IMG/VR virus record: IMGVR_UViG_3300024324_000416
Span: 14,440 to 78,439 of that record
From: a virus
Length of the DNA stretch: 64,000 nucleotides
Reading direction: 5' to 3' (one strand)
Part shown: piece by piece, positions 1-64,000 of the stretch
Position numbering within the stretch: position 1 is the stretch's first letter
Layout: each line of letters begins with the position of its first letter
Translations under genes and position numbers: made by a program
The notes under the pieces: generated by a model
What the model saw: the letters and a program-made list of their open reading frames with translations, nothing else
What the model was told of the DNA's origin: nothing
The model's database searches: none

Positions 1-1
1 G

Positions 2-388
2 CCACAGGATCTATCTGAGGTTTCAGCAAACCTAAAGGTAAATAAATATGAAGCGGCAATAGTCACTATTGACGCTCAAAACGATAAGAATGGTGTTCTA
101 ACACTTAATACACAAGATAATGCAACATGGTCGGTTCCTGGGGGGTATGGTATTGGTGACGTTGTAAATATTTGTAATGCCTCTGATACTGATATGACTG
201 TTGTTGCTGGTGATGGAGAGTCTGTAAAGTTCTGGTATGGAGCAACAACCATTGAGTCTAATGGATCACCAGATAGATTCACATTGGCTACAAATTCAAC
301 CGCTACCCTTGTTCGCATTCCCAAGACGGGAAGTACGTCTACTGACTTTGCTTTAGGTGCAATTGCTAGTGCTGTGAGTTGGTTATAA
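2..388 (+). CDS. 5'-truncated virion/tail accessory protein (C-terminal part)
   Basis: Frame is open from position 2 to TAA 388 and abuts the next ATG; the beta-rich C-terminus resembles the ends of the next two proteins. Confidence 0.6.
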   Translation, partial: PQDLSEVSANLKVNKYEAAIVTIDAQNDKNGVLTLNTQDNATWSVPGGYGIGDVVNICNASDTDMTVVAGDGESVKFWYGATTIESNGSPDRFTLATNSTATLVRIPKTGSTSTDFALGAIASAVSWL

Positions 389-2488
389 ATGGCTATTCTT
401 GGAATGCATTATACGCAAGATCCAACAGACCCCGAAGCATATAAACACACCGACTGGGTTCGTATGTGGGATAACGAGGTTTATTGGAATCGCATTCACT
501 ATGGCGTAGATAAATACAGTTGGGGAAGACTTGATTACTTAGTAAATGATTTGTATGCTGGAAAAGAAATTGTGTATTGCATCGGTGGAACACCACAATG
601 GTTAGCACAAAATCCCAGTCAGGGAGACTACAAGCCATGGATGGGTGCTGGGTCAAACTCATTACCTTCTGACACTAGCGGCGGTACAGACTCTTACGGA
701 GACTCATTCAGCAAAGGTACTGACGAATGGAACAAGTTCTGTTATGTACTTGCTGATAGATACAAGGGAAGAATAAAGGCTTATGAGTTTTGGAATGAGC
801 CACAGTTGCTTGGCTACATGGCACCCTGGGATTCAACTACCCGTAATCTAATGGCTAAGATGATTAAGCGAGGGGCAGGAACCTTAAAATCAGTAGATTC
901 AAATGCCATTACTATTGGGCCAAGCATTTTTGTGGGAACCTCTGGGCGTGTGACACGAGCCACAAAGATCGTTGAGGCTTTGGCTGGAACACAGAGTAGT
1001 TACGGCCCTTGGGAAAATCTAGATGCCATGGCCTGCCATATCTATCCAGCAGAAGGGGATGGGAAAACAGAATGGCGGCGGCAGTTAGATGAAAACAGAA
1101 GCATTATTTCAAGCAACGGTGGCCCCAGTAAAACATGGATCACAGAAACAAACTACAACCTTCTTGGCGAAGTCCTTCCAGAAGACGGAACCACATACAA
1201 CCTAGTTTCTAACACATATGATGAGGCAGGTGGAAAGTTCATCTTCTGGTACGCATACGATAGAACAGCAGACCTAGGTGGTTTGGATATCCGTGCCCCA
1301 CAAGACGGAAATAGTTTTGAAGCGTTCAACGCTATGGTTGAAAAGACAAAGGGAATCACATACCCTCCATTATTGGATGTTACCATTACCTCATCTCACA
1401 CAACATGGACGGGTAGCAATCCAACGGACTCCGCAACAGTAAGTTTCACCATATCAAATAACGGTTTGAATGGTGTTGAGGTATCTCACAGCAAGGGTGG
1501 ACTTGAGCCTGCTTTTGGATCTGTTCCCATTACCGCTGGGGGCTCCACTACATACGAAGCCGAAATAACAGAAGATCCACCATCTAGTACATACACAGTA
1601 ACATTCACCATTACTGATGGAATCAATACAGAGGACTACACCGTATCTGAGGTGCTAGATCCAAAGCCCTCCCCCCTTCCACAGATTTCTCTTTCCGTAA
1701 ACGGTATCGAAGGAGACTGGACTGGATCAGAAGCAAATGACTCCAAGACCTTCACCTTCAACGTACAGAATACATCTGATAGCAATAGCCTTACTGTCAC
1801 TCATAGTAGAGGTGGTCTAACTCCATCTTCCTTGTCTTTGAGTGTGGGCTCATCTGCAACCTTTACAGAAAGCATTACATCTCGTCCAGCAAGCGGTATC
1901 TATGAAGTTACTTTTACAGGTACCGCAAGTGATTCAAGAACAAAGCAATATTACGAGTCATTCAACGTAACAGAAAAGCCCCCTCCCCCACCACCAGACG
2001 AGGGTGACGAAAGTCATCAACTAACTTGTAGTTGGAAGAATGATAGGAATAAGGAAACTCTGGAAACAGAGCATACCGTTGATGGGCCTGCCAGATACGC
2101 AGAAGATAACTGTACTGAATACTTCCAAGAGCAGTACCCAGAAAAATGGGTAGGTGGAGATGATTGGTTCTTAACATCATACGAGTGGGACGATGATGGT
2201 GCAGAGAATGTTAATCCCCCAGGAGGAAGCGGCAACAAGGCATGGCCTATTGTTGATCTTGCAGAAGTACTTCTAAAAGATGGAGACAGCATTAACGAAA
2301 ATCACTATAGGCAATTGGTTGTAATGGAAGATGGTGGAGTCCTAAACATTCCAGAAGAAATGGATATAGGGTTCCAGTTCGCTCTGGTGTGCTATAATTA
2401 TCCTGTTACGTTGGTAACGGGCAAGGTAGATAATACAGAAAGCACCGTACCAACCAACACACTAGCAATTGTAAGTAAGGTGATTTAA
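389..2488 (+). CDS. Clan GH-A glycoside hydrolase (GH39/GH5-like TIM barrel) with Ig-like repeats; probable virion-associated glycanase
   Basis: YEFWNEP acid/base motif, ACHIY, WITET nucleophile motif; two S/T-rich beta-sandwich repeats and a PPPPPP linker. Confidence 0.75.
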   Translation: MAILGMHYTQDPTDPEAYKHTDWVRMWDNEVYWNRIHYGVDKYSWGRLDYLVNDLYAGKEIVYCIGGTPQWLAQNPSQGDYKPWMGAGSNSLPSDTSGGTDSYGDSFSKGTDEWNKFCYVLADRYKGRIKAYEFWNEPQLLGYMAPWDSTTRNLMAKMIKRGAGTLKSVDSNAITIGPSIFVGTSGRVTRATKIVEALAGTQSSYGPWENLDAMACHIYPAEGDGKTEWRRQLDENRSIISSNGGPSKTWITETNYNLLGEVLPEDGTTYNLVSNTYDEAGGKFIFWYAYDRTADLGGLDIRAPQDGNSFEAFNAMVEKTKGITYPPLLDVTITSSHTTWTGSNPTDSATVSFTISNNGLNGVEVSHSKGGLEPAFGSVPITAGGSTTYEAEITEDPPSSTYTVTFTITDGINTEDYTVSEVLDPKPSPLPQISLSVNGIEGDWTGSEANDSKTFTFNVQNTSDSNSLTVTHSRGGLTPSSLSLSVGSSATFTESITSRPASGIYEVTFTGTASDSRTKQYYESFNVTEKPPPPPPDEGDESHQLTCSWKNDRNKETLETEHTVDGPARYAEDNCTEYFQEQYPEKWVGGDDWFLTSYEWDDDGAENVNPPGGSGNKAWPIVDLAEVLLKDGDSINENHYRQLVVMEDGGVLNIPEEMDIGFQFALVCYNYPVTLVTGKVDNTESTVPTNTLAIVSKVI

Positions 2489-2908
2489 ATGTCTGATCCC
2501 ATCTTAACTGATACATACACCACTACCCCCTTGCCCCCAATGACTGTGGGTTGGGACGCACAGGTTCCTTCATATGACGCAAGGGTGGATATGCCTCAGG
2601 CATTTCGTCAGTTTGCTGATACTATCCCAGAAGACTTCCCTATTGGAACCATGGAGCAGTCTGGCTTACCGTTTGTTATTGATGAAACACACTTACAAAA
2701 GATTATTATTGCAACAAACCCTACAGTTGAGCAATGGAATATTACTGAGGGGCTAGACGTTGGTTTTCAAGTATCAGTTGATCCAACTACGGCAAGCATC
2801 AACATCGTGATTAATGGCGGTGTAGAGCAGATGTTCCCAGGAAGTCAAATAACTGCCCTGAGCATCTTAACAAAAATCTCTGAAACAGAATGGATATTGA
2901 GTCAATAA
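2489..2908 (+). CDS. Hypothetical virion accessory protein
   Basis: Abuts both neighbours; C-terminal module similar to that of 389..2488. Confidence 0.6.
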   Translation: MSDPILTDTYTTTPLPPMTVGWDAQVPSYDARVDMPQAFRQFADTIPEDFPIGTMEQSGLPFVIDETHLQKIIIATNPTVEQWNITEGLDVGFQVSVDPTTASINIVINGGVEQMFPGSQITALSILTKISETEWILSQ

Positions 2909-3072
2909 TGTTATCACAAGCATGGTGGCTACTAGGCCCATCAACACTAAACAGGGACGATAGGTATTACGGACGAGAGCCAGATGACTTTGTGCCATTC
3001 GTTCTTGACTATTCTTCAATTGGTGGCGATGACCAACTGAAAGAGTATTTCGAACTACCAGAAAGTCCCTAA
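2908..3072 (+). CDS. Hypothetical small protein
   Basis: TAATG overlap with the upstream stop; MLSQAWWLLG start. Confidence 0.5.
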   Translation: MLSQAWWLLGPSTLNRDDRYYGREPDDFVPFVLDYSSIGGDDQLKEYFELPESP

Positions 3073-3074
3073 TA

Positions 3075-3263
3075 ATGACGAAGCCTTGGAACCTACTAAG
3101 AAAAAAGAACTACACCACACAGGATGTAGCCGATGAGCGTCTTGATATATGTAGGATATGTCCAGAGTTTATCAAATCTACCAAGCAATGTAAGAAATGC
3201 GGGTGTTTTATGGTAGCCAAAACAAAACTAACAAAATCCACATGCCCTCTGGGTAAGTGGTAA
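3075..3263 (+). CDS. Small Cys-rich protein (RxxICxxC...CxxCGCF...CPxGKW, DUF6171-like)
   Basis: Characteristic cysteine pattern common in aquatic phages. Confidence 0.7.
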   Translation: MTKPWNLLRKKNYTTQDVADERLDICRICPEFIKSTKQCKKCGCFMVAKTKLTKSTCPLGKW

Positions 3264-3281
3264 GTGTGGTATAATACCAAC

Positions 3282-4271
3282 ATGGCTATTAGATATCAAG
3301 AATGGGAAGATGGCGACAAACTATACGCATCCGCCCTAAACGAAGCGGTAGCAAATGGTGTTGTCCAAGTAGATCTTGTTTCTGAGATTGCTACTGTTTT
3401 TTCTAATCACCTAGAGGTAAACGTTGTATACTGCTTGGAGGACAATCTCACCTATGGTCGTGGACAAACAGAGTTTGAGCCACTACAGGTTTCTAAGGAG
3501 ACAATCGTTCTCAGCGGAGAAGATGAGCAAGGTACCGCCACCACAACAAAAACAAGGTATGATTCGGGTGGTAGCACATATGATAACTACACATTCAAGG
3601 GAACAGACACATTTTTGGTAAAGGCACCAGGAGCAGTTGTTGACATTCTTGTAACTTCTGGTGGAGGCCCAGGTGGAACCCAACACGCATCACACGGCGC
3701 AGGCGGCGGTGGAGGGGGAGGAACTAGGTACATTACAAATGTTACTCTAACACCAGGAACCTATTCCGTTTCTATTGGGAGTGGAACAGCGTCAGCATTT
3801 TATAGGACACAGGGCCATGGTCAGGGTGGAAGGTCTGTGTTTAAGAATGAAACAACAAATATAGTTTTGTATAATCCCACAGGTGGAGGCCCAGGTGGGC
3901 ACACATACAGCACCCAGGGGCAGGGAGAGAAGTGGAGTGGTCTTAACGGAGGATCTGGTGGCGGTGCTTCCGATGGAGGAGGAGTCGGGGCAGGTGTAGC
4001 AGGAGAGGGCCAAAACGGTGGTGGACTGACTGGTGGAGGCGCAGGCCCAACCTACGGTCAAGGTGGACAGGGAACAGGTCTTACTCTTACTAACTGGAAG
4101 GAATCTGGCAACTACTATGTTGCTCACACCAACAACAGAAACCATGCAAATGGCGCAGCATATTCGGGAGCAGGTGGATCATCTGGTGTTGGGGGAAACA
4201 ATCACGGTGCGCATAACGGTGGAAAGTCTGGGGGATCTGGTATTATTATGATGAGGAAGAAGATAAAATGA
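3282..4271 (+). CDS. Glycine-rich tail fibre / receptor-binding protein
   Basis: DILVTSGGGPGG...GAGGGGGGG...GGSGIIMMR glycine-rich domain; leaderless ATG 6 nt after TATAAT. Confidence 0.75.
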   Translation: MAIRYQEWEDGDKLYASALNEAVANGVVQVDLVSEIATVFSNHLEVNVVYCLEDNLTYGRGQTEFEPLQVSKETIVLSGEDEQGTATTTKTRYDSGGSTYDNYTFKGTDTFLVKAPGAVVDILVTSGGGPGGTQHASHGAGGGGGGGTRYITNVTLTPGTYSVSIGSGTASAFYRTQGHGQGGRSVFKNETTNIVLYNPTGGGPGGHTYSTQGQGEKWSGLNGGSGGGASDGGGVGAGVAGEGQNGGGLTGGGAGPTYGQGGQGTGLTLTNWKESGNYYVAHTNNRNHANGAAYSGAGGSSGVGGNNHGAHNGGKSGGSGIIMMRKKIK

Positions 4272-4753
4272 TCTGCGGAATAGCACAGTTAGATGACTCA
4301 AACATTGTAGTTAATGTAATTACAAGTGATTCAGACAACTGGGGACATTTCGATACCTACGATGAAACAAATCAGGCTATGCGTGATTGGTATGCAAATC
4401 TTCTACCTGATATGGATGTAAGCAAACTTTATCTTTTGTTTACTGGTGAACTTTGTGCTATTAATGATATGTATGATGACAATCCTCTCTCCCCCGCAAG
4501 ATTTAAGGAAAGCAATCCTTACGCAGATCCAATGCCTGAGGATGTTGGAATGTATGATGAAGATTATGGTCGCTGGTGGCCCTATGTTCCTGATGAAAAT
4601 GGTGGATTTGTTTGGGGTAAGGAATATTTCACAAAAGATTTTCCAAGGGTTAGGAACACATCAAGCACAACTACTGTATATTCCACAGATTCTTTTGATG
4701 GGGAGTTAGGTCCAGCAGACAGAAACTATGATGGTCCTATTGCGTGGTTATAA
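4268..4753 (+). CDS. Partner/chaperone of the glycine-rich fibre
   Basis: ATGA overlap; AQLDDSNIVVNVI start typical of genes following Gly-rich fibres. Confidence 0.5.
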   Translation: MICGIAQLDDSNIVVNVITSDSDNWGHFDTYDETNQAMRDWYANLLPDMDVSKLYLLFTGELCAINDMYDDNPLSPARFKESNPYADPMPEDVGMYDEDYGRWWPYVPDENGGFVWGKEYFTKDFPRVRNTSSTTTVYSTDSFDGELGPADRNYDGPIAWL

Positions 4754-4983
4754 TGGCTGAGAGATTTTGGATTGCAGAGGTACAGGATAAACTAAAGCCA
4801 AGCGAGATAAACATTCTTGCCAACAATACTTTTATGCAGGTAGATTCTGTAAATGATCTTACATCTCCGCTAATTGAAAATGTAAATGTTGTTTATTCCA
4901 AAGAAGACTACACAGCATTCCGTAGGCTTGCGCCAGGTATCGGCAAAGACAAGTGGGAAACCACAGGTGCTATTTCAGCATAA
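4753..4983 (+). CDS. Small paralogue of the fibre N-terminal domain
   Basis: DKL..S..N...N...QVD.V......VNVVY..ED shared with the N-terminus of 3282..4271. Confidence 0.6.
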   Translation: MAERFWIAEVQDKLKPSEINILANNTFMQVDSVNDLTSPLIENVNVVYSKEDYTAFRRLAPGIGKDKWETTGAISA

Positions 4984-5022
4984 CTAAGTTTATTAAATTG
5001 TTATAGGGTAATCGCTCAACCA

Positions 5023-5051
5023 TTGACTTACCCTCAAACGTATGATATAAT
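5023..5051 (+). promoter_or_regulatory. Sigma-A-type promoter, leaderless
   Basis: TTGACT-N17-TATAAT with ATG 7 nt downstream. Confidence 0.75.
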
Positions 5052-5058
5052 ATTCCAC

Positions 5059-5649
5059 ATGGCAGAAGGACACACCCCCACAGACTCAATGGCAGGAAAC
5101 GCTCGTCGTGGTCTTGCACTCCGTAAGGAATATGGTCGTGGAGGAACTGCCGTAGGCGTGGCTCGTGCCCGTGATATTTCTAACAAAGCATCTCTATCAA
5201 ACTCAACTGTAATGCGTATGCATTCATTCTTCTCCCGTCATCGGGTAGATAAGAAGGGGAAGGGCTGGACAGCAGGATCAGAAGGATACCCATCCAACGG
5301 TCTTATTGCTTGGCTCCTTTGGGGTGGCGATAGTGGTGCAGCATGGGCACAGTCAAAGCGTAATGCTATCAAGGGATCACAGAAGGCATTGTGGTCAGGT
5401 AGCGCATTCTCATTCCAAAAGGCAGAGTCAGTCAAAGTAGGACAGATGGTGTCTTGGAACTCATCAGGTGGTCGGGCATCGGGTAAGGTTCTTCGTGTTA
5501 TCAACAACGGGTCTTACAGCGTTCCTAACTCTTCTTTGACTATTACAGGAACACCTGATTCCCCTGCCGCTGCTATTCGTGTCTATCGTGATGGCGAACC
5601 AACCGACACAATCGTCGGGCACAAAGTAAAATCTTTAACACCAAAGTAA
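5059..5649 (+). CDS. Putative internal head protein: basic helical domain plus C-terminal Tudor-like (Hva1/DUF2945-like) domain
   Basis: RMHSFFSRH...IAWLLWGGD phage head-associated motif; VKVGQMVSWNSSGG...VGHKV Tudor-like motif. Confidence 0.55.
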   Translation: MAEGHTPTDSMAGNARRGLALRKEYGRGGTAVGVARARDISNKASLSNSTVMRMHSFFSRHRVDKKGKGWTAGSEGYPSNGLIAWLLWGGDSGAAWAQSKRNAIKGSQKALWSGSAFSFQKAESVKVGQMVSWNSSGGRASGKVLRVINNGSYSVPNSSLTITGTPDSPAAAIRVYRDGEPTDTIVGHKVKSLTPK

Positions 5650-5688
5650 GTAAAACCAACAATACAATTTATAAGGAGTAATACATTT

Positions 5689-7743
5689 ATGTTTAGTTTC
5701 CGCTTAACCGACGACTTTATTAATCAGTATAAGGATCGTGAGGTTCCATTTGGCTTTCGTGACGCAGGCACAAACGCACTAGGAGAGATCACCTTTATCC
5801 GCACTTACTCTCGTAAGAAAGAGGACGGTACAAAAGAGAAGTGGTGGGAAGTATGCCAACGTGTTATCAATGGCATGTACACCATTCAGAAGGATCATTG
5901 CAAGGCTAACCGACTACCTTGGAATGACCGCAAGGCACATGCTTCCGCACAGGAAGCCTTTGATCGTATGTTCAACTTGAAGTGGACACCTCCTGGTCGT
6001 GGTCTATGGATGATGGGGGCAGATATGGTTATGGAGAATCGCAATAGTGCTGCTCTCCAAAACTGTGCTTTCGTAAGCACACGAGATATCGACAAGTACG
6101 ATCCAGGTGCTTTGTTTGCTTGGACAATGGATGCCTTGATGCTTGGCGTTGGTGTTGGTTTTGATACTTTGGGGGCAGAGAAGGAAATGGATATCTACCC
6201 CACAACAGAAGAGGTAAATATCTACACAATTCCTGATAGCCGTGAAGGATGGGTAGAGAGTGTTCGCTTGCTTATCAATTCTTTCCTTACACCAAAAAAG
6301 CCACGACAAGAGTTTAACTACGAATTGATTCGTCCCTACGGATCTCCCATCAAGGGCTTTGGAGGAACAGCATCAGGCCCACAGCCACTTATCACCATGC
6401 ACGAGACAATCCGCAGGGTAGTGGGTAGCAGAGTAGGCGAAAAACTAGACAGCAGGGCCGTGGTAGATATTGTTAACCTTATTGGTACTTGCGTAGTGGC
6501 TGGAAATGTTAGACGCTCTGCGACCCTAGCATTAGGTAAAACTAACGATTCTTTATTTGCTAATCTTAAAAATGCAGAAGAGTTCCCAGAACGTAACTCA
6601 TTCGACCCAGAGAATCCAGGTTGGGCTTGGATGAGCAACAACTCTATTGCAGCGGAGGTGGGTACAAAATATGAGGACTATGTTGACCTTATTACGGACA
6701 ATGGTGAGCCAGGTTTCATTTGGCTTGACGTATCTCGCAACTACGGACGTACAGGAGATGCACCAGATGGCAAAGATGCACGGGTTATGGGATTCAACCC
6801 ATGTGCGGAACAACCACTAGAGTCATACGAACTGTGTACACTAGTTGAGGTTCACATGAACCAGCACGAGAGCAAGGAAGACTTCCTACGCACTCTCAAG
6901 TTTGCTTACCTTTACGGCAAGACTGTAACCTTGCTACCTACTCATTGGCAGCAGACAAACGCTATCATGCAGCGTAACCGTCGTATCGGTACATCACTCA
7001 CAGGTCTTGCTTCCTTTGCCGATAGCAAGGGTCTTCCCACACTACGGGAATGGCAAGATGAGGGATACAATCGTGTGCGTGAATGTGATACACAATACTC
7101 TGAGTGGCTTTGTATCCGTGAGTCTGTGCGTGCTACAACCGTAAAGCCCTCTGGCTCTGTGTCTATCCTATCAGGTGAAACACCAGGAGTCCATTGGGGG
7201 CCAGGAGGCAAGCACTTCCTACGGGCCATTCGTTTTAGCGACCAAGACCCAATGCTTCCACTATTCAAGGCAGCAGGGTACAAGGTAGAAAAAGATATAG
7301 TATCAGCAAATACAAAGGTGGTTTACTTCCCAGTAAAGTCAGACCACGAGCGTAGCGAGAAGGATGTTTCTCTGTTTGAGAAGATTGGTCTTGCTGCGAC
7401 TACACAGAAGTATTGGAGTGATAATGGAGTATCTGTCACGTTATCGTTTGATGCAGAAACAGAAAAGAAACATATCGCACCCTCGCTCCACATGTATGAG
7501 GGACAACTTAAGGCAGTTTCGTTCTTGCCTATGTCGAATAGTACCTACCCCCAACAACCGTATACACAAATAACAGAAGAGGAATACAATAAGTATGTTG
7601 GTAAGATTATGAAGATTGACTTTACTCCCATTTATGAGGGAGAGGAGTCATTCGACGCAGAGGGAGATCGCTACTGCACTACCGATGTTTGCGAGATGCC
7701 ACAGATTATCACATCTGATATTGCCGATACAGTTGTGGTATAA
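5689..7743 (+). CDS. nrdJ: Class II (adenosylcobalamin-dependent) ribonucleotide reductase
   Basis: PPGRGLW, LQNCAF, GNVRRSA, GFNPCAEQ, TVKPSG and C-terminal CTTDVC; SD AAGGAG. Confidence 0.92.
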   Translation: MFSFRLTDDFINQYKDREVPFGFRDAGTNALGEITFIRTYSRKKEDGTKEKWWEVCQRVINGMYTIQKDHCKANRLPWNDRKAHASAQEAFDRMFNLKWTPPGRGLWMMGADMVMENRNSAALQNCAFVSTRDIDKYDPGALFAWTMDALMLGVGVGFDTLGAEKEMDIYPTTEEVNIYTIPDSREGWVESVRLLINSFLTPKKPRQEFNYELIRPYGSPIKGFGGTASGPQPLITMHETIRRVVGSRVGEKLDSRAVVDIVNLIGTCVVAGNVRRSATLALGKTNDSLFANLKNAEEFPERNSFDPENPGWAWMSNNSIAAEVGTKYEDYVDLITDNGEPGFIWLDVSRNYGRTGDAPDGKDARVMGFNPCAEQPLESYELCTLVEVHMNQHESKEDFLRTLKFAYLYGKTVTLLPTHWQQTNAIMQRNRRIGTSLTGLASFADSKGLPTLREWQDEGYNRVRECDTQYSEWLCIRESVRATTVKPSGSVSILSGETPGVHWGPGGKHFLRAIRFSDQDPMLPLFKAAGYKVEKDIVSANTKVVYFPVKSDHERSEKDVSLFEKIGLAATTQKYWSDNGVSVTLSFDAETEKKHIAPSLHMYEGQLKAVSFLPMSNSTYPQQPYTQITEEEYNKYVGKIMKIDFTPIYEGEESFDAEGDRYCTTDVCEMPQIITSDIADTVVV

Positions 7744-7744
7744 T
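7734..7744 (+). promoter_or_regulatory. Extended -10 promoter overlapping the nrdJ stop codon
   Basis: TGTGGTATAAT, identical to the motif at other intergenic sites. Confidence 0.55.
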
Positions 7745-7790
7745 AAATTTAGGAGACAGAACCTTCAACTGTGGTTAGGATAGGTCTGCT

Positions 7791-7820
7791 GCAGATTGCC
7801 CCCCAAGAGGGGGCATCTGT
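7791..7820 (+). terminator. GC-rich hairpin, probable terminator
   Basis: GCAGATTGCCCCC...GGGGGCATCTGT. Confidence 0.6.
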
Positions 7821-7836
7821 GGTATAATGAACTATT

Positions 7837-10716
7837 ATGGCTAGAGACATTAATCTATATGCAGCAAGACTTTTTGGAGAGCACCCAATTGCTACATGGA
7901 CTTTAGATGATATCACCTCTAACGCCTCTTTGCAGTATTTCTCTGACGACTTCCCAGCAATTGTTGCCGACGGCTATACAACAGGTTTGCCTCTTGTTTA
8001 TGGTTCTAGTCAATCAGTTGGGGTAACATCAGACAGCACGGGTATCATTATTGAAACAGAAGATCGGTTATGGTCACAAGTAAAGACATACTCAAATACA
8101 GGATTTGTAGTAGATTGGAAGTTCTGGTACAACGAGAACATTACATTTCAGGAATTGCTAGAGGAAGAGCGTTTCGTAATTGAGTTTGGTGAGGCAGGAA
8201 TTGAGCATAACGGTTACGGCATGTTCACCAACGGTGGCAAATACAACAAATACACATATGAGTTTTGGACCCGCATTAATCCAAGGGTAGATGTTCCTCG
8301 TAAGATCTGGGGCACACTAACTACATTGGACGGCATCTGGGTCAAAGACAATTACATAACTTTAGCAGTAGGAAACAAGTACAAGTCTTTTGCTATCGAA
8401 AATTGGTTTAGGCCAATGCTCTTGAATGTAACATACACATCAAACCAGGCAAGGCTTCTTATAAACGGACAAGAGGTTATCTCTCTTGATCTTAATCCAG
8501 AAGAGTTTAACTTTGATCCTATTAACGATGAGGTGACTGGTGAAGGTCTGCTTGGATTCATGGGATACCCAGAGATTGATTTGTTTGAGGTTGATTGCTT
8601 CTCTATCTTCCCCTACATTGTTCCTGATGAAGTATGTAAACGTAGGTTTGTATGGGGTCAAGGTCTATCCGACGCAGCATCATTCTCCACATTCTTCGAA
8701 AACTCTACCACATACATTGACTGGTCGTTTGCAAATTACGCAACTTCCGCTATCTACCCAGATGTTTTCAATTGGGACACAGGATACATTAGCGGATTGG
8801 TTACAAGCCGTGGATATGTAAAGACACCAAACTACAAACTTCCAGAAATTTTTATCCAGGGTAGAAAGTTAGAAAACTTATACAAAGAAAACCTATTCAA
8901 CAACTCAACAGAAACAGTAAGCCCTGGATTCTCCTTCAAGCCTGAATTTGACTGGACGCAAAACTCATACTTCTACTTTGATAGCATTGAGAAACTAGAG
9001 TCTCCCCCGCAGATTATCTATGGAGTCTTTTCTAAGCATTGGTACGAAACTAGCACCGACCCTCAACCACTTTTCAGATTTGTGAAACGGTATACCGATG
9101 ATGTTATCGACATTGTGATACAGGGAAACAACGTTCACTATATATATAACGGTGATGTAAAGTATTCTTTCCCTGTGCAGGATGATGTTCCCTTTACTGT
9201 GGGTCTTGATTTGAATGCGATTGTAAAAGAGAGTGTTGAGTTTAAGAACTTCCTTACAAGCCTTGCTGATGTTGAGGTGTTTGTTGGTGGTGATGGAGAA
9301 AGCACATTCTCTGGTTTAATTTATCGTGTTGGTCTTAGTGATACAGCAATGGTTGCTCGTGAAGAACTGGTGCAATATTTCCCAAGCGGCATTGCTAATC
9401 CTTATCACAACATGGCTACGTCAAAGGGTACCTATGTCATTAGACCCTTCATAAGATATGGAAACTTCTATCTTGACATTGAGGCAGGAGGATTCTGGGA
9501 GGATGCAATTCCTCTATCTTACTTTGGTAGGAACTTCCAAAAAGATGATGGAACCTACGAATCAAAACTTGACTTGTTGCAACTAAACATCGGGTACGAC
9601 GGATTGTACAAGATTAGAGATAATGGCTATGATGTGGGTGGTAGTGAAATGAAGTGCTACATAACTTTCCAACCATTAGAGGCAAAGAATAATAAGTTGC
9701 TAAGAGAGTTTACATCAACACAAAGCCTACCTAAAAACAGAATAATTGATGTAAGTGGAATGACAGCCCCAGATCTTGCTATTACAAAATTTGAATGGAT
9801 AAATGGTACAGTAGTTGTGCCTCCACAAAATTACGATTCTTGGAAAATAGTTGTACATTTTGATGTTTATGCAGAAGCCGTAATATCTTCTCCATTCTCT
9901 GTAAAACAACTTTCTATGTCCTCGCAGGCGTACAAGGATGAGGCAGAGGTTGGAACTAGGTTCGGGAACAAACTATCATCAACAGACAACTTTGCTATAT
10001 ACAAAGAGAATACACCATATCTATATCTAACAAAAGACAGCGGCATAGAGCCACTAGACGGCCCCGTTAATACGCCAATCAACCCTAACGGTAATTTCCC
10101 ATATTTGGTTGGTAACCTTAATATGTTTATTAAGCCCAATATCCTTATGGATACCGAAAACACCCTGTTCTCTATTGTATCTCGTAACGGAGTAATGGAT
10201 ATAAAGCACAACGGTACTGGTTGGGTGTTGCGTAGAAATGATCTTCCCATTGAGTATGTTGCCCTATATCAGAATGGTGAAGAGGTTACAGAGTTTACAT
10301 TCGATGTAGATAAGTGGACAATGGTGGGCGTGGAGTTTGGTGAACCACTTGACTTCTCTGTCTCTACCTTATATAAGATTATTTTAAATGAGGGGGCAGT
10401 CTATCAAAACATCTCTGTGTCAGCACTATCAGAAACACAGGTAGAGAGCACCGCTATCGTTAGGCTTTGGGAAGGTGTAAGGATTCAGACTTGGGGAGAC
10501 TGGGTTAATGACCCATCTGTTGAAACCTTTGCAGATCTCGTTTCTTCACGAGCATACCTACAGTACCCCGTTGATCCAACACAGATTTATAAGATATTTA
10601 CAGGTGGAAATACCACCAGCGTAGGCTCAGAAGATCCACCACTCAAGGTAGGGGAAATGAACACAACCATGGCTACTGGCGTTGAGTGGAAAACATTTGA
10701 TAGAAGACCTTCATAA
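7837..10716 (+). CDS. Large minor virion protein with LamG/concanavalin-like domains
   Basis: YTYEFWTRI...WFRPMLLNV...LLINGQEV LamG-like pattern; leaderless start 8 nt after TGTGGTATAAT. Confidence 0.55.
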   Translation: MARDINLYAARLFGEHPIATWTLDDITSNASLQYFSDDFPAIVADGYTTGLPLVYGSSQSVGVTSDSTGIIIETEDRLWSQVKTYSNTGFVVDWKFWYNENITFQELLEEERFVIEFGEAGIEHNGYGMFTNGGKYNKYTYEFWTRINPRVDVPRKIWGTLTTLDGIWVKDNYITLAVGNKYKSFAIENWFRPMLLNVTYTSNQARLLINGQEVISLDLNPEEFNFDPINDEVTGEGLLGFMGYPEIDLFEVDCFSIFPYIVPDEVCKRRFVWGQGLSDAASFSTFFENSTTYIDWSFANYATSAIYPDVFNWDTGYISGLVTSRGYVKTPNYKLPEIFIQGRKLENLYKENLFNNSTETVSPGFSFKPEFDWTQNSYFYFDSIEKLESPPQIIYGVFSKHWYETSTDPQPLFRFVKRYTDDVIDIVIQGNNVHYIYNGDVKYSFPVQDDVPFTVGLDLNAIVKESVEFKNFLTSLADVEVFVGGDGESTFSGLIYRVGLSDTAMVAREELVQYFPSGIANPYHNMATSKGTYVIRPFIRYGNFYLDIEAGGFWEDAIPLSYFGRNFQKDDGTYESKLDLLQLNIGYDGLYKIRDNGYDVGGSEMKCYITFQPLEAKNNKLLREFTSTQSLPKNRIIDVSGMTAPDLAITKFEWINGTVVVPPQNYDSWKIVVHFDVYAEAVISSPFSVKQLSMSSQAYKDEAEVGTRFGNKLSSTDNFAIYKENTPYLYLTKDSGIEPLDGPVNTPINPNGNFPYLVGNLNMFIKPNILMDTENTLFSIVSRNGVMDIKHNGTGWVLRRNDLPIEYVALYQNGEEVTEFTFDVDKWTMVGVEFGEPLDFSVSTLYKIILNEGAVYQNISVSALSETQVESTAIVRLWEGVRIQTWGDWVNDPSVETFADLVSSRAYLQYPVDPTQIYKIFTGGNTTSVGSEDPPLKVGEMNTTMATGVEWKTFDRRPS

Positions 10717-10765
10717 TCTGGTCTTGTTCCGTCACGCAAACTATAACTTGTGGTATAATATGGTT

Positions 10766-11125
10766 ATGTCAAATAAAAGGAAAGCACTAAAGAAACCACG
10801 AGTAACTGTAGTAGACGAGAATCCAGGTTGGGGTATTTACGCTTGGAAGAAGGCAGATGGAAGTTTGTTTATGGATGAAGATCATAACCTACTTAACATT
10901 CCATCCCGACAATACGATATGGACAAGATGGCTCAGATTACCAATGCCGCTGCCCATTACGGTGAGCCAGAGGGCAGGCCATACTTTATTCCTGGTATCC
11001 AACGAGCCACAGATGAAGAGTACACAGAACAGCGTGAAAGAATGAAGTCAGGGCTACTACCAACCATGAATGACTTCAACGCAGTTACAGACGCAAAGAA
11101 GGCGGCAGGAATACAAGATGGCTAA
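10766..11125 (+). CDS. Hypothetical protein preceding portal
   Basis: ATG 6 nt after TATAAT (10754-10759); overlaps the portal start. Confidence 0.65.
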   Translation: MSNKRKALKKPRVTVVDENPGWGIYAWKKADGSLFMDEDHNLLNIPSRQYDMDKMAQITNAAAHYGEPEGRPYFIPGIQRATDEEYTEQRERMKSGLLPTMNDFNAVTDAKKAAGIQDG

Positions 11126-12674
11126 TATCGTAGCAAAGACATTTGACTTTGAAGAAGAGGGACCACAGTTTTACGATCCATTCCAAAAGTCTTGGGATGA
11201 GATTAAAGATATGCGTGGCCTAGATACAAACTTCAAGCGTCGTACTTCACGAGTAGTAAAAGGATACCTGGAAGACTCCAAATCACGAGCAACAGGTAGA
11301 GATGACGCTGGTCGAAAGTCACTAAACTCACGGCAGGGAAAGGGTTATGCAACTTTTGATGTTATTCAACCACCCTATGATCTTGTAGAACTAGCAAACT
11401 TCTATGACTCTAACTTTGCTAACCATGCTGCTATTGACGCTAAGGTAGAGAACATCGTTGGTCTTGGTTATGACTGGAAGATGACTTCTGCTACTATGCA
11501 AAAGGTAGAAGATGAGACAGGAGAAAAACTAGACTTTATCCACAGGAAGATTGATCGTTTGAAGGCAACCATGGAAGATTGGTTAGAAAGCCTAAATAAT
11601 GATTCTACATTCACAGGAACAATGGAGCGTGTCCTCACCGATATGCTTGCTACAGGTAATGGATACTTGGAGATCGGTCGAACCACAACAGGCGAGATTG
11701 GATACCTTGGACACGTTCCAGCACCCACAATGCGTGCTCGTCGTTTGCACGATGGATATATCCAGATCGTAGCAGAGAAGGTTGTTTACTTCCGAAAGTT
11801 CGGGGCAACGAATCCAAACCCTGTTACCGATGATCCACGACCCAATGAGATTATTCACTTCAAGGAATACTCACCCCTCAATACTTACTACGGCATCCCT
11901 GATGTTATTTCTGCTTTGCAGGCAATTAAGGGAGAGCAGTTTGCCGCACAATACAACATTGACTATTTTGAAAACAAGGCTGTGCCTCGTTACATCGTAA
12001 CAGTCAAGGGTGCTCAACTATCCCCAGAGAGTGAAGAGCGTCTGTTCCGCTTCCTACAAACAGGGCTAAAGGGACAGAATCACCGTACCTTGTATGTGCC
12101 TCTACCCTCTGATGCCGATGGCAACAAGGTTGATTTTGAAATGCATCCCGTAGAAAACACAGTACAGGATGGATCATTCAAGGACTATCGTAAGCAAAAC
12201 CGTGACGATATCCTAATGGCTCATCAGGTTCCTTTGTCTAAACTAGGTGGTGTGGATGCATCTGCTATTGCTGCTGCTCTTTCTCAAGACCGCACATTCA
12301 AGGAGCAAGTCACCCGCCCAGCCCAACGGCATCTGCAAAAAGCAATCTCTCAAATAACTAAGGAAAAGACAGATGTTGTTGAGTTGATGTTCAAAGAGGC
12401 AACATTGACTGATGAAATTGCTATGTCTCAGATCCACGAGCGTTACCTACGAAACCAAGCAATGACTCCCAATGAGGTTCGTGAGATTCTTGGCTTGCCA
12501 GCACGCAAGGGTAGCGATAAAATGGTTGAAATGTCATCACAACAACAAGCAAGTCAGCGTCAAAATGCAGAAGGAAATTCTGCCCGTCAGCGTGAAAGGA
12601 CAAACTCCCAAAGCGACGGAGTAGCCACAGTAGATGGCAGAAATCCCAAGGGTGAGGGTACTAAAACTGAGTGA
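11118..12674 (+). CDS. Portal protein
   Basis: TGNGYLEI, EIIHFK..SP...YYGIP, YFENKAVP, ILMAHQVP, MTPNEVREILGLP motifs; position before protease. Confidence 0.92.
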   Translation: MANIVAKTFDFEEEGPQFYDPFQKSWDEIKDMRGLDTNFKRRTSRVVKGYLEDSKSRATGRDDAGRKSLNSRQGKGYATFDVIQPPYDLVELANFYDSNFANHAAIDAKVENIVGLGYDWKMTSATMQKVEDETGEKLDFIHRKIDRLKATMEDWLESLNNDSTFTGTMERVLTDMLATGNGYLEIGRTTTGEIGYLGHVPAPTMRARRLHDGYIQIVAEKVVYFRKFGATNPNPVTDDPRPNEIIHFKEYSPLNTYYGIPDVISALQAIKGEQFAAQYNIDYFENKAVPRYIVTVKGAQLSPESEERLFRFLQTGLKGQNHRTLYVPLPSDADGNKVDFEMHPVENTVQDGSFKDYRKQNRDDILMAHQVPLSKLGGVDASAIAAALSQDRTFKEQVTRPAQRHLQKAISQITKEKTDVVELMFKEATLTDEIAMSQIHERYLRNQAMTPNEVREILGLPARKGSDKMVEMSSQQQASQRQNAEGNSARQRERTNSQSDGVATVDGRNPKGEGTKTE

Positions 12675-12734
12675 TGTTAAAATTTTAACAAAAAAATTAA
12701 AACGTTACAAAAATGTGATATAATAGGGTACACT

Positions 12735-13946
12735 ATGGAAAAGGCAAATTTCTCATTAGACAATAATGCTGTACGGGTTTCTATGCCCATCGCCAAGGTA
12801 GATGAAGAAAGGCGAACTGTAAGCGGTTTTGCATCTCTTGATAATCTAGATCGACAAGGCGATATTGTAACAAAGGAAGCATCAGTAAATGCTTTTCACA
12901 ACTTTGCAGGCAATATCCGTGAACAGCATGACGCAAAGAAAGCGGTAGGCAAAATGGTAGACTTCAAGGAAGATACCTATTTTGACTCAGATGCAAATAA
13001 AATGTACGCAGGAGTTTATGTATCTGCTTATATTTCAAAGGGTGCTCAAGACACTTGGGAAAAGATTCTTGACGGCACTCTCACAGGATTTTCTATTGCA
13101 GGTAGTATTGATGAAGAGGACACTATGTATGATGGTGACCTTGAAAAGAGCGTCCGTGTTATCAAAGAGTTTACTCTAAGTGAGTTGTCTCTTGTGGATG
13201 TTCCAGCAAATCAGTTTGCTAACGTTCTATCTATTCAGAAGAACGGCGATGTAACGGGTATGCTTGCTAAGGCACTAATCGAAAATGTGTACTATTGCGG
13301 TCACGATGATGTGGTTCAACTGTCATCTACCGTGAAGTCAGCCTGTCCTCGCTGTAGCGAAGCAATGGAAAACATCGGCTTTGTTGAGTCGAACGACCCC
13401 GACAAGGCACAGATGGTTAAGGGCATTCTAACCACAGTAAGGAAAAATAAGGAGGTAGAGAATATGTCCGAAAATACAGAAGCCACTCCTGAAACCCCCG
13501 AGGCAGTAGAAGAAGCCGTTGGAGAAGTGAAGGCAGAAGTTGAAGAGGCCGTAGAGGAAGTCAAGGAAGTTGTAGAGGAAACAACAGAAGAGGCAACCGA
13601 AGAGCAGGCCGAAGAGATTGATACAGTAGAGATGAAAATCGAGGCATTGACTACAGCAGTAGCCGATATCTCAACACAGATTCTTGAAATCAAGGCTCTT
13701 GCTGATGCAGTTACAAAGGTTTATTCACAGGTATCTGAGGTCTCCAAGGCAGTCGCTACACTTAATAGCGAGTTTGTCACCCTCAGGGCACAAGATCAAG
13801 AGTTTGGAAAGCGTGTTGACGCAGTAGAAAAAGATACTGCTTTCCGAAAGTCTGCTGATTTTGGAGAAATCATGCAGTCTCAGCCAGCAATGGTTGAGAA
13901 ATCACTATGGGACGGTCGTTTCCTCAAGAAGTCCGACCTATTCTAA
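12735..13946 (+). CDS. Prohead protease (HK97-type) fused to a Zn ribbon and coiled-coil scaffold
   Basis: DRQGD, IREQH, GFSIAG, ELSLVDVPAN motifs; CPRC; Glu-rich coiled coil. Confidence 0.88.
   Translation: MEKANFSLDNNAVRVSMPIAKVDEERRTVSGFASLDNLDRQGDIVTKEASVNAFHNFAGNIREQHDAKKAVGKMVDFKEDTYFDSDANKMYAGVYVSAYISKGAQDTWEKILDGTLTGFSIAGSIDEEDTMYDGDLEKSVRVIKEFTLSELSLVDVPANQFANVLSIQKNGDVTGMLAKALIENVYYCGHDDVVQLSSTVKSACPRCSEAMENIGFVESNDPDKAQMVKGILTTVRKNKEVENMSENTEATPETPEAVEEAVGEVKAEVEEAVEEVKEVVEETTEEATEEQAEEIDTVEMKIEALTTAVADISTQILEIKALADAVTKVYSQVSEVSKAVATLNSEFVTLRAQDQEFGKRVDAVEKDTAFRKSADFGEIMQSQPAMVEKSLWDGRFLKKSDLF
13464..13946 (+). CDS. Probable scaffold protein from a nested in-frame start in the protease gene
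   Basis: AAGGAGG at 13449-13455 followed by in-frame ATG 13464, at the start of the acidic coiled coil. Confidence 0.6.
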   Translation: MSENTEATPETPEAVEEAVGEVKAEVEEAVEEVKEVVEETTEEATEEQAEEIDTVEMKIEALTTAVADISTQILEIKALADAVTKVYSQVSEVSKAVATLNSEFVTLRAQDQEFGKRVDAVEKDTAFRKSADFGEIMQSQPAMVEKSLWDGRFLKKSDLF

Positions 13947-13980
13947 ATTACAGAAAAAAAATCAGGAGGTGAATAGAATT

Positions 13981-15321
13981 ATGTCAGACGAAATTACTAC
14001 AGAAGAGTTTTCAGACGTTAGCCTAAAGAAGGCCGCTGGTGATCAGGTACAAGGTGCCGCAGATCGTCAGGGAGTCAACCCAGGTGTTAACCCAGTTCAG
14101 AACGCAACTGGTAACCCAGGCACCACTGAAAACGTTGGTAACCCAAACACACATCACGCATCAGGATACATTGGTGTTGGTGGTGTTGGACAGCAGAACG
14201 ATGGCGAGGCACTTAACTATGGAAACATGGGGCAAGCACTCAATCCTCAGGCAATGGGGGAAGCCAGTCCACTAGATATTAATCCATCTGGTCAGATTGG
14301 TGGTGGTGTCCTTAACCCAGATCAGGCTCGTCAGTTCATTGATTACGTTTGGGATGGAACCGTTCTTGCAAAGGACGGTCGACGCATCACAATGCGTGCA
14401 AACACCGTTGAACTAGAAAAGATCAACGTTGGTCAACGAGTTCTCCGTGCCGCAGCACAGGCTGATGGTTCATACGAGAACGCAGGGGCAACATTCACTA
14501 AGGTAGACCTTTCTACCAAGAAGTTGCGTCTTGACTGGGAGGTTTCAACTGAGGCACTTGAAGATAATATCGAAGGTGCAGCACTAGAAGATCACCTAGT
14601 ACGTTTGATGACAGCAGCATTTGCTAATGACATTGAGGATCTAGCCATTAATGGTGACCTAGGTAAGACTACGGATCCATTCTTGGGTATCATGGACGGT
14701 TTCCATGTACAGGTGCAGAACAAGGCTCACGCAGCAGTTCCACCAGTATTCGCAACCGCCGCAGGTGCCGCAGGTGGCGCAGATACTCTAGATCAGAATG
14801 CACAGCCAGTAGGTGACTGGGATCGTTTCATCAATGAGGGTGGAGCACAAGATCCAGTTGCAGTTGCCGCAGGCGACCCAACATGGGACACCGAGGTCAT
14901 GCAGGAGATCATCCTAGCAATGCCTCGTAAGTACCGTGCCATCAAGAGTGGTCTACGTTTCTACGCAGGTAGCGATACCTTTGCTAAGATCGTGGCTGCT
15001 AATGGCACAGGAACCAACACAGGACAATGGCCTGCTTCCTACGAGTATGCAAACGCATACCTCAATGGAAACGGCCAGGAATTCGGTGGGCCACAGGCTA
15101 CCCGAGTTCTTGGTGTGCCCGTTCTTGAGGTACCTTACTTCCCAGAAGATTACGTTGAACTAACATTCCCACAGAACCGTATCTGGGGAATTCAGCGTGA
15201 TATCACGGTCAACCGTGAGTACCAGAGCAAGAAGGACACAATTGAATACACAGTATTCATGCGGTTCGGTATTGCCTGGGAAGAGTTGGATGCAGTTGCA
15301 TACACCGAGTACACAGCATAA
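13981..15321 (+). CDS. Major capsid protein (HK97 fold)
   Basis: SD AGGAGG; GGVLNPDQARQFI, EALEDNIEG, DIEDLAINGD motifs; position after protease. Confidence 0.9.
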   Translation: MSDEITTEEFSDVSLKKAAGDQVQGAADRQGVNPGVNPVQNATGNPGTTENVGNPNTHHASGYIGVGGVGQQNDGEALNYGNMGQALNPQAMGEASPLDINPSGQIGGGVLNPDQARQFIDYVWDGTVLAKDGRRITMRANTVELEKINVGQRVLRAAAQADGSYENAGATFTKVDLSTKKLRLDWEVSTEALEDNIEGAALEDHLVRLMTAAFANDIEDLAINGDLGKTTDPFLGIMDGFHVQVQNKAHAAVPPVFATAAGAAGGADTLDQNAQPVGDWDRFINEGGAQDPVAVAAGDPTWDTEVMQEIILAMPRKYRAIKSGLRFYAGSDTFAKIVAANGTGTNTGQWPASYEYANAYLNGNGQEFGGPQATRVLGVPVLEVPYFPEDYVELTFPQNRIWGIQRDITVNREYQSKKDTIEYTVFMRFGIAWEELDAVAYTEYTA

Positions 15322-15338
15322 TTCATATGCGCTATGTT

Positions 15339-15362
15339 GGGGGAGGGCTACGGCTCTCCCCC
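15339..15362 (+). terminator. Terminator hairpin after capsid gene
   Basis: GGGGGAGGGC-TACG-GCTCTCCCCC. Confidence 0.7.
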
Positions 15363-15411
15363 TTCAAGCATTTGTGGTATAATAGTGTCAATAGTAGTGA
15401 AGGAGACAACT

Positions 15412-15894
15412 ATGAATTTTAAAGATATGCCAATTCGGGAGTTGCGGGAATACGCAAAGACCAACGGTATTAAGTTGCAGAGCGCAACGAAAAAGGCAGA
15501 CATTGTTGCTATTCTAGAAGCAACAGAGGCACCATCAGAAGAGATCACTTTTGATGCCGAGCCTGAGACCCCTAGTGTCATAACAGCACCTACAGAGGAT
15601 GCTCGTGCAGCACGAGAGCAAGAAGAAATTGATATCCGTCTAGATGAACTCGTCGTAAATGCTAACAAGCCAACCGCACAAGACGACAAGGTTTGTATTT
15701 ACTCTGAGCGTCGTTACTCCTCTTCTAAGTTGGGTAAACTAGATCTAGGGTACAACATCGTAAAGAAAGATCTTGCAGTAATGTGGGTTCGACTTCCAGA
15801 TGTTCGTGCAGCATCTAAGGATGAACTTGCTAGGGCACAGGCTTCTGGTATTAAGCCAGGGCAACTGGTAGGCCCAAAGGGACGTAGAATGTAA
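15412..15894 (+). CDS. Protein with N-terminal Rho-N/HeH-like helix-extension-helix
   Basis: DMPIRELREYAK..GIK...KKADIVAIL; SD AAGGAG; own promoter at 15373-15383. Confidence 0.6.
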   Translation: MNFKDMPIRELREYAKTNGIKLQSATKKADIVAILEATEAPSEEITFDAEPETPSVITAPTEDARAAREQEEIDIRLDELVVNANKPTAQDDKVCIYSERRYSSSKLGKLDLGYNIVKKDLAVMWVRLPDVRAASKDELARAQASGIKPGQLVGPKGRRM

Positions 15895-16874
15895 TGAAGG
15901 TATATCGTAATCCCCCCAAGCCCATAACTGTAACTATTCCAGACGGAAAGCCATTTACAGAATATGATGTTGCTGTTGTAAACAACTTCACAACTTGGGG
16001 GGATGCGATTACCTCAGACGCTTCTGGGAATATTGTCTTTGATCTTCCAGACTATCCATTTAATATGTTTGATGAAACATACGATCTCTCCGTACAAGAG
16101 GTGGCGGCAGGTTACACATGGAATGACTCCAAAACAGACTTTGTAGAAGATTTAACAATTGTTCACCCCTACATAGACCCAAACAATCCAGACTTTGATC
16201 CACAAGGAGAAGAACTTATTCGGGCACTTATTGATGCCATTACTGGTGGATTCTATTACACCCGTATGCCGTTTGAGGGACAGGGGCTAGGTATTGATTT
16301 CTTTGCCCTCCCAGGAATGAACGGTATGGATAATGAGCCATACGCACAAGGGGGATTGTCGGAGATCCTAGACGTATGGGAGAACAACATCCACGTTTAC
16401 AAGAAGTATCCAAAAGAAGGAGAAGAGTGGACAAACTGGAGGTCTTACGAACTGACACAAGACCGCACAGCCGCTACTACGGTGTGGGGAGAGCGTAGGT
16501 TTGAGGCAGGTCATGAGCCAAGGTACAAGCGTCCAAGGTCTGATTCATACAGAAACTATGATCGTCATTCACCATTCTTTCCCAAAAACTTTTACTACAA
16601 CTGGATACTAGGTGGAGGGTACAAGAATGTCCCCGACGACATTATTCTAGCAGCACTAATCCTTTTGCGGAACTGGATTGATACAGGACACATCGGCGGT
16701 AACGTAATGGATGACTACATCAAGGAATACTCCACAGACCAATTCAAGTTAGTGTATGGAGATAGGAGCAAGGCGTTAGGTGGATTTGGTTCTACAGGTA
16801 GTGAGCCTGTTGATATGATCCTAAAGAAATACCTAAACAAGAAGCCACAACTCCGTCGTCTTGGGGTGTTGTAA
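15894..16874 (+). CDS. Head-tail adaptor
   Basis: Position; GYKNVPDDIILAALIL ... VDMILKKY motifs. Confidence 0.65.
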   Translation: MKVYRNPPKPITVTIPDGKPFTEYDVAVVNNFTTWGDAITSDASGNIVFDLPDYPFNMFDETYDLSVQEVAAGYTWNDSKTDFVEDLTIVHPYIDPNNPDFDPQGEELIRALIDAITGGFYYTRMPFEGQGLGIDFFALPGMNGMDNEPYAQGGLSEILDVWENNIHVYKKYPKEGEEWTNWRSYELTQDRTAATTVWGERRFEAGHEPRYKRPRSDSYRNYDRHSPFFPKNFYYNWILGGGYKNVPDDIILAALILLRNWIDTGHIGGNVMDDYIKEYSTDQFKLVYGDRSKALGGFGSTGSEPVDMILKKYLNKKPQLRRLGVL

Positions 16875-17423
16875 ATGGGCGTGCAACTTCCAGCCTTCCT
16901 AGGTGGAATGCAATGCGATGTTTACTATTGTACATACACCTACTTAGATCAAGAGCCAGAGTCAATCCTTGTTCCATCAGGACAGTTTCAAGATGAGTTT
17001 GGCAACCCACTACCACAAGAAAACGTCGTGACTGGTGGTGCGGGGCAGAATGAATACGGTGAGGCAATAAAGGTCTGGTACATGGATAGGACGCAAAAGA
17101 AAGCCTACTGGAACGTCATGGGCACCGTAAATCTCCAAGACCTCTCAGCGGACAGAGAATTTGAATATAAGAAAAGGTTGAATGGTAGGTTTATGGGTGA
17201 TGTAGATCCACGGGTAGATAGTACAGGAGAGTACCACCCATTCACAGATATGATTATTACAAACATCAAGGACACAGCAACAGGAAAGGAACTTCACCTA
17301 AACGAGGACGGTAGCCCTATCATCTTTGAGGTTATGAGTGTTGATCCTTTTATTAATCCTTGGAACGAGATTGAATATTACAAGATGCTATTAGAGCGTG
17401 CCGATGACCAGGGGATGCTATGA
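16875..17423 (+). CDS. Head closure/stopper-like protein
   Basis: Synteny in the connector module; NEYGEAIKVW, IFEVMSVDP. Confidence 0.5.
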   Translation: MGVQLPAFLGGMQCDVYYCTYTYLDQEPESILVPSGQFQDEFGNPLPQENVVTGGAGQNEYGEAIKVWYMDRTQKKAYWNVMGTVNLQDLSADREFEYKKRLNGRFMGDVDPRVDSTGEYHPFTDMIITNIKDTATGKELHLNEDGSPIIFEVMSVDPFINPWNEIEYYKMLLERADDQGML

Positions 17424-18082
17424 TAAGTGTAGATGCAACTGACTTCAATAAAGTAATAAACAATGCTATCCAATACTCAAATGGATTTCTCAATGGTGTA
17501 CAGTCCCAAGAGCAAATGATGTTGCGTCAAATAGCAGAGGTAACAAAGCAAGCATTCTACAAGTATGTTGATTCTTCTGCACGCTTAGATCCAGCATCTT
17601 TGCACCATGTATACGAATGGGGTCAGACTGGAAGCCCAGGTGCTCGTCTGTTTGATCTTGACGCATTCATTGGTTCTGGTTTCATTAGGTTTGTATCCAA
17701 GTTTCTACCAAGTGAGTCAATCCCACCAACAGGAAATACCCCATTTTACGACAAAGCACGAATCATGGAAGAGGGTATTGCTGTAACGATTGAGCCACAA
17801 GAGGGTAGTGTTCTTGCTTTTGAGGGGGAAGATGGAGAGATGGTTTTTACCCCCAATAGTGTAACAGTACAAAGTCCAGGCGGTCCAGAGACAGAGGGTG
17901 GATATGAGCAGGTGTTCCGTGAGTTCTTCAACAATTATCTAGACAGAGTTTTGGTACAGGAATTGCTAAGAGACTTTTCAACAGCAGACGAGTTTTTTCG
18001 TGGATGGAGAAGGGGCATGTCTTATTCATCTGGTAAAAGGCAAGGCAAGAAGTATGCTACAATTAAGGGAGGTATTGGATAA
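17420..18082 (+). CDS. Neck/tail-completion protein
   Basis: Synteny; coupled by overlaps. Confidence 0.5.
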   Translation: MISVDATDFNKVINNAIQYSNGFLNGVQSQEQMMLRQIAEVTKQAFYKYVDSSARLDPASLHHVYEWGQTGSPGARLFDLDAFIGSGFIRFVSKFLPSESIPPTGNTPFYDKARIMEEGIAVTIEPQEGSVLAFEGEDGEMVFTPNSVTVQSPGGPETEGGYEQVFREFFNNYLDRVLVQELLRDFSTADEFFRGWRRGMSYSSGKRQGKKYATIKGGIG

Positions 18083-18603
18083 TGGCATTAAAAGATATGG
18101 TTCCTATGGTTCCAGCGGTACCCGTTAATAGATACCTTTGGAGCAAAATAGCAGAACTAGACCCAGACTTTGTTTTAGAATACAATGGCGTACAGCCATT
18201 CTTTCCCCTTGGCGAGAGTGCATCTGGCGGTACTCCTTGGGAAGAGTTGCCTACATTTGTATATGACCGAATGATGGTTATCAATCCTAACCCATTCTAC
18301 CCCATCAAGAAGGAGCAGATCCACTACGCTCTCAAAGCAAATCCATCAGACTCTATGGCCCTAGGTTCTGCCGTACAGTACATTCTTGACGGCATGGACG
18401 ATGTAGCACAGGATATCAATGCTTACAATAAGGACAAGGACTACGGAATCTTCTTCCATCACGTTCGGGTATTCCAAACCTCTACGCAGATCTCAAGTTC
18501 AGGGGCACAGAGGAACTACACCACAAGTCAGTATTATGTAAGTAAGTTCATCATTGAAACAGAATTTCATTACAATGAACGCAAAGCATTGCTTAACCGA
18601 TAA
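18082..18603 (+). CDS. Tail terminator-like protein
   Basis: Lies immediately before the major tail protein. Confidence 0.5.
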   Translation: MALKDMVPMVPAVPVNRYLWSKIAELDPDFVLEYNGVQPFFPLGESASGGTPWEELPTFVYDRMMVINPNPFYPIKKEQIHYALKANPSDSMALGSAVQYILDGMDDVAQDINAYNKDKDYGIFFHHVRVFQTSTQISSSGAQRNYTTSQYYVSKFIIETEFHYNERKALLNR

Positions 18604-18688
18604 AATTGTGGTATAATATACAACGAGGAAACACCCCTAACCGTAGTGTATCTCCAATACATTACACAATAAAAGAGGTGAAAAAATT

Positions 18689-19525
18689 ATGGCAGTAAAT
18701 TCGTACAAGCGTGGTGACTCCAAGAACATCATCGTCGGTGCAGCAGCACTATTTGTTCATTCAAGTGGTCCGCTACCCGATCCCGCTACCGCTGACATGC
18801 CAGCCTTTGCAGATGAGTCCTACAAGGATACTCTGATGAGCACAGGTGGCGAGAAGTGGCGCAACGTTGGATACACCCAAAATGGTATGGAAATCACCAT
18901 CACACCTGACTTCGGTGAGGTTGAGGTTGATCAGTTGCTAGACTCCGCTAAGATCTTCAAGCAGGGTATGGAGGTTATGCTTAACACAACCTTCGCAGAG
19001 GCTACTCTAGAGAACCTTCTCTACGCAATCGCCGCAAGCCCAGCCGATCTTAACTACGGTCTTACCGCAAGGGATGCCGACACAGGTCTACCTGATACTT
19101 ACTCAGGTGTCCGTGACGACTCCCTTAACGATGGTCAGCATGATAGCACTGGTGTTGGTGCAGCAGGTATCTCAGCCTCAACAGAGGGTGAGGGTCTAGT
19201 TGCAGCAACCGCAGGTTACGTCTCAGGCGTTACTGACGGTCTAGACATGTTGGAAATCAACGCTGGTAACCTTGGTGAGTGCCCAATTGAGCGTGCTCTT
19301 TGCGCCGTTGGACCAGGCACAGGTGACTGTGAGGTAGGTTCCGAGATTGAGCGTATCTACGTTGCATTCCGTGCACTTAGCATGGATGCAGTAACCGTCT
19401 CAGTTTCTCGTGACGCTGCATCAACATTCGATGCCAACTTCCGTTTGCTACCTGCAAACAATGGTTCATACGGACGTATCATCGACCGCACCTACTCAAT
19501 TTCAGGTGTACCAACAATTTCATAA
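18689..19525 (+). CDS. Major tail (tube) protein
   Basis: NIIVGAA, WRNVGYTQNG, EVEVDQLLD, AEATLENL motifs; SD GAGGTG; followed by a terminator. Confidence 0.85.
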   Translation: MAVNSYKRGDSKNIIVGAAALFVHSSGPLPDPATADMPAFADESYKDTLMSTGGEKWRNVGYTQNGMEITITPDFGEVEVDQLLDSAKIFKQGMEVMLNTTFAEATLENLLYAIAASPADLNYGLTARDADTGLPDTYSGVRDDSLNDGQHDSTGVGAAGISASTEGEGLVAATAGYVSGVTDGLDMLEINAGNLGECPIERALCAVGPGTGDCEVGSEIERIYVAFRALSMDAVTVSVSRDAASTFDANFRLLPANNGSYGRIIDRTYSISGVPTIS

Positions 19526-19551
19526 TAAAACATACAACATAATAAACCGCA

Positions 19552-19578
19552 GCCCCCGTCCCTATTGGGCGGGGGTTT
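19552..19578 (+). terminator. Terminator hairpin
   Basis: GCCCCCGTCC...GGGCGGGGGT followed by TT. Confidence 0.7.
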
Positions 19579-19637
19579 CGGTGTGTGGTATAATGGGGGT
19601 AGGCAAAAAAGCCTATACTACTACTTTAAGGAATAAA

Positions 19638-19970
19638 ATGGCTACAACAGTTTATGAAACAACTGAGATTGAGTTGCTTGACGGCACCAAGATTTCTATG
19701 CGTCCACTCAAGATTTCACTACTTCGTGAGTTTATGAAGAAGTTTGGTGAGATCGCAGAGGTTGCAGATGATAACGACAAGAGCATGGATGTTCTACTTG
19801 ATTGTGTCCAGATTGCTATGAAGCAATACTCTCCTGATCTCTCTGATGACCGTGAGCGTCTAGAAGATTCAATTGACCTACCCTCTGTCTACAAGGTTGT
19901 AGAAGCCGCATCAGGCATTAAGTTTGATGAAGTGGGAAACCCAGCGGCGGGACTACCTGGGACGAACTAG
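19638..19970 (+). CDS. Tail assembly chaperone (gpG-like)
   Basis: Between major tail and tape measure; SD AAGGA; slippery site near the 3' end. Confidence 0.8.
   Translation: MATTVYETTEIELLDGTKISMRPLKISLLREFMKKFGEIAEVADDNDKSMDVLLDCVQIAMKQYSPDLSDDRERLEDSIDLPSVYKVVEAASGIKFDEVGNPAAGLPGTN
19934..19940 (+). other. -1 programmed ribosomal frameshift site G GGA AAC
   Basis: X XXY YYZ heptamer in the correct frame; the -1 frame is open to 20371. Confidence 0.85.
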
Positions 19971-20371
19971 ATCTCGCTGAGTTAGAGTCGCAAGTTTTCC
20001 TATCAGGTATATGGAAAAACTTTGAAGAGTTAGAAGACAGCCTATGCATGGCTGAACTTATTATGATATTGGAAAGTATGCGTGAGCAGGAGTACAATGA
20101 TAAAAAGTTTGCGGCAGCCATGCAGGGAGTTGATCTAGATAAAGAGACAGGTAGAAGGCCGCAGCCAAAGAAAGCAGAACAAAAGAAAGCATCCACCTTT
20201 GAGGACATTCAGGCTCGTGTTTCATCGGGTGGTGCGGCTAAAGATGCTAATGACATTCTTTCTTTGCAGGGAAGGTACGGAGCACAAAAAGGTTTCCAAA
20301 TGGGCAAAGATATGGGATATGCAAGGTTCACTCAAGGCGATGAAAATGCTCCCTCAAATCCCTTAGGATAA
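19934..20371 (+). CDS. Tail assembly chaperone frameshift extension (gpT-like)
   Basis: -1 frame GKPSGGTTWDELDLAELESQVFL...LCMAELIM is continuous with the 20048 ORF. Confidence 0.8.
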   Translation, partial: GKPSGGTTWDELDLAELESQVFLSGIWKNFEELEDSLCMAELIMILESMREQEYNDKKFAAAMQGVDLDKETGRRPQPKKAEQKKASTFEDIQARVSSGGAAKDANDILSLQGRYGAQKGFQMGKDMGYARFTQGDENAPSNPLG

Positions 20372-20412
20372 AAACTCTCTATGGTATAATGAACCATGGA
20401 GATGCCTGAATA

Positions 20413-23400
20413 ATGAGTGATACAGACGCTAATATCAGAATCAATATTGAGACTGCCAAAGCGCAGGCTCAACTCCGTGCGTTGCAGACTCAGGTAGCAA
20501 CTCTACAGAAGACCATGGCGGGTACCTCCATGGCAAATATGGGGGTAGCAGGAGCAGGTTTAGCAGCCTCCATGCCCCAACTTAAAGGCTTTAATAATGA
20601 AATTGTTACAATGGCCTCCAACACAAAGTTGTTGGACAAATCACTTGCAGGGGCATCACGAGGTATCTCTGATTCATTTACCACGATGCGTCAGTCCATT
20701 ACAAAAACTGGTACAGCCTATGATTTGGCGGTACAAAAAGCAAATCTCCTAAATAGGAAATACAAAGAGGTAGGCAGAAACCTTGATGGAATGTCTACAG
20801 TTGTCAGAAGTTCACCAATTAAGAGCATGGCGACGGATTCGCAAATTGCCACACAGCGTTTGTCTATCTTTAACAGGGCATTGCAGCAGGGATCTACCTC
20901 TATTCTCAACTGGGGTAAGAACATGCAATGGGCAGGCCGTCAGTTGATGGTTGGCTTTACCGTTCCTTTGACTATTGCCGCAGGTCTGGCAGCCAAAGCA
21001 TTTATGGATCTTGAGCGTGAGGTTATTAACTTCAAGAGGGTCTATGGTGACTTTGATACTTCTATTAATGAAACCAACGCAATGGCAGATGCCGTACAAG
21101 AATTAGCAATTGAGATGACTCGCCTAGGCTTCACAGCAAAAGAAACCACAGGTCTAGCAGCAGACGCAGCCGCTACAGGTTTGGTAGGAGATGAACTACT
21201 TAACGTAACAAGGCAAGCAACCAATTTGGCTACCTTGGGTATGATTAGTCAGGATCAAGCCCTAAACACAATGATCTCTCTAAACTCTGCATTTAAGATT
21301 CAGGGTCAAGAACTAGAGGACACCGTAAACTTCCTCAACGCTGTTGAGAACCAAACTGTCTTAGCACTCTCTGACGTTACAGAGTCTATTCCTTTAGTTG
21401 CTCCTGTTATTCAGGGTCTTGGTGGCGACATTCAAGACCTAGCAGTTATGCTTACCGCTATGCGTGAGGGCGGCATTGGAGCAAATGAGGCAGCCAACGC
21501 ACTCAAAACATCTCTAGCACGGTTGATCACCCCAGCAAAGGCGGCACGGGATAGAGCAGGGGAACTAGGCATCAACCTAAATGCAATCGTAGAAGATAAT
21601 GAGGGAGACCTCATGGGCATGATTAATTCTTTGGCTCAGGCCATGGAGGGTCTGTCTGATTTAGATACCCAGAAACTACTATCTGATCTATTTGGTAAGC
21701 GTCAGTTTGCTAGGATGGGTGCTCTCTTTACTAACATCGCTGATGACGCATCACAGGCACAACGAGTTATTGAATTGACTACCACATCTACCGCAGAACT
21801 TGCAGCACTAGCAGACAGAGAGTTAGGTGAAATTGCAGGGTCTTCAACAATGAGATTCACCTCTGCACTAGAACAACTTAAAGTTGCTATTGCTCCAATT
21901 GGCGAGGCTGTATTAAAACTTATTACACCAGTTCTTGAGTTCGGTACAAAAGTTGCAAACTGGTTTAATGACCTTGGAGATAATGCAAAGAAAGCCCTAG
22001 GTTTTCTTACAGTAGGTATCGGTGTAGTTATCCCTGGTCTAGTTATGTTTATTGGTTTGATGGGTAACTTGACAGGTATTCTGCTAAAAGGATTCCAAAC
22101 CATACTGAACCTTGTTCCAGCACTTAGGAATTTGGGTGGAGGTGCTGAGTACCTATCCAATGAACAACTAGAGGCAGCAAATGCAGCGGCACAATTGAAT
22201 ACACAAGAGTCAGTTCTCAATAGCACTTTAAGTGCACAAGCAACAATTGTAGGAAACCTAGTTGGTCAATACAATGCACTAGCAACTAGCATGAGAGGTG
22301 TACCTGGCGGGGCAGGCCCAGCAGGAAAGCCACCAGTAAAGATGGCTACAGGAGGTAACGTACCAGGATCAGGCACGGGAGATAGGGTTCCTGCACTCTT
22401 GACTCCTGGTGAGTTTGTTGTAAAGAAGAGTCAGGCAGACAAGCACCGTGGATTCTTATCGGCACTTAATGGTGGATCAGTTAAAGGCTTTAATGAAGGG
22501 GGGTCAGTACAGGTTGGCGGTAGAACCGTTCCAGTAGGATTTGATATAGGAGCATTAGACACTCGTGCATTGGAAAAAAAGATTGCAAAGGCGTTAGAGT
22601 GGGGAGTTTCGGAAGCAGACATAGAAAGAATTATTGCACAATCTGTTGAGCAGGGTGTCACTCAGGGAATGAGCAGTAAAGAGGGCACCAAGCAAGTATC
22701 AGAGGGTATGGCAAAAGAGTTGGGGCGAGAAGGTCTTGGATCAAGACAAAAGTATAATAAAGATGGGGAACTTTGGACAGAAAAGTCTCACGTTATGGAC
22801 CCCATCCGACTTAGCACAAAAGAAGTGGACGCTTACGCAGAATCTATTAGAGCAAGCGGTGATCAGGCTACTAAGGCTGGTAAGGCACAACTGGAACTTA
22901 TTGATGCAGTTGGAGCATCAAATGTTAAGGTTGAACAACTTGGAGACGCAGTATTAGATCTTCCATCGGCAGTAAACCAAAGTCTAAAGGGTGGGGGGCA
23001 AATGTCTGGTAAGGCAGCAAAGACAGCCTTGTTAGACCCAGACGTATTAGCAAATACTTTCAATACGCAAAAAGAGCAATGGGCAAACTACTCTACTGAT
23101 ATGAATTTGTCTCAACAGGAAATTGACTCTGGGTTTGCACAAATTGATGCTGCACAAGCAGAATATGAACAGCATATTCGCAATATTTCTGACGATGCAA
23201 TTGTTGTTGAACAAGCAACTACTGACCTTGGTGAAAATACAGTCGCTCTAAATAAGGTATATGAAAAATCAACACAGAATACAAAGGGTGCATTTAAAGA
23301 ATTCCAAAATGAAATTAAGAAGGGGGGCAAAAACATAAGACTGTCCCTGACAGAAGAAGGAAAGAGAATTGCAAAGGCAAAGGGGTTTGGAACAAAGTCA

Positions 23401-26400
23401 GATGGTGTGTTCCAAACTTCACATGGAAAGGTTGCAAATAGGAGAACATCGACAGCAGCGGGTGCCCTACCAGACAGGGGTCGTCGGGGTAACTCTGCTG
23501 GTGTTACCAACTATCAAACAGTTGCAATGACTCAACGAGGCAAGGCAGCAGCACAAGCATATGAGAAAGGTCTGCAACAAGAATTGAAGGGAAGTGACCC
23601 ATACTTAGCAGCAAGAGATAGAAACAGTCCACATCCACAAGCGGCTATTGATGGGGCAGATGATGCTGATTCATATGAAGCATCACGAAGGGCAGCCTTA
23701 GAGGGTTCTGACCCATACACAGATGCAAAGCAATCAGAAGGTTTGGCTGGATCTCCTAGCCAATCAAATAAAAGACTTGAAGCACTACAGAATAAAAGGG
23801 CAGGAACAACACAGCAAGCAATAGTTGCGGATCAAAAGGTTGTGGCAGCAAGCAATAGGCAGGTTGCAGCACAAAATAGATTTGCCACAGTAACAAACGT
23901 TGCATCTGCTGCAATGACTAATGTTGCTAAGGGTGCTAAAGGATTTGGTAAGGCATTGCTTAAAGGTAGTGGAAAACTATCCGCTGCAACAGGAGCAATG
24001 ACAGGTGTAGTATTTGCGGCATCTATGATTCCTGGTCCGTTACAAGAACTATCACAACAGATCATGCCTGCGACATTTGGATTAATGGCTGTTCAACAAC
24101 TTCTTCCATTGCTAAAGAATCCTTGGGTTGCTCTTGCTGCTGCCGTCGTCGCCGCTGGCGTGGGAATCTGGTATTTAAATAAGACCACACAAGAGGCAGC
24201 AGAAGCATCAGCAAAATATGCAAAGACAATGATGGGTGCAAGAGAAGACATTCAGAAATATTCAGACCAATTTGGAAACCTGTCTAATATTGAAAAAGAG
24301 GCACAAAGAAAAGTACAAAGAGAAACAGGAGAGTCTGTTGATGAAGAGAGTTTGTCTGAGGCAAAAGGATTTATAGAGGCAGAGGTAGGTAAAGAACTAA
24401 TTGAAAGAGTTAAGTCTGCACAGTCTAATGGTGGAGCAGACGAAGCGGCAAGGTCGTTGGCGCAAAACCTAGCAAGACAAATTGGGGCAGGAACCATTAG
24501 CGAAAGTCTTGCTAATGCTATTTCTTATGAGGTTGCAAATGCAGTTGGAGATCAAGATATAGCAATAGATTCTATTATGAACGTAAATGAAATTCTTGGC
24601 CCCAATGGAAATGATTATCTAAAAGATCCTTTGCGAATCACAACAGAACTTTTAACAAGTGGTTGGGACATGGAAGAAGCAATGAACAATGCTGGATTAC
24701 AATGGGATGGTCTATCATGGTATACACAAGTATTTATGATAGCAAAGGGTGATGGTACTGTTGATCTTTTTGCACCACAAGCAGCAGAGTCTGCTATTCA
24801 AGACCTTAAAATAATTGAAGAGGGTGAAGCAGCAATTGCAGAGGCACTTGCAACAGAAGCAATTAATGCAGAAGAAGCAAAGAACCAGTTTGCAGAATTA
24901 GCCAAATTGCGTAGCGAATATTCATCAAATGATGCCCTAAAGGAAGCGCAGACATTGTATGGAGATGATTGGGGAGACGATCAAACAATTCAATTCCAAG
25001 AAAGAATTATCGATAGTTTTAAGTCAAGCGTAAATATGGAACTCGGAAAAGAAAAAGGAGAAGAGTTTGTAGAGGGAATAAACAAAGCAACAGATGATAA
25101 CCTTGCAGCAGTTGATTTCCTTGATCCAAAATCCATGGAAACAGCAAAAGACCAACTAGAAAATTCCCTTGCGTTATGGGAAACAGACTTGGGGATGGCT
25201 ATGGGTCGGGACGACACAGAGGGAATTGCTATTGCTAAAGCAGGAATAGAAGAAATAAACGGGTCTTTGAAAAGTTTAAGAACATATGCAGAAGACCTTC
25301 CAAACGCACTAAATGCCGTTTCATCAGGGTTGATTGATATTGAAGAAGGCATGGATATAGATGACCTCATTGGAAAATGGAAAGAATACAAAGAAGAGAT
25401 TCCTTCTGCTCAATGGCTAATGGGACAACTTGAACCAGAGAAACCTTTGTATGAGGCAATTTTTGGTGATGATGCACTACTTGGAATGCCCGAAGAAAAG
25501 GCTAACGAGTTGAAAGAAAATATGACTACTGCAATGATTGAAGTAACGCAAGCAGGAGGAGATATTGATGATTTGTTTGCAATGATGGACGGTGACCTGC
25601 AAGCAACTGCCGCCGCTGCTAAAGAATTTGGACACATATTTAGTGAAGAATTTGACAACCTTCCAAAGAAACAACAAACAGACTTTATTCTTAATTTTGC
25701 TACAGACACTTTAGGGTGGAGCGACGAACTTGTTGCTTGGTTTGAGGCTCAAGATCCGAATACACAAAAGGAGTTCCTCCTTACTGTTATGACTAAGTAT
25801 GAAGAATACGGAACTCCTAGTGCGGCGATGGCTCTTGCCGACGACGATCCATGGACGGCACGATGGATCCATCGACAAAACCCCTCTGATTTGATACGCC
25901 AAGGGGAGACCGACGACGACGGAAAGGATCCCGCTCCAACAAAAACGCCACCGACCAGCAGCGGCAGCAGCGGCGGTAGTGAACCAGAACTAGATTGGCT
26001 AGAGCAACTACTAGAGGATACAAAAGAATCCAAAATACTTTATGGAAAAATCGTAGAAGAAGGAAAGGGCTCGATCATTGCAAGGAAGGGGTACATTCAA
26101 TGGCTAAGAGAAAAAACAGGTCTAACTGAGGAGGCAATACAGGAACTTGCTAAAGACAAGGAAGCCAGAGACAGGTTTAAGGAAATGAGCAAAGCCAAAC
26201 GAGACGAGTATGTTCAGAAGTCTAACAATAATGCTTTCCGTAAAGAACGTGACGACGTAAGGGCTAGAGAAGAAGAAGAGGCAAAGAAGGGAACGGTGCA
26301 AGATGAACTAGGCGACACCCTTCTCAGCCAAACCATTCAAGGCAATGAAACCCTTCTTACCTTGTACAATGGGACAAACGCAGAAAAGAAGAAAGCAACA

Positions 26401-27900
26401 GAACTTGGTCAAAGAATTGTTAATTTGGATTCCACGCAAATAGATCAACAGAAAAAAATTAATGATCAAATTAAGCAGCAAAACGATTACCTGCTATCGC
26501 AAATGAAGGTGTCCAAGATGGTAACATCAATGGCAATTGAGCGTGCTGCCCTTGGCGGTAAGACTCTGAACGATCTCCAAGTTGATAACAATGTTTATAA
26601 TAAAGAGGCAGCATGGATTAGGGCAACACAGATCGAACCACAGGAAGAACTTATTGAAGGACAACAGGATCTTATTGATGGCTACGAAAGAGAAATAGAT
26701 AAGGTACAAGAAGTCATTGATGGCTACGAGAGAGAAGTTGAGCACAAGCAACGCAAGATTGATTTGATGAATCGTGAAGATGAATTGCGTATGCGTGAAT
26801 CAGATATGCTTTCACACGACCTCAAACTTATGGGGTACCAGGAAGAAACAATTAATGATACATACAACGCAAGAATTGATGCATTAACCAAGGTACAGCA
26901 AATAAATCAAAACATTGCTAAGTCTCAGCAGACACAACTAGGATTGTCTGATGCTCTTTCCCGTGGTGATATTGGTGCTGCCGCTCAAGCCGCTGCACAG
27001 ATGCAATCAGAGCAGGCAGATTTTGCAGCACAAGCATTCTCTTCTTCCCTAGAAACAGCAAGAGATTCTGCTGTAAATTCTTTGACGGGACAAGATAGTG
27101 GTCTTACTCGTGATCAAATTGATGATAGGCAACGAGTACTAGAGGAGCAGTCTTACCAAAACAAACTTGCAACATTAGCAATTTCAGATGAGATCTACAA
27201 CATTCAAGAAAAGATCTATGGGCAAGAAGTTTTGATTGAGGCACAGGAAGTTCTTATCTCAGAAGCAAACAAGAATATTCTTGGATATCAAGATCAAATT
27301 GCTTTGATTGAAGATGGTCGTCTAAAAACTATTGAGGATATTGTTAAAGAAAACGATAAGCAACTTGCTTTTGCTGAGTGGCAGATAGCAGCAGGCACAG
27401 CAGAGCACGACAAGGCAATTGGTCGGGCAGAGCAAGAGTTCAAGGCATTAGAGGACATTAATAATCTAGAACTTAAGAGTCTAGAAATAGAAGAGGCACA
27501 GGGCGTACAGATTAAGCAAAACCTAGATCTTATGAACTCTTTCGGAAAAGCGACAGCAAGAGCAATGAAGGCCATAAAGTCAGGAGAATTTGATCCTGTT
27601 AAGTACAGCGAAAAGGTAGGAAAGCAGTCAGCAGCACTTGCCAAGCAAATGTCATCAATTTCCTTTGACGCAACCAAGTATGAGGGTATGATTGGACCAA
27701 AGACAACAGCATCTTTTAACGTATCTCAAACAGCCTCCCCAGTCTCATCTGGTATAATGGGTGGTATAGCAGGAAACGTAACAAACAACTTTATGAATAA
27801 CAGCGTAAGGGTAGATGCAGCAGGAGCAAATGCCAACGAAGTAGCAGACATTGTTATCCGTAGGTTGGAAATAGACAAGACGAAGAATACAGGAGGATAG
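20413..27900 (+). CDS. Tape measure protein
   Basis: 2495 aa, Ala/Glu-rich helical; WGKNMQWAGRQLMVGFTVP and ATGG.VPG.GTGD.VPALLTPGEFVV motifs; TM-like segments. Confidence 0.92.
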   Translation: MSDTDANIRINIETAKAQAQLRALQTQVATLQKTMAGTSMANMGVAGAGLAASMPQLKGFNNEIVTMASNTKLLDKSLAGASRGISDSFTTMRQSITKTGTAYDLAVQKANLLNRKYKEVGRNLDGMSTVVRSSPIKSMATDSQIATQRLSIFNRALQQGSTSILNWGKNMQWAGRQLMVGFTVPLTIAAGLAAKAFMDLEREVINFKRVYGDFDTSINETNAMADAVQELAIEMTRLGFTAKETTGLAADAAATGLVGDELLNVTRQATNLATLGMISQDQALNTMISLNSAFKIQGQELEDTVNFLNAVENQTVLALSDVTESIPLVAPVIQGLGGDIQDLAVMLTAMREGGIGANEAANALKTSLARLITPAKAARDRAGELGINLNAIVEDNEGDLMGMINSLAQAMEGLSDLDTQKLLSDLFGKRQFARMGALFTNIADDASQAQRVIELTTTSTAELAALADRELGEIAGSSTMRFTSALEQLKVAIAPIGEAVLKLITPVLEFGTKVANWFNDLGDNAKKALGFLTVGIGVVIPGLVMFIGLMGNLTGILLKGFQTILNLVPALRNLGGGAEYLSNEQLEAANAAAQLNTQESVLNSTLSAQATIVGNLVGQYNALATSMRGVPGGAGPAGKPPVKMATGGNVPGSGTGDRVPALLTPGEFVVKKSQADKHRGFLSALNGGSVKGFNEGGSVQVGGRTVPVGFDIGALDTRALEKKIAKALEWGVSEADIERIIAQSVEQGVTQGMSSKEGTKQVSEGMAKELGREGLGSRQKYNKDGELWTEKSHVMDPIRLSTKEVDAYAESIRASGDQATKAGKAQLELIDAVGASNVKVEQLGDAVLDLPSAVNQSLKGGGQMSGKAAKTALLDPDVLANTFNTQKEQWANYSTDMNLSQQEIDSGFAQIDAAQAEYEQHIRNISDDAIVVEQATTDLGENTVALNKVYEKSTQNTKGAFKEFQNEIKKGGKNIRLSLTEEGKRIAKAKGFGTKSDGVFQTSHGKVANRRTSTAAGALPDRGRRGNSAGVTNYQTVAMTQRGKAAAQAYEKGLQQELKGSDPYLAARDRNSPHPQAAIDGADDADSYEASRRAALEGSDPYTDAKQSEGLAGSPSQSNKRLEALQNKRAGTTQQAIVADQKVVAASNRQVAAQNRFATVTNVASAAMTNVAKGAKGFGKALLKGSGKLSAATGAMTGVVFAASMIPGPLQELSQQIMPATFGLMAVQQLLPLLKNPWVALAAAVVAAGVGIWYLNKTTQEAAEASAKYAKTMMGAREDIQKYSDQFGNLSNIEKEAQRKVQRETGESVDEESLSEAKGFIEAEVGKELIERVKSAQSNGGADEAARSLAQNLARQIGAGTISESLANAISYEVANAVGDQDIAIDSIMNVNEILGPNGNDYLKDPLRITTELLTSGWDMEEAMNNAGLQWDGLSWYTQVFMIAKGDGTVDLFAPQAAESAIQDLKIIEEGEAAIAEALATEAINAEEAKNQFAELAKLRSEYSSNDALKEAQTLYGDDWGDDQTIQFQERIIDSFKSSVNMELGKEKGEEFVEGINKATDDNLAAVDFLDPKSMETAKDQLENSLALWETDLGMAMGRDDTEGIAIAKAGIEEINGSLKSLRTYAEDLPNALNAVSSGLIDIEEGMDIDDLIGKWKEYKEEIPSAQWLMGQLEPEKPLYEAIFGDDALLGMPEEKANELKENMTTAMIEVTQAGGDIDDLFAMMDGDLQATAAAAKEFGHIFSEEFDNLPKKQQTDFILNFATDTLGWSDELVAWFEAQDPNTQKEFLLTVMTKYEEYGTPSAAMALADDDPWTARWIHRQNPSDLIRQGETDDDGKDPAPTKTPPTSSGSSGGSEPELDWLEQLLEDTKESKILYGKIVEEGKGSIIARKGYIQWLREKTGLTEEAIQELAKDKEARDRFKEMSKAKRDEYVQKSNNNAFRKERDDVRAREEEEAKKGTVQDELGDTLLSQTIQGNETLLTLYNGTNAEKKKATELGQRIVNLDSTQIDQQKKINDQIKQQNDYLLSQMKVSKMVTSMAIERAALGGKTLNDLQVDNNVYNKEAAWIRATQIEPQEELIEGQQDLIDGYEREIDKVQEVIDGYEREVEHKQRKIDLMNREDELRMRESDMLSHDLKLMGYQEETINDTYNARIDALTKVQQINQNIAKSQQTQLGLSDALSRGDIGAAAQAAAQMQSEQADFAAQAFSSSLETARDSAVNSLTGQDSGLTRDQIDDRQRVLEEQSYQNKLATLAISDEIYNIQEKIYGQEVLIEAQEVLISEANKNILGYQDQIALIEDGRLKTIEDIVKENDKQLAFAEWQIAAGTAEHDKAIGRAEQEFKALEDINNLELKSLEIEEAQGVQIKQNLDLMNSFGKATARAMKAIKSGEFDPVKYSEKVGKQSAALAKQMSSISFDATKYEGMIGPKTTASFNVSQTASPVSSGIMGGIAGNVTNNFMNNSVRVDAAGANANEVADIVIRRLEIDKTKNTGG

Positions 27901-27901
27901 A

Positions 27902-28552
27902 ATGGCTGGACTATATGGACCCACAGTTACAACTGGCTTGGGAAACTCCTACATTGATAATCGCAAACGCTGGAACCGACCACAGGCTATGTTGTGGTCA
28001 AACAATCCTGGCGAGGTTGTGAAGTCTGGTCAGTATTCTGGATCAACATATCCTTTGGGGCAAGAAGGGGTAGACTTCATCGTTGTCTCTGATCATAGCA
28101 GATCCCCTATCTCAATGGACTTTCAAAGAATAGAAAATAGAATGCGTATGGTAAATGGTAATATGAGGTCATACCATACAGCAGACAAGTTAGCAATCAA
28201 CTGTTCTTGGGGATTGCTGCCTTCACGATCATATCACAACAAAACAACATACGCTATGGATGGATCACGCACACCCGCAGGAGGATGTGAGTATACAGCA
28301 GACGGAGGTGCTGGTGGGGTAGATATGGTAAATTGGTACAGAAATACCAAAGGACCAATGTGGGTGTTTCTGTCATACGATAACTTTGATAAGTATGTTG
28401 ACGAGAATGGAACTCCAAGTGGAAACGAAATGGAAATGCTAAACTATTTCCCTGATAGGTATCAGATGTTCTTTTCCTCATTTAACTTCTCTATTGAGAA
28501 GCGGGGCATTTACGATATGTGGAATGTATCTGTGAGTCTGGACGAAGCATAA
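27902..28552 (+). CDS. Distal tail-like protein
   Basis: Directly after tape measure; RMVNGNMRSY ... WNVSVSLDE. Confidence 0.6.
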   Translation: MAGLYGPTVTTGLGNSYIDNRKRWNRPQAMLWSNNPGEVVKSGQYSGSTYPLGQEGVDFIVVSDHSRSPISMDFQRIENRMRMVNGNMRSYHTADKLAINCSWGLLPSRSYHNKTTYAMDGSRTPAGGCEYTADGGAGGVDMVNWYRNTKGPMWVFLSYDNFDKYVDENGTPSGNEMEMLNYFPDRYQMFFSSFNFSIEKRGIYDMWNVSVSLDEA

Positions 28553-31500
28553 TGTACGGAGAAGAAGATTTTCAGAATTACATGAAAACATCTCACACTA
28601 TCGAAACAGATAGTCGTGTGATAGCAGAATGGAATATGAACATTCCAGGTAATATTCAGGCAGTAGGCAACTATGAGGTTAGGAACGGCAACGTAGTTGA
28701 GAATGCCCCCAATGCTACAGACAGCAATACAGTTGTCACCAGTCAATACTACCAAGAAGGAGCAAGCACACCTACTCAATTTACAGACAATCGTGAGCGT
28801 ATGCGTTTGCTGTACTCACTTTCAGAGTGCATAACCCCCAACCGCCCTCGTAGCGGTATCAACAAGCCATTGTACCTAGGGTACACAACATCAGACACAA
28901 TATCGGCACAATACATTAATAATTATGGTAGTTTTATTGCAGAGCGTCCAAGGTATTACATGGGCTCACGCTTTGACTCATTTAAGTATTGGACTTCATA
29001 CCGTGTTGATAAGATCGGTAAGGAGCGAGGTATCTCTAATGAGGATGGAACCATTGATGACGTTGCCCCCTATGTTATGTACAAGAGTCCTGTCCCTGCA
29101 AATCGCATCGTAATAAAGATGCAAACAAATGTGGGAGAAAAAAACCTTGGGCCATTCCGTGTAGGAGATGACCTCATACAAGATCCTTTGTTTGGTTCAG
29201 AAAATGCTACAGTACCTACTAGTTGGTATGTACAGTTGCGAGTCAATGGAGATTGGGAAACAGTAAAGACTCTTACAGACTCAAACATTCCTAGTGATGG
29301 ATATGTGGAATTAGGTTTTGGTTATTCTTTGGGGGAGGACGCAAAGATTGTTGGCATCATGCCTACCCCCAATGCTCTACCAAATACAGCAGAAGAAGGA
29401 GACACATACTGGGTAGAATCCGCATCAGCGTACTACAAGTACAACAGACCAGAGTGGAAGGTAGTAGAACCAATTGAAGGATGGGACGTTATAGATGCTA
29501 CACTACGAGACACAACCCCTGTAGCAAGCGACCTTGTAAGAAATGAGATTACTGATAAGGAAGTGCAATATATTGAGGGCATCCGTATTGTAGTCACAAA
29601 CATGAACAAGCCAAACCAAACCTTTGATCTTATTGAAATGTCACCACGATTGGTAGCAGATCTAACAAATAGAGTTATGACCTTTAACGTGTCTAAGATT
29701 CTTGGAGATTTAGCAAACAGCCCCTTGCCTGTCGGCAAGTTGCTTGCTTCTACTGGAACTATGGGAATAAACAACAATGATGCTGCATTCTCCTACGAGA
29801 ATACTGATAGCCTGCTATGTATTACAAATGCAGGAAAGATTGTAGACACAGTAATGCACACAAAAATTAAGGTAACTTTCTATGATGTTGTAAAGAATGT
29901 GATTGTGTCTAATGAAAGCGCATTGGGTAAAATACAAACAGAGGAACAAAACGTTCACATTCCTATCAAGACCTTGTACTCTGATGGCTTCCCTCAATCG
30001 ACTGGTCAGTTTGATACCGTAGATGTTACATTACGAGACAAGTACAGTTTCTTGGAAAGTGAGAAAGCACCAGAATTGTTCTTGCAGGATATCTCTCTAT
30101 CCTTTGCTATCGTAATGCTGCTTGACCATATAGGTTTTACAAACTACAAGTTCTACCGATTGGAAAATGAGCAAGACGACATTATCCCATTCTTCTTTGT
30201 TTCTTCTGGCAAAAACGTAGCAGAGATTTTGCAACAACTTGCTACCGCCAGCCAATGTGCTATGTGGTTTGATGAGGAAAACAACCTTTGTGTTGGTACT
30301 CGTGAGTGGCTGTTCTCTAATCAAAGAGAAGCCGTTGGTGTCTTGCGTGCAGAAAATGATGAGGAGGGATTGGCTAACGTCATAAGTATTGCGTCAAGAG
30401 AAAAGAAGGTAGTAAACAACGGAAGCATCTCATTTACTGAACGGTACATTCAAAGAGAGTTCGAAACAATAAAGCAAGCATTCCATACGTCAAGATGGAA
30501 GAACTGGACATACAAGCCTGTGCTACTTTGGGAGATTGCTCCTGATGAAACATTGCGAACATACAATACCGTATCTAAAGAAGGTAGCATCTACTCCTTG
30601 AGTGCTCTCCCCTTATCAGAGGATATTACAGATCAAGAGCCACAGGTTGTTGGTGGAGAAATAGTAAATAACGTAATGGAGTTTGGTGAGGGCATTACTT
30701 GGCTGGGGCGAGCCAACGGATACTTTTATGCTAACGGAGAGATTATTAGGTTTGATGCTATTGAATTTTCTATATCTGGACTAGGAACTAGGTGGGTCAC
30801 AGACAACGATGACTACCAGGGATACTTAGCAGACTTGCCATTTGGGGGCAAGATCTATGCCACAGGTCGTGTGCGTATTTGGGCAGAGCCAACCTATGAT
30901 CAAAACGGAAACTATGTTTCTATCAACGCTCATGGTCGTGGTCAATTTGGTACGCCAATTGTAGAGCACAAAGCAGGGCTAAACGAATACTGGACAGACA
31001 ACACAAACTGCTACGGTTTGCAAATGGATTCATCATACTTGTACTCCCCTGACCACATTCGCAAATATCCTTTAGGTATGGATAATGCTATCTCGGCTAT
31101 GGATGATAGCGTCCATCTTAATGCTAGAAACTCAGACAGGACTAGCGTTATCAAAAACTTTTTAGCAGATACATTCCAGACGGAACAGGAAAACTTTAGA
31201 TTTAACTCAACCAACAGAGGAACGGTACAGGCTTCTTCACTTGTATTTACTGGCCCCAAAGACTTTGAAGATCGTGGAGACAACCAAGCCAAAACCGCAG
31301 ACAACCTAACATATATCTTGAAGGACTTTGGTGCCGAAGCCCCATATCATCACTACGGCACTCGCATGAGAATTATTGGAGAGATTCTCTCTAACTCTAA
31401 CACTAAGCAAACTGCCGTGGGGCAGAGTGAATATGTAACGCTACAACCAGACAACCCATCTGAGCAGGTTAACATTGTGGGTGGTGGAGGTGGCCTAGCC

Positions 31501-33039
31501 ATTCAGGTAGATCCAACTACAAGTGGTGGGTACTTCTATGAATTGGTGGCCCTATCAGAGGACGGCAACCCCAAGAATCCAGCCAACCCAACATACAACG
31601 CTACAGTAACCATGACCCCAGACAGAGGAACATCTAAGGTAGTCATCTCAACAGGTGTTGAGCACAACATAGAAGAAGCAGATAGGTTTGTAGTAACGTA
31701 CAATGGCTCAGATCCATCACTTAAAGCACTATCTGGGGAGTGGACAGCAGAGGCGGTAGAGGTTAAGCAAGGAAAGGTACGCATTCGTATTGATGGAGAA
31801 TACAGTTACAACGGTGCGGAGACAGTAAAGATCCAGAAGATTGGTTCTGGTGCAGTTACACTATCTAACATATTCTTTTACAAAATGCAAGAGAAAGATG
31901 GCGAGATGATCCCCTTGGTTATGTGGGAAGGTCTTGCAGAGATCTTGGTAAATGAAGGAAAGTTTACAGAGAGTTTCAGGATATCAACAAACGAAAAAGA
32001 AACCATCTATGATATGGGTGTAGAATTTAAGGACACATCTAACTCTCGCACATTCTATCTATACTTAAACAACAAGCAAATTGCTACTGTCACAGACGAC
32101 GATCCAATTCAAAGGCCAAGAAACACTTGTGCCATGTTTGTAAGAGGAAAAGCAAAGTGTATGTTCAGCAACATCTATGCCTTGACTGAGAGAATATCCG
32201 AAAACCCATCTGCGGTGGCAGCAAATAATATCTCTGATGTTTTTGGAACAAAGAGCATTACTCAAACAGAGTCAATTAGAAAGTATGGAATCTCTGGAAT
32301 GGTTCGTGAGTCCTACCTATCAGGAATCAAGACCGAAGGTGCCCCAGACTATCAAATGTATTTTGATGAGTTTGGAACCATTATGCGAGAGTGTGCCTAT
32401 ATAGAGGCCAAGTACGATCAGGCATATCCAGCACTTGCCGCTATGCTGGCTTCTCCAATTAGTAATGCAAAGGGGTACAGCACTTCTGGCTTCATAGCAG
32501 GAGCATATGGAGCAGAGTTTTTGGTATTCAATAACACAGACACAGCATTGCAACTTGACGCAGATAGTGGCAACTTCTTGAGAATTATTGGAGTGTCCTT
32601 TACACAAGACACAACAAAAGAACTTACCGTAGACGATTACTACGGCAAGGTAGGAGACTTGTCCAAACTAAATAATCCAGACACAAATGTTTCTGCCCAA
32701 GAGTACCGTGAGAAGTATAATCAAATTATTACATCTCGTAGTAAGTATGGTGTAAAAGATTTCGATGGTATGAGTAGTGATTACATCCAAAACACGGCAC
32801 AGGCAGAAAATATGATAGGGTGGATTATGAGCAAAACAATGGAGCCAAAGCAAATGATTGGTATCAATGCCTTTGGTTTGCAGCACACAGAGTTGGGCGA
32901 TATCTATACCCTCAACTACAAGGTTCTAGATGGTGTTGATGCCATTTCCAATGAAGAGAAAAGGTTTGTAACATATCAGGTTGATTACGGTAAAACTGAG
33001 CAAGGCGTAAATATGTCTTTGTATTTGGTGGAGGTGTAA
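28552..33039 (+). CDS. Large tail-tip/hub protein
   Basis: About 1495 aa; EILQQLA..Q.AMWFDE hub-like motif; TAATG overlap start. Confidence 0.65.
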   Translation: MYGEEDFQNYMKTSHTIETDSRVIAEWNMNIPGNIQAVGNYEVRNGNVVENAPNATDSNTVVTSQYYQEGASTPTQFTDNRERMRLLYSLSECITPNRPRSGINKPLYLGYTTSDTISAQYINNYGSFIAERPRYYMGSRFDSFKYWTSYRVDKIGKERGISNEDGTIDDVAPYVMYKSPVPANRIVIKMQTNVGEKNLGPFRVGDDLIQDPLFGSENATVPTSWYVQLRVNGDWETVKTLTDSNIPSDGYVELGFGYSLGEDAKIVGIMPTPNALPNTAEEGDTYWVESASAYYKYNRPEWKVVEPIEGWDVIDATLRDTTPVASDLVRNEITDKEVQYIEGIRIVVTNMNKPNQTFDLIEMSPRLVADLTNRVMTFNVSKILGDLANSPLPVGKLLASTGTMGINNNDAAFSYENTDSLLCITNAGKIVDTVMHTKIKVTFYDVVKNVIVSNESALGKIQTEEQNVHIPIKTLYSDGFPQSTGQFDTVDVTLRDKYSFLESEKAPELFLQDISLSFAIVMLLDHIGFTNYKFYRLENEQDDIIPFFFVSSGKNVAEILQQLATASQCAMWFDEENNLCVGTREWLFSNQREAVGVLRAENDEEGLANVISIASREKKVVNNGSISFTERYIQREFETIKQAFHTSRWKNWTYKPVLLWEIAPDETLRTYNTVSKEGSIYSLSALPLSEDITDQEPQVVGGEIVNNVMEFGEGITWLGRANGYFYANGEIIRFDAIEFSISGLGTRWVTDNDDYQGYLADLPFGGKIYATGRVRIWAEPTYDQNGNYVSINAHGRGQFGTPIVEHKAGLNEYWTDNTNCYGLQMDSSYLYSPDHIRKYPLGMDNAISAMDDSVHLNARNSDRTSVIKNFLADTFQTEQENFRFNSTNRGTVQASSLVFTGPKDFEDRGDNQAKTADNLTYILKDFGAEAPYHHYGTRMRIIGEILSNSNTKQTAVGQSEYVTLQPDNPSEQVNIVGGGGGLAIQVDPTTSGGYFYELVALSEDGNPKNPANPTYNATVTMTPDRGTSKVVISTGVEHNIEEADRFVVTYNGSDPSLKALSGEWTAEAVEVKQGKVRIRIDGEYSYNGAETVKIQKIGSGAVTLSNIFFYKMQEKDGEMIPLVMWEGLAEILVNEGKFTESFRISTNEKETIYDMGVEFKDTSNSRTFYLYLNNKQIATVTDDDPIQRPRNTCAMFVRGKAKCMFSNIYALTERISENPSAVAANNISDVFGTKSITQTESIRKYGISGMVRESYLSGIKTEGAPDYQMYFDEFGTIMRECAYIEAKYDQAYPALAAMLASPISNAKGYSTSGFIAGAYGAEFLVFNNTDTALQLDADSGNFLRIIGVSFTQDTTKELTVDDYYGKVGDLSKLNNPDTNVSAQEYREKYNQIITSRSKYGVKDFDGMSSDYIQNTAQAENMIGWIMSKTMEPKQMIGINAFGLQHTELGDIYTLNYKVLDGVDAISNEEKRFVTYQVDYGKTEQGVNMSLYLVEV

Positions 33040-33040
33040 G

Positions 33041-33649
33041 ATGGCTACCTATGCTGAATTGCAAGCAGCCCTACAACGAGAGCACGAGCATTGGAAGGCT
33101 ACTGGTGAAAGTAGAACAGCAGAGTCTACAAGGCTAAGAAACTGGTGGGCAGGGTATCAAGCCCCAGCCCCAGCACCCGCACCACCTCCTGCTCCACCAC
33201 CCCCTCCACCTCCCCCACCTAAGGGACAGGATGCTATAACCGCTAATGTGCAGGTTGGAGATACAAACATAGTTACTTGGACCAAGACTGATATGTCTGT
33301 GTCTCAATTGGAGGAACTATATTTTCAAGATGTTGGCGGCACCGAAATTCTTTCTGTAGCAAGGCACGACAATATCAATGGAGAAGAGACAGCATACCGA
33401 TACCTAGGCAATGTTGATGAGTTGCAGATGCAGTTCAACAGCCTAAACCTTATGCTAAACAATGATATTAGAAACATCTTCAACAAGTTTGCTATTGATA
33501 TGTCCAAGAGAATCCCTGACCTAGAGGCAGCCGTAGAGAGCGATACCACAGGGTTTGTGGTATACTTAGATAGTGTCAATGAGGATGAATATGTCCAACT
33601 TGAAGTTGCAACAGAGCACGAATTAATACAATTGGAGGTAAACCCATGA
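33041..33649 (+). CDS. Minor tail protein with polyproline linker
   Basis: APAPAPAPPPAPPPPPPPPP; tail-tip synteny. Confidence 0.55.
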   Translation: MATYAELQAALQREHEHWKATGESRTAESTRLRNWWAGYQAPAPAPAPPPAPPPPPPPPPKGQDAITANVQVGDTNIVTWTKTDMSVSQLEELYFQDVGGTEILSVARHDNINGEETAYRYLGNVDELQMQFNSLNLMLNNDIRNIFNKFAIDMSKRIPDLEAAVESDTTGFVVYLDSVNEDEYVQLEVATEHELIQLEVNP

Positions 33650-34698
33650 TCACCAATAACGGCAAAGACCTTATTGGAAAGTACCTATTGGGTCAGGTTC
33701 CCTCCTATGCCTCCTATATATCTTTTGGTTGCGGGGCCGATCCTTTGGAACTAGCCAAGGGAGATGAGACAGAAATGAAGTTTGAGATGTTCCGTGTTCC
33801 TATTTCGGCAAGGTCTTTGCTAGGAGATCAAATCTCTTTTGCTGCTGAGATTCCCTTTGATCCTCGCTACCGCATTACAGAGGTTGGGGTATGGTCAGAT
33901 GGCTCAAATGCCCTCTCACAGAGCGATAGCCGACTTATCTTCTCCTTTGTGGATAGTGAGAACTGGAAGATTTATGATGCCGATCCTAACGTTCCCATTT
34001 CTATTCCTGTAGTTGCTGACCCTCTATCGGAAAAGACACTTGCTGATGAGGATGGGGTCATTCGTGTTGTAGATGAAGTGTTCTGGTGCAATGCCTCTAA
34101 CCAAACCCTTGTCCACAAAGTAACAAGCGGCTATGATCGCAGAGATGAAGGAGCAAGGTTCCTAAATCAGACTCTATTTGTTCGTGGCGATACGCAGAAG
34201 AAGATCTACATCGACGGTCGTAACGTAGACCTATCACAAAACTCACCAGAGGATTTGCTTAAATTGGCGGTAGCCCTACACAAGACAACACCTGAGGAGC
34301 CTACCACAACAAACTTTACCCCACCAACAATTACTTTAAGGTTTATGCGTGACCCAGGCAACCCCACATCAGGTTTCGCAGAATTCACCGTACAGCCAAA
34401 TCTTACAGATGAAGATGACTCAACAACATACAAAAAGTATCAGGTTCTAGAGCAGAAACTAGACGATCTAATCTACTCCGCAAACTTTACCTGGAAAGAA
34501 ACACGATGGGTGGAAATGGAAATATCAAACGGTAGTGCAGATTGGTATCTAGCATTCGATGCAATGCGCTTTGATAATAAAACCACCCCAAACCCCCTAT
34601 ATGTTATGTCTGGATACACCGTCCCAGATGAGATTGTCAACAAGATCGCTGGTTCTAACTCATTCCTAGAATTTAGATTTGGTCTAGAGGTTATGTAA
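33646..34698 (+). CDS. Minor tail/baseplate protein
   Basis: MITNNGK.LI...YISFGCG...ITEVGVW N-terminal motif typical of fibre-attachment proteins. Confidence 0.6.
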   Translation: MITNNGKDLIGKYLLGQVPSYASYISFGCGADPLELAKGDETEMKFEMFRVPISARSLLGDQISFAAEIPFDPRYRITEVGVWSDGSNALSQSDSRLIFSFVDSENWKIYDADPNVPISIPVVADPLSEKTLADEDGVIRVVDEVFWCNASNQTLVHKVTSGYDRRDEGARFLNQTLFVRGDTQKKIYIDGRNVDLSQNSPEDLLKLAVALHKTTPEEPTTTNFTPPTITLRFMRDPGNPTSGFAEFTVQPNLTDEDDSTTYKKYQVLEQKLDDLIYSANFTWKETRWVEMEISNGSADWYLAFDAMRFDNKTTPNPLYVMSGYTVPDEIVNKIAGSNSFLEFRFGLEVM

Positions 34699-34850
34699 TG
34701 TCTAAAAAAGTAGAAGTAAAGTACGAAGATATGCCTGAGGTTCCAGAGGACTATTTCATGGTCAGAGCCCGTGTGGTATCTCTTGATGAGAACCGCACCT
34801 CCCATTGGGTATATTTCACGGTTCCCAATCCCAACCCTAGTGTGGTATAA
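34698..34850 (+). CDS. 50-aa protein absent from the ORF track (MSKKVEVKYEDMPEV...VRARVVSLDENRTSHW...)
   Basis: TAATG overlap; fills the gap exactly; stop lies within the next TATAAT. Confidence 0.65.
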   Translation: MSKKVEVKYEDMPEVPEDYFMVRARVVSLDENRTSHWVYFTVPNPNPSVV

Positions 34851-34857
34851 TAGGACT

Positions 34858-35301
34858 ATGGCTAGAGTACCCTTACCCGAAAGAGGACAACCACTAGACG
34901 TTGCCTATATCTATTCCCTTGCATCTGCCATCAATGATTTGGCGGTACAGGTTTCGGATAATGCTACAAACTACTCAACAATCTATACTACTACAATGGG
35001 TAATCAAAACTTTAAAACAAGTGAATTGAAGTTTATTACAGCCACAGAGCAGGTTGTGAGTGGCGAGTCAGTTATTGCTGATACTACAAAAGATTTATCT
35101 TTCAACTTTCCTACAGACTACAAGTACATTCCCGTAGTTACAGTAAGCCCTGTGAACGTGGGAAAGAACAACTACGGAAATAACATAATTGTGTCGATCA
35201 AGGAGGTTACGACAAGTCGTGTTGACTACACGGTTCGGTACAACGTTACTGGATCTGTTTCCCTGTCAGTTAATATTGTAGCGGTAGGAATTCCTCAGTA
35301 A
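34858..35301 (+). CDS. Minor tail protein with H-type-lectin/gp53-like C-terminal beta domain
   Basis: FNFPTDYKYIPVVTVS...VNIVAVG pattern; leaderless start. Confidence 0.55.
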   Translation: MARVPLPERGQPLDVAYIYSLASAINDLAVQVSDNATNYSTIYTTTMGNQNFKTSELKFITATEQVVSGESVIADTTKDLSFNFPTDYKYIPVVTVSPVNVGKNNYGNNIIVSIKEVTTSRVDYTVRYNVTGSVSLSVNIVAVGIPQ

Positions 35302-35822
35302 TGTCGGATGTTAAACCTCCCCGTGCACCTCGTCGTACCAAAACCCTATGGTTCCTCAATGGAACATTAGTTAAGAAGATTCACATTTCCAGGGCACAAG
35401 GAATGATTACTTTACATGATATTAATAGATGGGAAAAGTTTATGATCCCTCTGTCCGAATGGAAGAAGAAGCGGAGGCGTGCATACCTAGTTAGTGAAAC
35501 TGCTAGATTATTAAACTTACACCGAAAATCCCTGCCTAGATTAGTTAGCCGTGGTATTCTACCACCCCCTGTAGGTGCTACCAAGGACGGCATCCCTGTG
35601 TTCGGTAAAAAGGCATACTACAGCGAGGATACAATCAAGGATATGAGAGAGATTTTAGCGGGGCAGCACATAGGACGACCTCGTAAAGATGGATTCATTA
35701 CAAATAATAAAACACCCACGGCCCTAGAGTTATCAATAGCCATGGGGGATTCGACACAACTATATACTAAAAATAAATCAGGAAACTTTATTCCTGTGTT
35801 CGCAGAAGAAATATACGACTGA
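35301..35822 (+). CDS. DNA-binding protein (MerR/excisionase-like HTH with GRPRK AT-hook-like motif)
   Basis: YLVSETARLLNLHRKSL...GILPPP...YYSEDTI; GRPRK. Confidence 0.6.
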   Translation: MSDVKPPRAPRRTKTLWFLNGTLVKKIHISRAQGMITLHDINRWEKFMIPLSEWKKKRRRAYLVSETARLLNLHRKSLPRLVSRGILPPPVGATKDGIPVFGKKAYYSEDTIKDMREILAGQHIGRPRKDGFITNNKTPTALELSIAMGDSTQLYTKNKSGNFIPVFAEEIYD

Positions 35823-35826
35823 CCCC

Positions 35827-35855
35827 TTGACAAAATCAGGGGTAGTGTGTATAAT
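35827..35855 (+). promoter_or_regulatory. Consensus promoter opening the replication module
   Basis: TTGACA-N17-TATAAT. Confidence 0.85.
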
Positions 35856-35889
35856 ATACTTATAGAGAAAACCTTTGAAGGAGGTTATT

Positions 35890-36090
35890 ATGGAAAACAC
35901 CAAGGTTACTTGGACACTAGGTTACACACTTAATACTGGAAACTTCCAGTCACTACGCCTTGACGCTTCTGTTGAGGACTATGTTCGTGAAGGTGAAACC
36001 ACTAAAGATGCATCAGATAGAGTCTATGCATTCGTTGAGCAAGAGTTGGTAAATAAATTGGCAGAAGCCAAGGAGGAACTAAGTGGCTAA
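35890..36090 (+). CDS. Conserved small phage protein
   Basis: SD AAGGAGG; LGYTLNTGNFQSLRLD motif. Confidence 0.7.
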   Translation: MENTKVTWTLGYTLNTGNFQSLRLDASVEDYVREGETTKDASDRVYAFVEQELVNKLAEAKEELSG

Positions 36091-36394
36091 GAAACAACCA
36101 AAGTATGCCGTACTTGACTATTGGAAAGATTCGGTGTATAATACTTATGGTTTCTACCCACAAATGAATAGGAACACAGAACAATGGGCTGCTAGAGATT
36201 TAGTAGATTCTTACGGTATGCCTACTGTCCTTGAGTTAATAGATTATTACATTTCTATTTGTGCTACTACCCCAAAATGGGATACCTTTAAGTACAAGTG
36301 TGATGACCTCTTGACTAAGAAAAACGAAATAGAAGAAGATTTAAGATTACGAGAAGAAAACAGGAAGAAGGCAAAAGCGTGGCTACTAACCTAG
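36083..36394 (+). CDS. Hypothetical protein (possible helicase loader/initiator)
   Basis: Overlaps dnaB; function inferred from position only. Confidence 0.5.
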   Translation: MAKKQPKYAVLDYWKDSVYNTYGFYPQMNRNTEQWAARDLVDSYGMPTVLELIDYYISICATTPKWDTFKYKCDDLLTKKNEIEEDLRLREENRKKAKAWLLT

Positions 36395-37608
36395 AAGATA
36401 GGCTGTTGAGTGCAGTCCTAAAAGATGCACAGATTCACGTTCTGCTACAGGCAGATGCAACTAAGTTGTTCCGCACACACGGGGATGTGTGGGAGTTTGT
36501 TCGGAAGTATTACGAGCAGAACCAAGTTGTGCCCACCGTGAATCTCGTGAAGGAGAGGTTTATTGACTTTGAGCCACAGATTGAGGTAGGAGCAACCAAG
36601 CACCATCTAGACGAATTGCGTGCTGACTACCTGCGGGACAACCTTCGCAACACTCTACGCACAGCGGCAACGTCCGTTCAGGAGGGTGAGACTGTTGAGG
36701 CATTGGATAAGTTGATTGCTGATGCTGCTGAACTAAAGAGGATAACTAGTGAGGTTCGTGACCTAGACGTATCAGACATTGACAATGCTCTGGACTACTT
36801 TGAGCAAGTTCGTATCCTAAATGAGTCTGGCTCCCACGGCATTCGCACAGGGCTACCAGGCTTTGATAACTACCTACCCGCAGGTATTACACCAGGGCAG
36901 TTGGGTGTGCTTCTTGCCTACCCTGCTATTGGTAAGTCCTGGTTCGTTGTTTACATGGCGGCACAGGCATGGATGCAGGGACGCTCACCACTTGTTATCT
37001 CTATGGAGATGACAGAGCAAGAGGTTCGCAACCGCTTCTTCACCGTGCTAGGTGCAGGAATGTGGCGGCATCGCAAGTTGAGCCGTGGTGAAGTAGAACT
37101 AGATCAAATGAAGTCATGGATGGAAAAGACATTCGCAGGCAAGCCACCTATCCATATCATTTCTAATGAGGGTATTGGCGAGATCAATCCTGCTGTTGTG
37201 CGTGGTAAGATTGACCAGCACTCACCAGACATTGTTTTCCTAGATTATCTTAACTTGATGACTTCTAACACCAAGGCAGACTCAGAGGTTGTTAAGATGA
37301 AGAATCTAAGCCGTGAGTTGAAGTTGCTTGCCCTATCAAGTGCTGTTCCTATTGTGGCTATTTCATCTGCTACCCCTGATGACGTAACCCGCATGGACGT
37401 AGCACCTACCCTTGGTCAGACCTCTTGGTCACGCCAGATTGCATATGACGCTGACTGGCTGTTGGCTCTGGGCAGGGCAGCAAATAGTGATACGCTAGAA
37501 TGTGTATTCCGCAAGAACCGTAACGGATTCCTAGGAGAGTTTATGCTCACAGTAGATTTTGACTCTGGTAGTTTTATCTACAAGGACTTTGAGGATGACG
37601 ACCTGTAA
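36379..37608 (+). CDS. dnaB: Replicative DNA helicase
   Basis: GIRTG...D, AYPAIGKS Walker A, SMEM, FLDYL, SRELK.LA, KNRNG. Confidence 0.92.
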   Translation: MATNLEDRLLSAVLKDAQIHVLLQADATKLFRTHGDVWEFVRKYYEQNQVVPTVNLVKERFIDFEPQIEVGATKHHLDELRADYLRDNLRNTLRTAATSVQEGETVEALDKLIADAAELKRITSEVRDLDVSDIDNALDYFEQVRILNESGSHGIRTGLPGFDNYLPAGITPGQLGVLLAYPAIGKSWFVVYMAAQAWMQGRSPLVISMEMTEQEVRNRFFTVLGAGMWRHRKLSRGEVELDQMKSWMEKTFAGKPPIHIISNEGIGEINPAVVRGKIDQHSPDIVFLDYLNLMTSNTKADSEVVKMKNLSRELKLLALSSAVPIVAISSATPDDVTRMDVAPTLGQTSWSRQIAYDADWLLALGRAANSDTLECVFRKNRNGFLGEFMLTVDFDSGSFIYKDFEDDDL

Positions 37609-37684
37609 TCACGACTACGTTGAGTGGAGGGGTAGAGAGATCTGTCAGGAGTGCGGTGTTGAAAAAGACTACACAAATGAGTAA
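37595..37684 (+). CDS. 29-aa Zn-finger microprotein (MTTCNHDY...ICQECG)
   Basis: CxH...CxxC; overlaps the dnaB end and fills the gap. Confidence 0.5.
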   Translation: MTTCNHDYVEWRGREICQECGVEKDYTNE

Positions 37685-37704
37685 ATGATGGTATAATATG
37701 TTCC

Positions 37705-38028
37705 ATGAAAACTGCACATCGGAGTATCAAAAGGTTCTCTATTGACGGAAGGATCATATCATCCACAGCGTTCTCCCGAATGCAGCAGATCTACTCAGAG
37801 GTACTAGAAGAACAAATGCGGGAGGCAGGATATGTACCACGCCTTGACCTCATGCCAGAATGGACAACTTCATATCAGAAATCATATTACGAATTTGAAA
37901 TATCCATATACGGGACATACGTCGGAAGGAAAAAAGCAAAGTGCCTAGAAGGAGTAGAAGGCGGGAAGCCAGTCTATTTTCACCAGAACAGACCGAAAGA
38001 GTCATCCTTGCCTCAGGCGGCACCATAG
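37705..38028 (+). CDS. Hypothetical protein
   Basis: Leaderless ATG 7 nt after TATAAT 37692-37697. Confidence 0.65.
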   Translation: MKTAHRSIKRFSIDGRIISSTAFSRMQQIYSEVLEEQMREAGYVPRLDLMPEWTTSYQKSYYEFEISIYGTYVGRKKAKCLEGVEGGKPVYFHQNRPKESSLPQAAP

Positions 38029-38888
38029 CAGGAGAAGTAGACACGGACTGGATCATATTCTGTCCGTACCATGCCAACACCCGAACACCTGCTGCTGAGA
38101 TCGACAAAGAGAACGGCACGTTCTTCTGCTTTGGCTGTCGCAAGATTGCATCTCTCATGGAGTATGTGATGGAGATGACGGGCCAGAATGAGTTTAGTGC
38201 CCTGCGTCTTATCAAGAAGTATGAGCAAGAGGTAAACTTTGTTGATGTTCTAGACAAGAAGTTGGTTGAGAAGCCTGACTATGTTCAGTTTGATAACGAA
38301 ACGGTAACAAGGCTGCATGAGCAAGCACTTTCAAGTGACCGTGCCCGTGACTACTTTGCGGGTAGAGGAATAACAAACCTAACAACATATAAACTAGGAT
38401 ACTCACAGGCACAGGATATGGTGACAGTTCCTCAGTTTGATCCAAGTGGAACTATCTGTGTGGGATGGGTGGCTCGTAGCATTGAGGGCAAGGACTTCAA
38501 GAACACCCCCAAACTACCTAAATCAAAGATACTATTCAACCTACACAGGGTTAGAAGTTCGGAGTATGTCTATGTAGTAGAGTCATCGTTTGATGCCATT
38601 AGGCTGCACGATGAGGGCGTTCCCGCTGTTGCTACATTAGGGGCAAACGTATCCAATAAGCAATGCGACCTAATGAAAAAGTATTTCAATCAAGTTTATG
38701 TTGTACCAGATACCGATGAGGCAGGAAAAATGATGGGTGAAAAGGTATTGACTCAGTTGGGTACTCGTGGTATAATTATAGGGTTGCCAGATCGCTACAA
38801 GGATGTTGGTGATCTTACAACAGAAGATATAACTAAATTACATGATAAAGTACAAAATCCATTAACATTACTAGGAGAAAAAATATGA
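37941..38888 (+). CDS. dnaG: DNA primase (CHC2 zinc finger plus TOPRIM)
   Basis: CPYH...FFCFGC; VVESSFDA; PDTDEAG; KDVGD. Confidence 0.88.
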   Translation: MPRRSRRREASLFSPEQTERVILASGGTIAGEVDTDWIIFCPYHANTRTPAAEIDKENGTFFCFGCRKIASLMEYVMEMTGQNEFSALRLIKKYEQEVNFVDVLDKKLVEKPDYVQFDNETVTRLHEQALSSDRARDYFAGRGITNLTTYKLGYSQAQDMVTVPQFDPSGTICVGWVARSIEGKDFKNTPKLPKSKILFNLHRVRSSEYVYVVESSFDAIRLHDEGVPAVATLGANVSNKQCDLMKKYFNQVYVVPDTDEAGKMMGEKVLTQLGTRGIIIGLPDRYKDVGDLTTEDITKLHDKVQNPLTLLGEKI

Positions 38889-39550
38889 GCATTGTAAAAG
38901 GTCTCAAAAACGTAGAGACAATTGTTAACAAGAAGACATACGACTCAAGTGGCCCCAAGACACGTTGGCTACAACTTGACGACGGGCAGAGTGCAAAGAT
39001 TCGCTTTGCTAACGAACTAGACGAGGACTCACCAAACTTTGACGAAGGTCGCAATCTTGCTATCGTCGTTCGTGAGCACTCCAATCCCAAGGACTACAAG
39101 CGTAAGGCTGTTTGTACCATGGAGTCAGAGGGACGAGACTGGGCAGAGGAGATGCACCGCAAAGATCCAAAGGCAGGCTGGGGCGGTCGTAACCGTTTCT
39201 ACGTCAATGTCCTAGTGGACGACGGCATGGAAGATCCATACATCGCAGTATGGTCACAGGGACTAGGTAAGCAGTCTGCTGTTCACACTATGTTGGAGTA
39301 CACCTCCGACACGGGCAGCATCAGTAACCTAACTTGGAAGATCAAGCGTCAGGGCACAGGAACCGACACTACCTATGTGTTGCTCCCAACTGCTCCTGAT
39401 TCTGAGCCTTTCGATTGGTCACCATACGAACTATACAATCTTGAGAATGTTGTTCGTAAGGTTCCCTACGCAGAGCAAGAGCAGTTCTACCTTGGCTTTG
39501 AGGGTGGAATGCCCACTTCATCTGCAAGCACCACAAACATTAACTGGTAA
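38885..39550 (+). CDS. Single-stranded DNA-binding protein (gp32-like)
   Basis: KIRF ... RFYVNVLV ... WKIKRQGTGTDTTY motifs; between primase and polymerase. Confidence 0.7.
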   Translation: MSIVKGLKNVETIVNKKTYDSSGPKTRWLQLDDGQSAKIRFANELDEDSPNFDEGRNLAIVVREHSNPKDYKRKAVCTMESEGRDWAEEMHRKDPKAGWGGRNRFYVNVLVDDGMEDPYIAVWSQGLGKQSAVHTMLEYTSDTGSISNLTWKIKRQGTGTDTTYVLLPTAPDSEPFDWSPYELYNLENVVRKVPYAEQEQFYLGFEGGMPTSSASTTNINW

Positions 39551-39556
39551 GGTGGT

Positions 39557-39583
39557 TGGCGGTGGGGAATGCCCTCACCGCCA
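39557..39583 (+). terminator. GC-rich hairpin after ssb
   Basis: TGGCGGTGGGG...CCTCACCGCCA. Confidence 0.55.
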
Positions 39584-39674
39584 CCCCCTTCCGTCTAAAC
39601 AAATTAATAAAAGCAGCAAACTATTTGGTCAGGGCTGAGAAAGCCCCCCACCAAAAATATACTTAGGAAAGGTA

Positions 39675-40358
39675 ATGCCAAACATAAAATTTCTTATGCG
39701 ACCAGAGACAGTAGGCTTTGAAGCCCCTGTGCCTGCAAGCAAATGCGTGCCAGACTGGTATGTAAAAACACTTCCCTACATTGATGAGCAAACAAAAGAG
39801 TTGCCGCTAACTAAAGACGGTGGAGTAAATAGAACTATCAAGAGTTGTATGCCTGTATTTGATGCAATGACTCAAGGATACATATGGAAGACTCCCTGCG
39901 ATATACAATTTAACTTAGATGAATTCTCAAGGGTCACTCACCCAAACATGCCTTTTCAGGTTTTAGATTTTACTCATTCTACGCAACAGACACAACACTA
40001 TCCTAATTTAGGTCAAGGGTTCAAGTGGATGTTGCCCTTCCAGATTCAGACCCCCAAGGGGTACAGCACTTTATTTAAACATCCTTCACATCAGGACTTG
40101 CCATTCACCACACTAGAAGGTATTGTGGATACAGACAGGCACCCCATTCCCACGCATTGTCCTGCGTATATTCCTGCTGAGTTCCAAGGTGTAATACCCA
40201 AGGGCACTCCCATCGTTCAGATGATCCCATTCAAGCGGGAGGCATGGAAGTCAATGTCAGAGGTAGATGGTAGAATAGAGGAAAGAGTCATACAGTTTGC
40301 AACCAAGTTTGAAAAACAATATAAGATAAACTACAGAGATAAGAAGGTATACAAGTAA
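39675..40358 (+). CDS. Trimeric dUTPase/dCTP-deaminase-fold protein of unknown function (DUF6065-like)
   Basis: P.WY, K.C.P..DA...GY, TPKGYS, GIVDTD, IPKGTPIVQMIPFKRE. Confidence 0.6.
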   Translation: MPNIKFLMRPETVGFEAPVPASKCVPDWYVKTLPYIDEQTKELPLTKDGGVNRTIKSCMPVFDAMTQGYIWKTPCDIQFNLDEFSRVTHPNMPFQVLDFTHSTQQTQHYPNLGQGFKWMLPFQIQTPKGYSTLFKHPSHQDLPFTTLEGIVDTDRHPIPTHCPAYIPAEFQGVIPKGTPIVQMIPFKREAWKSMSEVDGRIEERVIQFATKFEKQYKINYRDKKVYK

Positions 40359-43300
40359 TGTATTCACCCTTGCACGTTCACACTCACTACTCACCCATGG
40401 ATGGTGTAGCCACCCCTCAAGAATATATTGATAGGGCATTGGCAATCGGCATGGAGTCAGTAGCCATCACAGACCACGGCACGCTATCAGGTCACCGTGA
40501 GTTCTATCGGGTAGCCAAGGAAGCAGGCATCAAGCCTATCCTAGGTATCGAAGGCTACTTCACTAAGGATCGCCACGATAAGCGAGACAAGGCAGAACGC
40601 ACAGACCCACTAGACTTAAACTACAATCACTTGGTAGTGCTTGCTAAGAATGCTAAGGGTCTTGCCAATCTATCTAAGATTAGTGAGATTGCTTGGACGG
40701 AGGGATTCAACCGAAAGCCACGCTTTGACTTTGAGATCCTAGACAAGTACGGTGATGACCTTATCATTACCTCTGGCTGCATGTCGGGTATGATTAACAA
40801 GGCTATTGAGGCTGGTGAGTTTGCCGTAGCCAAGGAACATCTCAAGTGGTTTGATGATCGCTTTGGTGATGACTTCTACGTTGAGGTTATGCCACACAAC
40901 CAACCAGGCATGAACGCTGCACTAGTGGAGTTGGCAAAGGAAGGTGGCTACCAACTTGTAGTGACTCCTGACTGCCACCATGCAACGTTAGATCAAAAGA
41001 TCATCCAAGAAGTTATGCTACTTAATAACACTCACGCAAAGATGGATAAGGAAGCAGACTTTAAGAAGTCTCTCAAGTATGACAACCTCATGGAACGGTT
41101 TGACTACCTCTATGGCTCTGACCGCATGATGAGTTTCAATAAGTTTGATATTCATCTGCTTGATTACAATGAGATGAAGTCTGCTATGGGTGATGACTGG
41201 GACGAGTCAATGGCTACTAATTCTCTTGCGGCAGCAGAAAAGGTAGAGGACTACAATATCAAGTCTAACCTAAACCTACTCCCTGTCACACACAAAGACA
41301 GCGACGAAGAGATTCGCACCCTTGCCTTTGCAGGGCTCAAGGATCTCAAACTAGATGAGCATCCAGAATACGTTGAGCGTCTGGAAGAAGAGTTGTCCAT
41401 CATCAAGGATAAGAAGTTTGCACCCTACTTTATTGTTGTGCGTAACATGATCCAATGGGCAAAGAAGAATGACATTATGGTCGGCCCTGGTCGTGGTTCT
41501 AGTGCAGGCTCACTCCTGTGCTACACCCTAGGCATCACAGAGGTAGATCCTATTGAGCATAATCTTTTGTTCTTCCGCTTCATTGACCTTGACCGTGATG
41601 ACTGGCCTGACATTGACACAGACATTATGGACACTAGGCGTGAGGAAGTCAAGCAATATCTAGAAGCACAATACAAGCACGTTGCCTCTATCGCTACTTT
41701 CTTAACTTTCAAAGATAAGGGTATGGTGCGTGACATTTGTCGTGTGCTCAACATCCCCTTGGGTGAGGTCAACCGTGCCCTAAAGAACGTAGAGACTTGG
41801 GATCACTTCTGCTCCTCTCGTACCACAGCAGACTTCCGTGAGAAGTACCCAGAGATTGTGGAGATCGGTGAGCAGTTGCGTGGTCGTATCCGTGGCACAG
41901 GCATCCATGCCGCAGGCGTGGTGACTAGCAAGAAGCCTATCTCGCAGGTTACTGCTATTGAGACTCGTGTAGATCCTTCCTCCAAAGAGCGTATCCCTGT
42001 AGTCGGGGTAGATATGGATGAGGCAGCAGAGATCGGTCTTATCAAGATTGATGCACTAGGGCTTAAGACTCTATCCGTTGTGCAAGACGCACTCAGCATC
42101 ATTGAGGAACGCACAGGAAATAAGATTGACATAACACAAGTTAAGTTAGATGACAAGAAGGTGTACGAAATGCTTGCAGCAGGTCGCACCAAGGGTGTGT
42201 TCCAATGTGAGACTACACCTTACACTAACTTGCTTGTCAAGATGCAGGTTTCTAACTTTGAGGAACTTGCTGCTTCTAACGCTCTCATTCGTCCTGGTGC
42301 TATGAAGTCTATCGGTCGTCAGTACCTAGACCGCAAGAATGGCAAGCAGGCTGTAGAGTTTATCTCACCTTTGATGAAGGACTGGACAGCAGACACATTC
42401 GGTCTGATCCTTTACCAGGAGCAGGTTATGCGTGCTTGCGTAGAACTAGGCGGTATGACGAAGGGCGAAGCAAACAAAGTCCGTAAGATCATTGGTAAGA
42501 AGAAAGACGTTAAAGAGTTCAACAAGTTTAAGAAGAAGTTTGTTGCTGGTGCGTCCAAGCATATTGGTTCTACTTATGCTGAGTCCATGTGGACTGACTT
42601 TGAGAAGCACGCTGGATACTCATTCAATAAGTCTCACGCTGTTGCATACTCCATGTTGTCATACTGGACTGCATGGCTCAAGACTAACTATCCTCTAGAG
42701 TTTATGTACGCTATCTTGCGTAACGAGAAGGATACTGACTCTCGCACAGAATACCTTATTGAGTGCAAGCGTATGGGTATCCCCCTCAAGTTGCCTCACA
42801 TCAACGATAGCGAACTAGACTTTACTATCGAAGGCAAGGGCATTCGTTTCGGTATAACATCAATTAAGTATATCTCTGCGTTGGTTGGCGAACGGTATCT
42901 CAATCATCGTCCATTCAAGTCGTACAAGGAGATTGAGGAACTGACATACACCAAGGGTGCTGGTCTTAACAGCCGTGCTCTCAAGGCTATGAATGCCGTA
43001 GGTGCATTGACATTCCCAGACAACGCTGCTGATGAAGAGAAGGTGCGTAGCAATCTGTATGAGTACCTTAATCTACCAGAGTTCAATGTGGATGTGCCCT
43101 CGCACTTCTATGCATTCCTTGATGACTGTGATGACCATGAGGACAAGGGTGTGTTCATCTACATGGGTGTAGTGAACGGTATCCGTCAGGGTAAAGGTTG
43201 GAGTCTGGTAAACATCATGGATGGTACAGGCACCGCAGGATTCTTTGATGAACAGAACACAACTATTGAGAAGGGCAAGAGTTATGTTATACTTGTCGCA

Positions 43301-43624
43301 AACAATAGAGTTATGGAGTTTGTCCCTGTGGAAGAGATTCGTGACAACAAGGCTTCATTCGTTAGGTTCCTAAACCTAAAGCAACTTTCTTTTGCAGAAG
43401 ATGAGTTCTATGTATTGGCTTGGAAGCCTCGCAAGACTAAGGCTGGGGCAAACATGGGATCTTTGTTGGTTGCTAATTCATCACGAGAGATGCGTGCGGT
43501 AACTGTGTTCCCATCATCTTTTGCTATGGCTCACACTCGCTTGGAGTTGGGCAAAGCATTCAAGATGGAGTTCGGTAAGACTAAGCAAGGCGATTTAACG
43601 TTGGAAGAAGTAATCAGAAACTAA
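40358..43624 (+). CDS. dnaE: DNA polymerase III alpha subunit
   Basis: PHP domain HVHTHYS/TDHG/GIE; GPGRGSSAGS; PDIDTD; GIHAAG; KIDALG; YSFNKSH. Confidence 0.96.
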   Translation: MYSPLHVHTHYSPMDGVATPQEYIDRALAIGMESVAITDHGTLSGHREFYRVAKEAGIKPILGIEGYFTKDRHDKRDKAERTDPLDLNYNHLVVLAKNAKGLANLSKISEIAWTEGFNRKPRFDFEILDKYGDDLIITSGCMSGMINKAIEAGEFAVAKEHLKWFDDRFGDDFYVEVMPHNQPGMNAALVELAKEGGYQLVVTPDCHHATLDQKIIQEVMLLNNTHAKMDKEADFKKSLKYDNLMERFDYLYGSDRMMSFNKFDIHLLDYNEMKSAMGDDWDESMATNSLAAAEKVEDYNIKSNLNLLPVTHKDSDEEIRTLAFAGLKDLKLDEHPEYVERLEEELSIIKDKKFAPYFIVVRNMIQWAKKNDIMVGPGRGSSAGSLLCYTLGITEVDPIEHNLLFFRFIDLDRDDWPDIDTDIMDTRREEVKQYLEAQYKHVASIATFLTFKDKGMVRDICRVLNIPLGEVNRALKNVETWDHFCSSRTTADFREKYPEIVEIGEQLRGRIRGTGIHAAGVVTSKKPISQVTAIETRVDPSSKERIPVVGVDMDEAAEIGLIKIDALGLKTLSVVQDALSIIEERTGNKIDITQVKLDDKKVYEMLAAGRTKGVFQCETTPYTNLLVKMQVSNFEELAASNALIRPGAMKSIGRQYLDRKNGKQAVEFISPLMKDWTADTFGLILYQEQVMRACVELGGMTKGEANKVRKIIGKKKDVKEFNKFKKKFVAGASKHIGSTYAESMWTDFEKHAGYSFNKSHAVAYSMLSYWTAWLKTNYPLEFMYAILRNEKDTDSRTEYLIECKRMGIPLKLPHINDSELDFTIEGKGIRFGITSIKYISALVGERYLNHRPFKSYKEIEELTYTKGAGLNSRALKAMNAVGALTFPDNAADEEKVRSNLYEYLNLPEFNVDVPSHFYAFLDDCDDHEDKGVFIYMGVVNGIRQGKGWSLVNIMDGTGTAGFFDEQNTTIEKGKSYVILVANNRVMEFVPVEEIRDNKASFVRFLNLKQLSFAEDEFYVLAWKPRKTKAGANMGSLLVANSSREMRAVTVFPSSFAMAHTRLELGKAFKMEFGKTKQGDLTLEEVIRN

Positions 43625-43632
43625 GGAGAAGA

Positions 43633-43983
43633 ATGACATATCTAAATGACATGGACGACCTGGCACACACGCTACACGCTCACGCAAAGCGTCAGGGCTT
43701 CTACGAGCCTTACGATCACATGGATGAGGCAGACTACGTTGTGTTCTACCTCAAGCAACTTGCTATGGTGCATAGCGAAGTAACCGAAGTGCTAGAAGCA
43801 ATCCGCAAGGAGAAGGGCGACGAGGAAGTAGTAGAGGAACTAGCAGACATTATGATTCGTGTGCTTGACTTCTGGGCATTCCTCAATGAGACAGGCTACA
43901 CAAAGCGTAGCCTAGCAGATGCTCTCAACAAAAAGGTAGAGACAAACAAGCAACGTGAGTGGCGACACGGGGTGCTTGCGTAA
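43633..43983 (+). CDS. MazG-like nucleotide pyrophosphohydrolase
   Basis: HSEVTEVLEA...EELADIMIR..D motif. Confidence 0.82.
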   Translation: MTYLNDMDDLAHTLHAHAKRQGFYEPYDHMDEADYVVFYLKQLAMVHSEVTEVLEAIRKEKGDEEVVEELADIMIRVLDFWAFLNETGYTKRSLADALNKKVETNKQREWRHGVLA

Positions 43984-44978
43984 TGAGTGTAGAGGCAGTT
44001 CTCGCACAACTAAACCCAAAGATGCGACAAGCAATTAACTTTGGTAGTGACATTCAGTATGACCGTCAGCCCTTGCCTAGCCATGCTTTGACTCGTGCCC
44101 TCAATGGTGGGTTGCCTTATGGTAGGCAGTCCCTCATCTGGGGCAGTAAGAGTGCTGCTAAGTCTTCCCTGTGTCTACAGATCGTAAGTATGGCTCAGGA
44201 GGCAGGCAAGTCCTGTGCTTGGATCGACGCAGAGCAATCGTTCGATCCATCCTGGGCACACAAGTTGGGGGTAGATGAAAAAAACCTCATCGTATCAGAA
44301 GCAAAGACAACTAATGATATGGCAAACACAGGCACAGACCTTATGAAGGCAGGCATTGATGTGTTGGTTGTTGACTCTATCTCTGCTCTCCTACCCGCCA
44401 TCTACTTTGAGAAGGGTAATGAAGAGTTGAAAGACTTGGAGAACACAAAGCAGATTGGTGCTGAGTCAAAGGATATGGGCAACGCAGTAAAGATGCTGAA
44501 CTACGCTAATAAGAAGACACTACTTATTCTTATCTCACAACAGCGTAATCAGATCTCTGCCATGTACACACAGTTGCAACCCACAGGTGGTCAGGCAACT
44601 AAGTTTTATTCATCTGTTGTTATCAAACTATTCTCTTCTGAGTCGCAGAAGCAAGCACTAGAAAAGAAGATCCAGATTGGAGACAAACTAATCAATGAGG
44701 TTGTTGGTCGTAAGATCATCTGGGACGTTCAGTTTTCTAAGACCTCACCCCCATTCCAGCAGGGAGAGTATGACTTCTACTTCCGTGGTGATTCTATCGG
44801 AATCGACATTATTGGTGACCTTGTAGATCTATCAGTTAACATGGGCATCATCGAAAAGGGTGGTGCATGGTACACCTGTGAAGGCGAACGGTATCAAGGA
44901 CGAGACAACCTTATCGCAGGAGTGCGTGAAGACCTAGACGTACAAGACACCTTGATTGCCAAGGTACGAGATGCCTAA
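43983..44978 (+). CDS. recA: RecA-family recombinase
   Basis: GGLPYGR, AWIDAEQ, VVDSISAL, GGQATKFYSS, KGGAWY. Confidence 0.92.
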   Translation: MSVEAVLAQLNPKMRQAINFGSDIQYDRQPLPSHALTRALNGGLPYGRQSLIWGSKSAAKSSLCLQIVSMAQEAGKSCAWIDAEQSFDPSWAHKLGVDEKNLIVSEAKTTNDMANTGTDLMKAGIDVLVVDSISALLPAIYFEKGNEELKDLENTKQIGAESKDMGNAVKMLNYANKKTLLILISQQRNQISAMYTQLQPTGGQATKFYSSVVIKLFSSESQKQALEKKIQIGDKLINEVVGRKIIWDVQFSKTSPPFQQGEYDFYFRGDSIGIDIIGDLVDLSVNMGIIEKGGAWYTCEGERYQGRDNLIAGVREDLDVQDTLIAKVRDA

Positions 44979-45111
44979 ATTTAATGTGTACGAAGGACAA
45001 TTCATTTGCTATGAGTGTAAGGGCACAGTCCCTACAGCACGCTTCTGGACTAAGAAATACTTGCTCTCTTGGAAGTGCAAGTGTGGTCACGTTAGTGAGG
45101 TGAACTTATGA
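44971..45111 (+). CDS. 46-aa Zn-ribbon microprotein
   Basis: CYEC...CKCGH; overlaps the recA end. Confidence 0.65.
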   Translation: MPKFNVYEGQFICYECKGTVPTARFWTKKYLLSWKCKCGHVSEVNL

Positions 45112-45284
45112 GTGAAGGGATACTAAAGGTTACAGAGTCAGGGACATACACATTGTGTGAGGTCTGTGGTTTTATCAGATCTGATATGTCCCCCGATAAT
45201 CATGTGAGGGTGGTGCATCATGGTCTTCCTCCCGAAGACATTCTACCCCAAAGCAAAAGTAAAACTTTGGAGCGAAAGGGTTGA
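45108..45284 (+). CDS. 58-aa C2H2-like microprotein
   Basis: CEVC...H..VVHH; ATGA overlap. Confidence 0.5.
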   Translation: MSEGILKVTESGTYTLCEVCGFIRSDMSPDNHVRVVHHGLPPEDILPQSKSKTLERKG

Positions 45285-45287
45285 GAA

Positions 45288-45605
45288 GTGGTAGATTATA
45301 ATAAACGAGAAGCATCAGAAGCAAAACGTATGGGAGCAAAACTTCATAAAAATTCGGGAAGAGGGATGAAAAAAGGCGACGGCACATGGAAAAGATTCCT
45401 AGTCGATTGGAAGTTTGCTAAGAAGTCCTTTACTTTAAATAAAGATGTATGGTCTAAGGTAGTAACAGACACACTAAAGTCAGATAGAGAAAAGAATCCT
45501 GCACTCATCATTGTGCTAGGAGAAGGCAACGACATTGTTCGACTAGCAATTATAGAACAAGAAGTGCTTGAACAACTTGACACAGACAATAGCGATATGG
45601 TATAA
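45288..45605 (+). CDS. PD-(D/E)XK nuclease / Hjc-like resolvase
   Basis: E...AK..G....NSG....GD.....VDWK. Confidence 0.7.
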   Translation: MVDYNKREASEAKRMGAKLHKNSGRGMKKGDGTWKRFLVDWKFAKKSFTLNKDVWSKVVTDTLKSDREKNPALIIVLGEGNDIVRLAIIEQEVLEQLDTDNSDMV

Positions 45606-45606
45606 T
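45577..45606 (+). promoter_or_regulatory. Promoter embedded in the gene end
   Basis: TTGACA-N18-TATAAT. Confidence 0.7.
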
Positions 45607-45631
45607 ATATCTAACAACAGAGAGGCTTGTA

Positions 45632-45955
45632 ATGAGCGACAGCGTAATAGAGTTGGTAAACGAAGTATCAGAGTTTACTGATATTGCCGACTACATGAAT
45701 GACGATGCACTTACAGAGGTGCTGGCAACTATTGTAAAACTAATAGCACAGCCAGACATTCCTGCAACTGCTGCTATTCCACTTATCATTAGGTTGGAAG
45801 CGTGGGCGGCTGCGTTCAACATGCAAGCAAGTTATTACACGAACATTGACAAAAGTGATCGTGCTAGGAAGAATCTTTATTATTCAATCACCGACTCCAC
45901 ACGCCGTCTTGTCGATGCTTTGAAGTATACGACAAGGAATGGTTATCGTGGCTAA
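45632..45955 (+). CDS. Hypothetical helical protein
   Basis: ORF after promoter; overlaps the next gene. Confidence 0.65.
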   Translation: MSDSVIELVNEVSEFTDIADYMNDDALTEVLATIVKLIAQPDIPATAAIPLIIRLEAWAAAFNMQASYYTNIDKSDRARKNLYYSITDSTRRLVDALKYTTRNGYRG

Positions 45956-46742
45956 GAACCTAATGAAGGAACTAATTGTGGCACACAAAGGAAAGTCTTG
46001 GTTAAACGCAAATGAGTTCACCAAGCGACTAGAAGAAGGATACTTGCGTCAGTTTGGAAGCAAGTTCACAACTAAGAAGACCTTTGCTCCATCAGGTCTG
46101 GCATGGAACCAGGGCGAGTGTCCTCGCTATTGGTACATCGCATTCAACGGGGCAGAGTTTGTAGATGACGAGCGTGAGGCAAAGGCAGTAGCCAACATGC
46201 AGCACGGCACAGTATCTCACGAGCGTATCCAGAAGGCACTAGATCTATCTGATATTCCCGCTGAGATGGAGGTTAAGATTCGTAATGAAGATCCTCCTAT
46301 CTTTGGGTATGCTGACGGCATCCTAGATTGGGCTGGTGACGAGAATGTTGTGCTAGAGATCAAGACCATGCGTGAGGAAGGCTTTGCTAGAGTCAAGGCC
46401 GCAGGCAAGCCAAAGAAGCATCACATCTTCCAGTTGCTCGTCTACATGAAGATCCAAAAGGCAACCAGGGGCATCATCATGTATGAGTCCAAGAACGCTA
46501 ATGAGTTGCTGGCTCTTCCTGTTGAGATCAATGACACCTACCGTGATTACATGGACTACCTATGGGGTTGGCTCCGTGAGGTTAGGTCTGCCTTTGACAA
46601 CGACACGTTGCCTGAAAAGAACTACCGATCAAATTCAAGGGTATGCAAGAACTGCCCAGTCAAGGCTACCTGTGATACACTTGGAGATGGAGTAATCAAA
46701 ATTAAATCGTTGGAGACCGTACCAGATGCTGAAGAACTGTGA
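45948..46742 (+). CDS. Cas4-like/RecB-family exonuclease
   Basis: CPRYW, GTVSH, GYADG, LEIKT, QLLVY, CKNCPVKATC (4-Cys Fe-S pattern). Confidence 0.85.
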   Translation: MAKNLMKELIVAHKGKSWLNANEFTKRLEEGYLRQFGSKFTTKKTFAPSGLAWNQGECPRYWYIAFNGAEFVDDEREAKAVANMQHGTVSHERIQKALDLSDIPAEMEVKIRNEDPPIFGYADGILDWAGDENVVLEIKTMREEGFARVKAAGKPKKHHIFQLLVYMKIQKATRGIIMYESKNANELLALPVEINDTYRDYMDYLWGWLREVRSAFDNDTLPEKNYRSNSRVCKNCPVKATCDTLGDGVIKIKSLETVPDAEEL

Positions 46743-46992
46743 GTGGTGTGGAAAAGACTTTGATGCTAGTGTTTCCTATCAAGTCTACTGCTCTGCTGAG
46801 TGTAGAACTACTGCAACAAAAGACAACACATCACAGAAGCAAAGAGCAAAGAAGGCAGAAGCACGAAAGAGCAAAGACCGTAGGTGTACAACCTGTGGTA
46901 AACCACTTTCAATATACAACGATGAAAACTATTGTTCCTCTTGTATCGGAAGTAAAAAAGATTACAAGAAATTTCTAAGGAATATTAAGTGA
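46726..46992 (+). CDS. Double Zn-finger protein
   Basis: CEWC, YCSAEC, CTTC, CSSC. Confidence 0.75.
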   Translation: MLKNCEWCGKDFDASVSYQVYCSAECRTTATKDNTSQKQRAKKAEARKSKDRRCTTCGKPLSIYNDENYCSSCIGSKKDYKKFLRNIK

Positions 46993-47546
46993 CACCTTTT
47001 CTGTCTGTTGACTCCTCTACGCAGTCCTTAGCATTTGCTATCTGGACTAAACGACTTGAGGCTTGGGGAAAGATTGTATTTAAGCATGAGGCAAAGGGCA
47101 TCTACGATAAGGTGGGAGTCATAGGGAAAAAGACAGGAGCGTTCACTAATGAACTTCTGGAAACCTGGGACATAACTAGAATGATAATTGAAAAGCCTAT
47201 CTTTGCCAACAGTCCTATGACTGCTGCTAACCTGGCCCTTGCACAAGGCTCTCTCGTAGGTGCTGCGCTGGTTTCAGGTGTTAAGGAGGTAGTTGGGGTA
47301 GAGCCGATTACCTGGGCCGCACACATCGGCAACGCAAATTTAAATAAGAAAGAAAAGGAACAGATCAAGTTGGACTTTCCAGGGCAGTCAGCAAACTGGT
47401 ATAAGACTAAACAAAGAGATTTCCGCAAGCAACGCACTATGGACTATGTAAATAATAGATTTGGAATAGATATTAAAGATAATGACGTAGGGGACGCTAT
47501 CGGCATCGGATGTTGGGCGTTGGATAAAGGAATGTTTGACAAATAG
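46989..47546 (+). CDS. RuvC-like Holliday junction resolvase
   Basis: LSVDSS, IIEKP, DNDVGDAIGIG acidic RNase H-fold motifs. Confidence 0.8.
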   Translation: MTPFLSVDSSTQSLAFAIWTKRLEAWGKIVFKHEAKGIYDKVGVIGKKTGAFTNELLETWDITRMIIEKPIFANSPMTAANLALAQGSLVGAALVSGVKEVVGVEPITWAAHIGNANLNKKEKEQIKLDFPGQSANWYKTKQRDFRKQRTMDYVNNRFGIDIKDNDVGDAIGIGCWALDKGMFDK

Positions 47547-47564
47547 GACGATTTAAGGTATAAT
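47536..47564 (+). promoter_or_regulatory. Promoter, leaderless
   Basis: TTGACA-N17-TATAAT, ATG 6 nt downstream. Confidence 0.8.
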
Positions 47565-47570
47565 AGAGAC

Positions 47571-47729
47571 ATGAGTAAAGGCCACAGCGTTGGACTACAC
47601 AATAATAAGGCGTGGTTATTTAAGAGGTATTGTGTTGATAAGAAAGCAGTCAAAGCAATAGCAAAAGAGGCAGGTGTGAGCGAAGTAAGTGTTTATGCCT
47701 CTATCAAGAAGATGGGATTAAAGAGATGA
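47571..47729 (+). CDS. 52-aa HTH protein absent from the ORF track
   Basis: KAWLFKRY...AIAKEAGVSEVSVY..IKKMGL; leaderless start; ATGA overlap with the next gene. Confidence 0.75.
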   Translation: MSKGHSVGLHNNKAWLFKRYCVDKKAVKAIAKEAGVSEVSVYASIKKMGLKR

Positions 47730-48340
47730 TACAGGAAGTTCTTTCGTATAAAGAAACCTTGACTCTAGATGAGATCAAGGGAAATGTTTTTGTTATTGAT
47801 GACTTCCTTGCTCCCATTGATGCTGAATTTCTTATGCGTGCCATGTTTGATTGGGATCACTTCCCTTGGTACATGGTTCCCCGTGACGTTGCGGGGGTAG
47901 GAGAGTATGTAGAAAATCCAGACCCAAGAGATATGTATTTTAAGCATGACTTCTTTAACTCCCACTTTAATGTTTCTCCCACCATTCGCCTCATGGCACC
48001 ATTTGTAGAGAAGTTGGTTCCTCGTGCCATCTCACGCATCCGTGCAAATGTATATGCAGCGAGGGAGGAGCCATTTCAGTTTGGCTTCCACACCGACTAC
48101 GACGATATTGCAACGGCAGTTTACTATGTAAACACTAATAACGGTGCTACTCTGTTTGAGAGTGGTGACAGCGTTGAGTCCAAGCAAGGCAGGCTGGTGT
48201 TGTTTGATTCTAATCTAAAGCACACTACAAGGAACCATACAGATATTTCGTCAAGGATGTTGATTAACTTTAACTATGTGCCCTGCTCAAAGAAATTTGA
48301 TGTAGGCCCAGGAACCTACAAAGAAATTAATTATGGATAA
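47726..48340 (+). CDS. 2OG-Fe(II) oxygenase
   Basis: VIDDFL, HTD (HxD), YYVNTNNGAT.F, LVLFD...H, R..INFN. Confidence 0.85.
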   Translation: MIQEVLSYKETLTLDEIKGNVFVIDDFLAPIDAEFLMRAMFDWDHFPWYMVPRDVAGVGEYVENPDPRDMYFKHDFFNSHFNVSPTIRLMAPFVEKLVPRAISRIRANVYAAREEPFQFGFHTDYDDIATAVYYVNTNNGATLFESGDSVESKQGRLVLFDSNLKHTTRNHTDISSRMLINFNYVPCSKKFDVGPGTYKEINYG

Positions 48341-48716
48341 TACTATTGACCTACCAACAAAACTAAACCAACAGAAGAAACTAGAGGAAGAGATCAATGT
48401 GCTAAATAAGAAGGTAGATGACTACACAGAACAGGTTGCTCTCGTAGACCTCATCGCTAACGCACCATCAGGGCCAGCCATCTCTGTTGCCTGTGACCAA
48501 ATCAAGCGTCTGTTGCTTGAGAAGAATGTAGCATACGGCGACTCTGCCCTATCCCCTATCCAGATCTTTGCAAAAGCGGGGGCACAAGAAGGTATCGCCA
48601 ACCGCATTGATGACAAACTAAATAGGATTAAGAACAATCAAACTTATGTTGGAGACAATGACCTTGACGATTTGATTGGCTACCTTATCCTTTATAAGAT
48701 TTCTCAATCTAACTAA
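48333..48716 (+). CDS. Nucleotide-modification-associated domain (Nmad1/DUF1599-like) with N-terminal coiled coil
   Basis: KN..YGDS...RIDDKLNRI...D...DLIGY. Confidence 0.7.
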   Translation: MDNTIDLPTKLNQQKKLEEEINVLNKKVDDYTEQVALVDLIANAPSGPAISVACDQIKRLLLEKNVAYGDSALSPIQIFAKAGAQEGIANRIDDKLNRIKNNQTYVGDNDLDDLIGYLILYKISQSN

Positions 48717-48720
48717 TCTA

Positions 48721-48749
48721 TTGACAATTCGTTACCATTCTGGTATAAT
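48721..48749 (+). promoter_or_regulatory. Promoter
   Basis: TTGACA-N17-TATAAT. Confidence 0.8.
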
Positions 48750-48777
48750 AGATATTACCTACTAACAAAGGAAAGTA

Positions 48778-49089
48778 ATGGCTAAGAGAATCAGGCGGTC
48801 CAAGTTCGTCCAGCAACACGATCAACTAAATACTCATTGGGTGACAACCCCATCCTATCAGGTGTCCGAACGTCGGACGTTAGAGCCTGGTGATGAGATC
48901 AAGATTACTGAGGTGTGGGGCACTCGCTTCCGTTTTGTGCGGCACGTTTACAATCCAAAGACAGAGACAGAGTGGATTGATTGCGTCGAACTACACAAGG
49001 GGCAGTATGCCCAGCAGAGGTCATTCCGACCAGAGCGTATCAAGGTTCTGCCTAAGAAGCGTAAGAAGAAGCAAAAAGAGACACAATAG
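48778..49089 (+). CDS. Hypothetical basic SH3-like protein
   Basis: LEPGDEIKI...FRFVRHV...EWIDC...RSFRPERI. Confidence 0.6.
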   Translation: MAKRIRRSKFVQQHDQLNTHWVTTPSYQVSERRTLEPGDEIKITEVWGTRFRFVRHVYNPKTETEWIDCVELHKGQYAQQRSFRPERIKVLPKKRKKKQKETQ

Positions 49090-49182
49090 TGTGATACAAT
49101 ATAAAGGTTGTTTCGACAACAGGGCACGACTCAAAAGGTCGTGCTCTTTTATTTACACTAAAGAATAACAAGGAGAACGACA

Positions 49183-49728
49183 ATGAATAAGATTAAACAA
49201 ACGGCTGGGGTAATAGTATCAACTGCTCTCATAGCAGCAGCAGTGGCGTTACCAGCAGCAGCAGCAGTTCCTATGGATGACGCAAAAGCGGCGGTAGGCG
49301 GATCGAACGTAGATGACGGAGAAGATGGCTGGATGGACTACCCAAGTGTTGTTCAAAAGGGTGAGAAGTATTTCCCAACAGCGGTATCATTTTATCAAGG
49401 CCCAGAGTATAAGGAAAAATGGAATAAATGTCGGCTGCATATTCGGCAGAGGGAGTCTCGCAATGTGTATGGGGCACTAAACCACAGCGGGAAATACAAA
49501 GGTGCATATCAAATGTCACCTGAGTTCTCTGTTGGTGCTGGCTGGCGGATACAAAAGAGTATGCGTGAACAGGGAGCACCGAAGGAGCAGGCGTTTAAGA
49601 TAGGTGAAGACCTACGCACCACTCCTGCCCACCGCTGGCACCCGTTTTACCAGGACTGGGCATTCTGGTCGATCTTTGATAACGGCAAGGGTCAATCCCA
49701 TTGGTTTTATCACGGCTCAGCGTGTTAG
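49183..49728 (+). CDS. Secreted lysozyme-fold transglycosylase (Rpf/SLT-like)
   Basis: N-terminal signal peptide; IRQRES catalytic Glu; GAYQM; QD; G..HW. Confidence 0.75.
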   Translation: MNKIKQTAGVIVSTALIAAAVALPAAAAVPMDDAKAAVGGSNVDDGEDGWMDYPSVVQKGEKYFPTAVSFYQGPEYKEKWNKCRLHIRQRESRNVYGALNHSGKYKGAYQMSPEFSVGAGWRIQKSMREQGAPKEQAFKIGEDLRTTPAHRWHPFYQDWAFWSIFDNGKGQSHWFYHGSAC

Positions 49729-49768
49729 ATCTATGTGATATAATGTTACTAACAGAAGGAGTTAGACT

Positions 49769-50296
49769 ATGACTGAAGATGACATAAACGTTCATCTGGA
49801 TGAAGTCAACAAGGTGGCAGGCGAATTTATCAAGGGTAGCACTGAGATACAAATTGCTCGCCACCTTGGTCTTCCCCGCACACGAGTGGTAAAGCACTTG
49901 ACTGAGTGGCGTGGGATGATCTCAAACAATGAGGCAATTAGAGCCAGAGCCAGAGAAGCATTGGGTACTGCCGATCAGCATTACAATAGACTTATCCAGA
50001 AGGCTTACGAAGTCATTGATGCTTCTGATGCTCAAGACAACCTTGGTGAGAAAAGTAAAGCAATTAAACTTATCTTAGATATTGAAACTAAAAGAATAGA
50101 GATGCTTCAGAAGGCAGGGCTGCTAGAGAATAAAGAAATCGCAGAAGAACTCATGGAGATGGAGCGTAAGCAAGAAGTTTTGGTTAAGATTCTGCGGGAA
50201 GTCTCAGGTAAGTGCGACACATGCAAGGTAGAAGTAAGTAAGCGTCTTGCAGATGTAGCAAGGCCAGAGGAAGTGATTACAGTCAATGTCGATTGA
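49769..50296 (+). CDS. Terminase small subunit (probable)
   Basis: N-terminal HTH plus coiled coil; overlaps the large subunit. Confidence 0.65.
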   Translation: MTEDDINVHLDEVNKVAGEFIKGSTEIQIARHLGLPRTRVVKHLTEWRGMISNNEAIRARAREALGTADQHYNRLIQKAYEVIDASDAQDNLGEKSKAIKLILDIETKRIEMLQKAGLLENKEIAEELMEMERKQEVLVKILREVSGKCDTCKVEVSKRLADVARPEEVITVNVD

Positions 50297-52076
50297 TTTC
50301 GATGATTTCCTAGGAGCACTTGACGAGAATCCCTTTGAGGAGTATCCCGTTGGTGTAAGAGAGTTTGTTCGATCCCCTGACTACTTGGGGCAGCCAGAGT
50401 TGTCGGACATTCAGTATGACCTAGTAGAAACCATGAGCCAGATTTATAAATTGGAAGACTTGCAGAGGTTCATGGGAGATAGAGATGGGGCAAGGCATCA
50501 TGCTAAATACACTAAAGCAGAAGTTATCCTCCAATGCGGCAAAGGTTCTGGGAAAGACTTTACTTCTACTGTCGGTGTGGCTTATCTGGTGTATAAGTTA
50601 CTTTGTTTAAGAGATCCATCAGGATACTTTGGCAAGCCAACGGCTGACGCTATTGATATTATCAACATCGCCATCAACGCACAGCAGGCAAAGAACGTTT
50701 TCTTCAAGGGCTTCCGTTCAAAGATCGAACGCTCACCTTGGTTCGCAGGAAAATACGAAAGCAAGATGGATAACATTGAGTTTGATAATTATATTACAGT
50801 TTACTCTGGTCACTCAGAGCGTGAGTCACACGAGGGTCTAAACCTTATGCTCGCTGTGCTTGATGAGATCTCAGGATTCCAGCAGACCTCTGCCTCAGGC
50901 AACGAGGGTGCAAAGACCTCAGACGCTATCTACAAGGCGTTCCGTGCATCAGTCGATAGTCGCTTCCCTGACTATGGAAAGGTAGTGCTGCTGTCCTTCC
51001 CTCGCTACAAGGGTGACTTCATTTCTCAACGGTATGAAGAAGTAATCAATGAAAAGGAAGTAATACCAAAGACCCATCAGTTTATTATGAATGAAGAACT
51101 AGGAAATGCAGACGGGAACATCTATGACATTGAGTGGGAAGAAGATCATATTATAAGTTACAAGGTTCCTGGTGTGTTTGCTATCAAGCGTCCTACCTGG
51201 GATGTAAACCCCACACGTTCTATAGATGATTTTAAGTTGGCGTTCTACACAGATCCAGGCGATGCCCTTATGCGTTTTGCCTGTATGCCTATGTTCCACT
51301 CTGATGCATTCTTCAAACAGCGTGACAAGTTAGAGTTGGCTATGAGCATCCCTAACCCTGTTGATAAGTTTAAGCGTATCGAACCTAGATGGGAACCTAA
51401 ACCAGACATAGAGTATTTCGTACACGCTGACCTTGCACAGAAGCACGACAAGTGTGCCGTGGCTATCGCACACGTTGACCGCTGGGTAGAGGTAAAGTCA
51501 TTCAATGACTACAAGCAGATCGTACCATTCGTAGTAGTGGACATGGTTGCATGGTGGGAACCAAAGATCGAAGGCCCAGTAGATCTATCAGAAGTTAAGA
51601 ATTGGATCATCAGTTTGCGACGGCAGGGTATCAATTTAGGTAGAGTAACCTTTGACCGTTGGCAGTCATTCGACATTCAGAATGAATTAAAGCAAGTAGG
51701 CATTAAGACAGCAACGCTATCAGTAGCAAAGCAACACTACGAAGACATGGCAATGCTTGTGTATGAGGATCGTGTTGTCATGCCACAGATTGAATTGCTG
51801 CTTGATGAACTAACAGAGTTGCGTATCGTATCTGATAAGAAGGTAGACCACCCTCGCAAGAAGTCAAAGGACTTGGCTGATGCTGTGTGTGGTGCTATCT
51901 ACAATTCTGTGTCCTTGTCTAAGCGTGAACAGAATCAGATGATTGAGGTGCATGACTTCAAGAGTGCTCGTAAAAAGTGGAGAGAAGAAGAAGAATACGA
52001 CCCTATATTCGATAATCCTGATCCAAGTAAGAAGACCGTTTGGGACTCTTACTTAGAGGGAATCGGAATGATGTAG
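50286..52076 (+). CDS. Terminase large subunit
   Basis: GKGSGKD Walker A, AVLDE Walker B, HADLA, FDRWQS, KDLADA nuclease residues. Confidence 0.92.
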   Translation: MSIDFDDFLGALDENPFEEYPVGVREFVRSPDYLGQPELSDIQYDLVETMSQIYKLEDLQRFMGDRDGARHHAKYTKAEVILQCGKGSGKDFTSTVGVAYLVYKLLCLRDPSGYFGKPTADAIDIINIAINAQQAKNVFFKGFRSKIERSPWFAGKYESKMDNIEFDNYITVYSGHSERESHEGLNLMLAVLDEISGFQQTSASGNEGAKTSDAIYKAFRASVDSRFPDYGKVVLLSFPRYKGDFISQRYEEVINEKEVIPKTHQFIMNEELGNADGNIYDIEWEEDHIISYKVPGVFAIKRPTWDVNPTRSIDDFKLAFYTDPGDALMRFACMPMFHSDAFFKQRDKLELAMSIPNPVDKFKRIEPRWEPKPDIEYFVHADLAQKHDKCAVAIAHVDRWVEVKSFNDYKQIVPFVVVDMVAWWEPKIEGPVDLSEVKNWIISLRRQGINLGRVTFDRWQSFDIQNELKQVGIKTATLSVAKQHYEDMAMLVYEDRVVMPQIELLLDELTELRIVSDKKVDHPRKKSKDLADAVCGAIYNSVSLSKREQNQMIEVHDFKSARKKWREEEEYDPIFDNPDPSKKTVWDSYLEGIGMM

Positions 52077-52098
52077 TATAATATAATTGGAGGAAACA

Positions 52099-52422
52099 AT
52101 GGATAAAGAGATGATTGAGTTCCTTAAGTCTATTGGGGCTATCGAAGAACTGCCTGGTGGAAACTACCGACTGTCAGAAGAGGCAGAGGAGTTTGTTCCT
52201 GAGGTTGTAAAGCATCACGAGTCAATGTTTAATAATGATGTTTTCTCATTATGGATCAATGATATGATTGATTTAATTTTTGATAACGATGGCGATCCTA
52301 TGTTGGATATTACAGAAACCTCCCGAGATGAGGTTAGGCAGTATGAGTGCCTAACCCCACAGGAGATAAATACCCTAAGAATGATTATTCAGCAATATGA
52401 TACAGCACTTGACAAAAACTAG
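52099..52422 (+). CDS. Hypothetical acidic protein
   Basis: SD GGAGG; TATAAT upstream. Confidence 0.65.
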   Translation: MDKEMIEFLKSIGAIEELPGGNYRLSEEAEEFVPEVVKHHESMFNNDVFSLWINDMIDLIFDNDGDPMLDITETSRDEVRQYECLTPQEINTLRMIIQQYDTALDKN

Positions 52423-52437
52423 AGTGTGCTGTATAAT
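52409..52437 (+). promoter_or_regulatory. Promoter, leaderless
   Basis: TTGACA-N17-TATAAT, ATG 6 nt downstream. Confidence 0.8.
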
Positions 52438-52443
52438 ATACAT

Positions 52444-52677
52444 ATGAACGATGAACTAGATCCACCAGATGAAAATCATCAGCGTGTTACCGTTGCCATG
52501 GTAGAAGGTAAGGCTTACTGGGTTCACGATAACGCTATGTGGGAAACAGAGTTAGACGAAGATGGTGATCCAGATCGTGCCGCTGCTCGTCCCATAGACA
52601 CGGAGGATATGTCGTTCCAACAAATCAAAATGCACATGGCTATCCTAGATAGCATCACACGAGAAAGCAATGAGTAA
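52444..52677 (+). CDS. Hypothetical protein
   Basis: Leaderless start; TAATG coupling to the next gene. Confidence 0.65.
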   Translation: MNDELDPPDENHQRVTVAMVEGKAYWVHDNAMWETELDEDGDPDRAAARPIDTEDMSFQQIKMHMAILDSITRESNE

Positions 52678-53030
52678 TGAAGGTATTGGTACAGGGCACT
52701 AAGGATTTTACGGACTACCAAGTCCTCATGCGTGCTATGGGTGTTGCACTATCATCCATGAAGCCAGGGGACAAGGAGTTTCAGATCTATGCAGTAGGCC
52801 CACACAAGACGAATGACCTTGCGTTGTCTTTTGCTAACCTAACAGAAGACAATCTAAAGGGTAGGGGTATCAAGATTAAGTTTAATAAACTACCCGCAAA
52901 GTTAGCAGAAGATAAGATAGATAGGTTTGACTACATGGCTTACCTAGCACACCCAGACAATCGTCGTCTATCTGCCTTGACCAACAAAGCAGAAGAGAAC
53001 GGCATTGCGTTAGGGATCTTTCGATACTGA
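52677..53030 (+). CDS. SLOG/YspA-like protein (tentative)
   Basis: MKVLVQGTKDFTDY start resembles SLOG-family G.R.F.DY. Confidence 0.45.
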   Translation: MKVLVQGTKDFTDYQVLMRAMGVALSSMKPGDKEFQIYAVGPHKTNDLALSFANLTEDNLKGRGIKIKFNKLPAKLAEDKIDRFDYMAYLAHPDNRRLSALTNKAEENGIALGIFRY

Positions 53031-53407
53031 TGCTAAGTAAAAAGGATTTGAGTTTTCTTTCGGTGGCTCGTGCTTTCGCAACAGAGAGTGTCCAGCGTAA
53101 GAAGCATGGTGCCGTAGTGGTTCGTGGCGGTAGCGTCGTAGGTGTAGGTTACAACAAACATCGTAACAACCCTGCTTACCTACCAAAGGATGTTGTCCGT
53201 GAACACACCTCTTATCACGCAGAAGAGATAGCAATAAAGCAGGCAGGAGATAACACTAAGGGTGCTACTATCTACATCGCTAGGGTAAATAACCAAGGCG
53301 AAGATCGTATCTCCCGCCCCTGTCTGCCGTGCAGACTCCTAATACGGGAGGCACAAATCAAAAAAATCGTATACACAACAGAAGGAAGAATAAATTATGT
53401 TCATTGA
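53030..53407 (+). CDS. Zn-dependent cytidine/dCMP deaminase-family protein
   Basis: HGAVVV, GYN, HAE, PCLPC. Confidence 0.85.
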   Translation: MLSKKDLSFLSVARAFATESVQRKKHGAVVVRGGSVVGVGYNKHRNNPAYLPKDVVREHTSYHAEEIAIKQAGDNTKGATIYIARVNNQGEDRISRPCLPCRLLIREAQIKKIVYTTEGRINYVH

Positions 53408-53618
53408 CAGTATAAACAAAATGGAAGAGATTGTAGAGAACCGCACTAATCTTAGTTGGGAATCCAACTTTGATATTATTGAGGATCTTGGCGAGAATGC
53501 TAACGCAATGCTCAAGAAGAACGCACGCTTCATCCAAGGTGCATGGCACAAGGTTAATGTTATTAAACTAACAGAGCGTGGTTGGAAAATCCCACAGCAA
53601 TGGGTAAATAACTCTTGA
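53397..53618 (+). CDS. Hypothetical protein
   Basis: Overlapping + strand ORF. Confidence 0.6.
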   Translation: MFIDSINKMEEIVENRTNLSWESNFDIIEDLGENANAMLKKNARFIQGAWHKVNVIKLTERGWKIPQQWVNNS

Positions 53619-53643
53619 CTTTTTAAGTCAATGAAGGTATAGT
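53615..53643 (+). promoter_or_regulatory. Promoter upstream of tRNA-Gln/whiB
   Basis: TTGACT-N17-TATAGT; the -35 is one arm of the inverted repeat TTGACTT-TTT-AAGTCAA. Confidence 0.65.
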
Positions 53644-53728
53644 ATGAATATGAGTAAAAGCGACGAAGGCATCGTCAAAGCGTGTGGAGAAGTCGTCTAT
53701 ACTCGTCAGGCCGCTTGCGGCAGCCATT

Positions 53729-53800
53729 TGGGGTATGGGGTAATTGGCAGCCCAACTGATTCTGGTTCAGTTAGTCTAGGTTCGAATCCTGGTACCCCAG
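53729..53800 (+). tRNA. tRNA-Gln(CTG), no encoded CCA
   Basis: Acceptor TGGGGTA/TACCCCA; anticodon arm ACTGA-TTCTGGT-TCAGT; GGTTCGAATCC T-arm. Confidence 0.92.
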
Positions 53801-53872
53801 CGATACGAGGTGGGTGTAAAACGGGGCACAATAAGAAAATAAAAGAATACAAAACATATAAGGATGTAAGCA

Positions 53873-54172
53873 ATGGATAAGTTAAGTTGGAAAGAAGACG
53901 GTAAGTGCGTAGACATGGAAGTGGATATCTTCTTTGAGAAGTACGAGAATGATATCGGTCTGCGTGCAGTCATTGATAGAATGTGTGCCCGTTGTCCTAT
54001 TGCCCAAGAGTGTTTGCAATGGGGCATCTCACATGAAGAGTGGGGCGTTTGGGGCGGCATCTATCTAGAAGGCGGTAAGAAGTCAGAAGAGTTCAATGAA
54101 CATAAAACAGAGATGGTATGGCAAGAACTTCTGTTACAATTGACTCACGACACAGGACAAGCATATGAATAA
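53873..54172 (+). CDS. whiB: WhiB-family Fe-S transcription factor
   Basis: W...GKC...FF...C..CP...CL..G...EWGVWGG. Confidence 0.92.
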   Translation: MDKLSWKEDGKCVDMEVDIFFEKYENDIGLRAVIDRMCARCPIAQECLQWGISHEEWGVWGGIYLEGGKKSEEFNEHKTEMVWQELLLQLTHDTGQAYE

Positions 54173-54497
54173 GACGGAAATGGCACAGATGATCTTTAGG
54201 AAGAACCAACCAGTACCTCATGGTTTTCCTGTAGAACTGTCAGAGGATGAGATCCTTGACCCAGCAACAGGTGATATGGTTACAATTCATTATCTCCTAT
54301 TTCAGAATAGTCTGTACCAACGTCTATCAAAGAATAGGCAGAAGTTTGTGGATGTGGTTCGTTGGCTCAAGGCAACACATGATGAAATGAAGAGCATGGG
54401 TTTGCGTCCAGTCATTCAACCTATCTTTGATACTTATGATGGTCTAACACCAGACTCAGCAAAGTACAAAGTGCAACAAATCATCAGAAAAAGATAG
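54165..54497 (+). CDS. Hypothetical protein
   Basis: Overlaps whiB. Confidence 0.6.
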   Translation: MNKTEMAQMIFRKNQPVPHGFPVELSEDEILDPATGDMVTIHYLLFQNSLYQRLSKNRQKFVDVVRWLKATHDEMKSMGLRPVIQPIFDTYDGLTPDSAKYKVQQIIRKR

Positions 54498-54577
54498 TGT
54501 ATAATGTAAACGGTTACGGGTGGAGATCCTACCCAATACCAACAAATCAATATCACCCAAAAGGAGATGAAGTACGA

Positions 54578-54748
54578 ATGAAGTTTGTGAATAAATTCCG
54601 TAAGTCCCCACAGCAGAAGCAAATCAAGGCTCTCTATCGTGAATGGGATCGTCAACGTGAAGAGGCATCACCTTATGGTTCCTCACACTTAAACGAGATT
54701 GACGCTATTTTTAGCCGTAACCTACATAATCTCGAAAAAACAGAGTAA
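54578..54748 (+). CDS. Hypothetical small protein
   Basis: SD AAGGAG; TATAAT at 54500. Confidence 0.6.
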   Translation: MKFVNKFRKSPQQKQIKALYREWDRQREEASPYGSSHLNEIDAIFSRNLHNLEKTE

Positions 54749-54756
54749 GGAATGGA

Positions 54757-54969
54757 ATGCAATTAAGTTTTTATGGACGCTTCTACAAGCCCTCAACGGG
54801 GAGGGTATACGCAGAAGTCTATAAGACCATGGAGGACGACGGCCTCACGCTAGATGAAAGGGTGGGTGCCCGTCGTACCTTCACAATTTACGGGGCAAAG
54901 AAATGGATAGAAAAAACTATTCTTAATAACAAAACGCACGAGTTAGAGTGGACATATTTAAGTGAATGA
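54757..54969 (+). CDS. Hypothetical protein
   Basis: SD AAGGA. Confidence 0.55.
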   Translation: MQLSFYGRFYKPSTGRVYAEVYKTMEDDGLTLDERVGARRTFTIYGAKKWIEKTILNNKTHELEWTYLSE

Positions 54970-55216
54970 GATAGCATGGTACTGGTCATGGATTCTAATG
55001 TCTATGAACCTGACCGCAATGATATTAGCAGGCCGCAAGTTGTGGCAAGCATGGTTAGTAGGTGTAGCCGCAGAAATCATGTGGGTTGCCTATGGATACT
55101 TTACTGAGCAATGGGGGTTCTCATTCTTTGGCTTTATCTTTGCGGCGGTATATTTAAGAAACGCATACCGTTGGCGTAAGCAAGACAAGGAGCATGAAGG
55201 AAGCGTCGTGGTATAA
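54962..55216 (+). CDS. Small 3-TM membrane protein (PnuC/SemiSWEET-like half-transporter, tentative)
   Basis: Three hydrophobic helices; WQAWLVG...W..YG...QW.F......Y.RN..RW. Confidence 0.55.
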   Translation: MNEIAWYWSWILMSMNLTAMILAGRKLWQAWLVGVAAEIMWVAYGYFTEQWGFSFFGFIFAAVYLRNAYRWRKQDKEHEGSVVV

Positions 55217-55346
55217 TGAAGCCATGGGTTTCGATCCTCAAGACAAGTTCATTCTCTATCCTTTTATTATCTTTATTGTTTGTCTTTTTGTCTTGGGTGT
55301 TGTACCCCGTCTTTATTCCTAAACAATATATAAATAAGAAAAAGAC

Positions 55347-55376
55347 TTGACAAGTGTCGGGGGTATTTGGTATAAT
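55347..55376 (+). promoter_or_regulatory. tRNA promoter
   Basis: TTGACA-N18-TATAAT. Confidence 0.75.
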
Positions 55377-55391
55377 AGAGTCATAACATAG

Positions 55392-55463
55392 TGGCGTGTA
55401 ACTCAACGGCAGAGTGTTCGACTGTTAATCGAAATGTTGTAGGTTCGAATCCTACCACGCCAG
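55392..55463 (+). tRNA. tRNA-Asn(GTT), no encoded CCA
   Basis: TGGCGTG/CACGCCA acceptor; TTCGA-CTGTTAA-TCGAA; GTAGG-TTCGAAT-CCTAC. Confidence 0.92.
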
Positions 55464-55522
55464 CGGTAAGTAGAAGGAGGCATCTGGTCGGATGCGTAAT
55501 ACATAAAATATAAATAAGGTTT

Positions 55523-55595
55523 GGCCTTGTAGTTCATCGGTTAGAACGCTTCCCTGTCACGGAAGAGGTAGTGGGTTCGATTCCCATCAAGGTCG
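55523..55595 (+). tRNA. tRNA-Asp(GTC), no encoded CCA
   Basis: GGCCTTG/CAAGGTC acceptor; CTTCC-CTGTCAC-GGAAG; GTGGG-TTCGATT-CCCAT. Confidence 0.92.
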
Positions 55596-55633
55596 CTATT
55601 GACAAACAACAACAGAAACGGTATAATAGAGAC

Positions 55634-55846
55634 ATGACAGACAAACTAAATGCCAGAGGCATCCCAACAAATGAGTGCCCATCCTGTGCTAACAGGTTGT
55701 TCACAGTCCAAGTTAGTTTTGACGAAGATTATAATATTGGTCAGTATTTACTAGACGCAGAGTGTGCTATGTGCGGTACGTTAGTCACAGCACCAACAGC
55801 AATCGACCATCCAGAATACAGCCCAACAGACGTAAGGTGGCTATAA
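55634..55846 (+). CDS. Zn-ribbon protein
   Basis: CPSC...CAMCG; leaderless, after TTGACA-N17-TATAAT (55599-55627). Confidence 0.75.
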   Translation: MTDKLNARGIPTNECPSCANRLFTVQVSFDEDYNIGQYLLDAECAMCGTLVTAPTAIDHPEYSPTDVRWL

Positions 55847-56052
55847 TGATAAAGACCCCGTTGTACATGACGATAGAAGAGTTTAGTGAAGTGCTTCTCA
55901 ACAATGTCTACGCTACTAATGCGTTTGACCCCAATGAGAAGTATCACCCCTCAGACCTGGCGACAACCTTTGTGTTGTCTGCTGAGATCACGGCGGCAAC
56001 AATGGATCAAGTAATAGCAAACACCAAGGGTAAGTTTAATGAAACGAAATAA
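55846..56052 (+). CDS. Hypothetical protein
   Basis: TAATG coupling. Confidence 0.55.
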   Translation: MIKTPLYMTIEEFSEVLLNNVYATNAFDPNEKYHPSDLATTFVLSAEITAATMDQVIANTKGKFNETK

Positions 56053-56209
56053 AGAGCAAGAGTCTGCCCTACCGACACCAGATAGACAACTCAAATCCCG
56101 TTCGGGATGGTGTTCTGATAGCGATCATAGTGGCTGTAGGCGTTTCTTCTCTTTTGGAATCTGCGGTTGCGACTGTGACCACCCAAATGCAAAGGTTTGG
56201 AAAAAGTGA
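56039..56209 (+). CDS. 56-aa Cys/His microprotein
   Basis: SGWC...DH..C......CGCDCDH; overlaps both neighbours. Confidence 0.6.
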   Translation: MKRNKEQESALPTPDRQLKSRSGWCSDSDHSGCRRFFSFGICGCDCDHPNAKVWKK

Positions 56210-56673
56210 GCAGAGATCCCTTCAAGAAGTTGTGGAACAACTGTGCTTCCAATGCTGTGTACAAGGATGAGAACGGAGAGTACACTAAGATAAACTCATC
56301 TACAAACAGGCGGCGTATGGAAGGAAAGGGATCATCAGTTGCAGGGCCAGCAGGAGAAAAACAAAAGCAATGGAAGCCATCTAAGTTAGTTGTTTCTTCT
56401 GATGACTTGCGAAGAAAGTTTGAGGATCAAGATGGTAAGTGTCATTGGTTCGGAATAGATCTTGATTTAGATCTTTTGTACAAGAATCATCCTGACTGGC
56501 TACCCAAGCATCCCCTTTGCCCATCGGTAGATAAGTTAGATGACGGTGGCGATTACACATATGATAATATAGTAATTACTTGTAGGTTTGCTAACTTTGG
56601 AAGAAACATTTATCCAGCAGATAGGATGCCTGCACTTATTGATTTACTAAGGAGTGGGAATGACAACGCTTGA
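56206..56673 (+). CDS. His-Me finger (HNH-like) endonuclease
   Basis: QDGKCHWFG ... SVDKLD..GDY..DNIVITC..AN.GRN. Confidence 0.65.
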   Translation: MSRDPFKKLWNNCASNAVYKDENGEYTKINSSTNRRRMEGKGSSVAGPAGEKQKQWKPSKLVVSSDDLRRKFEDQDGKCHWFGIDLDLDLLYKNHPDWLPKHPLCPSVDKLDDGGDYTYDNIVITCRFANFGRNIYPADRMPALIDLLRSGNDNA

Positions 56674-56803
56674 TTACAAATACTTGTGCATGGGATGCAA
56701 AGATAATGTAGTTGTTCTACATCATTCTCAATACTTTCGCACAGTTTATTGTGACAATTGCCTTGACAAACCAGACATGCTATTTGACAAGGAGGTCGTA
56801 TGA
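56660..56803 (+). CDS. 47-aa Zn-ribbon microprotein
   Basis: YLCMGC...YCDNC; ATGA overlap with the methyltransferase. Confidence 0.55.
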   Translation: MTTLDYKYLCMGCKDNVVVLHHSQYFRTVYCDNCLDKPDMLFDKEVV

Positions 56804-57657
56804 TAGACAAAATTCTTTATGGTGATGCTAGAGAAACACTTAAGAAGTTTGCCTCTTCTGATGCCAAGGCCCAGATGTGTATTACCTCACCACCCTATTA
56901 TGGCCTACGAGATTATGGAAATGAAGATAGTCAAATAGGTTTGGAAGAATCACCAGAGGAGTTTATTGCAGAGTTGGTCAAGGTGTTTGCAGAGGTTCGC
57001 AATTGCCTAGCAGACGACGGCACTTTGTGGGTGAACATTGGTGACAGTTACTATAACTATCGTGGTGGCAAGGGTCAAGCACTACCCAAGCAAAGTGTGG
57101 CATCTGGTATGCAGGATCTTCCGCAAGTAAAAAACCCACGACGAGGAAACAAACTTGAGGGATACAAGGAGAAAGATCTTATCGGTATACCTTGGATGCT
57201 TGCCTTTGCCCTGCGTGCTGACGGATGGTACTTGCGACAAGATATCATTTGGTCAAAGCCTAACCCGATGCCAGAGAGTGTCAAAGATAGAACTACAAAG
57301 TCTCACGAATACCTTTTCTTGCTGTCAAAGAATCAAAACTATTACTTTGATGTGGAGGCTATCAAAGAACCAACGGTAGAAGGAACACAAATGAAACGAA
57401 AGAAGAGTGTCTGGAATGTACAGACCAAACCGTATAAGGGTGCTCATTGTGCGGTGTTTCCTTCCGAACTTATTACCCCTGCCATTCTTGCAGGAAGCAA
57501 AACAAATGATATTGTTTTAGATCCTTTTATGGGTAGTGGAACTACAGCATCAGTAGCAAAAGAATTGAATAGAAATTATTGGGGCTGTGAGTTGCACAAA
57601 AATTACAAAGATTTGATCGATAAAAGACTTGACAAAACAGCACGACATGCGGTATAA
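56800..57657 (+). CDS. N4-cytosine/N6-adenine DNA methyltransferase (beta class)
   Basis: TSPPY before DPFMGSGTT; IIWSKPNPMPES; H.AVFP. Confidence 0.92.
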   Translation: MIDKILYGDARETLKKFASSDAKAQMCITSPPYYGLRDYGNEDSQIGLEESPEEFIAELVKVFAEVRNCLADDGTLWVNIGDSYYNYRGGKGQALPKQSVASGMQDLPQVKNPRRGNKLEGYKEKDLIGIPWMLAFALRADGWYLRQDIIWSKPNPMPESVKDRTTKSHEYLFLLSKNQNYYFDVEAIKEPTVEGTQMKRKKSVWNVQTKPYKGAHCAVFPSELITPAILAGSKTNDIVLDPFMGSGTTASVAKELNRNYWGCELHKNYKDLIDKRLDKTARHAV

Positions 57658-57658
57658 T
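57629..57658 (+). promoter_or_regulatory. Promoter for the glycosylase-halogenase operon, embedded in the MTase 3' end
   Basis: TTGACA-N18-TATAAT. Confidence 0.75.
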
Positions 57659-57687
57659 AGACACAACTACTATAGATAGGATTTGAC

Positions 57688-58203
57688 ATGCAGGTCTTTG
57701 TCCCCTTTCAGGACACCACCCTCATCGCAAAGTCGCTAGACAACAAGCGACTCAACAAGCAACTGCTAGAGGGTAGGCAACTACTCAACATCAATGCATC
57801 AGGACGCACTAAGGGAGCCTGGGTTAATCATCCTGCCGCTAAGATGGTGCGTGGCTACGAGGGTTGGTTCTTTGACTACCTAAATGAAATTAAGAAGGAA
57901 TGCACCAAGCGTAAGATCGAAACCACTAACAATTGGAATGCTATCAAGGACATTCGCAAGAATGCTAATGAGTGGAGCGACGGCTTTGAGCCTATGTGGT
58001 GGGGCGATACCCGTGTCCATGACTCGCACAAGGCTAACCTGTACCGCAAAGATCCCATTCACTACTTTGACTTTCGTGATGTTAAGAACAGCCCTTGCTG
58101 TGCTCGTTGCCTGTACTACTGGCCTGTTGATAGTCATGCTCAGGAATACAACGAGAAGTTCTACCTACAGAAGTTAAACATGAATACTAAGGTGGCATCT
58201 TGA
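57688..58203 (+). CDS. Pyrimidine-dimer DNA glycosylase (DenV/endonuclease V-like)
   Basis: MQVFVP...LDNKRLNKQLLE..Q...GAWVNHPA...SHKANL.RKDP.HY. Confidence 0.8.
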   Translation: MQVFVPFQDTTLIAKSLDNKRLNKQLLEGRQLLNINASGRTKGAWVNHPAAKMVRGYEGWFFDYLNEIKKECTKRKIETTNNWNAIKDIRKNANEWSDGFEPMWWGDTRVHDSHKANLYRKDPIHYFDFRDVKNSPCCARCLYYWPVDSHAQEYNEKFYLQKLNMNTKVAS

Positions 58204-59723
58204 AAGTAGATAGGATTGCTATTGTTGGGGGTGGTTCGGCAGGTTGGATGACTGCCGCTATCCTTAGCAAGTCATTTCCTGAGAAAGAAATAACACTAAT
58301 CGAATCTCCTGATATTCCTATCATTGGCGTGGGCGAGAGCACCACAGCGGGTATCCAAAGGTTTATGAAGTACCTTGATATCAAAGATGATGAGTTTATG
58401 CCCATGACTAATGCTACCTACAAAGCCAGCATTAAGTTTACTGACTTCAACACCAAGGAAAATTTCCACTACCCATTTGGCTATGCAGAGAAAACCACGG
58501 GCAATGAGTTATTTGATTGGGGTCTAGTCAAGCAACAGTTTGATCTACCTGTTACTGACTATGTTGATACGCACTTCCCCATGTCTGCTTTGTTTAATCA
58601 AAATAAGATGAACATGAACTTCTTGGGTGTGGAGAGGTTCCCTTGGATGGCCTATCACTTTGATGCCATTAAGTTTGGGTTGTACTTGAGAGACTACAAG
58701 TGTAAAGGTGTTGAGCACATACAGTCAGAGGTAGTGGGTATCGCACAGGATGAGAGTGGGATCGCATCACTAACCCTAGACAATGGGCAGGTAATAACTG
58801 CTGACCTATTTGTAGATTGCACAGGCTTCAAGAGTATGCTACTTGGTGAGACACTAGAAGAAGAATTTAAGTCTTATGCTGATGTGCTTCCCAACAACAA
58901 AGCGTGGGCGGTACAGATACCATACAAGGATAAGCGAAGTGAGATGAGGCCATACACTAACTGTACAGCGTTGGGTAATGGTTGGGCTTGGCACATCGGG
59001 GTATGGGATCGTCTTGGTAACGGGTATGTGTTCTCCGATAAGTATGTATCTGATGAGGATGCTCTAGAAGAGTTTAAACTATATCTTATGTCGGATAGAA
59101 TGTCTATCCCTAGGTCTAGGGAGGAGGTAGACTCCTACAACTATCGCTTGGTACCATTCAAGGTGGGGGTATACAATAGGACTTGGGTAAAGAATGTGGT
59201 GGGTATTGGACTATCCGCTGCATTCCTAGAGCCACTAGAAAGTAATGGCCTACAATTCGTCCATGAATCTTTATTCTATCTTATTGATACGCTAGATCGG
59301 GGTAACGTAAATAGAATAGATAAGGATATGTACAACGAAAGAACGTATCAATACTTTAATGGGTTTGCTAACTTCATCGCCTTGCACTATGCTGTATCAG
59401 ATAGGCGAGACACTAAGTATTGGCAAGACATACAGGAAAGAGAGTATGAATTTCATCCAGAGATAGCGACAGGATTGCTGGAAACCTACACCTTTTCAGA
59501 CATTGACGCTGGCCCTGTTTTCATTCTACTAGGAAACGGATACAATTTTGCGGGTACTGTAGCATCAAAGATACAGAAAGATTTTTATGATAACAAAGAT
59601 CATACTAGTTTGTATGGATCGCTACAGATGCGTAAGTTGCTTTGGGAGAATGAAGCAAAGAAATGTCTGCTACACTATGATTACCTAGAGAAAAATATAT
59701 ACGGATTGGATTATTATGCCTGA
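58200..59723 (+). CDS. Flavin-dependent halogenase, tryptophan-halogenase (PrnA/RebH) family
   Basis: GGGSAGW, IGVGES, NATYKASIKF (catalytic Lys), YHFDA, FVDCTGF, GWAWHI, FLEPLES. Confidence 0.88.
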   Translation: MKVDRIAIVGGGSAGWMTAAILSKSFPEKEITLIESPDIPIIGVGESTTAGIQRFMKYLDIKDDEFMPMTNATYKASIKFTDFNTKENFHYPFGYAEKTTGNELFDWGLVKQQFDLPVTDYVDTHFPMSALFNQNKMNMNFLGVERFPWMAYHFDAIKFGLYLRDYKCKGVEHIQSEVVGIAQDESGIASLTLDNGQVITADLFVDCTGFKSMLLGETLEEEFKSYADVLPNNKAWAVQIPYKDKRSEMRPYTNCTALGNGWAWHIGVWDRLGNGYVFSDKYVSDEDALEEFKLYLMSDRMSIPRSREEVDSYNYRLVPFKVGVYNRTWVKNVVGIGLSAAFLEPLESNGLQFVHESLFYLIDTLDRGNVNRIDKDMYNERTYQYFNGFANFIALHYAVSDRRDTKYWQDIQEREYEFHPEIATGLLETYTFSDIDAGPVFILLGNGYNFAGTVASKIQKDFYDNKDHTSLYGSLQMRKLLWENEAKKCLLHYDYLEKNIYGLDYYA

Positions 59724-60408
59724 GTTGACATACCATTGCATCAAGGATGGGCTTGTAGACGTAGAAGAGTTTAGACCTGTCAAACTTATTGACGAGATCC
59801 CTAAGTGGTTTAAGGATATGCCCATGGAGGCCATGAATGGGATTGTTCCTACAGCACGGAGATGCCCATCGTTTCTTGATCTATTTAAGTCTGCATATGT
59901 TATGAAGGCTTGGGAGGATATGGAGTTCTTCTTCTTTCCTCAGGAGAAACGATGGGAATATTCAGGGGCAACCTCTGAATTTAATATATCACAGGAACAC
60001 GACAACCCACAACTTCTAGATCACATACCTTACAAGGGTTACGAGCGTATCATCAAGCCAGCCTCGCCATGGATGCTAGAAACACCCAAGGGATACAGCG
60101 TATATCAGTTGGCATACCCGTTTGATTTCCAGCAGGACTTTGATGTGTGGCCTGGTATTACTCACACAGATTTCTATCACGAGACTAACGTGCAGTTGTT
60201 TGTTCGCAAGAAGGGTGATGAGCCATTTAGTTTTAAGATTAGGCGTGGGCAGCCACTTTGCTTGCACGTTCCCTTCCGCAGGGAAGAGGAGCCATGGACT
60301 GCTAAATTCACCAACGATGGTGAACGGTACATGAAAAAGTCTTTTATGATTTCTCTTACTAAATTTAAGAACGGCTATAGAAGCCTAACAAAAGGATGGA
60401 TAAAGTGA
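59716..60408 (+). CDS. dUTPase-fold protein, paralogue of 39675..40358
   Basis: PKWF, RRCPSF.D, TPKGYS, PGITHTD, IRRGQPL...VPFRRE. Confidence 0.6.
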   Translation: MPELTYHCIKDGLVDVEEFRPVKLIDEIPKWFKDMPMEAMNGIVPTARRCPSFLDLFKSAYVMKAWEDMEFFFFPQEKRWEYSGATSEFNISQEHDNPQLLDHIPYKGYERIIKPASPWMLETPKGYSVYQLAYPFDFQQDFDVWPGITHTDFYHETNVQLFVRKKGDEPFSFKIRRGQPLCLHVPFRREEEPWTAKFTNDGERYMKKSFMISLTKFKNGYRSLTKGWIK

Positions 60409-61097
60409 AGATAGATGTATTAGATCATGGATATGTAAGACTAGTAAATAGCATGGGCACAGAGGTAGACATTGCTAATGCTGCCCGTGTGTCTTACGAC
60501 AAAGAAGTGTATGATATTCAAGACAGCGACAAGAGACTGATTAACTTTCTTATCTCTCACCGCCACGACAGCACGCTACGACATAACGTAATGTCATTTG
60601 AGGTTTATGCCCCTCTTATGGTTGCTCGTCAATGGTGGAAGCACCATGTAGGTTCTACGCACGTTGAGGATCAGAATGGCTGGAACGAATCTTCTCGTCG
60701 TTATATCACAGAAGATCCTGTGTTTTACATCCCAGAGTTTGACGAGTGGCGAGAGAAGGCGGCAAGCAACAAGCAAGGAAGTGGTGGCCCTGTAAGCAAA
60801 GACACAGGTGTTATTGCAACCAAACTGTTGCAGGCACACGCACAGAAGAGCCTTGAGTTGTATGATGATGCTATGGCACGAGGCATCTCACCAGAGCAAG
60901 CACGGATGTTTTTGCCTGCTTACTCCATGTATGTGCGGTGGCGTTGGACTGCTTCCCTAAATGCTATTTTAAGTTTCTTGGATCTACGACAGGGAGAAAC
61001 GGCACAGAATGAAATCACAGAGTACGCCAACACAGTAGCAATCTTTGTAGAAGGACAATACCCCATCACAATGGAGGCATGGAATGCAAGTAGATAA
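60396..61097 (+). CDS. thyX: Flavin-dependent thymidylate synthase
   Basis: NAARVSY, H.S...H, APLMVARQW, NESSRRY, EQARMFLP, AQNEI. Confidence 0.88.
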   Translation: MDKVKIDVLDHGYVRLVNSMGTEVDIANAARVSYDKEVYDIQDSDKRLINFLISHRHDSTLRHNVMSFEVYAPLMVARQWWKHHVGSTHVEDQNGWNESSRRYITEDPVFYIPEFDEWREKAASNKQGSGGPVSKDTGVIATKLLQAHAQKSLELYDDAMARGISPEQARMFLPAYSMYVRWRWTASLNAILSFLDLRQGETAQNEITEYANTVAIFVEGQYPITMEAWNASR

Positions 61098-62580
61098 CAT
61101 AGTTATCGTCGGCGGCGGTAGTGCGGGATGGATGACGGCAGCAACGCTACGCAAGGCGTTCCCTAAGAAGAACATAGTCTTGGTAGAGTCTGCCAACATT
61201 CCAATTGTGGGTGTGGGTGAGAGTACGCTGGGGCAGATCAATAGGTGGATGCAGTTCATAGGCGTTGATGACGATCAGTTTATGCCTGAGACAAATGCCT
61301 CATACAAGATGAGTATCAAGTTCACAGACTTTGCAAAGGAAGGCGTTGCGTTCCACTACCCCTTCGGCACTAGCATGGGTGGATCTATTGACCCCTTTAG
61401 AGACTGGCATGAGGTCAGGTCGCACTACCCAGAGATGCCCGTAACAGACTATGTTGATACCTTTTGGCCTAACTCTGCGTTGTTCAATAGCAACAAATAC
61501 ACAGACAGTTTTAGTAATCTAAATCCAAATAATGATGTTGCGTATCATTTCGATGCTGCTGCCTTTGGCAAGTGGCTCAGGGAATACAAGTGCCCAGATG
61601 TTTTGCGGGTAGAGACAGATGTGGTGGGAGTAACAAAGCGTGAGGATGGTTCTGTAGTATGCCTGATTACACCAGAGGGAAACATCTACGGTGACTTATT
61701 TATTGATTGCACAGGGTTCAAGTCATTCCTACTAAGCAAGCAAATGGAAGAGCCTTTTGTTTCCTATGAAAATTTGCTACCAAACAACAGGGCATGGGCC
61801 TGTGCTTTGCCTTACGAGGATAAAGAAAAAGAACTAGAACCTTACACAAACTGCACCGCTATTGAAAATGGTTGGTGCTGGAACATCCCCTTGTGGTCAC
61901 GCTTAGGAACGGGGTATGTTTATTCAGATAAGTTTGTAAGTGATGAAGAAGCACTAGAGCAATTCCAACAATACCTAATGTCAGATAAGATGGTTGTGCC
62001 TCGCACATGGGATCAGATAAAAGATCTTGAATACAGGCCCATCTCTATGCGTGTTGGCATACATGAGCGACCCTTTGTTAAGAATGTCGTTGCGATAGGT
62101 CTCGCCATGGGATTCCTTGAGCCTTTGGAATCAAACGGTTTGCTAACAACACACGAAAGTTTGTTCTGGTTGATTGATGTTTTGAATAGAGGGACTGTTA
62201 CAGAGTTCGACAGATACCTATTTAATAACAAGGTTCGTCAGTTCTTTGATGAGTTTGCTAAGTTTTTGTTTATTCACTATGCAATGTCTGAAAGAAATGA
62301 CACAGAGTATTGGCGATCTGTTCAAGAAAGACCAGCAGAGTTTCCTGGTTTCGTACAAGCATTTATGGATAACTACACGTTGCCCGAAACAACGGGGGTA
62401 GGGTTCATTGCTACAGGCATGGACTACAGGTTTGTTAACCCTTGGAGACAAGAGACAGAAGAGGGCTGGGCAAAGGACAATAAAGATTGGTATGATGGAA
62501 TGAAGAGAAGGTGGAAGGAAGAGGCAGACAAAGCCCCAACCCTACACGACTGGTTAAAGGAGAACATTCATGTTAGATGA
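61084..62580 (+). CDS. Second flavin-dependent halogenase, tryptophan-halogenase family
   Basis: GGGSAGW, VGVGES, NASYKMSIKF, YHFDA, FIDCTGF, GWCWNIPL, FLEPLES. Confidence 0.88.
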   Translation: MQVDNIVIVGGGSAGWMTAATLRKAFPKKNIVLVESANIPIVGVGESTLGQINRWMQFIGVDDDQFMPETNASYKMSIKFTDFAKEGVAFHYPFGTSMGGSIDPFRDWHEVRSHYPEMPVTDYVDTFWPNSALFNSNKYTDSFSNLNPNNDVAYHFDAAAFGKWLREYKCPDVLRVETDVVGVTKREDGSVVCLITPEGNIYGDLFIDCTGFKSFLLSKQMEEPFVSYENLLPNNRAWACALPYEDKEKELEPYTNCTAIENGWCWNIPLWSRLGTGYVYSDKFVSDEEALEQFQQYLMSDKMVVPRTWDQIKDLEYRPISMRVGIHERPFVKNVVAIGLAMGFLEPLESNGLLTTHESLFWLIDVLNRGTVTEFDRYLFNNKVRQFFDEFAKFLFIHYAMSERNDTEYWRSVQERPAEFPGFVQAFMDNYTLPETTGVGFIATGMDYRFVNPWRQETEEGWAKDNKDWYDGMKRRWKEEADKAPTLHDWLKENIHVR

Positions 62581-62857
62581 TTTGAATGATGTTGAAGATC
62601 TAACCTCAGATATTGAGGTGTGCGTCATGCATATCCCTATGAGATGGAGCAAGCGTCTTCACCCACACTTCACCTGTTTGAATTGTCCAGAGGTGATCGC
62701 AAGACGGAATAAGAGGAAGCAAAACAGTTGTTGTAGCGGTAGAGACTCAACAAACTTCCACAGCAATAACAGAGCCCAATGGGAACAACACCTAAGAATA
62801 CATTTAGCAAGACGAGAAGAAGTTCCTAAAGAAGCATGGGAGTTGGAGTTAGAATGA
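62570..62857 (+). CDS. Hypothetical Zn-binding protein
   Basis: FTCLNC ... HLRIH. Confidence 0.55.
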   Translation: MLDDLNDVEDLTSDIEVCVMHIPMRWSKRLHPHFTCLNCPEVIARRNKRKQNSCCSGRDSTNFHSNNRAQWEQHLRIHLARREEVPKEAWELELE

Positions 62858-63066
62858 GCACGATGATTGAGTCAGGGGACTGGGACTTCAATGGGGACAT
62901 TGAGAAGTTCTGGCGTGAGAGGTTTGCCAATCAAATAGAGCAGACGCTTATGCATCAGATTCCTGATTTCGATACGGAAACTGAATGGTTCAATAAGGGT
63001 ATGAGACATGCCGCATGGGTTTTGCGGTATAGCAGAGATGATCTAGGATGGGAAAAATATGATTGA
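62854..63066 (+). CDS. Hypothetical protein
   Basis: ATGA overlap. Confidence 0.55.
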   Translation: MSTMIESGDWDFNGDIEKFWRERFANQIEQTLMHQIPDFDTETEWFNKGMRHAAWVLRYSRDDLGWEKYD

Positions 63067-63280
63067 GGCAACAGAGATCTTCCCCGTATACGCAGTAGAG
63101 TTGGGGGACGTACTTAAAACTAAATACGGTAATGTTATCGTAGAGGATATTGACGACGACACCGATGACACCAGCACCATTATCACAGGCCAGAGCGAAC
63201 TAGACATAGAGTGCAAGGTGATATACAAGAATGAAGGAAATGTAGAGTTAGTTTTTATGATGGAAGAAGAAGTAGAGTAA
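63059..63280 (+). CDS. Hypothetical acidic small beta protein
   Basis: Overlapping + strand ORF. Confidence 0.55.
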   Translation: MIEATEIFPVYAVELGDVLKTKYGNVIVEDIDDDTDDTSTIITGQSELDIECKVIYKNEGNVELVFMMEEEVE

Positions 63281-63289
63281 GGTATATAG

Positions 63290-63318
63290 TTGACAAAAGA
63301 AGGGCATTCAGGTATAAT
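63290..63318 (+). promoter_or_regulatory. Promoter, leaderless
   Basis: TTGACA-N17-TATAAT, ATG 6 nt downstream. Confidence 0.8.
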
Positions 63319-63324
63319 AGACAC

Positions 63325-63450
63325 ATGGCAAAGATTGAAGAGGGACTAGTGGGACATTGTAAACGCTGTGAGCAAGGCGAACACGGCATTGAAAGTAAGT
63401 ATCGTGCAGGACATTGTTCCTGCTGTGGAACTGAGGTGGAATATGCGTGA
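63325..63450 (+). CDS. 41-aa Cys-rich microprotein
   Basis: HCKRC...HCSCCG; leaderless; overlaps the next start. Confidence 0.65.
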   Translation: MAKIEEGLVGHCKRCEQGEHGIESKYRAGHCSCCGTEVEYA

Positions 63451-63922
63451 TGCAGTCATATTCGATATCGACGGAACTTTGGCTGATGTTAACGAGTTTC
63501 TTCATCATCTTGTTCACCGTCCTGATAGCCCTAGGGATTGGGAGGGGTTTCATAGAGCGGTTGGAAAGGCTAAAGTAAAGTTAGATGTTTTTTACATGCT
63601 TAAACTCTACAATGTTCGTAACATTACTGTTATTCTTTTAACTTCCCGCAATGAAGAGTGGCGTGCAGAAACCGCAAAGTGGCTCAAGAAGAAGCACATT
63701 CCTTATGATGTGTTGATGATGCGTAGTAAGGGTGATGATCGCTCTGCCCCAGAATTTAAGGAAGATAGGTTTAAGAAGATCATGCAGGAATTCAACATCG
63801 TACAGGTGTTTGATGACCACCCTGGTGTTTGCGGGGTAGCCGAAGAACTAGGCATCCCCGTAACAAAGGTTCCTGGATATGAAGAAGCAAGTCTAATGAT
63901 GGAAGAGTTGGTGAAGGCATAA
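63443..63922 (+). CDS. HAD-family phosphatase (polynucleotide 3'-phosphatase-like)
   Basis: FDIDGTL, TSR, LMMR, K, VFDD. Confidence 0.85.
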   Translation: MRDAVIFDIDGTLADVNEFLHHLVHRPDSPRDWEGFHRAVGKAKVKLDVFYMLKLYNVRNITVILLTSRNEEWRAETAKWLKKKHIPYDVLMMRSKGDDRSAPEFKEDRFKKIMQEFNIVQVFDDHPGVCGVAEELGIPVTKVPGYEEASLMMEELVKA

Positions 63923-64000
63923 TGTGGAAGTGGAAGTATCGGCTACAGACAGTAGGCATCATCGCTGTGTGGGCATCAATACTTATCGGCATTGTTTGGA
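63922..64000 (+). CDS. 3'-truncated membrane protein
   Basis: TAATG start; hydrophobic VGIIAVWASILIGIVW. Confidence 0.45.
   Translation, partial: MWKWKYRLQTVGIIAVWASILIGIVW

Follow-up and report, generated by a model that had tools for sequence, protein, structure and literature searches.

Putative VirX1-like halogenases and a Cys-bearing dUTPase-fold protein interleaved with thyX in a phage operon

Results

Gene content of the unit

The window, meaning the whole stretch of 64,000 nucleotides analysed here (positions 14,440 to 78,439 of the IMG/VR virus record IMGVR_UViG_3300024324_000416), contains a unit of seven overlapping genes, encoding an EndoV/MSMEG_6728-like protein, a halogenase (Hal1), p230, ThyX, a second halogenase (Hal2), orf95 and orf76 (Table 1). 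Four perfect sigma-70-type promoters occur in 11 kb, among them the one that heads the unit, and each of the first five ORFs overlaps its neighbour by 4-14 nt. The preliminary description of this DNA had recognised five genes behind one promoter, each overlapping the next; the promoter and the overlaps are as described, but the gene count rises to seven. Because the next perfect promoter, which marks the 3' limit of the unit, is found only at 63290, the unit also holds orf95 and orf76. The heading promoter is of the early type and the genes around it are those of DNA metabolism. The structural genes found in the window lie far off, at about 11-14 kb, and there is no virion gene near the cassette in this phage or in its relatives.

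Table 1. Positions of the unit, its flanking features and the second dUTPase-fold protein (window numbering)
Feature	Position	Strand	Evidence
p227, second dUTPase-fold family member	39675..40358	+	immediately before dnaE
N6/N4 DNA methyltransferase, upstream neighbour	56800..57657	+	PF01555, E 1.5e-54
Perfect sigma-70-type promoter heading the unit	57629..57658	+	12/12 matches; TTGACA, 18 nt, TATAAT
EndoV-like/MSMEG_6728-family protein, 171 aa	57688..58203	+	Pfam PF03013 (Pyr_excise), E 1.3e-13
Halogenase 1 (Hal1), 507 aa, TTG start	58200..59723	+	Trp_halogenase PF04820, E 7.6e-103
p230, 230 aa, Cys-bearing dUTPase-fold protein, DUF6065-related, Syn9-gp43 family	59716..60408	+	fold and family HMM
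ThyX-family flavin-dependent thymidylate synthase	60396..61097	+	Thy1 PF02511, E 4.5e-35
Halogenase 2 (Hal2), 498 aa	61084..62580	+	Trp_halogenase, E 3.7e-102
orf95, same unit as Hal2	62570..62857	+	no family match; kept in lineage relatives
orf76, final gene of the unit	62836..63066	+	no family match; kept in lineage relatives
Perfect sigma-70-type promoter bounding the unit downstream	63290..63318	+	
PNKP-type HAD phosphatase, in the conserved lineage backbone	63368..63922	+	PF25109, E 1.4e-18

Two intact-looking halogenases

Hal1 and Hal2 are 49% identical, and both carry GGGSAG, YK.SIKF and EPLES. The motifs, the ORF positions and the Pfam matches agree with the initial reading of two halogenases with GxGxxG, the catalytic Lys and EPLES around thyX. 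The WxWxIP motif is full in Hal2 (GWCWNIP), and Hal1 reads GWAWHIG. The best solved match of Hal1 was VirX1 of cyanophage Syn10 (PDB 6QGM; E 3.5e-90): Hal1 residues 2-413 align with it, and GxGxxG, NATYK.SI.F and EPLES are shared, but the C-terminal ~90 residues are unaligned and Hal1 has Gly where WxWxIP has Pro. On these sequence features Hal1 and Hal2 appear to be intact flavin-dependent halogenases of the VirX1 type. Hal2 is the orthologue of the lone halogenase found in lineage relatives.

VirX1 is known, going by the title of its report and by reviews, for halogenating free aromatic small molecules. The two enzymes could likewise serve a small-molecule or secondary-metabolite route, as proposed for the Syn9 cluster by Iyer et al. 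2010 (NAR; PMC2938197), acting on a free aromatic metabolite of host or phage, with p230 as another enzyme of the route. VirX1 is the closest solved relative, and the closest bacterial halogenases come from actinomycetes, cyanobacteria and TonB-receptor clusters, all of which would fit such a route. However, the unit encodes no scaffold-building enzyme (NRPS, PKS or prenyltransferase), and none of 80 bacterial halogenase loci contained a p230-family member; we regard this route as rather unlikely.

p230 has the dUTPase fold and lacks dUTPase motifs

p230 matched no Pfam family, the Pfam dUTPase included. Aligned to ten dUTPases with VIA-align, it gave Z 9.7-7.8 over 108-129 residues, and the top 22 VIA-align matches were all members of the dUTPase/dCTP-deaminase superfamily or viral dUTPase-related proteins. 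Among the top 50 Foldseek matches (best E 4e-3) nearly every one was a dUTPase or a dCTP deaminase, and hhalign with four bacterial Dut proteins gave E 6e-5. These comparisons bear out the earlier naming of p230 as a dUTPase-fold protein. Judged by its motifs, though, p230 is not a dUTPase. It has in common with the trimeric dUTPases and dCTP deaminases (PF00692 superfamily) the fold and a recognisable base-binding hairpin, motif 3, partly kept as G-x-x-[DH]-x-D, but the phosphate-holding motifs 2 (RSG), 4 (R..Q) and 5 (Gly-rich) were not found in it, the position of the catalytic Asp is His, and at its N-terminus it carries about 60-70 additional residues that are conserved and include P..W and K.C..F.D. 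Since the phosphate-binding motifs are missing, the suggestion that this protein handles dUMP analogues is without sequence support. The 78-kb record, about 67% complete, yielded no canonical dUTPase (PF00692).

The family to which p230 belongs is related to DUF6065, which is reached by 35 of 127 members (best E 1.7e-10) and is carried by the ESM-Atlas neighbours. p230 and p227, a second member in the same phage that is 24% identical to p230, did not match DUF6065 (PF19541) even at E 10. The Pfam model is narrower than the family as defined here. Syn9 gp43, which overlaps the halogenase gp42, matched the family HMM with E 5e-40. Cys50 is invariant in the family, and W31, D68, H95, K114, D152, R189 and Y221 are near-invariant. 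Its commonest neighbours are halogenases and two families of 2OG-Fe(II) oxygenases; members elsewhere adjoin RNR (in bacterial and haloarchaeal viruses), DnaE and UvsX.

One reading of this pattern is that p230 is itself the substrate, a flavoenzyme modifying Trp31 or another aromatic residue near Cys50 to yield a protein-derived cofactor (compare LodA/LodB and QhpC/QhpG). The conservation of Cys50, W31, H95 and Y221 would suit this, as would the ties of the family to oxidative enzymes and not to one pathway, and Hal1 and Hal2 weakly match QhpG and LodB. Those matches, however, are far below cut-offs and cover mostly the FAD-binding part, the halogenase-specific Lys and Glu are kept in both enzymes, and for many members of the family no oxidase lies within 3 kb. 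We consider this reading improbable.

ThyX and the EndoV-like protein as lineage neighbours

The ThyX protein scores 131.9 bits with TIGR02170 (cut-off 87.9), above both curated cut-offs, and it can be aligned with T. maritima ThyX over the S-RY, ARxxLP and LR..AQ segments. The arginines of the ThyX signature RHR help to hold FAD; here KHH stands in its place, with an insert of 8 residues after it. It had been proposed that ThyX might supply the halogenases with reduced flavin. In favour of this, thyX is flanked by the two halogenase genes, to which it is coupled in translation, its signature is altered, and Flavin_Reduct (PF01613) was not found in the record, which extends the initial observation of no visible flavin reductase from the window to the 78 kb. 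Nevertheless, ThyX is most improbable as flavin supplier, because motifs of the KHH type characterise a large clade of phage ThyX proteins, mostly without halogenases: a non-RHR motif (K-[YH]-[AHS]) with the insert occurs in all of the closest 80 viral ThyX loci, 78 of which have no halogenase and only 2 have one. Placement of the protein above the ThyX equivalog cut-off also speaks against it.

The survey of neighbourhoods likewise did not sustain the proposed linkage of thyX to the halogenase and dUTPase-fold genes: outside the lineage, none of 104 related loci of halogenase or partner contained thyX. Close relatives have a DenV-like-p230-ThyX backbone with a single, movable halogenase 2.5 kb downstream, and within the lineage no halogenase accompanies p230 as closely as do the DenV-like gene and ThyX. 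The view of thyX as an incidental neighbour is the better fit, but inside the lineage DenV-like-p230-ThyX is a conserved block.

The first gene of the unit encodes a protein whose N-terminal ~85 residues match PF03013 (residues 1-84), relating it to the T4 endonuclease V and MSMEG_6728 families; NCBIfam NF038085 gave E 4.4e-21, below the cut-off of that model. T4 endonuclease V (1ENJ) was its top VIA match (Z 6.8), a fold match not separated from the next ones, to unrelated helical proteins. Glu28, which aligns with T4 Glu23 in a manual alignment, and three Cys do not vary among 15 homologues. The protein differs from these families in an extra C-terminal region that holds the three Cys, with a PCC..C.YYW cysteine cluster.

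The halogenase-partner pair in other phages

The link between halogenase and dUTPase-fold protein, in contrast to that with thyX, proved recurrent. The Syn9 trio gp41-gp43 (halogenases plus gp43) was described by Iyer et al. 2010, and a gp43-like gene lies directly 3' of a halogenase in Syn9/Syn10, S-CREM1, S-RIM44, Sf-FR1, P-TIM40 and Sf-FP1/CH3. Cultured cyanophages with the adjacency number at least 7, and among uncultured loci the pairing occurs in 13/80 and 7/24. On the family tree the halogenase-adjacent members occur at dispersed positions, with 11 changes, of which at least 6 are forced. These data support the conclusion that the partner protein recurs beside phage halogenases. The partnership is facultative, because most p230-family members have no halogenase nearby.

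The halogenases of Syn9, S-WAM1, P-RSM6 and S-SZBM1 come after tail-fibre and fibre-assembly genes, and the halogenase neighbours include Gly-rich proteins and a glycosyltransferase. Halogenases and partner might thus tailor the virion, halogenating Trp, Tyr or His in a fibre or in another protein of the virion, and the weak family-level kinship to QhpG and LodB, flavoenzymes that modify protein Trp, points the same way. Against this stand the distance of the structural genes from the cassette, the early-type promoter and the lack of a candidate target protein in the unit, and we think virion tailoring unlikely here. Compared with Syn9 gp41-gp42-gp43 and its gp45-gp54 dioxygenases, the present locus has no adjoining 2OG oxygenases or tail-fibre genes, and thyX and the EndoV-like gene are interspersed with the pair in an early-type DNA-metabolism operon; the Syn9 halogenases precede the partner, whereas here they bracket it.

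Discussion

On balance, the locus is probably a Syn9 gp41-gp43-type tailoring pair, VirX1-like halogenases plus a Cys-bearing dUTPase-fold partner, set inside a DNA-metabolism operon of the lineage, with the EndoV/MSMEG_6728-like protein, ThyX and two small ORFs around it and the PNKP-type phosphatase beyond. A flavin reductase of the host would most likely provide Hal1 and Hal2 with FADH2; in the presence of O2 and halide the two enzymes would form hypohalous acid and a Lys-haloamine and halogenate an electron-rich aromatic carbon. The most probable role of p230 is to bind the substrate or present it, or else to be a target of oxidative tailoring enzymes. ThyX would make dTMP and the EndoV-like protein would act in DNA repair or similar, both being neighbours through lineage history and not members of the pathway. 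Several observations weigh against the tailoring pair: the majority of family members being without a halogenase nearby, the closer bond of p230 to the DenV-like gene and ThyX, the absence of a family member within 6 kb of the halogenase in about half of the cases tested in cultured cyanophages, and an enrichment that in a crude test, after dereplication, reached only p = 0.046. A nucleotide-linked role would also fit the family's places beside RNR, DnaE and UvsX.

Such a role could take the form of halogenation of a pyrimidine nucleotide or of DNA. p230 would bind the nucleotide, its invariant Cys perhaps activating C5 by adding at C6. The halogenases would then place Cl, Br or I on C5, so that the phage DNA would contain halogenated bases, and the EndoV-like protein and ThyX would take part in this nucleotide metabolism as well. 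Electrophilic halogenation is chemically feasible at C5 of uracil, and the fold of p230 with its partly kept base-binding hairpin, the conserved DenV-like-p230-ThyX block, the DNA-metabolism neighbours and the early-type promoter far from virion genes are all in keeping with it. We nonetheless hold it to be quite doubtful, given the loss of the phosphate-holding motifs and of the catalytic Asp in p230, the 2OG oxygenases and halogenases as commonest neighbours, adjoining tail-fibre genes in cyanophages, the unlinked thyX outside the lineage and the small-molecule substrates for which VirX1 is known from title and reviews. We found no paper linking halogenases to phage DNA modification, and the gene data here do not demonstrate nucleotide or DNA halogenation.

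The pairing of halogenase and partner is not new, having been noted in cyanophage Syn9 in 2010. In this phage the known cassette is unusual in its placement, within an operon of nucleotide metabolism.

The operon and its phage

The window makes up the final 64 kb of an IMG/VR virus record of 78.4 kb, whose completeness is estimated at about 67%. The virus is a tailed phage with portal, head protease and terminase genes; its record also codes for RNR, DnaB, primase, UvsX, three tRNAs and a polymerase of the DnaE type that shares about 51% identity with the polymerases of Streptomyces phages. Neither megablast nor tblastn matched the region, or its 230-residue protein p230, to cultured phages.

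The five consecutive ORFs of the preliminary description were recovered where it had placed them, all on the + strand and with overlaps of 4-14 nt (see table). Pfam and PHROGs assigned four of them, namely the DenV-like gene, here called EndoV-like (Pyr_excise, E 1.3e-13), halogenase 1 (Hal1; Trp_halogenase, E 7.6e-103), thyX (Thy1, E 4.5e-35) and halogenase 2 (Hal2; Trp_halogenase, E 3.7e-102). Four perfect 12/12 sigma-70 sites occur on the + strand in the 11 kb from 53000 to 64000, far above chance, which suggests early or middle units driven by the host RNA polymerase. That description had put five genes behind one promoter. The single promoter held, but the gene number did not: orf95 and orf76 overlap as well and the next perfect site is at 63290, so the unit runs from the EndoV-like gene through orf76 and comprises seven genes. 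The reported lack of a flavin reductase gene extended to the entire 78.4-kb record, in which Flavin_Reduct was not found. Several lineages have, close to a halogenase or a p230-family gene, a gene for a zinc-ribbon-like protein of about 65 aa that contains two CxxC pairs.

Positions of the features discussed (window coordinates unless a sampled locus, L, is named)
Feature	Position	Strand	Remark
EndoV-like gene	57688-58203	+	
Hal1	58200-59723	+	507 aa
p230	59716-60408	+	230 aa
thyX	60396-61097	+	
Hal2	61084-62580	+	498 aa
orf95	62570-62857		
orf76	62836-63066		
p227	39675-40358		second p230-family member; just before dnaE
2OG-Fe(II) oxygenase	47726-48340		
Perfect sigma-70 promoter, TTGACA-18-TATAAT	57629	+	heads EndoV-like/halogenase unit
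Other perfect sigma-70 sites	55347, 55599, 63290	+	
About 65-aa two-CxxC protein	55634-55846 (in ORF 55571-55846)		2.4 kb upstream of Hal1; own perfect promoter
About 65-aa two-CxxC protein	L026-L031, 7766-7984		directly upstream of p230-family member
About 65-aa two-CxxC protein	L083, 10713-10928		
About 65-aa two-CxxC protein	L096, L084, L036		
Small membrane-type protein	L098, 1836-2249; also L064, L083, L086, L088, L089, L093, L095-L097, L100-L104		

Two halogenases, one of them an extra copy

Hal1 and Hal2 share 49% identity, and the two halogenases score 345 and 343 bits against PF04820 (cut-off 21), covering model positions 1-405 and 1-412 of 458. As had been described, both keep the FAD-binding GxGxxG (GGGSAG in each), the catalytic Lys at the PrnA K79 position (YKASIKF and YKMSIKF, aligned to YKNSIRF of VirX1) and the EPLES Glu. 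The WxWxIP motif reads GWCWNIP in Hal2 and GWAWHIG in Hal1, with Gly replacing Pro. Among solved structures, the best match to Hal1 is VirX1, the halogenase of cyanophage Syn10 (PDB 6QGM; E 3.5e-90); bacterial tryptophan halogenases rank behind it. Judged by sequence, both enzymes look catalytically competent.

Among the uncultured close relatives of the window phage, here called the lineage, the window gene order recurs in three metagenome contigs, whose p230 is 93-94% identical. Five more distant contigs (p230 60-64%) carry the genes for the DenV-like protein, p230, ThyX, orf95, orf76 and a PNKP phosphatase, followed by one halogenase. These gene orders make DenV-like-p230-ThyX the backbone of the lineage, with movable halogenase genes. 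The single halogenase of the relatives is 55-63% identical to Hal2, and Hal1 is 46-54% identical to the lineage enzymes, at about the same distance from all. Hal2 is the orthologue of the single halogenase and Hal1 an extra copy. Directly 5' of the halogenase, 15 uncultured loci encode a small membrane-type protein, hydrophobic over about 95 aa, for which Pfam gave no match and the window has no counterpart.

The partner has a dUTPase fold but is not a dUTPase

The dUTPase fold attributed to p230, the partner, was borne out by its AlphaFold model (pLDDT 70). VIA-align over 48,161 chains placed ten dUTPases at Z 9.7-7.8; the best 22 rows consisted entirely of dUTPases, dCTP deaminases and viral dUTPase-related proteins, with a fall to Z 4.6 at row 23. 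Foldseek agreed weakly, its top rows being nearly all dUTPase or dCTP deaminase. PF00692 (dUTPase) matched neither p230 nor the second family member of the window, p227, and one of 127 p230 relatives reached the dUTPase Pfam (E 1.8e-4). Profile comparisons with dUTPases aligned the motif-3/motif-4 region and nothing more (E 0.086, PDB sequences; hhalign E 6e-5 with a probability of 65%). Motif 3 of the trimeric dUTPases aligns, but p230 reads GITHTD there, with the catalytic Asp changed to His, and the phosphate-binding motifs 2 (RSG), 4 (R..Q) and 5 (Gly-rich) have no counterpart in p230 in the hhalign alignment, so p230 is not a dUTPase.

The p230 family comprises 3,484 clusters at 50% identity. 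Cys50 is the sole invariant residue across 127 diverse members, in which P29, W31, D68, H95, Q99, K114, T123, G126, G147, D152, R189 and Y221 are near-invariant. The only PHROGs match of p230 is phrog_7084, whose function is unannotated. Pfam DUF6065 was reached by 35 of the 127 relatives; p230 itself did not match it even at E 10, and its ESM-Atlas neighbours are viral DUF6065 clusters. A search for informative fusions in longer relatives returned the family domain (one a tandem duplicate) plus unmatched sequence, and no other domain. Tandem arrays of diverged paralogues are frequent (three copies at L042, L043, L048 and L082; two at L005, L017 and L018), and a fused pair of family domains was seen once, in protein P0149. 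For a dUTPase-like fold, such arrays hint at hetero-oligomers. SapC, the halogenase companion of proteobacterial TonB-receptor clusters, was rejected as a p230 relative (hhalign probability 0.03, with a set of nine putative SapC ORFs, two of them possibly from the wrong strand).

One family HMM matches both p230 (E 8.5e-70) and gp43 of cyanophage Syn9 (E 5e-40), whose gene overlaps that of the halogenase gp42; at the profile level, the membership of gp43 in the p230 family is confirmed. Iyer, Abhiman, de Souza and Aravind (NAR 2010, PMC2938197) described the Syn9 neighbourhood, with ten dioxygenases, and proposed that it serves secondary-metabolite synthesis. A small molecule as the halogenase target is in our estimate a rather unlikely reading. 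In the literature searched, DUF6065 was nowhere mentioned and halogenases were nowhere tied to phage DNA modification.

Halogenase and partner pair repeatedly

The gene-order evidence comes from about 270 sampled loci. A gp43-like gene lies directly 3' of the halogenase in the cultured cyanophages Syn9/Syn10, S-CREM1, S-RIM44, Sf-FR1, P-TIM40 and Sf-FP1/CH3, and no p230-family member was found within 6 kb of the halogenase in S-B64, S-WAM1, P-RSM6, S-MbCM6, S-SSM7 and S-SZBM1. Among uncultured viruses, a halogenase occurs within 8 kb, and is often adjacent, at 13 of 80 p230-family loci, and a p230-family member occurs at 7 of 24 halogenase loci, on both sides in two. The ThyX-centred control had a halogenase at 2 of 80 loci (Fisher test, p = 0.005; 0.046 after rough dereplication). 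The 80 closest bacterial halogenase loci contained no p230-family member at E 0.01. On a tree of 78 dereplicated family members, obtained by a quick IQ-TREE search, 16 are halogenase-adjacent and 11 changes are required. Supported branches impose at least six of these, so the pairing has arisen or been lost many times.

As neighbours of the p230 family, halogenases (15 loci) rank with two families of 2OG-Fe(II) oxygenases (18 and 14 loci) as the commonest, followed by UvsX and DNA methyltransferases. In haloarchaeal myoviruses and in one group of bacterial phages, the family also neighbours RNR. Members like p227 are a conserved gene of the HF1/HF2/HRTV/HCTV-type haloarchaeal myoviruses (about 50 haloarchaeal virus records). 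In HRTV-5 (Halorubrum tailed phage 5, L213) the p227-like gp36 adjoins the ribonucleotide reductase gene in divergent orientation, and the 12.7 kb examined around it held no halogenase.

ThyX and the EndoV-like protein

The preliminary description had considered thyX either as part of the halogenase pathway or as an incidental neighbour. The neighbourhood survey did not support the former, with thyX present at 0 of 104 halogenase or partner loci outside the lineage, and we consider it hardly credible that ThyX donates flavin to the halogenases. ThyX scores 121.6 bits against PF02511 (cut-off 24.8) and 131.9 bits against TIGR02170 (equivalog cut-off 87.9). The signature RHRx7-8S is absent; the protein reads KHHVGS, an 8-residue insert and then NESSRRY, and this non-RHR form is conserved in the lineage. 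K-[YH]-[AHS] and the 8-residue insert (..DDQNGW) before NESSRRY were found in all 80 closest viral relatives (L220-L299, examined of 287 matched). Of these 80, 78 lack a halogenase; the KHH-type signature is a clade trait and not an adaptation to halogenases. By its profile scores this is a large phage ThyX clade without the canonical RHR yet above the equivalog cut-off, with a putative thymidylate synthase role.

The EndoV-like protein scores 51.5 bits against PF03013 (cut-off 23; residues 1-84 on model positions 1-80 of 81) and 75.4 bits, below the cut-off of 100, against the MSMEG_6728 family NF038085 (positions 1-148 of 149). The top VIA row for its model is T4 endonuclease V (1ENJ, Z 6.8, 94 residues), poorly separated from other helical proteins (next rows Z 6.7-6.0); Foldseek returned no match for the model. 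The invariant E28 stands opposite T4 E23 only in a manual alignment. The C-terminal PCC..C.YYW cluster and His114 are also invariant in the family (window protein and 14 homologues) and may form a metal site, in a part of the model with pLDDT below 50; T4 endonuclease V, at 137 residues, lacks the C-terminal region that bears the Cys cluster.

A DenV-like gene adjoins a halogenase in just one other lineage (L027-L031). Cyanophage genes called "DNA endonuclease V" or "denV" near halogenases were rejected as DenV-like: these RefSeq genes (gp51 and gp53 of Syn9, L107, and those of L215, L216 and L218, including S-SSM7) match the 2OG-Fe(II) oxygenase of the window. Being 2OG-oxygenase-like, they add no support to a halogenase-DenV link, and on these matches the RefSeq denV labels in cyanophage halogenase/oxygenase clusters look wrong.

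Possible targets and significance

The best-supported account is that of a Syn9-type halogenase/partner pair inside a DNA-metabolism operon. The thyX and EndoV-like genes would be neighbours by descent, the halogenases would presumably use flavin reduced by the host, and p230 would be an accessory or a target of oxidative tailoring enzymes rather than a nucleotide hydrolase. These functional statements rest on sequence, moderate-confidence predicted folds and gene order. That p230 itself is what the halogenases modify is distinctly unlikely.

Nucleotides or DNA as the target have in their favor that p230 keeps the base-binding hairpin and an invariant cysteine and that the partner is found repeatedly among nucleotide and replication genes; even so, we judge this reading quite improbable. 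More improbable still is its specific form, in which the halogenase and the Cys-bearing dUTPase-fold partner act on pyrimidine nucleotides or DNA and phage genomes carry 5-halogenated bases. In that scheme the partner would be the pyrimidine-binding component, with its cysteine activating C5, and the placement among DenV-like, ThyX and methyltransferase genes would mark a real nucleotide pathway. The operon setting of the cassette does not by itself establish new chemistry; Hal1, Hal2 and p230, to which ThyX may be added, make up a clean minimal set for work in vitro.

A protein target is, like a small molecule, rather unlikely. Most known copies of the cassette are flanked by tail-fibre and 2OG-oxygenase genes, which gave rise to the idea of virion tailoring. 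The window copy belongs to a nucleotide-metabolism operon of early type, and virion genes are absent from its surroundings. In the lineage relatives the partner is more firmly linked with the EndoV-like and thyX genes than with the halogenase. This tighter link shows that the partner family, which also occurs beside RNR, DnaE and UvsX, has a life of its own, and that independent life makes a reading confined to fibres less secure.
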